Positions 1 through 12,127 of a stretch of DNA of 12,127 nucleotides are shown in pieces. The translations under genes and the position numbers were made by a program. Source of the stretch: Verrucomicrobiota bacterium (GTDB lineage: Bacteria > Verrucomicrobiota > Verrucomicrobiia > Limisphaerales > CAIQOK01). The DNA lies in the NCBI GenBank assembly GCA_025363535.1, contig JANYDP010000269.1, positions 1-12,127 of the forward strand, in the 5' to 3' direction. Positions within the stretch are counted from its first letter, which is position 1. The number at the start of each line of letters is the position of its first letter. Under the pieces are notes generated by a model that saw only the letters and a program-made list of their open reading frames with translations, was not told the origin of the DNA and did no database searches.

Positions 1-1121
1 TTGTGCATGAGCGGTTGCGTGCAGTGATGCCCGCCGCGCAACGCCACGCCGCCTTGATCGGCCAGCGTCACCACGTCGTGCGCGTGGACGTCCTTGAGCA
101 GAAAGCTCACAAGCCCGGCGCGTCCGGTCTTCGGGCCGAAAAGGCGGATGTCCTTGAGCGCCGCCAGTTGGTCATAGGCGTAGTTCGCCAGTTCCTGATC
201 GTGCTGCCAGATGTTTTCGCGGCCGATGGCGTCGAGATAATCCATCGCGGCGTGCAAACCAATCGGGCCGGAGATGTCCGGCGTGCCGGCCTCGAACCGA
301 TGCGGCGCTTTCTTGAACTCGGTCTTGTGGTAGCCAACGGACAAAATCATTTCACCGCCGCCTTGATACGGCGGCATGGCGTCGAGCACTTCCGGCCGTC
401 CCCACAGCACGCCGATGCCGGTCGGCCCGCAAATCTTGTGTCCGGAAAACGCGAAGAAATCGCAGCCGAGCGCTTGCACATCTATCGGCATGTGACCTGC
501 GCTTTGCGCGCCATCCACAAGCGTGGTGATGCCGAGCTTGCGGGCGCGGGCGCAGAGTTCGGCGACGGGATTGACGGTGCCCATGGCATTCGAGATGTGA
601 ACCATCGCGAACATCTTCACCTGCTTGGTGAGCAGCGAATCGAGCGTGGACAAATCCAGAACGCCGTCGTCGCCGGTGACGGGGACGTAGGCGAGTTTTG
701 CGCCGGCACGCTGCGCGATCAACTGCCACGAAACGATGTTGCTGTGGTGTTCGACTTCGGTGAGCAGGATGACGTCGCCGGGCTTGAGGTTCGCCGCGCC
801 CCAAGCTGCCGCAACGAGGTTGATGCCTTCGGTGGTGCCGCGCGTGAAGATGATTTCGTCGGCGCTCTTGGCGTTGATGAACTTGGCGGCGCGCGTCCGG
901 GCAGCTTCAAAGGCGTTGGTGGAGCGGTTGCTCAACTCGTGGATGCCGCGATGGACGTTGGCGTTGTCGTGCTCGTAGTAATGGACGAGGGCGTCAATCA
1001 CCGCACGCGGCTTCTGCGACGTGGCGGCGTTGTCGAAATAGATCAGCGGCTTGCCGTGAACCTGCTGGTTGAGGATCGGAAAGTCGGCGCGCAGCCTCGC
1101 CCAATCAATGCTGTTCTTCAT
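1..1121 (-). CDS. sufS: Cysteine desulfurase SufS (group II aminotransferase class V). Start is ATG at 1121; the C-terminus is cut off by the left window edge.
   Basis: Manual translation of the minus strand from 1121 gives MKNSIDWARLRADFPILNQQVHGKPLIYFDNAATSQKPRAVIDALVHYYEHDNANVHRGIHELS...SGHKICGPTGIGVLWGRPEVLDAMPPYQGGGEMI...RFEAGTPDISGPIGL...RGGHHCTQPLM. The PLP-lysine motif SGHK and the active-site region RxGHHC are present, and the whole sequence aligns with E. coli SufS. The reading frame stays open to position 1, which is why it is absent from the supplied ORF track. Confidence 0.9.
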   Translation of the reverse strand, partial: MKNSIDWARLRADFPILNQQVHGKPLIYFDNAATSQKPRAVIDALVHYYEHDNANVHRGIHELSNRSTNAFEAARTRAAKFINAKSADEIIFTRGTTEGINLVAAAWGAANLKPGDVILLTEVEHHSNIVSWQLIAQRAGAKLAYVPVTGDDGVLDLSTLDSLLTKQVKMFAMVHISNAMGTVNPVAELCARARKLGITTLVDGAQSAGHMPIDVQALGCDFFAFSGHKICGPTGIGVLWGRPEVLDAMPPYQGGGEMILSVGYHKTEFKKAPHRFEAGTPDISGPIGLHAAMDYLDAIGRENIWQHDQELANYAYDQLAALKDIRLFGPKTGRAGLVSFLLKDVHAHDVVTLADQGGVALRGGHHCTQPLMH

Positions 1122-1132
1122 CAAAATTATTT

Positions 1133-1197
1133 AACCGCAAAGATCGCAGAGATCACAAAGAAATTTCATCTCTGCGTTCTTTGTGTTCTTTGCGGTT
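1133..1197 (-). promoter_or_regulatory. Complex nested/permuted dyad-symmetry element in the sufT-sufS intergenic spacer. It could fold as alternative RNA hairpins on the operon transcript.
   Basis: Three arm pairs are seen directly. AACCGCAAAGA (1133-1143) pairs with TCTTTGCGGTT (1187-1197). CGCAGAGAT (1145-1153) pairs with ATCTCTGCG (1168-1176). CACAAAGAA (1154-1162) pairs with TTCTTTGTG (1177-1185). The second and third pairings are mutually exclusive or would form a pseudoknot. There is also a direct repeat TTCTTTG x2 (1178-1184, 1187-1193). Confidence 0.5.
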
Positions 1198-1211
1198 ACT
1201 TGTTTTGGTTT

Positions 1212-1763
1212 CTACATCAGCCCCAGTTGCAGCTTCGCCGCTTCGGTCAACATGCTCTGGTTCCATGGCGGATCCCAGACGAGTTCCACCGCCACGTCGT
1301 CCACGGCTTCGATGCACAGGAGTTTGTTCTGCACGTCTTGTTGCAGCACCGGCCCCATGCCGCAACCGGGCGCGGTCAAAGTCATTTTCACCGAGGCGCG
1401 GAAGCTGTTCGCGGCAATCGGCTCGACATGGCAGTCGTAGATCAAGCCGAGGTCCACGATGTTCACGGGGATTTCGGGATCGAAACAAGTTTTCAACTGC
1501 GTCCAGATTTCCTTCTCGACCTGTTCCTGCGTGGCCGGGCCGGAAGTGCCGCTGGAAGTTTTGGTCGCAACCTCCAGGCCCAGGGCATCGGCGTCCTTGC
1601 CTTCGATGCGGAACATGTTGCCGTTGACGATGACGGTGTAGCTGCCGCCAAGCGACTGCGTGATGTGCGCGGACTCGCCTTTTTGCAGCGTGACTTTGGT
1701 GCCAATGGGCACGACGGAGGCTTCCACATCGCGGATCAGACTGACTGGCTCGTTGCTTTGCAT
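1212..1763 (-). CDS. sufT: Long-form SUF-system Fe-S assembly protein SufT (DUF59/MIP18 C-terminal domain with an N-terminal extension), 183 aa.
   Basis: Internal ATG at 1763 gives MQSNEPVSLIRDVEASVVPIGTKVTLQKGE... The C-terminal half (EKEIWTQLKTCFDPEIPVNIVDLGLIYDCHVE...VKMTLTAPGCGMGPVL...) is a typical DUF59 Fe-S assembly domain. It sits between sufU and sufS. The upstream 36 codons of the track ORF (1764-1871) overlap sufU and are discounted. Confidence 0.75.
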   Translation of the reverse strand: MQSNEPVSLIRDVEASVVPIGTKVTLQKGESAHITQSLGGSYTVIVNGNMFRIEGKDADALGLEVATKTSSGTSGPATQEQVEKEIWTQLKTCFDPEIPVNIVDLGLIYDCHVEPIAANSFRASVKMTLTAPGCGMGPVLQQDVQNKLLCIEAVDDVAVELVWDPPWNQSMLTEAAKLQLGLM

Positions 1764-1786
1764 AAATTTACTTTTGGTTGCCGCTG

Positions 1787-2242
1787 TTAATTTTTCTCGG
1801 ACTCGGTGGTCACGGACTGGTCTTCGCCTTTGATTGCAGCGATGAGCGCGTGCCACGACAAAATTGCACATTTCACCCGCGCCGGATAGCGGTAAACGCC
1901 CGCGAACACGGCCAGCTTGCCGACATCCCCGACGATCTTGCCGGTCATGATCATCTCGTGAACCTGGTCAAAGATCGCCTGGACTTCCGCCTTGGTTTTG
2001 CCTTTGACCGCATCGGTCAGCAGGGAGGCGGACGCCTTGGAGATGCAGCAGCCGGACCCAACGAAGCTGGCGTCCTGGATCACGTCGCCGTCGAGCGCGA
2101 GAAACAATTTGAGGTTGTCGCCGCACAGCGGGTTGTGACCCTGGGCCGTGCGCGTGGCCTGCGCCATCTCGTGAAAGTTGCGCGGCTTCTTGCAGTGGTC
2201 CAGGATGACCTGCTGGTAAAGGTCGTTGATGTCGTCGAACAT
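1787..2242 (-). CDS. sufU: SUF-system NifU/IscU-family Fe-S cluster scaffold / sulfur acceptor (SufU-type), 151 aa.
   Basis: ATG at 2242. The protein MFDDINDLYQQVILDHCKKPRNFHEM...HNPLCGDNLKLF...GSGCCISKASASLLT...VKCAILSWHALIAA carries the conserved Cys ligands (CGD, GCxIS, C-terminal Cys) of the SufU/IscU fold. It sits between sufD and sufT. Confidence 0.85.
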   Translation of the reverse strand: MFDDINDLYQQVILDHCKKPRNFHEMAQATRTAQGHNPLCGDNLKLFLALDGDVIQDASFVGSGCCISKASASLLTDAVKGKTKAEVQAIFDQVHEMIMTGKIVGDVGKLAVFAGVYRYPARVKCAILSWHALIAAIKGEDQSVTTESEKN

Positions 2243-2260
2243 TTTCGTGCTGCGTGACGA

Positions 2261-2289
2261 GTGCGGCGTGAACTGATTTCACGCCGCAC
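2261..2289 (-). other. Perfect 12-bp GC-rich hairpin (5-nt loop) in the 57-nt sufD-sufU spacer. It is not followed by a U-tract.
   Basis: GTGCGGCGTGAA (2261-2272), loop CTGAT, TTCACGCCGCAC (2278-2289). The arms are exact reverse complements. It lies between the sufD stop (2300-2302) and the sufU ATG (2242). Confidence 0.6.
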
Positions 2290-2299
2290 GCCTCACTCG

Positions 2300-3625
2300 T
2301 TACTTTCCTGCCAAGTGCGGATTTGCTTCGAGACGATCCCACACCAGCTTGTCCAGTCCCTCGCGGGCTGGTGCGCACTTGATGCGCTCAATGATCTCGC
2401 CGGCAAAGGCGTGGATGAGCATCCGCCGCGCGTTGTCCCGACCGATGCCCCGGGTGCGCAGATAAAAAATGGACTCGTCGTTCAGCTGACCGATGGTCGC
2501 GCCGTGCGTGCATTTCACGTCGTCGGCGTAAATTTCCAATTGCGGTTTCGTGTCGGCGGTGGCGTCGTCGGACAGCAAAAGATTTTTGTTCGTCTGCTTC
2601 GCGTCGGTTTTCTGCGCGATGGGATGCACGTAGATGCGCCCGTGAAAAACGCCCTTTGATTTGTCGTCGAGGATGCCGTTGAAATACTCGTGGCTGGCGC
2701 AATGCGGCTGCGCGTGCTCGACGATCATGTGATGGTCGGCGAGCTGTTCGTCCTTGGTGATGTAAAGGCCGTTCAGCACGCATTCCAAACCTTCGCCCGC
2801 AAGTTTGGTGCGGATGTTGGTGCGGGACAATTTCGCCCCGAGCGCGAAGGAGTGGATGTTCACGTTGCTGGCGCGGCCGAACTCGCCGGAGATCGTCGCC
2901 ATGTGAAACGCGGCGGCGGTTTCATCCTGCAACTTGACGTGTTCGACGTAGGCACTGTCGCCGGCGACGAGTTCCGTGACGGCGTTGGTGAGGTACGCCG
3001 CGCTGCCCGTGCTGAGGTAGCTTTCGATCACCGTGACGCGGCTGTTCGCCTCGGCGATGATGAGGTTGCGTGGATGGATCGCCGCGCCGGATTGCTTCGC
3101 GGACGACAGATAAATCAATTGCACCGGTTCTTCTACTGCGACTCCAGCGGGGACGAAAATGAACGCGCCGTCGGTGAAAAATGCCTGGTTCAACGCGGCG
3201 AAAGCGTTGTCCTTGGTCACGGCGTACTGGCCAAGATGCTTTTCGATCAGCGCGGAATCCTCGGTGAGCGCGGTCGCGAGGTTTTTTATTTTAACGCCAC
3301 CGGCTGCGGGCCTGGTCACGGAAAGTTTGGCCGAGAAAAAGCCATCCACGAAAACGAGCCGACTGCCGGACATGCCGGCAAGGATCGCCGCGCTCAAGGC
3401 CTGGGTTTCCGCGCCGTTCACCACGGTGGCCTGCGCAGGCTGGAACGGCATCTTCGCGATGGGCGCAATGTTGGTAAAGCGCCAGTCCTCGTGTTGCAAC
3501 GTGGGAAAACCCTGCGCGGTGAAACTGGCCAGGCCGGCCGAGCGCAGCGGCACGAGCCAGGCCGGCGACCCGGAGGGATTGGCCAACTGCTCAAATTTGG
3601 TCTGAAATGAATCGGTATTGTTCAT
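2300..3625 (-). CDS. sufD: Fe-S cluster assembly protein SufD (SufB/SufD family), 441 aa.
   Basis: ATG at 3625 gives MNNTDSFQTKFEQ... The C-terminal signature ...KPQLEIYADDVKCTHGATIGQLNDESIFYLRTRGIGRDNARRMLIHAFAGEI is characteristic of the SufBD family. The length (~440 aa) and the lack of an N-terminal Cys-rich SufB region favour SufD. The alternative upstream track start at 3670 adds 15 codons without support. Confidence 0.75.
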   Translation of the reverse strand: MNNTDSFQTKFEQLANPSGSPAWLVPLRSAGLASFTAQGFPTLQHEDWRFTNIAPIAKMPFQPAQATVVNGAETQALSAAILAGMSGSRLVFVDGFFSAKLSVTRPAAGGVKIKNLATALTEDSALIEKHLGQYAVTKDNAFAALNQAFFTDGAFIFVPAGVAVEEPVQLIYLSSAKQSGAAIHPRNLIIAEANSRVTVIESYLSTGSAAYLTNAVTELVAGDSAYVEHVKLQDETAAAFHMATISGEFGRASNVNIHSFALGAKLSRTNIRTKLAGEGLECVLNGLYITKDEQLADHHMIVEHAQPHCASHEYFNGILDDKSKGVFHGRIYVHPIAQKTDAKQTNKNLLLSDDATADTKPQLEIYADDVKCTHGATIGQLNDESIFYLRTRGIGRDNARRMLIHAFAGEIIERIKCAPAREGLDKLVWDRLEANPHLAGK

Positions 3626-3645
3626 GAAATGACGCGAGGCTTGCC

Positions 3646-3689
3646 CGCCAACGAACGGGCATTGTCCCACGCGCAGCCCGTTGGCGCAA
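3646..3689 (-). promoter_or_regulatory. Imperfect inverted repeat overlapping a putative sigma70-type promoter (TTGCGC-N17-GACAAT on the minus strand) in the sufD leader. Candidate operator for an Fe-S or iron-responsive regulator.
   Basis: Arms CGCCAACGAACGGGC (3646-3660) and GCCCGTTGGCG (3676-3686) are reverse complements with a 2-nt bulge. On the minus strand the -35 TTGCGC maps to 3684-3689 and the -10 GACAAT to 3661-3666, with a 17-nt spacer. The sufD ATG at 3625 lies ~35 nt downstream. Confidence 0.35.
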
Positions 3690-3805
3690 GTCCGCCGTGG
3701 GTGTGATTTAGAGGGGCGAAGCCATTGGTTCGTCTTAAGACCGGGGCCAACAAGTTAACCGCTTGGATTTTTGCGCTAAGGAAATGGTTTTCATTCCCTT
3801 TTCGT

Positions 3806-4060
3806 TTATTCCGCCGCCTTTGCTCTGAATGCTTTGCAGGTTCGGCACCAGCGCGCCTGGCCGAACGTGGCCCAGACGAGCAGATAAATTCCCGTGAGCG
3901 CGAGAATGATGCCCGGCACCCAGAACCCCGGAAAGACAAACGCCATCGCCACCGAAGCCGACATGCAAAGGCCGACGATGCTCAACCTAGCTCTGCTCTT
4001 TTGAATCATCTCGCCGCCGCACGATGGGCAGGAGAACTGCTTTTCAGCGGCTTTAGCCAT
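3806..4060 (-). CDS. Small (84 aa) membrane protein. It has an N-terminal CxxC pair, two predicted TM helices and a C-terminal CxxC pair (a split zinc ribbon around a TM hairpin). It is 7 nt downstream of the Mrr gene.
   Basis: ATG at 4060 gives MAKAAEKQFSCPSCGGEMIQKSRARLSIVGLCMSASVAMAFVFPGFWVPGIILALTGIYLLVWATFGQARWCRTCKAFRAKAAE. The hydrophobic segments and cysteine pairs are non-random. The upstream 16 codons of the track ORF would overlap the Mrr stop. Confidence 0.45.
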   Translation of the reverse strand: MAKAAEKQFSCPSCGGEMIQKSRARLSIVGLCMSASVAMAFVFPGFWVPGIILALTGIYLLVWATFGQARWCRTCKAFRAKAAE

Positions 4061-4067
4061 GTCTGAG

Positions 4068-4985
4068 TTATTCGACGCCAGCTTCTGTGGCAAAATAGTC
4101 TGAATCAATCCGCTTCACTTCGTAGGCAGCTTGTGGAGTAACGCCGATGTTGAAATCAATCATGAAGTCCGCAAGTTTTTCGCCATCAATCAGAACGATT
4201 TTGCTTTCGATTCTGGACGCGTAGTTCACCGCGTCTTTGGAAAAATCAGAAGTCGTTATGAAAATGCCTTTCCTGGCCCGCTGTCCCTGCAATGCTCCCG
4301 CGAACTTCTGAATTTCGGGGCGACCGACCGTCGCCTGCCAGCGTTTTGCTTGGATGTAAATGATGTCCAAACCCAGGCGGTCTTCTTTAATGATTCCGTC
4401 AATTCCTTCGTCGCCGCTTTGCCCGATGGCCTCTCCTGCATCTTTGAGCGAACCGCCGTAACCCATTTTCACGAGCAAATCCACGACGACACGCTCGAAG
4501 AACGATGGAGAGCATTTCTTTACCTGCGCGAGAATGTCTCTCGCAAGTGTTTTGCGGAGATTTTCGTACGCTGATTCGAGAGCTTCTTCAGGAGTTTGGC
4601 TTTCATCCTCGTTTGATGTTGGAGATTCTTCCGCTTCCTTTTTCTTGCTGCGCCATTCGACATAGTCAGGAAACGAACGCAGAAATTTCAGGTTGATTTT
4701 TGGTGGTTTCTTTTCAAGAATCTCGCGACCTCGTTGAGTAATTCCGAAAACTCCTCGGGCACGGTTTTCCAAAAGCCCAGCCATGCGCATGTGAACCCTT
4801 GCCCACGCGACGCGATTAGCCAGAACCCTCTGCTGTCCGCTTGGCAGTAGCTGCTTGCGCTCCTGCTCGGTCAGTTTGAAACGCGTTGCAATATTTTCGA
4901 TTGCTTCAGAGTTGTCGTGATCAATTCCATCGCCCGTAAATTCCAAAAGCGGCAGCATAATGGATTGAAAATCTGGAATTGGCAT
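4068..4985 (-). CDS. mrr: Mrr-family type IV restriction endonuclease (Mrr_N winged-helix domain plus Mrr catalytic domain), 305 aa.
   Basis: The N-terminal region MPIPDFQSIMLPLLEFTGDG...LTEQERKQLLPSGQQRVLANRVAWARVHMRMAGLL is Mrr_N-like. The C-terminal region CSPSFFERVVVDLLVKMGYGG...GDEGIDGII...DIIYIQAKRWQATVGRPEIQKF...GIFITTSDFSKDA matches the Mrr_cat PD-(D/E)xK core (D...EGIDG...QAKR). GC is ~45-48%, below the ~62% of the flanks. Confidence 0.85.
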   Translation of the reverse strand: MPIPDFQSIMLPLLEFTGDGIDHDNSEAIENIATRFKLTEQERKQLLPSGQQRVLANRVAWARVHMRMAGLLENRARGVFGITQRGREILEKKPPKINLKFLRSFPDYVEWRSKKKEAEESPTSNEDESQTPEEALESAYENLRKTLARDILAQVKKCSPSFFERVVVDLLVKMGYGGSLKDAGEAIGQSGDEGIDGIIKEDRLGLDIIYIQAKRWQATVGRPEIQKFAGALQGQRARKGIFITTSDFSKDAVNYASRIESKIVLIDGEKLADFMIDFNIGVTPQAAYEVKRIDSDYFATEAGVE

Positions 4986-4998
4986 AACTCTTTTCCAA

Positions 4999-6075
4999 TT
5001 AGCTTTTCAAAAACTCATCTAACGCCGCCTTGGTCACGCGCCAGGTCGAGCCAATCTTTTTGCCTTTGAGATCGCCTTTTTCCAGCGTGGCCAAAACGTC
5101 GGCTTCGCTCACGCCAAGGACGCGCGCCACGTCGGCAGAGCCGAGCAGTTCAATGGCACCACCGGCAATCACCGGCGGCACGCCACCTGCCGGCGCGGCG
5201 GACGGCGTGGCTTGCGGTTGATTCATCGAGGCCATCAGTTGCTGGCCCATCGCGAGGCCCGCGCCGAGTCCCGCACCGGTACCGGCCATTCCACCGGCTG
5301 CGCCGCCTTCTTTGGTCAGCGATTCGGCCATCTGGAATTTCACGTAGTCGTTGAGATTGCCAACGGCAGCCATGCTCGAACGCTTGTCAATCGCGGCCTC
5401 GACTTCGGGCGGCAGCGAGACATTTTCGACAATGAAGCTCGGAATCTCGATGCCGTATTTGGCGGTGACCTGCGGGTTGATGGCCGGCAGCAAGGCTTCG
5501 CCAAGTTCCTGATAGCGCGCGGCGATGTCGAGCACCGGCACTTTGGAGGACGCCAGCGCCTCGGTGAACACGCTGACGATGCGCGAGCGCATGGTGTCGG
5601 CGAATTCGTCGAGCCGGAAATGATCGTCCGTGCCGGCGACTTCCTTCAAAAAGGTTTTCACGTCCACGACCTTGAAATCAAACGTGCCGAAGGCCCGGGC
5701 GCGGACGATGCCGAAATCGGCGTCGCGCATCATGATCGGGTTGGACGTGCCCCATTTGTTGCCGGTGAAGAGGCGCGTGTTGACGTAGTAGAGGTCGGCC
5801 TTGAACGGCGAGTGCAGGCCGTATTTCCAGCCTTTGAGCGTGGAGAGGATCGGGATGTTGTCGGTGGTCAGCGTGTGTTTGCCCGGGCTGAAGGTGTCGC
5901 CAAACTGGCCGAGATACACGAACTGCGCGGTCTGCGATTCGCGGACGATGAGCTGCGCGCCGTTTTTGATTTCCTTGTCCTGGTCGGGATAGCGGAAGGA
6001 GATGGTGTCGCGGGAATCGTCCTGCCACTCGATGATTTCGAGGAACTGTGTTTTGAGATAATCCATGAGGCCCAT
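4999..6075 (-). CDS. SPFH/Band-7 domain protein (Band_7_1 / YdjI-like, 'virion core protein'-type) fused through a Gly/Ala-rich linker to a C-terminal excisionase-family (MerR-like) helix-turn-helix, 358 aa.
   Basis: ATG at 6075 gives MGLMDYLKTQFLEIIEWQDDSRDTISFRYPDQDKEIKNGAQLIVRESQTAQFVYLGQFGDTF...IEIPSFIVENVSLPPEVEAAIDKRSSMAAVGNLNDYVKFQMAE, which is an SPFH fold. A low-complexity GAAGGMAGTGAGLGAGLAMG linker follows. The C-terminus LLGSADVARVLGVSEADVLATLEKGDLKGKKIGSTWRVTKAALDEFL matches the HTH_17/excisionase DNA-binding consensus. The 91 upstream codons of the track ORF overlap the divergent gene and are discounted. Confidence 0.8.
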   Translation of the reverse strand: MGLMDYLKTQFLEIIEWQDDSRDTISFRYPDQDKEIKNGAQLIVRESQTAQFVYLGQFGDTFSPGKHTLTTDNIPILSTLKGWKYGLHSPFKADLYYVNTRLFTGNKWGTSNPIMMRDADFGIVRARAFGTFDFKVVDVKTFLKEVAGTDDHFRLDEFADTMRSRIVSVFTEALASSKVPVLDIAARYQELGEALLPAINPQVTAKYGIEIPSFIVENVSLPPEVEAAIDKRSSMAAVGNLNDYVKFQMAESLTKEGGAAGGMAGTGAGLGAGLAMGQQLMASMNQPQATPSAAPAGGVPPVIAGGAIELLGSADVARVLGVSEADVLATLEKGDLKGKKIGSTWRVTKAALDEFLKS

Positions 6076-6226
6076 AATTTTTTCTTTCGGTTTGGTTTTA
6101 ACGGTTGCCTGTTTTGTTGGCGGTATCATCGGGCGGGCGGCGCGGTCTGTGAAGTACAAATTAACGCGGGGAGTGTAACGGGAATGCGCTTGCGAATTGT
6201 CCGGGAAAAGGAAGAATGACGCCACC

Positions 6227-6982
6227 ATGTCAGCGGAAGCCCTCAACTGCCCGATGTGCGGCACACCGGTCGCCAGCCTTGATGCCACCGGGTGCGACCA
6301 TTGCGGCGCGCGACTGGCGACGGTGGCGTGTCCTTCGTGCTTCGGCATGATTTTTCAGGGCGCGAAGTTTTGTTCGCATTGCGGCGCGAAGGTGGAGCGA
6401 ACGGAGTTGGAGGACGCGACCAAGGCTTCCTGCCCGCACTGCCAACTCAGCCTTGAGGCGGTTACCGTCGGCAGCACCCGACTCAGCGAGTGTCCGAAGT
6501 GCGAAGGAATCTGGATGGACAACGCCTTGTTCAACGAGATTTGCGCCAACCGCGAAGAGCCGTCCGCCGTGCTGGGCATGGCTTTTTCGTTGCCACAACA
6601 TGAAGTGGGCTCGCTGGATTTGAAAGTGCGCTATTATCCGTGCCCAACCTGCAGTGCGCTGATGAACCGGGTGAATTTCGCGCATTGCTCGGGCGTGATC
6701 GTGGACGTCTGCCGCGACCACGGAACCTGGTTTGACAAGGATGAGTTGCGGCGGATCGTGGAATTTATTCGCAACGGCGGACTGGACAGGGCGCGGGCGA
6801 TGGAAATCGAGGAATTGAAGCGGCAACAGCAACAGCTCAAGTCCGCCCAAACCACCAGCGCGATGGAACCCGCTGCGGACTGGCACCACACCGTCGGCTG
6901 GCCCGGAACGAATCGCGATCTGGTGGGTGTGGGAGTTTCGGCCGCAGTGAATGCCCTGTTTGATCTTTTCAATCGACGCTGA
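6227..6982 (+). CDS. Multi-zinc-ribbon protein, 251 aa. It has four N-terminal CxxC pairs, then two TFIIB-type zinc ribbons (zf-TFIIB-like), then a short Gln-rich helical tail.
   Basis: The ATG at 6227 is preceded by AAAAGGAAG (6206-6214). The N-terminus MSAEALNCPMCGTPVASLDATGCDHCGARLATVACPSCFGMIFQGAKFCSHCGAKV carries the four CxxC pairs. Two modules follow: CPHCQLSLEAV...CPKCEGIWMDNALFNEI, and CPTCSALMNRVNFAHCSGVIVDVCRDHGTWFDKDELRRIVEF. The CxxC...(I/V)D.C..C.G.W.D..EL pattern is the zf-TFIIB hallmark. The track ORF starts earlier at a TTG (6197). Confidence 0.75.
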   Translation: MSAEALNCPMCGTPVASLDATGCDHCGARLATVACPSCFGMIFQGAKFCSHCGAKVERTELEDATKASCPHCQLSLEAVTVGSTRLSECPKCEGIWMDNALFNEICANREEPSAVLGMAFSLPQHEVGSLDLKVRYYPCPTCSALMNRVNFAHCSGVIVDVCRDHGTWFDKDELRRIVEFIRNGGLDRARAMEIEELKRQQQQLKSAQTTSAMEPAADWHHTVGWPGTNRDLVGVGVSAAVNALFDLFNRR

Positions 6983-6994
6983 TGCCGCGCCGGT

Positions 6995-7990
6995 TCATTT
7001 TTGAATCACCGCCTCGCCCGTCACCACATCCAGCGTCCACGGCTTCGGTTCAGGCAGCGCAAGTTTTCCGTCGCCGATTTCCAACGGCATCCAGAGATAG
7101 CGCGAATCCCATTGTGTTGCGGGTTTCCAGATGTCGCCCATGAAAATCACCGTGGTCGCTTTGGTGCCGACCACTTTGACCATCATCGTGGATTGCGCGC
7201 CAAAGGTGTTTTTTTCCGGCGGCGCGATGTCCTTGAACTCCGACCACGGGCCTTCGAGTGATTTTGCGGTAGCGTATTTGTTCGGGTTGGCATTCCAGCC
7301 GGTCAACGCCGAGCCGATGGCGTAATAAAGCCCTTGGTAATGCACGACCGCACCACCTTCCATGTGCATCGGTATGAGACACATTTCTTTTTCAACATCG
7401 AGATAATCATCGGACAACTTCACGATGCGGAAACCAAACGGACGGTCCTCAAAAATCAAATACGCCGTGCCGTCGTCGTCCACGAACTGCCCGATGTCGC
7501 GGCTTTCGTGGCCGAGCGGACGGAAGCTTTTCACCCATTGATAATCACCGTCCACCGTGTCGCTCACCGCCACGCCGACGCGGGCGAGTTTATAACCCTC
7601 ATCGTCCACATGCATGTACATCACGAACTTTTTTGTCTTCGCGTTGTAGAAAACTTTGGGCCGCTCAAGAATCCAGCCTGCATGGAAATGTTCGGGATCG
7701 TACACTTTGAGGGCATGTTTACGGAACGTCCATTGCGCGAGATTCGTCGAGGAATAGCAACTGACGTAGCGGTAGGTGGGATTCAATCCGCGTGAACGTT
7801 CCTCGCCAAACCAATAATACGTGTCGCCAACTTTGAGGATGCCGCCGCCGTGCGCCTGTATGTGTTGGCCGCGATCATCGGGCCAGAGTTCGCCGGGCTG
7901 GATGAGCTGGGGCACCGCGCCCGCGTTGAGGAGAAGCAATGAAAACAGTGCGCCGAAAATCTGGGATGTCCGCAAGGCGCTTGATTGCAT
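6995..7990 (-). CDS. Secreted glycoside hydrolase, GH43-like five-bladed beta-propeller, with an N-terminal signal peptide, 331 aa.
   Basis: ATG at 7990 gives MQSSALRTSQIFGALFSLLLLNAGAVPQ, a signal peptide. The mature part (WPDDRGQHIQAHGGGILKVGDTYYWFGEE...YRYVSCYSSTNLAQW...VDDDGTAYLIFED...) resembles GH43/GH117-type propeller hydrolases, with a catalytic Asp near the N-terminus and repeated D/E-containing blades. The family call is motif-based only. Confidence 0.6.
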   Translation of the reverse strand: MQSSALRTSQIFGALFSLLLLNAGAVPQLIQPGELWPDDRGQHIQAHGGGILKVGDTYYWFGEERSRGLNPTYRYVSCYSSTNLAQWTFRKHALKVYDPEHFHAGWILERPKVFYNAKTKKFVMYMHVDDEGYKLARVGVAVSDTVDGDYQWVKSFRPLGHESRDIGQFVDDDGTAYLIFEDRPFGFRIVKLSDDYLDVEKEMCLIPMHMEGGAVVHYQGLYYAIGSALTGWNANPNKYATAKSLEGPWSEFKDIAPPEKNTFGAQSTMMVKVVGTKATTVIFMGDIWKPATQWDSRYLWMPLEIGDGKLALPEPKPWTLDVVTGEAVIQK

Positions 7991-8083
7991 GGTGCCAGCA
8001 TTTTCTGGCAACCCCGGCAACCGTCAAGTTTTGTTCCGGTCAACTGGATCTTCCTGTCCGCATTATTACGGGGGGAAAAGCGG

Positions 8084-8111
8084 TTGCAAATCCGGTCAGG
8101 ATTCATAGTAT
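8084..8111 (+). promoter_or_regulatory. Putative sigma70-like promoter for the PEP-CTERM gene (TTGCAA-N16-TAGTAT).
   Basis: -35 TTGCAA at 8084-8089, 16-nt spacer, -10 TAGTAT at 8106-8111. This is ~24 nt upstream of the ATG at 8135. Confidence 0.3.
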
Positions 8112-8134
8112 GCGTCTAACCAATTCCGAATCGT

Positions 8135-9109
8135 ATGAACACAAAAACTCTCGCCCTTTTTTTGGGAGCCGCTTCGCTCGCCGCGCTGCCCTCGGTTGTG
8201 ACCGCCCAGGTCGCTTTCTCCGATGACTTTGATGTCAACCACACCGCCAACTGGAATGTTAACACCGGCGGTGGTGCGAGTGTGAGCACGGCCAACGCTT
8301 TCTTCGACTACAGCACGGTGGGCATTCCCTCGGCGCCGCACTCGACGGGCGGCACCACTTTGGGCATGAAACTCAACGCCAATAACACGGTTGTAGGGCA
8401 GGCGCTGGGCGGGGTGAGCGTATCGCCCAGCGGTCAAAGTTTTACCGGCGATTACCAGTTGCGGATGGACATGTGGCTGAACTTTATCGGGCCGGCACCG
8501 GGCGGTGGCAGCGGCTCAACCCAGATCACCGGCGCTGGCATCGGCACGTCTGGAACGGCGGCCAACTACGCGGGTGTGGCCAATGGTATTTGGTTTGCCG
8601 GCACGGGCGACGGCAATTCGGCGGCTGATTATCGGACCTATACTCCCTCAACCCCCGGCAGCTACGCCTCTGGAAGTGCCGTTTATGCCGCGCCTTCCGG
8701 TGCCATTAACAATTCAGCCGCCTTCTACACCACACTTTTTCCCACCCGCACTGCTCCTGCGGCGCAGACCACACTGTTTGCATCTCAAACCGGAAGTGCT
8801 TTGGCGGGTTCCCTGGGTTGGGCATGGCACGATGTCATCATCAACAAGACTGGCAACTTGGTGTCTTGGAACATTGATGGGACATTGATTGCTTCCTTGG
8901 ACATCACCACGAACGGCGTCCTGAGCGGCAACAACATCATGCTGGTGCAAAGCGACATTAATACGACCGCCTCCACCGATGCGAATGGAACGGCCTTGAA
9001 TTTCGGCTTGTTTGACAATGTGTCCGTGACCATTCCAGAACCGGCCACCGGCAGCTTGTTTGTTTTGGGAGCTTCAGCAGTCTATTTCGCCCGCAAGCGC
9101 CGGGCATAA
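8135..9109 (+). CDS. Secreted PEP-CTERM sorting-domain protein, Gly/Ser/Thr/Asn-rich, 324 aa.
   Basis: The N-terminal signal peptide is MNTKTLALFLGAASLAALPSVVTAQV. The C-terminal IPEPATGSLFVLGASAVYFARKRRA is a canonical PEP-CTERM motif plus TM helix plus Arg-rich tail. The body is low-complexity and rich in N-x-S/T sequons. Confidence 0.8.
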   Translation: MNTKTLALFLGAASLAALPSVVTAQVAFSDDFDVNHTANWNVNTGGGASVSTANAFFDYSTVGIPSAPHSTGGTTLGMKLNANNTVVGQALGGVSVSPSGQSFTGDYQLRMDMWLNFIGPAPGGGSGSTQITGAGIGTSGTAANYAGVANGIWFAGTGDGNSAADYRTYTPSTPGSYASGSAVYAAPSGAINNSAAFYTTLFPTRTAPAAQTTLFASQTGSALAGSLGWAWHDVIINKTGNLVSWNIDGTLIASLDITTNGVLSGNNIMLVQSDINTTASTDANGTALNFGLFDNVSVTIPEPATGSLFVLGASAVYFARKRRA

Positions 9110-9132
9110 GCAACCGCTTCACTTCCCTTTCT

Positions 9133-9162
9133 CAAGCCGCCGTGAACAGGCGGCTTTTTTCT
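9133..9162 (+). terminator. Rho-independent terminator after the PEP-CTERM gene.
   Basis: Stem AAGCCGCC (9133-9140), loop GTGAACA, stem GGCGGCTT (9148-9155), running into TTTTTTCTT (9154-9162). Confidence 0.7.
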
Positions 9163-9208
9163 TGGGATAATCGGCTTGGTATCCTCTAAAGAGTGAATTT
9201 CCGGAAAC

Positions 9209-10126
9209 TCAAATCTGGAAATCCACCGCCGTCTGCCTGTCGGATTTGTTCAGCACGCGCATGTCGAGGCCGTCGTAAATGACCAGTGAGTTCGACGCGA
9301 CACTGTCCATGATGAACACGTTGCCGCCGATGGTGCTGCCCGCGCCGATGACTGTTTCGCCGCCGAGAATCGTCGCGCCGGGATAGATCGTCACACGATC
9401 CTCGATGGTCGGATGCCGTTTCTTGCCGCGCAACTGCTGCCCGCCCGCCGTGGACTTCGCGCCGAGCGTCACCCCGTGATACATCTTCACATGATTGCCG
9501 ATGACGGCCGTCTCGCCGACGACTGTGCCGGTGCAATGGTCCACAAAAAAATGCGTGCCGATCCGCGCGCCGGGATGCAGGTCCATGCCCGTCCGCGCGT
9601 GCGCCCACTCGGCCATGATGCGCGGAATGAGTGGAACATTTTTTTTGTACAGCTCGTGCGCAAGCCGCTGCACCGCGATGGCTTCGATGAACGGATACGC
9701 CACGATAACCTCCTCCTTGCTCAAGGCCGCCGGGTCGCCGTTGAACGCGGCTTCCACATCGGTCTGCAAAATTTCCCGGACACGCGGCAGTTGGCCGAGA
9801 AATTCCAACGTGAGCGCGTGCGCCGCAGAGGAAATGTCTTTCTTGACGAGGTCAGCGGGCGGATTGTATTCGAGGCTTTTGCGGATTTCGTCCTCGAGGC
9901 TGCCGATCACTGAATCCAGCAGCGCGGCGGTTTCAGCTTTGATCTCGGAGGAGTGGATCAGTTTCTCATCGAAAAAGCCCGGGAACAGCAGGCGCAGCAG
10001 GTCGCAGGTGATGTTCGTGATGGCGCGTTTGGACGGCAGGTTTTTGCCGTCGAGATGGTTGATGCCCCCCGCGCGGGCGTAGGAGGCGACGAGTTCGTTG
10101 GTCAACTGGGTGACGGTCGGCTGCAC
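9209..10126 (-). CDS. cysE: Serine O-acetyltransferase, long form with an N-terminal SATase_N-like domain plus a hexapeptide-repeat left-handed beta-helix, 305 aa. It starts at a GTG.
   Basis: The hexapeptide region is ...GMDLHPGARIGTHFFVDHCTGTVVGETAVIGNHVKMYHGVTLGAKSTAGGQQLRGKKRHPTIEDRVTIYPGATILGGETVIGAGSTIGGNVFI. The N-terminal ...ITCDLLRLLFPGFFDEK... is typical of long CysE/EpsC forms. The most upstream in-frame start is GTG at 10124-10126, and there is no in-frame ATG before residue ~180. Confidence 0.8.
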   Translation of the reverse strand: MQPTVTQLTNELVASYARAGGINHLDGKNLPSKRAITNITCDLLRLLFPGFFDEKLIHSSEIKAETAALLDSVIGSLEDEIRKSLEYNPPADLVKKDISSAAHALTLEFLGQLPRVREILQTDVEAAFNGDPAALSKEEVIVAYPFIEAIAVQRLAHELYKKNVPLIPRIMAEWAHARTGMDLHPGARIGTHFFVDHCTGTVVGETAVIGNHVKMYHGVTLGAKSTAGGQQLRGKKRHPTIEDRVTIYPGATILGGETVIGAGSTIGGNVFIMDSVASNSLVIYDGLDMRVLNKSDRQTAVDFQI

Positions 10127-10177
10127 GCGCGCAGTATTCCGCAGCCCCCGAGGAAAGGCAAGCGGCGCGGCGGCACT

Positions 10178-11353
10178 TCAGCGAAAGCAAATGGTCCGCA
10201 CGCAGTCGTGGAAATCTTCCGCCCCGTTGACGATCTTGATTTCCACCCGCATGAAATAAAACGGCAGATCGCGGCGATCCAGTTTGGGAAACCGCACGGC
10301 GTCCTTCTGCGTGGTGATGATGATCTCGGCCTGGCGCTTCTTGCCGCGATTGATGGCGTTGAGGATTTCCTGCTGCGTAAACCGGTGATGGTCGGCGAAG
10401 CGCTTGGAATAAACCAGCTCCGCGCCGAGCTTGACCAGGCCCGACTCAAAACTTTCCGGCTGCGCAATGCCGCTCAACGACGCAACTCGGCGGCCTTTGA
10501 TGATGCCGATGGCGTGGCGCTGGCCGGTGAAAACATCCTCCAGATAAAGCGGGTGATGCACGCACTCGATGATGCCCGCCGTGGGATTCAAGGTCGCGAT
10601 GCGCCGCCGGAGTTCGGCCGTATTGCCATCGCTCTTGGTGATGAAGATGACGCTGGCGCGGGCCAGATGCGACGGGGGTTCGCGCAAGGTGCCGCGCGGC
10701 AGCAGCGACTCGTTGCCGAACGGTTGCTGCCGGTCAATCAGCACCACGTCCTGCCGGCGGCCCCGCAGCTTCCAGTATTGAAAACCGTCGTCGAGCAGCA
10801 GCGTGTCGCAACCGAATTGTTCAATCGCATAACGGCCCGCCTTCACGCGATCCTTGTCCACCAGCACGACCACATCCTTGAGATTGGACGCGAGCATGTA
10901 CGGCTCGTCGCCGGCAGTTTCGGAATCGAGCAGCAGGGATTTGCCATCAGAGACCACGCGCGGCGGCGTCGTGTCGGCGCGGAACAGCAGGCGGTCGAGC
11001 AACGTCTTGTGGAGCGGCGGCGGCTTGGATCGGTAGCCGCGCGAGAGGATGGCGACGTTGCGGCCCTGGTCGCGAAGTTCGCGGGCGAATTTTTCCACGA
11101 CCGGCGTCTTGCCGGTGCCGCCGACGGTGAGGTTGCCGATGGCGATGACCTGTACGCCGAGCGTGGTGTCGCGGAGGATGCGGACGTTGTAGAGAAACCG
11201 GCGGGCCTTGACGGCGACCAAAAGAAAAACCTTCGAGAGGACGTACAGCACGCCCCGGATGAGCGACGCGCCGGTGCCGCGCCGTTCCTCCATGACCACC
11301 TCGATAAAAAAAGTCTCGACGCTTTCCGTCCAAAGCCGCCACGTTTCGCGCAT
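10178..11353 (-). CDS. lpxK: Tetraacyldisaccharide 4'-kinase LpxK (lipid A biosynthesis), 391 aa from ATG 11353. The start is ambiguous.
   Basis: The P-loop region [18 protein letters not shown]...AILSRGY aligns with E. coli LpxK (VVVVGNLTAGGNGKTPVV...VVSRGY). The C-terminal [10 protein letters not shown]...[11 protein letters not shown] matches the LpxK tail (MTEKDAVK...WYLPVDAQL). ATG 11293 (MEERRG...) would give a length closer to E. coli. The track start at 11389 is a TTG. Confidence 0.8.
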
Positions 11354-11451
11354 TGACCGAAGTCTGCCAAGCCCGCACGAACGGAGCAAGCGCCAGTCAA
11401 CCGCTGCCGATTGTTTTTGTGTTCCACGCCGTTCGTGGTTATGAATTTTTC

Positions 11452-12127
11452 ATGTCCGACTCCCTGCGCCTCAAGGATCAGCCCGCCAGTGAACGTCCGC
11501 GCGAACGGCTCGTCGCCAAAGGCGCGGCGGCGCTCACCGACGCAGAGTTGATCGCGATCCTGCTGCGCACCGGTCTGCGTGGAACCAACGTGGTTGAGGT
11601 CGGCGCGCAATTGCTGCGGAAGTTCGGCTCGTTGCAGGCATTGGCGCGGGCGTCGGTGGATGATTTGCGCCAAGTCAAAGGCATCGGCCGCGACAAGGCG
11701 GTGACGCTGCTGGCGGCATTCACACTGGCGCGGAAAATGGCGGAAGAGCTGCAACGCGAATCACCGGTGCTGGACAACCCTACGGCCATCGTCGCGCTGC
11801 TCAGGGATCAAAACCTCACCAAGAACGTGGAGACGCTCCAGGTGCTGCTGCTCAACACGCGGCGGCGGCTCATCTGCGTGAAGGAAATTTCCGACGGAAC
11901 GATTGACTCGCTGTTGGTGCATCCGCGCGAAGTTTTCAAAGCCGCCATCGCCGCGAACGCCGCCGCGCTGATCCTCGCGCACAATCATCCGAGCGGCGAC
12001 CCGACGCCGAGCGACGCCGACATCAAGGTGACGCGCGACCTGATCCGCGCCGGACACCTTTTGAAAATTGAAGTGCTGGATCACATCATCCTCGGACGCG
12101 CGTCGGAGCAGCGGGCGAAGGATTACG
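11452..12127 (+). CDS. radC: RadC-family (UPF0758) JAB/MPN-domain protein. The 3' end is truncated by the window edge after ~225 codons.
   Basis: Manual translation from ATG 11452 gives MSDSLRLKDQPASERPRERLVAKGAAALTDAELIAILLRTGLRGTNVVEVGAQLL...VDDLRQVKGIGRDKAVTLLAAFTLARKM... (helix-hairpin-helix N-terminal domain). It continues ...LILAHNHPSGDPTPSDADIKVTRDLIRAGHLLKIEVLDHII, which is the JAB metalloprotease-like HxHxxxxxxxxxxD core. The frame stays open to the window end. Confidence 0.85.
   Translation, partial: MSDSLRLKDQPASERPRERLVAKGAAALTDAELIAILLRTGLRGTNVVEVGAQLLRKFGSLQALARASVDDLRQVKGIGRDKAVTLLAAFTLARKMAEELQRESPVLDNPTAIVALLRDQNLTKNVETLQVLLLNTRRRLICVKEISDGTIDSLLVHPREVFKAAIAANAAALILAHNHPSGDPTPSDADIKVTRDLIRAGHLLKIEVLDHIILGRASEQRAKDY

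Follow-up and report, generated by a model that had tools for sequence, protein, structure and literature searches.

The sequence in front of sufD in a Verrucomicrobiota lineage: a probable extended -10 promoter with a most likely incidental inverted repeat

Does the inverted repeat in front of the suf genes of this Verrucomicrobiota bacterium serve as a repressor operator, as the initial annotation had proposed, or is it a chance feature of a promoter that works without it? The window, that is, the whole stretch of 12,127 nt analysed here, contains, about 20 nt 5′ of sufD, a 15/11-bp inverted repeat, together with promoter-like hexamers, and all coordinates that had been given for them proved correct. 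From a comparison with relatives, we conclude that positions 3646-3689 are probably the native promoter core of the sufDUTS operon, read on the minus strand, and that the inverted repeat is most likely incidental to it. This gives a firm promoter annotation for the sufDUTS operon in an uncultured soil/peat Verrucomicrobiota lineage.

The best matches to SufD in genome and metagenome collections are from Verrucomicrobiota MAGs of subdivision 3, of the Pedosphaera/Limisphaerales type. A look-up of the exact SufD protein gave no hit, and the exact SufU was present on a single 1.6-kb Logan contig only. In the window, sufD (2300..3625, minus strand, with the ATG at 3625-3623) encodes 441 aa with the Pfam domains SUFBD_core (E = 2e-86) and SufBD_N (E = 1.3e-22), and its orthologues have the same start point. 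It is followed on the same strand by sufU, the second gene of the operon, for a NifU_N scaffold protein (1787..2242, Pfam NifU_N, E = 1.5e-21), by a sufT-like gene with a FeS_assembly_P/DUF59 domain (1212..1763, Pfam PF01883, E = 2.6e-12), whose product has 183 aa here as in the relatives, and by the cysteine desulfurase gene sufS (1..1121), which is cut by the end of the window and was identified from its translation. The latter is 82-88% identical to the sufS located 3′ of sufT in relatives, and its orthologues carry the Pfam domain Aminotran_5. The gene order sufD-sufU-sufT-sufS is kept in the relatives. In several close relatives, a gene for a RelB-like antitoxin is found between sufU and sufT (L162 8214-8405, L167 9887-10322, L171 2295-2730, L172 2171-2606), and a ParE toxin gene comes after it in L167, L171 and L172; the suf operon of the window has no such insertion.

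Neither sufB nor sufC nor a Fur-family gene was found in the 12-kb window. Distant relatives (SufD identity of 64% or less) have sufB, sufC and sufD side by side; in the window's own clade, sufD is split off from sufBC, with an upstream region of its own. Directly 5′ of the sufD promoter lies a block of low G+C content, here called the island (3750-6350, G+C 0.47-0.51 vs about 0.60), whose genes are co-oriented with sufD. It carries on the minus strand a small zinc-ribbon membrane ORF (3806-4063), a gene for a methyl-directed restriction enzyme of type IV that is similar to Mrr (4068-4985, PADLOC mREase_IV, E = 1.5e-89) and a gene for an SPFH/Band-7 protein whose C-terminus carries an HTH_17 domain (4999-6348 as the ORF is listed). 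On the plus strand, opposite to the island genes, a 261-aa double zinc-ribbon protein (DZR, Zn_ribbon_TFIIB) is encoded at 6197-6982, and since this gene overlaps the 5′ end of the listed SPFH ORF, the true SPFH start probably lies further downstream. A scan of 3400-4200 for terminator-like sites (a GC stem plus a U tract) returned none, such that no intrinsic terminator is predicted between the island genes and sufD. Since the island genes are also co-oriented with sufD, read-through from the island could add to sufD expression.

Read on the minus strand, the DNA 5′ of sufD has the form GGAC TTGCGC CAACGGGCTGCGCG TGG GACAAT GCCCGTTCGTTGGCG GGCAAGCCTCGCGTCATTTC ATG. The -35 hexamer TTGCGC (3684..3689) and the -10 hexamer GACAAT (3661..3666), both read directly from the sequence, are separated by the 17-nt spacer CAACGGGCTGCGCGTGG (3667..3683), which ends in GCGTGG. 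The last three nucleotides of the spacer, TGG (3669-3667), have the form of an extended -10 element; promoters of this kind carry TGn, or TRTGn, which is known as the '-16 region' of Gram-positive bacteria. From standard sigma-70 geometry, a transcription start zone is predicted at 3652..3656, 5-9 nt past the -10. It is followed by a short 5′ leader (3626..3651, direct read), in which no Shine-Dalgarno sequence is recognisable before the sufD ATG, just as in the relatives. Among the relatives, each group has its own leaders, most of them AT-rich, for instance GGTCTAATTnnTnnnATTGGAC and CCGATTTGAAAGATTGAGATTTACC. Around the start of sufD, the minus strand also contains an 8-nt direct repeat, TCATTTCA, with copies 22 nt apart at 3603-3610 and 3625-3632 that overlap codons 7-9 and the start codon; it is probably a chance repeat, since the second copy is lost in L164 and L166.

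By E. coli rules, the hexamers are weak: they match the consensus at 3/6 positions in the -35 and 4/6 in the -10, thus at 7/12 in total, and a sigma-70 consensus scan of 3400-4200 with a threshold of 9/12 did not call them. The hexamers chosen in the initial annotation are nevertheless conserved upstream of sufD, with the same 17-nt spacing. It is for this conservation, not for the quality of the match, that we accept them as real.

To arrive at this, loci were collected in scans of genomes and metagenomes, in which the best SufD identity was 78-80%. As these first relatives came no closer, further ones were fetched via a protein search; they have SufD identities of 94, 90, 90, 88, 87, 86, 85 and 85% and were aligned with the window. 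The pattern TTGCRC-N14-TGR-nAnAnT is found upstream of sufD in 59-65 Verrucomicrobiota loci that have no preceding sufC, with SufD identities ranging from 58 to 94% and the spacing fixed at 14+3 nt. A looser pattern, TTG[CA][GAC]C-N14-TG[GAC]-nAnnnT, occurs upstream of sufD in 65 loci. The remaining loci that could be judged comprise 48 with sufC directly upstream and 36 others with a split sufD, most of which show variants of the pattern with one mismatch or a 16-nt spacer. A stricter version of the pattern has 59 matches on both strands of 1.28 Mb of sampled DNA, every one of them upstream of sufD (59/59), and none in shuffled sequences.

The conservation goes beyond what the search patterns enforce. 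Position 4 of the -35 is C in 65/65 loci, though the pattern permitted A; C at -17 (60/65), R at -16 (65/65) and A at position 4 of the -10 (59/65) were likewise unconstrained. None of the 65 aligned relatives lacks the TGR, and 45 of them have a G five nt past the -10. Among the nine closest lineages, the -35 is invariably TTGCGC, and the -10 of the closest relatives is GACAAT, AACAAT, GAGAAT or AAAGAT, such that nAnAnT or nearly so is maintained. The 5′ part of the spacer is free to vary, and together with the upstream flank and the leader it differs between groups of relatives; in dozens of them, the flanks around the promoter elements are otherwise unalignable. Conserved hexamers around a free spacer are the footprint that a promoter with an extended -10 would leave, and the earlier proposal of a suf promoter at this place is borne out by the persistence of the hexamers and the TGG in dozens of relatives.

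Furthermore, the nine closest lineages keep the promoter elements unchanged or nearly so, whereas their upstream genes differ in every case, which argues that the promoter module travels with sufD. Resemblance to the window breaks off some 25-30 nt 5′ of the -35, and the edge of the promoter is thus a recurrent breakpoint of rearrangements. The gene 5′ of the sufD promoter in close relatives is variously a pair of histidine kinase and response regulator genes, hisD, a DUF6941 gene or a hypothetical gene; in many of the more distant relatives, this place is taken by a divergent gene for an Mrp/ApbC (NUBPL-type) Fe-S carrier ATPase. Upstream genes of these kinds are found at L162 4349-6169, L164 6226-7512, L166 7428-7832, L167 7297-7638 and L027 4809-5849, among many others.

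How does this promoter compare with known ones? Like sigma-70 extended -10 promoters, it has a TTG in the -35, a 17-nt spacer, a TG one base ahead of the -10 and A2 and T6 in the -10, lies about 60 nt 5′ of the first gene of an operon and combines fixed hexamers with a free spacer. It deviates from the canonical form in that its -35 is TTGCRC instead of TTGACA and its -10 G/A-A-n-A-n-T instead of TATAAT, and in that the G-C-R ahead of the TG is unusually conserved at sufD promoters. With its hexamers, TG and conservation, it qualifies on sequence grounds as a promoter of the sigma-70-type extended -10 class, its start site being predicted. We infer that RNA polymerase uses these elements, presumably with a factor of the sigma-70 type, and that it begins at the predicted position. 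In this lineage, sufD has parted from sufBC and would have its own promoter, TTGCGC-17 nt-GACAAT with an extended -10 of the TRTGn type, from which transcription would start about 5-9 nt past the -10 and give a leader of about 27-31 nt devoid of a Shine-Dalgarno sequence. In some relatives, the motif 'TTGCAC ... TTGCA' brings to mind a sigma-54 promoter, whose consensus has a 5-nt spacing and a GG; by eye, this reading was rejected, because the spacing is 9 nt instead of 5 and the GG is absent.

The unusual conservation raises the possibility that TTGCRC-N11-GCRTGR-nAnAnT is more than a set of RNA polymerase contacts and serves a factor dedicated to the split sufDUTS operon across this clade, be it an alternative sigma factor or an activator or repressor that senses Fe-S or iron and recognises the -35 and -16 regions; in that case, the dyad would be irrelevant as well. 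In the -35, C4 and C6 are indeed conserved beyond the needs of generic sigma-70, and so is the G-C-R; in about 1.3 Mb of DNA from Verrucomicrobiota, the signature was seen solely 5′ of sufD, and the fur-sufB promoters of relatives carry the canonical TTGACA instead. However, purifying selection is expected to keep the exact bases of orthologous promoters, and TTG, TG and A2/T6 are exactly the bases that sigma-70 reads. The apparent exclusiveness of the signature must also be seen against the fact that the regular-expression test is powerless for generic promoters: the TTGACA-type pattern is not enriched in the sampled loci either (42 matches vs 43-67 in shuffles). The single extra match away from sufD, located upstream of a putative purF, corresponds to the number that shuffles or chance predict. 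We therefore regard a dedicated factor as unlikely, though worth bearing in mind, and hold to a promoter of the sigma-70 type. As to that extra match to TTGCRC-N14-TGR-nAnAnT, it is found at L014 1074-1102 (TTGCGC...TGGGACAAT), and the ORF that follows about 20 nt past it begins with MQTDYPKHYCGVFGIFGHP, which we take to be the start of amidophosphoribosyltransferase (PurF).

If the promoter is real, is the inverted repeat part of its control? Arm 1, CGCCAACGGGC on the minus strand (3676..3686; GCCCGTTGGCG on the plus strand), lies in the 5′ part of the spacer and covers the last 3 nt of the -35. Arm 2, GCCCGTTCGTTGGCG on the minus strand (3646..3660; CGCCAACGAACGGGC on the plus strand), begins directly after the -10, spans the predicted start site and reaches into the 5′ leader, and the sufD ATG is 20 nt beyond it. 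Without gaps, 8 bp pair perfectly (3646-3653 with 3679-3686); with a 4-nt bulge, 11 bp do so. Arm 2 and the bases following it additionally form a local palindrome, TGCCCG-N8-CGGGCA.

For DNA of this kind, such symmetry is ordinary. With a gapped local inverted-repeat score (match +2, mismatch -3, gap -2) applied to segments of 60 nt, the dyad site scores 20-22. There are 22 distinct places in the 12-kb window that score at least 20 and 12 that score at least 22, thus equal or better; 3.5% of all 60-nt segments of the stretch reach 20, as do 7.5% of the dinucleotide shuffles of the same 60 nt. The symmetry of the dyad is thus no greater than the genome background. Across the window and 172 loci, the dyad is found once more only at the orthologous site in L164/L165, which is also the only place among these loci where the 8+8 core recurs; within this DNA, no further copies that might define a regulon were seen. 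Arm 1 has no second copy within the window, and the search for copies of the arms or the dyad gave, in addition, one weak and unrelated 5+5 match at 7826-7869, as is expected by chance.

The comparison with relatives is more telling still. In 69 orthologous promoters aligned on the -35, a strong dyad is present in the window only and lacking in the other 68. The mean inverted-repeat score of the orthologous promoters is 12.3, as compared to 13.3 for the background of the same loci, and the window is the sole outlier. A leader of the window type is common to the five closest lineages (87-94% SufD identity), and within these the pairing of the arms decays: measured against the 11/11 arm pairs of the window, 9/11 are kept in L162 (SufD identity 94%), 8/11 in L164 (90%), 6/11 in L168 (90%), 9/11 in L166 (88%) and 9/11 in L169 (87%). 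The 15 substitutions that the arms have undergone in these five lineages include no compensatory change, and where both partners of a pair have changed, they now read A·A or C·T. With the window counted as a sixth lineage, 12 of the 26 columns of the arms are variable (6/11 in arm 1 and 6/15 in arm 2), as compared to 20/40 in the flanks and 2/13 in the -35, TGG and -10 taken together. Relatives at 85-86% SufD identity have a different leader and miss arm 2 entirely. L015 retains arm 1 at 10/11 positions and has nothing complementary downstream. Conversely, the CGTTCGnT of arm 2 is common to relatives without the dyad ('group A'), in the same register after the -10, which places this part in the start-site region rather than in one half of a symmetric site. 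Footprinting of the suf upstream regions, which had been suggested along with the operator, thus shows that the dyad is not kept, the result that had been named as refuting an operator.

Could the dyad, or its outermost CGCCAA...TTGGCG, nonetheless be an operator specific to this lineage, at which a dimeric repressor with its gene elsewhere in this genome would occlude the spacer and the start site? The arms are placed as in a repressor site, and the chance of finding such a dyad in any one 60-nt segment is about 1.5-3.5%. Moreover, the outermost CGCC...GGCG pairs are invariant in the six closest lineages, as a short residual symmetry, and the 8+8 core is shared with L164/L165. However, the conservation of these outer bases is accounted for by their overlap with the -35 and with a conserved stretch of the leader, the arms are as variable as the flanks and devoid of compensatory changes, and a dozen comparable dyads exist within the same 12 kb. 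The absence of the dyad from the 68 other orthologous promoters, the failure to find further copies in the window or the 172 loci and the lack of an adjacent regulator gene in the window or the relatives likewise speak against it. On this evidence, an operator at the dyad is distinctly improbable. In our preferred reading, that of a promoter with an incidental repeat, the dyad would be a by-product of one arm lying in the freely varying spacer and the other in the start-site and leader region, with full complementarity arising in this genome only. An attractive 'operator geometry' can appear by chance in DNA of 60% G+C, and for this reason dyads need to be compared with relatives before a regulatory role is assigned to them.

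The dyad also does not resemble the operators of known suf regulators. Fur-family boxes in Bacillus subtilis are of the 7-1-7 type, TGATAATnATTATCA for Fur and TTATAATnATTATAA for PerR, and a palindrome of this type, TTAGAATnATTCTAA, is present at suf promoters of relatives. The dyad of the window shares with these sites its position at a suf promoter, and in a group of relatives termed 'group B', TTAGAATnATTCTAA itself is in a repressor position. Unlike them, however, the dyad is GC-rich, has arms of 11-15 nt that are 15 nt apart and a bulge, and has no sequence in common with them. The reading as a Fur-type box was rejected because of this composition and because TTAGAATnATTCTAA has no match in the window.

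The operator of cyanobacterial SufR is a perfect palindrome, CAAC-N6-GTTG, and SufR is reported only from Cyanobacteria and some Actinobacteria (reviewed in PMC8593673). The arms in the window also hold an inverted CAAC and GTTG upstream of suf genes, but their spacing is 27 nt instead of 6, and no gene for a DeoR-type SufR is adjacent; as CAAC-N27-GTTG, the site was rejected as a SufR site. Thus, the dyad matches neither the Fur nor the SufR form.

IscR type 2 sites have a CCC...GGG symmetry, which is loosely echoed by the local palindrome TGCCCG-N8-CGGGCA, though with a spacing that is off by one nt from the consensus. The type 2 sites that IscR has at sufA and hyaA of E. coli are degenerate imperfect palindromes, which at suf promoters lie over the -35 (PMC8593673), whereas the palindrome in the window is downstream of the -10 and not at the -35. 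The palindrome is also unconserved, being broken in L162, L164 and L168, and no Rrf2 gene was seen nearby; hence, this reading was set aside as improbable.

That the repeat acts as RNA, either as a hairpin in transcripts reading through from the island or as a leader structure that hides the start codon, is highly improbable: the co-oriented island genes without a predicted terminator before sufD, a local hairpin UGCCCGUU/GGCGGGCA in the minimum-energy fold and a GUUCGU:AUGAAC pairing in the consensus fold would fit such a role, but the dyad region folds no better than its shuffles (z = -0.3), the leaders of six lineages share only a weak consensus fold (-7.8 kcal/mol, no compensatory pairs), the local palindrome is broken in the three relatives just named, Rfam covariance models gave no match to the region at E up to 1, and arm 1, being upstream of the predicted start, would be absent from the main transcript.

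If not by this dyad, how might suf genes be regulated in these bacteria? In agreement with the initial annotation, no gene for a Fur, Rrf2/IscR or SufR-type regulator was found in the window, nor is a candidate of these types encoded beside sufD in close relatives. Within the window, a DNA-binding domain is present in the SPFH protein of the island alone, namely its HTH_17. L162 and L163 have a divergent pair of histidine kinase and response regulator genes, which the other lineages lack. In the literature searched, no described suf regulator was found for the phylum.

Relatives with contiguous sufBCD present a different picture, in that a Fur-family gene (Pfam FUR, E = 4.9e-22) lies directly 5′ of sufB. 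Upstream of this gene, about 20 loci carry aTTTAGAATnATTCTAAgTATTGACA, a perfect 7-1-7 palindrome; at these heads of fur-sufB-sufC-sufD operons, the palindrome TTAGAATnATTCTAA abuts a canonical -35 (TATTGACA). Examples of loci with TTAGAATnATTCTAA are L021 2896, L029 2744, L044 2651, L046 3159, L052 2979, L057 2628, L066 1818, L070 3135 and L071 3207; further ones are L003 5966, L004 5960, L005 5966, L067 5960, L085 2942, L087 2949, L097 2966 and L102 356. At the split sufD of a dozen relatives, the same palindrome follows the -10 and precedes the ATG, as it does in 'group B'. Allowing up to 2 mismatches, TTAGAATnATTCTAA has 34 matches in 1.28 Mb, 12 of which are just 5′ of a split sufD and 21 at the heads of fur-sufBCD operons; the remaining one, in L041, has 2 mismatches and is 912 nt upstream of sufD. 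With at most 1 mismatch, no match was found outside suf promoters in the 1.28 Mb.

TTAGAATnATTCTAA is the only operator-like element that was found at the suf promoters of the relatives, and together with the Fur-family protein it is a candidate suf regulon across Verrucomicrobiota. This regulon does not extend visibly to the lineage of the window: even with 3 mismatches allowed, TTAGAATnATTCTAA is found nowhere in the window, and it is also absent from the vicinity of sufD in L162-L172. The earlier suggestion that an iron-type regulator of suf is encoded outside the window is thus compatible with the fur-sufBCD arrangement of the relatives, but their AT-rich palindrome has no relation to the GC-rich dyad. 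It could be that the lineage of the window lost the Fur-type palindrome and then recruited a repressor of its own to the GC-rich dyad, as a weaker variant of the idea of a dedicated control device. As other groups of relatives have conserved leader sequences of their own, control of the split sufD operon has diversified, and no operator can be named for the lineage of the window. More useful than the result on the dyad may be that TTAGAATnATTCTAA and the fur-headed sufBCD operon provide a testable candidate for the control of Fe-S assembly in this phylum.

A last observation concerns two distant relatives, in which long inverted repeats, CCACGAATGAACAC ... GTGTTCATTCGTGG, fill the space from the Fur-family gene to sufB (L052 at about 3480-3620 and L159 at about 470-610). 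They may represent a structured element or an inserted repeat.

Follow-up and report, generated by a model that had tools for sequence, protein, structure and literature searches.

Gene organization of the locus

The window analyzed here, i.e., the whole 12,127-nt stretch of contig JANYDP010000269.1 from a Verrucomicrobiota bacterium, carries a predicted restriction endonuclease gene, mrr, tightly packed between a gene for an SPFH-domain protein and a small open reading frame (ORF) on the minus strand, with a suf operon further downstream. The features discussed below are as follows.

6197..6982, plus strand: double-zinc-ribbon gene (DZR + Zn_ribbon_TFIIB, Pfam), a divergent, conserved neighbor of the SPFH gene
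6125..6153, minus strand: candidate sigma-70-like promoter, the sole match upstream of the SPFH gene (consensus scan, 9/12 matches)
4999..6075, minus strand: SPFH (Band_7_1) gene with a C-terminal HTH_17, 358 aa, the conserved left anchor of a variable slot
4986..4998, minus strand: 13-nt spacer from the SPFH stop to the mrr start (TTGGAAAAGAGTT), read from the sequence, 31% GC
4068..4985, minus strand: mrr, encoding a predicted solitary Type IV restriction endonuclease of 305 aa; GC-poor cargo gene
4061..4067, minus strand: 7-nt spacer from the mrr stop to the small ORF start, read from the sequence
3806..4060, minus strand: small ORF for a zinc-ribbon membrane protein, 84 aa, the right anchor of the slot, host-like in composition
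3778..3800, minus strand: short hairpin AAGGGAATG-AAAAC-CATTTCCTT immediately 3' of the small ORF (regex scan)
3626..3728, minus strand: native promoter/leader region preceding sufD, outside the island; conserved in relatives
2300..3625, minus strand: sufD, first gene of a sufD-sufU-sufT-sufS operon (TIGR01981 3.5e-87, above cut-off)

The order SPFH-mrr-small ORF-sufD was reproduced at 100% identity in two independent Logan assemblies (L084 and L085), and the arrangement is thus not an assembly chimera. The SPFH gene matched Band_7_1 (2.9e-85) and HTH_17 (9.3e-08) in Pfam and has homologues at 66-85% amino acid identity in 80 genomes; the double-zinc-ribbon gene also lies beside it in L001, L003, L005, L007, L009, L015, L016, L019, and L174. 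The ~13 nt given in the initial annotation as the distance to the SPFH stop were confirmed for the mrr start (4986-4998), and this spacer is too small for a promoter or an attC-like site. In the mrr-bearing relatives, the corresponding spacers are 11 nt long and unrelated in sequence to that of the window. No minus-strand terminator-like site was detected between the SPFH gene and the small ORF. The site at 6125..6153 may thus be regarded as a candidate promoter for an SPFH-mrr-small ORF transcript, and mrr, probably lacking a promoter of its own, would be transcribed by read-through from the SPFH promoter. A hairpin predicted across the SPFH-stop/mrr-start junction (z = -2.8) was judged probably fortuitous, since it seems, on reading of the junction sequences, to be absent in L081 and L083, and the secondary structure across the mrr/small ORF junction was not significant (z = 0.07).

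The stretch 3806-4060, which the initial annotation had taken as part of the AT-rich spacers around mrr, proved to be a conserved 84-aa ORF of 58.5% GC (GC3 0.72) that had been missed. Its product contains a CxxC...CxxC pattern and two hydrophobic segments (transmembrane as read by eye), shows a weak, below-cut-off match to TIGR04104, and shares 66-72% amino acid identity with its counterparts in relatives (68% in L003, 72% in L175-177). The first ~17 codons of this ORF resemble the 5' end of a gene for a zinc-ribbon protein of ~375 aa (hereafter ZnR375), the partner of SPFH, and the N-terminus matched ZnR375 of L012 (E 2.6e-4). L174 has this N-terminus as well, there immediately behind another cargo gene.

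mrr encodes a complete Mrr-family Type IV enzyme

The mrr product matched Mrr_N (PF14338; 6e-29, residues 6-91, profile positions 1-86 of 87) and Mrr_cat (PF04471), the C-terminal PD-(D/E)XK-type nuclease (3.2e-38, residues 156-275, profile positions 2-115 of 115), in Pfam, as well as the PADLOC mREase_IV model (1.5e-89 over residues 1-300). A BLASTP comparison with EcoKMrr, the prototype solitary Type IV methyl-directed enzyme (Escherichia coli K-12 mrr, b4351), gave an end-to-end alignment of residues 1-298 with 1-303 (36% identity, E 1e-57). E164, D192, D196, Q212, K214, and E224 were aligned with E172, D199, D203, Q219, K221, and E231 of EcoKMrr, whose motif definitions and residue roles have been described (PMC2790908) and whose D203A form is a catalytic mutant (PMC5435990). 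All the motifs were kept, namely (F)E of motif I, D-x-G-x-D of motif II, Q-x-K of motif III, and the downstream Glu. The start codon was assigned to the ATG at 4985, in agreement with the 305-aa homologues P0002-P0004 and with the EcoKMrr alignment, which includes residue 1. In the public annotation, the gene product (P0001, 296 aa) begins at Met10. An exact-match search with the 305-aa protein returned no entry, and one with P0001 led only to the same organism. A PDB sequence search returned no match at E ≤ 0.001, and NCBIfam had no model matching this Mrr. The domains, PADLOC, and the EcoKMrr alignment thus agree with the earlier description of a complete enzyme, and mrr is, as judged from its sequence, an intact gene for an Mrr-family Type IV enzyme predicted to be modification-dependent.

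The two proteins are of nearly equal length (305 vs 304 aa), share the two-domain layout, and are identical at all the motif residues. Like EcoKMrr, the window Mrr has no adjacent methyltransferase: no methyltransferase domain was found in the scanned ORFs of the 12-kb contig, within which mrr is solitary and without a cognate methyltransferase. By analogy, the enzyme would bind methylated foreign DNA via Mrr_N and then cut it, as EcoKMrr does. They differ in that the identity is only 36%, that the window Mrr is known here from sequence alone, whereas an oligomeric regulation (tetramer-to-dimer activation) has been described for EcoKMrr (PMC5435990), and that E. coli mrr adjoins hsdR and hsdM in the 'immigration control' hsd/mcr cluster (NC_000913), whereas the window mrr is located in an SPFH operon-like unit. 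EcoKMrr is described as laterally acquired in E. coli in one report (PMC3152355). The present gene is one more solitary Mrr-type gene, here among the accessory genes of an uncultured lineage of the Verrucomicrobiota.

Composition and borders of the GC-poor patch

A drop in GC content from 62-65% in the flanks had been noted across 3690-5030. The low-GC patch itself is real and chance was ruled out, since mrr (4068-4985) has 49.1% GC against a mean of 59.1% (sd 2.3; 918-nt windows) for the rest of the contig, where the lowest window without mrr overlap reaches 53.4%; the flanks, however, are at ~59-60% rather than 62-65%. The deficit resides almost entirely at third codon positions (GC1/GC2/GC3 of 0.58/0.38/0.51), whereas the ten neighboring genes show GC3 values of 0.67-0.83 and overall GC contents of 58-62%. 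The codon-usage check proposed in the initial annotation also marked mrr (GC3 0.51) as atypical for the genome, with a Karlin distance to the other genes of 0.494, compared with 0.20-0.38 for native genes of similar size.

The limits of the patch had to be redrawn. The maximum-likelihood low-GC segment is 4033-5022 (48.3% vs 59.7%, log-likelihood ratio of 20.7), and the dip, which is narrower than first described, is essentially confined to 4068-4998, the mrr ORF together with the 13 nt preceding it. By composition alone, the left edge may lie anywhere within 3697-4096, and position 3690 falls inside the conserved native sufD promoter/leader. The GC dip thus flagged a foreign gene correctly, yet with borders ~380 nt off and with a small native ORF hidden inside.

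The suf side of the locus

In relatives with 88-94% amino acid identity, the suf gene order is identical, with sufD first. An alignment of the sufD upstream region with L166, L169, and L171 was nearly invariant from ~3698 to the ATG, and the similarity to L169 extended back to ~3728. This region is kept in relatives without SPFH and mrr, whose upstream neighbors differ; no Rfam family matched it.

The hairpin at 3778..3800, which occurs only once in the window (regex scan), forms a 9-bp stem in a DNA fold, its 66-nt context being not significant (z = -0.85). Its core, GGGAATG/CATTCC, recurs in the long palindromes found on both sides of GxxExxY (PDDEXK_3) cassettes in relatives, and L175 carries one such long element in the equivalent position behind the small ORF. 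The rearrangement that fused the SPFH-mrr-small ORF unit to suf probably took place at the hairpin of the window.

These observations bear on the proposal, made in the initial annotation, that an island of ~1.3 kb (3690-5030) was recently inserted here between a formerly adjacent SPFH gene and suf promoter. The discontinuity in GC and codon usage is genuine, a left edge near 3697 is compatible with composition alone, and mrr is absent in the relatives closest by SPFH protein identity. On the other hand, SPFH and suf are adjacent in 0/80 SPFH loci and, viewed from the other side, in none of the sufD relatives (88-94% identity); the supposed island includes the host-like conserved ORF at 3806-4060 and native suf upstream DNA (3626 to ~3728); and three further lineages, whose synonymous sites are near saturation, share both this mrr and its junction (see below). 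This explanation is therefore largely refuted and quite improbable. mrr lies instead between the SPFH gene and the small ORF, the suf junction being a separate rearrangement. The apparent 'SPFH / island / suf' layout is, as synteny showed, the product of two separate events, of which the second, an independent rearrangement at the hairpin after the small ORF, would have placed the sufD operon downstream.

A variable slot behind the SPFH gene

Across several phyla, fewer than 200 nt separate the SPFH and ZnR375 genes in 36 of 68 loci. Locus comparison thus showed, as far as can be read from sequences, that the ancestral arrangement is an SPFH gene followed directly by a gene for the ~375-aa zinc-ribbon membrane protein. 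In close Verrucomicrobiota relatives, which are represented by metagenome contigs, mostly short, the gap between the two genes forms a slot that holds differing cargo genes, as listed below.

PDDEXK_3/GxxExxY: at least 12 loci
IS200-like Y1 transposase: L005 (domain scan); L022 has a near-identical ORF
N6_N4 DNA methylase: L056
DUF3592: L019, L175-177
PEMT/ICMT + orf64: L003
Unknown ORFs: L006, L008, L016, L007, L173, L174

All the slot cargo is encoded on the SPFH strand, and the cargo measured in the closest relatives has GC3 values of 0.46-0.55, compared with 0.73-0.81 for SPFH. mrr is missing at the slot in the relatives closest by SPFH protein identity (94-97% amino acid identity), L173-L177 among them, and in 80 of 80 species-representative genomes, where other genes or nothing are present. 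The last two SPFH codons co-vary with the cargo, reading ...GAAAA(G/A)C TA(A/G) in the mrr alleles and ...GAAGTCG T(AG/GA) in the others.

Taken together, we consider it probable (roughly 70%) that mrr is one promoterless cargo gene in a hypervariable slot immediately 3' of the SPFH-HTH gene in Limisphaerales-like Verrucomicrobiota. Since the slot in the relatives holds other, unrelated GC-poor genes, this would represent ordinary accessory-gene turnover and no new type of element.

We also considered whether SPFH-HTH and Mrr constitute a functional two-gene defence module, as might be suggested by their same-strand arrangement at 11-13 nt spacing in four lineages and by a weak match of the HTH_17 tail to PADLOC 'mad1' (9.1e-06). 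However, SPFH and ZnR375 occur without mrr in more than 60 loci, unrelated genes occupy the mrr position in the closest relatives, and a metagenome scan with Mrr, which returned homologues of at most 67% identity, found SPFH nearby in 0 of 80 loci. Such a module is thus very unlikely.

Lineages of mrr and the age of its acquisition

mrr genes of the same lineage were found in L081, L082, and L083 (89-90% amino acid identity) at the same SPFH junction, where a degraded remnant of the ZnR375 5' end comes after mrr. Compared with the window mrr, their four-fold sites were only 37-47% identical, i.e., near saturation, and GC3 still remained at 0.49-0.50. Because GC3 is ~0.5 in lineages with near-saturated synonymous sites, low GC cannot date a recent arrival, and the GC dip carried no information on the arrival time of mrr. 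Of the earlier claim of a recent horizontal acquisition, the accessory nature of mrr, which is absent here in the closest relatives and the 80 species representatives, was upheld, whereas its recency was not supported, since three further lineages have this mrr at this junction with such low four-fold identity. The cargo GC3 of ~0.5 would rather reflect a weakly selected, AT-biased equilibrium common to the slot cargo.

Between the window and L081, the synonymous divergence (F81 correction) was ~0.9 for mrr and ~0.3 for the adjacent SPFH, a two- to threefold difference, which could point to acquisition on separate occasions, or to older alleles, instead of joint inheritance. As to possible tree incongruence of the two genes, L081 and L083 were the closest pair for mrr, whereas the window and L081 were the closest for the SPFH tail, as judged over ~95 shared codons including a low-complexity linker, the SPFH fragments of L082 and L083 being short (96-128 codons).

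Elsewhere among 5.8 billion proteins, no mrr homologue above 68% identity was found, and the lineage was seen only at this slot. The homologues at 56-68% identity are distributed over many phyla, and their GC content tracks that of the host only partly. Family-wide, among the metagenome homologues, mrr GC regressed on flank GC with a slope of 0.56, and in hosts above 55% GC, mrr was GC-poorer than its flanks in most loci, by ~7 points on average.

It might also be supposed that mrr is an old resident rather than a foreign gene, with a low GC3 resulting from weak codon selection or low expression. It is consistent with this that the four mrr lineages, although deeply diverged at synonymous sites, all have a GC3 of ~0.5, as are the pooled intergenic GC across the window (0.54), which is near the cargo GC3, and the restriction of the nearest relatives of this mrr lineage to the slot. 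The patchy presence of mrr, which is not at the slot in L173-L177 or the 80 species representatives, and the 56-68% homologues across many phyla with partly host-like GC, the pattern of a horizontally moving family, nonetheless render long residence improbable.

Route of acquisition

As the initial annotation had noted, no integrase or transposase is visible: no such domain was found in the window ORFs. Scanning the complete window for tRNA/tmRNA genes and for Rfam families likewise gave no hit. The search for direct repeats suggested earlier, extended to inverted repeats, yielded only short chance-level matches, none of them bracketing mrr. The mrr locus thus differs from a classical integrative genomic island in lacking an integrase/recombinase, a tRNA/tmRNA target, and flanking direct repeats, while sharing the atypical composition and the patchy distribution among relatives.

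Signs of recombination were a mosaic pattern of nucleotide identity along SPFH among the window, L173-175, and L081, the co-variation of the final SPFH codons with the cargo, and the restriction of the mrr lineage to this slot, its next-best homologues being at 68% or less. The most likely route for the cargo gene is that the mrr allele arrived or persisted via homologous recombination through conserved flanks, rather than by a self-mobile element; the recombining flanks would be the SPFH 3' end on one side and, on the other, the 5' end of the following gene, where CPxCGGE is encoded. We infer this route rather than observe it, because neither an empty site nor a donor at near-identical sequence was available.

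Another explanation to be weighed is a site-specific cassette system, in which a recombinase or nuclease acting on GGGAATG...CATTCCC delivered the promoterless mrr to an integron-like or hairpin-directed slot; the enzyme could be the neighboring GxxExxY/PDDEXK_3 protein or the IS200-like Y1 transposase. The cargo is single-ORF, tightly packed, and co-oriented; long hairpins lie on both sides of the PDDEXK_3 cassettes (z = -3.05 and -5.4) and are almost confined to this slot within the 21-kb loci; the Y1 transposase is present in the L005 slot, with its near-identical ORF in L022; and the window has a short hairpin of identical core behind the small ORF. However, no element of this kind adjoins mrr, which is bounded by spacers of 13 and 7 nt and has an unstructured 3' junction; the integron integrase scan, which covered the window, was negative; and the co-orientation is explicable by selection against disrupting the SPFH-partner operon. 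A cassette system is hence rather unlikely. It is equally doubtful that, in Limisphaerales-like Verrucomicrobiota, a dedicated one-orientation cassette-exchange site for promoterless single genes occupies the few dozen bases that follow the SPFH-HTH stop. If so, the crossovers would lie in the last SPFH codons and the CPxCGGE-coding start of the next gene, the hairpin-flanked GxxExxY (PD-(D/E)XK) nuclease cassette or the IS200-like Y1 transposase could drive or seed the exchange, and the site would amount to an integron-like system without an integron integrase.

Comparison with known accessory-gene loci

With integron cassette arrays and CALINs (attC clusters without an integrase), the slot shares promoterless, single-ORF, co-oriented cargo, a fixed upstream promoter, and imperfect palindromes between some cassettes. 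It differs from them in that no attC-like element lies beside mrr (by a structural check) and no IntI is encoded in the window, and in that the palindromes bracket only the PDDEXK_3 gene.

Hot spots of defence and accessory genes between conserved core genes are a known kind of locus. The slot likewise has a fixed position bounded by conserved genes, with alternative cargo in relatives (GC-poor where measured) that includes a restriction enzyme, a DNA methylase, nucleases, and a transposase, and likewise contains no dedicated mobility gene. It differs in being unusually small (one to three genes) and located inside an apparent operon, with all the cargo co-oriented and with boundaries in the final SPFH codons and in the opening ~17 codons of the gene that follows. 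Such co-oriented single-gene turnover behind the widely conserved SPFH-HTH/zinc-ribbon pair makes the slot a modestly interesting hot spot; the adjoining hairpin-flanked GxxExxY cassettes, on which a literature search returned nothing relevant, are of similar interest.

Gene organization around mrr

The initial annotation had correctly recognized an accessory Mrr-type gene (mrr) with a real compositional signature, while misreading the borders, age and insertion context of the segment. The window represents one entire public contig (12,127 nt), and the nearest relatives of its genes were found in Verrucomicrobiota metagenome-assembled genomes (labelled as Limisphaerales, Verrucomicrobiia or subdivision 3). 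All genes around mrr lie on the minus strand in the order SPFH, mrr, 'small', sufD, sufU, SufT and sufS.

Main features of the contig
1-1121 (-): sufS, 5' part only
about 1212-1763/1871 (-): SufT, long form
1787-2242 (-): sufU
2300-3625 (-): sufD
3806-4060 (-): 'small', 84-aa CxxC...CxxC ORF with two hydrophobic segments
4068-4985 (-): mrr
4999-6075 (-): SPFH (Band_7_1) with C-terminal HTH_17
6197-6982 (+): double-zinc-ribbon gene, divergent from SPFH
10178-11389 (-): lpxK

The layout is not chimeric, since SPFH-mrr-'small'-sufD was recovered at 100% identity in two independent Logan assemblies. Scans of the window for tRNAs and Rfam families gave no hits. Beyond lpxK, a RadC-like ORF (...HNHPSGDP...; 11,4xx-12,127 (+)), read by eye from the translation only, extends to the right contig end.

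The Mrr protein

The ATG at 4985, giving a 305-aa product, was backed by 305-aa homologues and by the alignment with the prototype Type IV methyl-directed enzyme, E. coli K-12 Mrr (EcoKMrr); the public gene call (P0001, 296 aa) begins at Met10, nine codons downstream. The product contained complete Mrr_N (6e-29) and Mrr_cat (3.2e-38) domains, gave a full-length match to the PADLOC model for Type IV methyl-directed REases (1.5e-89), and aligned end to end with EcoKMrr (36% identity, E 1e-57). The nuclease motifs of Mrr comprise the motif I Glu, the motif II D-x-G-x-D, the motif III Q-x-K and a downstream Glu proposed to substitute for a missing carboxylate (PMC2790908), and D203A served as the catalytic mutant of EcoKMrr in one study (PMC5435990). 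All the motif residues are kept in the window protein (E164, D192/D196, Q212/K214 and E224). By every feature testable in the sequence, it is a member of the Mrr family, as the claim of a complete endonuclease had held, and by homology it would cleave DNA in a modification-dependent manner.

Base composition and borders of the GC-poor segment

The reported GC dip was confirmed by windowed GC and codon usage. The GC content of mrr was 49.1%, against a mean of 59.1% (sd 2.3; minimum 53.4%) in 918-nt windows over the rest of the contig, a background lower than the 62-65% previously given for the flanks. GC3 was 0.51 in mrr versus 0.67-0.83 in ten neighbouring genes, and the Karlin codon-usage distance was 0.494 versus 0.20-0.38 among similarly long native genes. 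As the deficit sits in third codon positions and GC1 and GC2 were normal, amino-acid content is not the cause.

A two-state likelihood scan placed the low-GC segment at 4033-5022 (48.3% vs 59.7%), and by composition alone its left edge could lie at any point in 3697-4096. The proposed island (3690-5030) was too wide leftward: 3806-4060, taken for an AT-rich spacer, is an ORF of host-like composition (58.5% GC, GC3 0.72), and 3626 to ~3728 (-) aligns with the sufD upstream region of relatives having neither SPFH nor mrr nearby. On the right, the 13-nt gap between mrr and the SPFH stop codon was correct.

A variable slot behind SPFH

We examined the neighbourhoods of 80 SPFH homologues (66-85% aa identity), each from a different GTDB species. 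None carried mrr, and none carried sufD, sufU or sufT within 10 kb of SPFH. The conserved downstream partner of SPFH was instead a ~375-aa protein, hereafter ZnR375, with a CPxCG zinc ribbon at its start and a terminal hydrophobic segment, taken by eye for a transmembrane helix; no Pfam or NCBIfam model matched it. ZnR375 was present in 68 of the 80 loci. In 36 of these 68, which span Verrucomicrobiota, Acidobacteriota and Betaproteobacteria, it was separated from SPFH by <200 nt and frequently overlapped it. Across those phyla the conserved module comprises the divergent double-zinc-ribbon gene, SPFH(Band_7_1)-HTH_17 and ZnR375 (window 4999-6982; L001-L080). In the window, ZnR375 is gone save ~17 codons fused to 'small', and has otherwise left no trace.

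In close Verrucomicrobiota, the SPFH-ZnR375 gap often held 0.4-2 kb of extra DNA, 3-11 GC points below its flanks. The five relatives closest by SPFH protein search (L173-L177) all lacked mrr and carried other cargo, always on the SPFH strand, starting 11-26 nt past the SPFH stop and with a GC3 of 0.46-0.55 versus 0.73-0.81 for SPFH. This slot thus has many alternative occupants, among them the window mrr. The upstream GH43-zinc-ribbon-SPFH synteny is common to L174 and the window, and 'small' of L175-L177 is 72% identical to that of the window.

Contents of the slot in SPFH loci
PDDEXK_3/GxxExxY: L001, L002, L009, L010, L015, L017, L019, L021, L033
IS200-like Y1 transposase: scanned in L005; near-identical ORF in L022
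N6_N4 DNA methylase: L056
DUF3592: L019
orf64, 'small', PEMT/ICMT-like gene: L003
Several ORFs without family: further gaps
L173 (SPFH 97% aa): SPFH, 239-aa ORF without family (GC3 0.52), decayed ZnR375 5' fragment
L174 (SPFH 96% aa): SPFH, ~120-aa ORF without family (GC3 0.46), 'small'
L175-L177 (SPFH 94% aa): SPFH, DUF3592 (GC3 0.52), 'small', hairpin, PDDEXK_3, hairpin, ZnR375, recG

That SPFH and Mrr form a functional module is unlikely, as SPFH is paired with ZnR375 and no mrr in >60 loci, no SPFH occurs near 80 other mrr loci, and unrelated genes occupy the slot in the closest relatives.

Long imperfect palindromes with units GGCA(A/G)GGGAATG ... CATTCCC(T)TGCC flank GxxExxY/PDDEXK_3, on both sides in several loci (L001:11063-11161; L175:7046-7110 and 7940-8062; also L002, L009, L010, L015, L017, L021, L033 and L081-L083). 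Within the 21-kb loci they are almost confined to the SPFH-ZnR375 gap, and their DNA folds gave z = -3.05 and -5.4. Judged from this arrangement, the unit resembles a nuclease cassette that is mobile and bounded by hairpins. A cassette mechanism acting on the whole slot, integron-like or directed by the hairpins, would fit the co-orientation of cargo, these hairpins and the Y1 transposase of L005 (near-identical ORF in L022); we regard it as improbable, and mrr has no such element beside it. The only features of the region that are mildly out of the ordinary are the variable slot and the GxxExxY cassettes flanked by hairpins.

Age and acquisition of mrr

Among 5.8 billion proteins, close relatives of the Mrr protein formed only three clusters (89-90% identity), the remaining homologues (<=68%) being spread across many phyla. 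This cross-phylum spread of the family, together with the patchy presence of mrr, contradicts the view that mrr is a native gene with relaxed codon usage. Genomic context was available for two of these clusters, on three contigs (L081, L082 (ENA), L083 (JGI)). In each, mrr begins 11 nt past the SPFH stop codon and is followed by a short decayed ZnR375 5' piece, a hairpin element and PDDEXK_3. Four-fold site identity to the window was 37-47% for mrr and 55-76% for the adjacent SPFH, corresponding to roughly 0.9-1.4 versus 0.3-0.8 substitutions per site by a simple F81 correction by hand, and GC3 of mrr was 0.49-0.50. Such deep divergence at the same junction indicates that the mrr lineage has long been in the slot of this clade, and that its low GC3 has moved no closer to that of the host; the recent arrival initially proposed is thus not upheld.

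SPFH nucleotide identity to the window was 0.90 for L173, 0.89 for L174 and L175, and 0.88 for L081, the best match shifting from L173/L175 at the 5' end to L081 at ~150-375 and L174 at ~600-750. These lineages are about equidistant, and the changing best match suggests recombination among them within the SPFH core gene. The two codons that end SPFH vary with the cargo (mrr-linked GAAAA(G/A)C-TA(A/G) versus GAAGTCG-T(AG/GA) in others), and one crossover point therefore lies within the SPFH end. On the far side of the cargo, homology restarts where the next gene begins, with its ATG and CPxCGGE codons.

As the initial annotation had stated, no integrase or transposase domain was detected among the window ORFs scanned, nor was a methyltransferase domain. 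A repeat search revealed no direct or inverted repeats bracketing mrr, its spacers leave too little space for an attC-like site, and the 3' junction showed no significant folding (z = 0.07). Homologous recombination through conserved flanks would account most economically for how mrr entered the genome or moved within it. The sole match resembling a promoter was upstream of SPFH, at 6153-6125, and no terminator-like site was found on the minus strand between SPFH, mrr and 'small'; mrr is likely expressed by read-through transcription from upstream of SPFH.

Over 51 metagenome loci with Mrr homologues, mrr GC regressed on flank GC with a slope of 0.56. Where flanks exceeded 55% GC, mrr was GC-poorer in most loci (by ~7 points on average), whereas in AT-rich hosts it was at or above its flanks. 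Mutation is AT-biased, and core genes are subject to GC-favouring selection or biased gene conversion. Because GC3 of ~0.5 persists in four diverged mrr lineages and recurs in unrelated slot cargo, and pooled intergenic GC in the window is 0.54, the composition fits accessory slot genes near an AT-shifted equilibrium rather than freshly arrived DNA.

The suf operon and its junction

In sufD relatives at 94, 90 and 88% aa identity, the operon is sufD-sufU-(relB-like)-sufT-sufS with sufD first in all. Their upstream neighbours differ (histidine kinase and response regulator; hisD; DUF6941), and none of the three has SPFH or mrr upstream of sufD. As SPFH-suf adjacency was likewise found in 0/80 SPFH loci, the supposed insertion of mrr between SPFH and suf finds no support in synteny.

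Over the ~75 nt upstream of sufD, the window and its relatives (L166:6230-6302, L169:9925-10000, L171:8410-8485) hardly differ, which places the 'small'/suf joint between 3806 and ~3728. This interval contains a hairpin, AAGGGAATG-AAAAC-CATTTCCTT (3778-3800), whose core is that of the long palindromes bracketing PDDEXK_3 cassettes in relatives; no trace of PDDEXK_3 was found in the window. A second rearrangement at this hairpin would have removed PDDEXK_3 and ZnR375, bringing suf downstream.

The block upstream of sufD, matched by no Rfam family, holds a promoter-like TTGCGC-17 nt-GACAAT, and an inverted repeat, CCAACGGGC ... GCCCGTTCGTTGG, straddling its -10 region is a candidate repressor operator or leader hairpin. 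In the window (2300-3625 on to position 1) and in L166-L171, the cluster runs sufD-sufU-sufT-sufS without adjacent sufB/sufC, both of which must therefore be encoded elsewhere; a RelB-like antitoxin gene lies between sufU and sufT in L166-L168. A ~65-nt near-perfect hairpin (AACCGCAAAGAACACAAAGAACGCAGAGAT...ATCTCTGCGATCTTTGCGGTT; ~1133-1197 (-)) occupies the spacer from the sufT stop (1212) to the sufS start (1121), accounting for a second GC dip at ~900-1350; it may represent a REP-like element or an attenuator/terminator within the operon.

Follow-up and report, generated by a model that had tools for sequence, protein, structure and literature searches.

SPFH proteins with a C-terminal HTH_17 domain are a common, already named and unstudied variant of the YdjI/SamI scaffold family

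Introduction

SPFH proteins are ubiquitous and mechanistically obscure, and in their Band_7_1 branch essentially a single member has been studied, YdjI (SamI) of Bacillus subtilis. This protein is soluble, contains a region of low complexity, ends in a zinc finger, and requires the membrane proteins YdjG and YdjH for its localization to the membrane (PMC8581546; bioRxiv 10.64898/2026.02.06.704340). YdjG in turn combines a pair of zinc ribbons with a YpeB-related domain and a transmembrane segment (PMC11237479), and the connection of Band_7_1 proteins like YdjI to PspA recruitment that had been mentioned in an earlier note on the DNA studied here is indeed found in the literature (PMC8581546). 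The Band_7_1 domain (PF13421) is also the commonest partner domain of SHOCT (PMC3581485). Literature searches for SPFH proteins with HTH_17, or for fusions of SPFH and helix-turn-helix domains, returned no paper. Here we describe such a fusion encoded on a short metagenomic contig of 12,127 bp, the whole of which was analyzed and is called the window in the following (Table 1).

Table 1. Features of the window and their coordinates
Feature	Position	Strand	Basis
SPFH (Band_7_1) + HTH_17 gene, 358 aa	4999..6075	-	ATG at 6075, TAA 5001-4999; translation, Pfam
Band_7_1 / SPFH domain, residues 27-236	5368..5997	-	PF13421 + PF01145
Uncharged Gly/Ala/Pro-rich segment, residues 256-308	5152..5310	-	Composition and homologue alignment
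C-terminal excisionase/MerR-like winged helix (HTH_17), residues 310-357	5005..5148	-	PF12728, AF2, Foldseek
Promoter region of the SPFH-HTH gene, conserved	6125..6179	-	Promoter scan and related loci
Mrr-type (type IV, modification-dependent) restriction endonuclease	4068..4985	-	Pfam, PADLOC
Small 84-aa protein, one zinc ribbon and two transmembrane helices	3806..4060	-	Translation, hydropathy
251-aa multi-zinc-ribbon protein (DZR + two TFIIB-type ribbons), hydrophobic C-terminal tail	6227..6982	+	Pfam

Results

SPFH and HTH_17 domains share one continuous reading frame

Read on the minus strand, the gene is a single open frame without interruption, and translation of the same interval on the plus strand runs into stops; the boundaries of the earlier note are exact, stop codon included. 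A program-made call extends the frame mechanically to 6348 (449 aa), yet we place the true start at the ATG in Table 1 because 35 aligned homologues begin there with MGLxDYLK. The database holds an identical protein (P0001).

The Band_7_1 profile (PF13421) matches far above its gathering threshold and over the whole domain (E = 1.6e-85; 286.4 bits against a cutoff of 24; profile positions 2 to 210 of 211), accompanied by PF01145 (E = 5.3e-10). No transmembrane segment was detected in the SPFH-HTH protein, whose Kyte-Doolittle mean over 19 residues peaks at 1.41. The C-terminal segment scores as a helix-turn-helix with PF12728 (HTH_17; E = 6.7e-08; 33.1 bits, above the gathering cutoff of 27), orthologues reach 35 to 38 bits with the same profile, and the NCBIfam model TIGR01764 ("excise") stays narrowly below its cutoff (27.6 versus 28.8 bits). 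The Pfam search that the earlier note had proposed as a check has thus found both of the expected domains in a single polypeptide. Neither the full protein nor its HTH segment found a significant match among PDB sequences (HflC at E = 0.054), the matches to ATP synthase c-subunits in that search simply reflect the Gly-rich segment, and a full-length AF2 model built from 36 close homologues was discarded as unusable for the SPFH core or domain packing (pLDDT 48).

Between E256 and E309, the two domains are joined by 52 residues (257-308) without a single D, E, K, or R. The first half of this uncharged segment is a Gly-zipper-like stretch (AGLGAGLAMGQQ; GGMAGTGAGLGAGLAMGQQ) that is invariant within the family (A264, A268, L270-L274, and G277-Q279 in 36 homologues), and a similar motif is found in 53 of 75 diverse Band_7_1 representatives. 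Only the second half varies as a Pro/Ala/Thr linker, and the "flexible linker" of the earlier note is therefore an apt description of this part and not of the invariant stretch before it.

It is practically inconceivable that a frameshift or an error of sequencing within the linker has artificially joined separate SPFH and small excisionase genes here. This region is low in complexity and rich in GC, the kind of sequence that is prone to indels, and the contig is short and metagenomic, but such an annotation or assembly artefact is refuted by the continuous frame, by the presence of both Pfam domains in all 120 best database matches, and by the same architecture in 85 independent loci, complete chromosomes and a cultured Comamonas isolate among them. 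Translation of these independent genomes gave 85 orthologues, each of them 347 to 372 aa long and with both parts.

The HTH_17 domain is one of several swappable C-terminal modules

Full-length relatives with 66% to 85% identity occur in at least 512 species-level genomes of Verrucomicrobiota, Acidobacteriota, Casimicrobiaceae, and others. They already carry a RefSeq name, "SPFH and helix-turn-helix domain-containing protein", and have also been named by JGI. The earlier note had regarded the fusion as unexpected, which it is not in the sense of rarity, as it occurs across several phyla. HTH_17 belongs to a set of C-terminal modules that are exchanged for one another in Band_7_1 proteins. Among the 75 diverse representatives, 19 end in zinc ribbons (DZR or other), 18 in SHOCT, 17 in GYF_2, and 2 in HTH_17, and these small modules sit after the Gly-rich uncharged segment. 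The HTH_17 form thus makes up few clusters at 50% identity, yet is present in many genomes. In Ralstonia, the SHOCT form belongs to a polyamine operon, where DUF350 and DUF4178 are present in place of the zinc-ribbon transmembrane partner described below.

Like YdjI/SamI, the protein has a soluble Band_7_1 core followed by a segment of low complexity and one small module at its C-terminus; this HTH_17 module contains no CxxC motif and is not a zinc ribbon of the YdjI/SamI type. We conclude that the SPFH-HTH_17 fusion is a common, already named, unstudied variant of the YdjI/SamI scaffold family.

A tail-anchored zinc-ribbon protein is the conserved partner

Directly downstream and on the same strand, 72 of 84 related loci encode a tail-anchored double-zinc-ribbon protein of about 368 aa, the sole other conserved gene family within 6 kb on either side. 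It is composed of two TFIIB-type ribbons, a globular domain, and one C-terminal transmembrane segment (KD19 of 2.82). In Vibrio, Tsukamurella, and Paracoccus, this partner also comes directly after Band_7_1 genes with a GYF_2 tail (hhalign probability 100%, E = 1e-45 to 1e-57), and the full pair is available in a cultured isolate of Comamonas odontotermitis, strain WLL (WP_224153175 for the full-length SPFH-HTH protein and WP_224153207 for the downstream zinc-ribbon transmembrane protein). Profile searches with the partner against Pfam, NCBIfam, and PDB gave sub-threshold zinc-ribbon matches and one weak, non-significant match to PepSY/YpeB (E = 0.22). It may be related to YdjG/SamG, a suggestion that draws on this weak match and on the matching architecture known from the published description of YdjG.

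No PspA or TPM (YdjH-like) gene was matched by Pfam in the annotated neighborhoods, and there is no third conserved family across the 84 loci; the tie to PspA known for YdjI thus finds no counterpart in the linkage of the loci examined for this family. No integrase family is conserved nearby in the 84 loci either.

The window itself carries a lineage-specific insertion

The tail-anchored partner is adjacent in most relatives, yet missing from this window, where an Mrr gene takes its slot together with the gene for a small membrane protein that has a zinc ribbon. The Mrr gene (Mrr_N, E = 6e-29, and Mrr_cat, E = 3.2e-38, by Pfam; mREase_IV, E = 1.5e-89, by PADLOC) starts 13 nt past the SPFH-HTH stop, has a GC content of 0.47 to 0.51 versus 0.58 to 0.63 in its flanks, and is found downstream of SPFH-HTH in 0 of the 84 related loci. 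It is an acquired, lineage-specific insertion outside the conserved module. The 84-aa gene is the final one of the local same-strand run; its product reaches a KD19 maximum of 2.11, matches TIGR04104 weakly, and is 63% identical to an 83-aa gene product in the corresponding slot of a related locus (L001). On the other side, the divergently oriented 251-aa gene (Zn_ribbon_TFIIB, E = 6.4e-12; DZR, E = 4.7e-11; Pfam) occupies the same position in only 12 to 13 of 84 loci with 47% to 59% identity, and we rejected it as a conserved partner in favor of a lineage-specific neighbor.

The remaining context is housekeeping, with suf genes, lpxK, and a glycosyl hydrolase, and the window contains no integrase. 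A recombination directionality factor would be small and free-standing and lie beside an integrase or inside a prophage or ICE, whereas the domain described here is attached to a scaffold of 300 aa. No relative of the SPFH-HTH protein was confirmed among pattern matches to viral contigs, and a phage origin was rejected. The only PADLOC v2 match of this protein is mad1 at 23.9 bits over residues 314 to 357, a generic HTH match, and a role as a defense system was likewise rejected given that the linkage to Mrr is unique to this contig.

Upstream of the gene, the promoter scan identified the sigma-70-like hexamers TTCACA (6153-6148) and GATGAT (6130-6125) separated by a 17-nt spacer, preceded at fixed spacing by the conserved blocks GTTACA (6179-6174) and TGTACT (6158-6153). 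These blocks recur with identical spacing in 25 related loci, and the motif is limited to one verrucomicrobial lineage, whereas the protein itself is conserved across phyla. An autoregulatory operator was considered and rejected: the intergenic region of the window contains no inverted repeat, no covarying palindrome emerged across the 25 upstream loci (4.16 matches versus 4.25 in permutations, p = 0.85), and the blocks fit promoter hexamers. Palindromes with 7-bp arms (CACAATT..AATTGTG, CATAATT..AATTATG) are apparent upstream in some relatives, in a register that is not fixed across the 25 loci.

The winged helix lacks the usual DNA-contacting residues

Modeled separately with AF2, the HTH segment (residues 296-358) folds as strand-helix-helix-strand-strand-helix with a pLDDT of 84 to 87 in the folded part. 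Its top Foldseek matches are BldC, RdfS, Pukovnik Xis, TraN, HiNmlR, and RacA (rmsd 1.5 to 2.2 Å), all of them DNA binders, with a Foldseek probability of 1.00 to BldC, RdfS, and Xis at 1.5 to 1.7 Å over 47 to 50 residues. The TM-scores to BldC (6AMA/6AMK), RdfS (8DGL), and Pukovnik Xis (4J2N) are 0.64 to 0.69 when normalized to the query, at 26% identity. Both topology and superposition of the model are therefore those of an excisionase/MerR-like winged helix.

The surface of this fold is a different matter. Residues invariant across phyla are A317, LGV320-322, E324, D326-V327, G334, L336-K337, K340-I-G342, R346, and F355-L356, and the net charge of the domain ranges from -3 to +1 with a median of 0 in 81 orthologues. 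In a manual alignment anchored on the BldC residues named in PMC5859096, the BldC contacts K26, T27, T29, R30, and K33 correspond to A325, D326 (invariant), L328, A329, and E332, and the wing residues H46, R47, and R48 to G, S, or T in the SPFH-HTH family. In BldC, either R30A or H46E abolishes DNA binding (PMC5859096). Judging from these aligned residues, the domain appears to be a winged helix without the usual DNA-contacting residues, its recognition helix being acidic or neutral where BldC, the nearest solved homologue, has essential Arg and Lys, and its wing differing from the basic surface of a BldC-type DNA binder. Some basic surface is left, with K337, K339, K340, and R346 conserved in an invariant basic wing cluster (L-K-G-K-K-I-G...W-R..K/R). 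Genuine DNA binding by this domain is still plausible because of this cluster and because its structural neighbors are all DNA binders.

Discussion

On balance, we lean towards a sub-membrane SPFH scaffold that uses its winged helix as a swappable adaptor head. By analogy to YdjI/SamI, the protein would be a soluble, oligomer-forming scaffold made of a core, an uncharged Gly-zipper/Pro-rich segment, and one small interchangeable module. Similar to what YdjG and YdjH do for YdjI, the tail-anchored zinc-ribbon partner would recruit this scaffold to the cytoplasmic membrane, on its inner side. The partner most likely recognizes the conserved SPFH core, which would leave the head as a free adaptor, because GYF_2-tailed paralogues have the same partner. 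From an oligomer, the C-terminal head would be displayed in many copies. As for its ligand, we prefer a non-canonical, low-specificity mode in which the winged helix would bind a protein client or, through its basic wing, nucleic acids in a weak and multivalent manner; classical sequence-specific operator binding seems disfavored. The analogy to Bacillus is incomplete because no PspA or TPM (YdjH-like) gene is linked.

The earlier note had instead suggested a DNA binder sequestered at the membrane. In its most explicit form, this would be a transcription factor whose operator-binding winged helix is captured or released by the SPFH/partner complex upon membrane stress to alter expression of its own operon or a regulon, which we regard as unlikely. 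An HTH_17 score above the Pfam cutoff, nearest folds that bind DNA in transcription or recombination, the basic wing, and AT-rich conserved blocks that precede the -35 element in 25 loci would all suit such a factor, and so would the global transcriptional changes reported upon loss of SamI in B. subtilis and the proposal that ZnR-HTH-SHOCT proteins link membrane signals to transcription (PMC11237479). However, the Arg/Lys contacts that BldC and RacA make are missing from the recognition helix, which features the invariant Glu324 and Asp326 instead, and the net charge of the domain is about zero. The upstream DNA gives no positive support either, neither as an inverted repeat in the window nor as complementary covariation of the blocks, which sigma-70-like hexamers explain and which a single verrucomicrobial lineage possesses while the protein spans phyla. 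Moreover, the equivalent slot in paralogues is filled by GYF_2 or SHOCT, neither of which reads DNA.

Another proposal of the earlier note, an anchor for mobile-element or phage DNA, can be extended to a DNA-membrane tether or defense accessory in which many weak winged helices on an SPFH ring would hold the chromosome or foreign DNA in a RacA-like manner, perhaps together with the adjacent Mrr. RacA is indeed among the structural matches, BldC-type domains assemble cooperatively on DNA into head-to-tail multimers and have no dimerization domain, Mrr follows at once in this window, and PDDEXK_3 nuclease-fold genes occupy the same slot in 10 to 11 related loci; in addition, PADLOC reports a weak match to the MADS1 HTH. 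Nonetheless, we judge this very unlikely: of 85 loci, this window is the only one with Mrr, whose GC content is foreign, which means that the linkage is not conserved, mad1 covers the generic HTH only with no PADLOC match to the SPFH domain, and an HTH with a near-neutral or acidic charge is badly suited to binding DNA non-specifically. The surrounding genes are of a housekeeping kind, no integrase or mobile element is conserved nearby, and no relative was confirmed on a viral contig. A related idea, unlikely in our view, is that rings or cages of HTH_17-tailed SPFH proteins, recruited to the membrane and displaying dozens of weak winged helices, bind DNA by avidity as BldC-like cooperative multimers and thereby tie the nucleoid or specific AT-rich regions to sites of membrane stress. 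If true, this would amount to a nucleoid-membrane tether or stress-to-transcription switch that is independent of PspA and uses a double-zinc-ribbon anchor in Verrucomicrobiota, Acidobacteriota, and some Betaproteobacteria.

The analysis suggests a simple rule for Band_7_1 proteins, in which the core and the tail-anchored zinc-ribbon partner stay constant and the head is swapped (zinc ribbon, GYF_2, or HTH_17). The HTH_17 form is the one used by many Verrucomicrobiota and Acidobacteriota of soil and fresh water. If heads select clients, then comparing heads would make scaffold function testable, and the cultured Comamonas isolate has the same gene pair. The fusion is real, but neither rare nor evidence for a function related to mobile elements or phage DNA.

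Comparison with known systems

The closest described system is YdjI/SamI, which shares with the SPFH-HTH protein a Band_7_1 core without a membrane anchor, a low-complexity segment, and one small C-terminal module. Relatives of the SPFH-HTH gene are also paired with a gene whose product resembles YdjG in architecture, two zinc ribbons being joined to a globular domain and a transmembrane segment. The two differ in the module itself, a zinc ribbon in Bacillus and an HTH_17 winged helix here, and in their operons: YdjI/SamI belongs to pspA-ydjGHI (pspA-samGHI), whereas SPFH-HTH loci have no linked pspA or YdjH-like TPM gene, and the SPFH gene is the first of the pair in SPFH-HTH relatives and the last in Bacillus. 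Paralogues with GYF_2, SHOCT, or zinc-ribbon tails (Vibrio coralliilyticus WP_021456962, Paracoccus, Tsukamurella, and Ralstonia) share the core, the Gly-rich segment, and the module position with the SPFH-HTH_17 form and differ in the head domain, and the GYF_2 forms keep the same downstream partner.

The head itself resembles BldC and excisionase-type winged helices in its fold, its size, and the absence of a dimerization domain of its own. BldC, RdfS, and Xis are small, free-standing, and strongly basic, whereas the HTH described here is tethered to a scaffold with a net charge of about zero and, by hand alignment, without equivalents of the BldC residues listed above. Unlike excisionases, SPFH-HTH proteins have no integrase or mobile-element context. 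RacA of B. subtilis is a MerR-like winged helix protein that fixes the chromosome to the cell pole. It resembles the SPFH-HTH protein in joining such a domain (fold match at an rmsd of 1.8 Å) to a membrane-associated assembly, and is thereby a precedent for the idea of a DNA-membrane tether. RacA contacts a base through the Arg equivalent to BldC R30, a position that is Ala or variable in the SPFH-HTH family, and is coupled by a coiled coil to DivIVA, whereas the SPFH-HTH protein would be coupled through its SPFH domain.

The SPFH-HTH gene and its domains

The SPFH-HTH feature is real and well conserved. Translated on the plus strand, positions 4999-6075 are riddled with stops, and the minus strand holds a single open frame. 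All of the 35 aligned homologues begin with an MGLxDYLK N-terminus at the ATG in 6075, which defines the 358-aa gene listed in the table. The mechanical ORF reaches 6348; its additional 91 codons 5' of the true start (6076-6348, minus strand) overlap the beginning of the divergent gene and could mislead gene callers, since they have neither a Pfam match nor homologue support. Comparable upstream extensions are probably present in several database entries, 374-494 aa long.

Pfam confirmed the domain calls of the earlier note, an SPFH domain and a C-terminal excisionase-type HTH: Band_7_1 is matched at residues 27-236 (E 1.6e-85) and HTH_17 at residues 310-357 (33.1 bits; gathering cutoff 27), while the NCBIfam excisionase domain model TIGR01764 scores just under its threshold (27.6 vs 28.8 bits). 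A frameshift artefact joining two ORFs was rejected because both domains are present in 120 of the 120 best database relatives and translation of 85 independent loci gave intact orthologues throughout, with both parts in 347-372 aa.

Features of the SPFH-HTH locus in the window
Feature	Position	Strand	Remarks
84-aa protein	3806-4060	-	zinc ribbon + two TM helices; next after Mrr, then sufD
Mrr-type type IV restriction endonuclease	4068-4985	-	13 nt past SPFH-HTH stop; Mrr_N + Mrr_cat; PADLOC mREase_IV 1.5e-89
SPFH-HTH gene	6075..4999	-	358 aa; ATG at 6075
Four upstream blocks	6125-6179	-	equivalents in 24 further loci
Multi-zinc-ribbon protein	6227-6982	+	251 aa; divergent; double zinc ribbon + two TFIIB-type ribbons + hydrophobic C-terminal tail

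A modular C-terminus on a constant core

The protein lacks a transmembrane segment (top 19-residue hydropathy mean 1.41), and its residues 257-308 include not a single charged one. The flexible linker proposed for this region is borne out by the second half, which is Pro/Ala/Thr-rich and variable, but not by the first half, GGMAGTGAGLGAGLAMGQQ, which is invariant among close homologues; with comparable GxxxG-type stretches in 53 of 75 diverse Band_7_1 proteins, GGMAGTGAGLGAGLAMGQQ is a family feature and not a mere spacer. When 1.84 billion representatives were searched exhaustively with HMMER, 4827 relatives emerged, and a Pfam scan of the 75 full-length-looking proteins among the best 150 found C-terminal double zinc ribbons (19), SHOCT (18), GYF_2 (17), HTH_17 (2) and TerD (1). 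Together with the report that PF13421 is SHOCT's commonest partner domain (PMC3581485), this census makes HTH_17 one of at least 4 alternative heads on the same chassis. Many GYF_2-tailed Band_7_1 proteins (examples of this form are database relatives P0142, P0147, P0190 and P0260) end in a poly-proline run (PPPPPP). Because proline-rich peptides are ligands of GYF domains, these scaffolds could conceivably self-associate head to tail. The HTH_17 form likewise has a Pro-rich stretch immediately before the HTH.

The winged helix has the fold but not the surface of DNA binders

Modelled in isolation, the HTH domain forms a strand-helix-helix-strand-strand-helix arrangement (pLDDT 84-87). Its best PDB matches (rmsd 1.5-2.2 A, about 26% identity) are BldC-DNA complexes, the RdfS excisionase, mycobacteriophage Pukovnik Xis, TraN, the MerR protein HiNmlR and RacA, identifying the fold as that of DNA binders. 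Judged from the sequence, its surface is unlike theirs. BldC contacts phosphates and bases with K26, T27, T29, R30, W31 and K33 of the recognition helix and H46, R47 and R48 of the wing; either R30A or H46E is enough to abolish binding, and RacA relies on the Arg equivalent to R30 (PMC5859096). We aligned BldC by hand, anchored on the residues named in that study (PMC5859096). The net charge of 81 distinct orthologue domains ranges from -3 to +1, with a median of 0. In this hand alignment with the full BldC sequence, the contact positions correspond to A325, D326 (invariant), L328, A329 (variable), T330 and E332, with G/S/T at the wing tip. E324 and D326 do not vary across phyla. The near-zero charge, the replaced contacts and the invariant acidic pair thus mark a divergent member whose conserved features are unlike those of sequence-specific DNA reading. 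Invariant basic residues persist in and around the first wing strand (L-K-G-K-K-I-G..W-R..K/R), and a weak wing-mediated interaction with nucleic acid, or another anionic ligand, might still exist.

A conserved downstream partner and a variable slot

Neighbourhood analysis of 84 related loci (tblastn with all-against-all ORF clustering) revealed a sole other conserved gene family, encoding a partner of ~368 aa immediately downstream and in the same orientation in 72 of them, across phyla. The partner combines two N-terminal TFIIB-type zinc ribbons (sub-threshold in Pfam, at most 28.3 bits vs a cutoff of 29), a highly conserved globular region and a C-terminal transmembrane helix (hydropathy 2.82). 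The same gene pair is found in the cultured isolate Comamonas odontotermitis, where RefSeq names the partner "TFIIB-type zinc ribbon-containing protein". The same partner also sits behind Band_7_1+GYF_2 genes, with an hhalign probability of 100% (E 1e-45 to 1e-57), in Vibrio coralliilyticus, Tsukamurella tyrosinosolvens and Paracoccus ferrooxidans; a SHOCT-tailed Ralstonia gene lies in a polyamine operon instead, a setting described previously (PMC11237479).

On the V. coralliilyticus plasmid NZ_CP048695 (locus L090, 1-4114), the GYF_2-tailed gene and partner adjoin genes for TIR-domain and "TRAFs-binding domain" proteins on the opposite strand, possibly a defence-island context. On P. ferrooxidans pFER4 (locus L093, 1219-2394), a TelA-like "toxic anion resistance protein" is encoded just upstream of the pair, and one Band_7_1 representative (P0143-type) is a TerD-domain fusion; both hint at a link of the scaffold family to Ter-type stress systems.

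Among these loci the window is atypical. It does not contain the ~368-aa partner, and the Mrr gene (GC 0.47-0.51 vs 0.58-0.63 in the flanks) is absent from this slot in all 84 related loci and so is a recent insertion into the slot between the two core genes. The N-terminus of the 84-aa protein (KQFSCPSCGGE) resembles the partner's first ribbon (39% over 36 aa, E 0.001); the protein might be what is left of the missing partner or a minimal stand-in for it. In relatives of 91-94% identity the slot holds DUF3592, an 85-aa gene and a PDDEXK_3 gene before the partner, and a PDDEXK_3 (nuclease-fold) gene separates the core genes at 10-11 related loci. Loci with PDDEXK_3 or slot genes comprise L004 (8235-9035), L005, L006, L013, L014, L019, L021, L023, L025, L037 and L085-L088. 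Given these genes and a gap of anywhere between 3 and about 2000 nt, the slot accumulates insertions, Mrr here among them, and behaves as an insertion hotspot. The divergent multi-zinc-ribbon gene keeps its position at only 12-13 of the 84 loci, all Limisphaerales-type.

Upstream region

Upstream of the gene, the window has one sigma-70-like site (TTCACA-17-GATGAT) and no inverted repeat. The blocks ATTACA, T(G/A)T(A/G)CT, TTC(A/C)C(A/T) and (G/A)AT.AT are found, identically spaced, in 25 verrucomicrobial loci and, by sequence, resemble two promoter-like hexamer pairs that overlap, one with a 15-nt and the other with a 17-nt spacer; the shorter spacer, that of the upstream pair, is unusual. 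Outside this lineage the upstream sequence is unrelated. Tempting 7-bp palindromes occur at some loci, and a palindromic operator was rejected because fixed-register complementarity (4.16 of 8 within loci vs 4.25 between shuffled loci, p = 0.85) does not exceed the shuffled level. Inverted repeats, palindrome complementarity and spacing conservation in the upstream regions thus gave no positive evidence of autoregulation.

Spread and naming

The earlier note had called the fusion unexpected, a view that its distribution does not sustain: a single scan of one-genome-per-species contigs confirmed relatives in at least 512 genomes, and the protein already bears the names "SPFH and helix-turn-helix domain-containing protein" (RefSeq) and "excisionase family DNA binding protein" (JGI). 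The best 80 relatives match residues 1-356/358 at 66-85% identity and come chiefly from Verrucomicrobiota (Limisphaerales, Opitutaceae, Verrucomicrobiaceae, Chthoniobacterales), with others from Acidobacteriota, Casimicrobiaceae and other Betaproteobacteria, a Kapaibacterium and a Lentisphaerales MAG. Our literature search found no paper discussing the SPFH + HTH_17 combination, which databases already catalogue and which amounts to a variant head of an established scaffold family. Five MAG contigs labelled "uncultured Bifidobacterium/Bifidobacteriaceae" (L005, L012, L014, L019, L023) hold an 81-85% identical gene copy, most of them along with PDDEXK_3 and partner genes as in verrucomicrobial loci, and these labels look wrong.

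A proposed adaptor model and the parallel with YdjG/YdjI

By analogy with YdjI/SamI, the SPFH core may oligomerise, and the tail-anchored zinc-ribbon partner would recruit the scaffold under the membrane as YdjG/YdjH do; from this recruitment onward we infer the mechanism from that system. The partner probably recognises the constant part, since it is common to HTH_17- and GYF_2-tailed forms. The C-terminal heads would be left free on uncharged tethers of ~50 residues to act as multivalent adaptors. Of the other heads, GYF domains bind peptides. SHOCT has been proposed as an inner-leaflet anchor for domains (PMC11237479). We lean towards a general adaptor model in which HTH_17 has a non-canonical ligand. 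A true membrane-gated transcription factor would suit the fold of the winged helix but is unlikely, and a DNA tether or a role in defence, close to the earlier note's idea of anchoring mobile-element or phage DNA at the membrane, seems quite improbable. The evidence examined does not support the earlier note's ideas of a DNA, mobile-element or phage function, and no relative was found on viral contigs. Under the adaptor model, the HTH_17 tail is one alternative head on a constant Band_7_1 chassis with a shared partner.

The closest parallel is in Bacillus subtilis, where YdjI/SamI is a soluble protein that interacts with itself and depends on YdjG/YdjH to reach the membrane (PMC8581546; bioRxiv 10.64898/2026.02.06.704340). 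PspA and the TPM-domain protein YdjH show no linkage to the SPFH-HTH family in the neighbourhoods examined. In YdjG, as described, two zinc ribbons are combined with a YpeB-related NTF2-like domain and a TM segment, and in YdjI band-7 is combined with a C-terminal zinc ribbon (PMC11237479). Compared with this YdjG, the partner is alike in architecture (two zinc ribbons, globular domain, TM), and one partner orthologue has a weak PepSY/YpeB match (E 0.22). SamI/YdjI is also described with a low-complexity region preceding its zinc finger (bioRxiv 10.64898/2026.02.06.704340), the same arrangement that precedes the C-terminal module of the SPFH-HTH protein.
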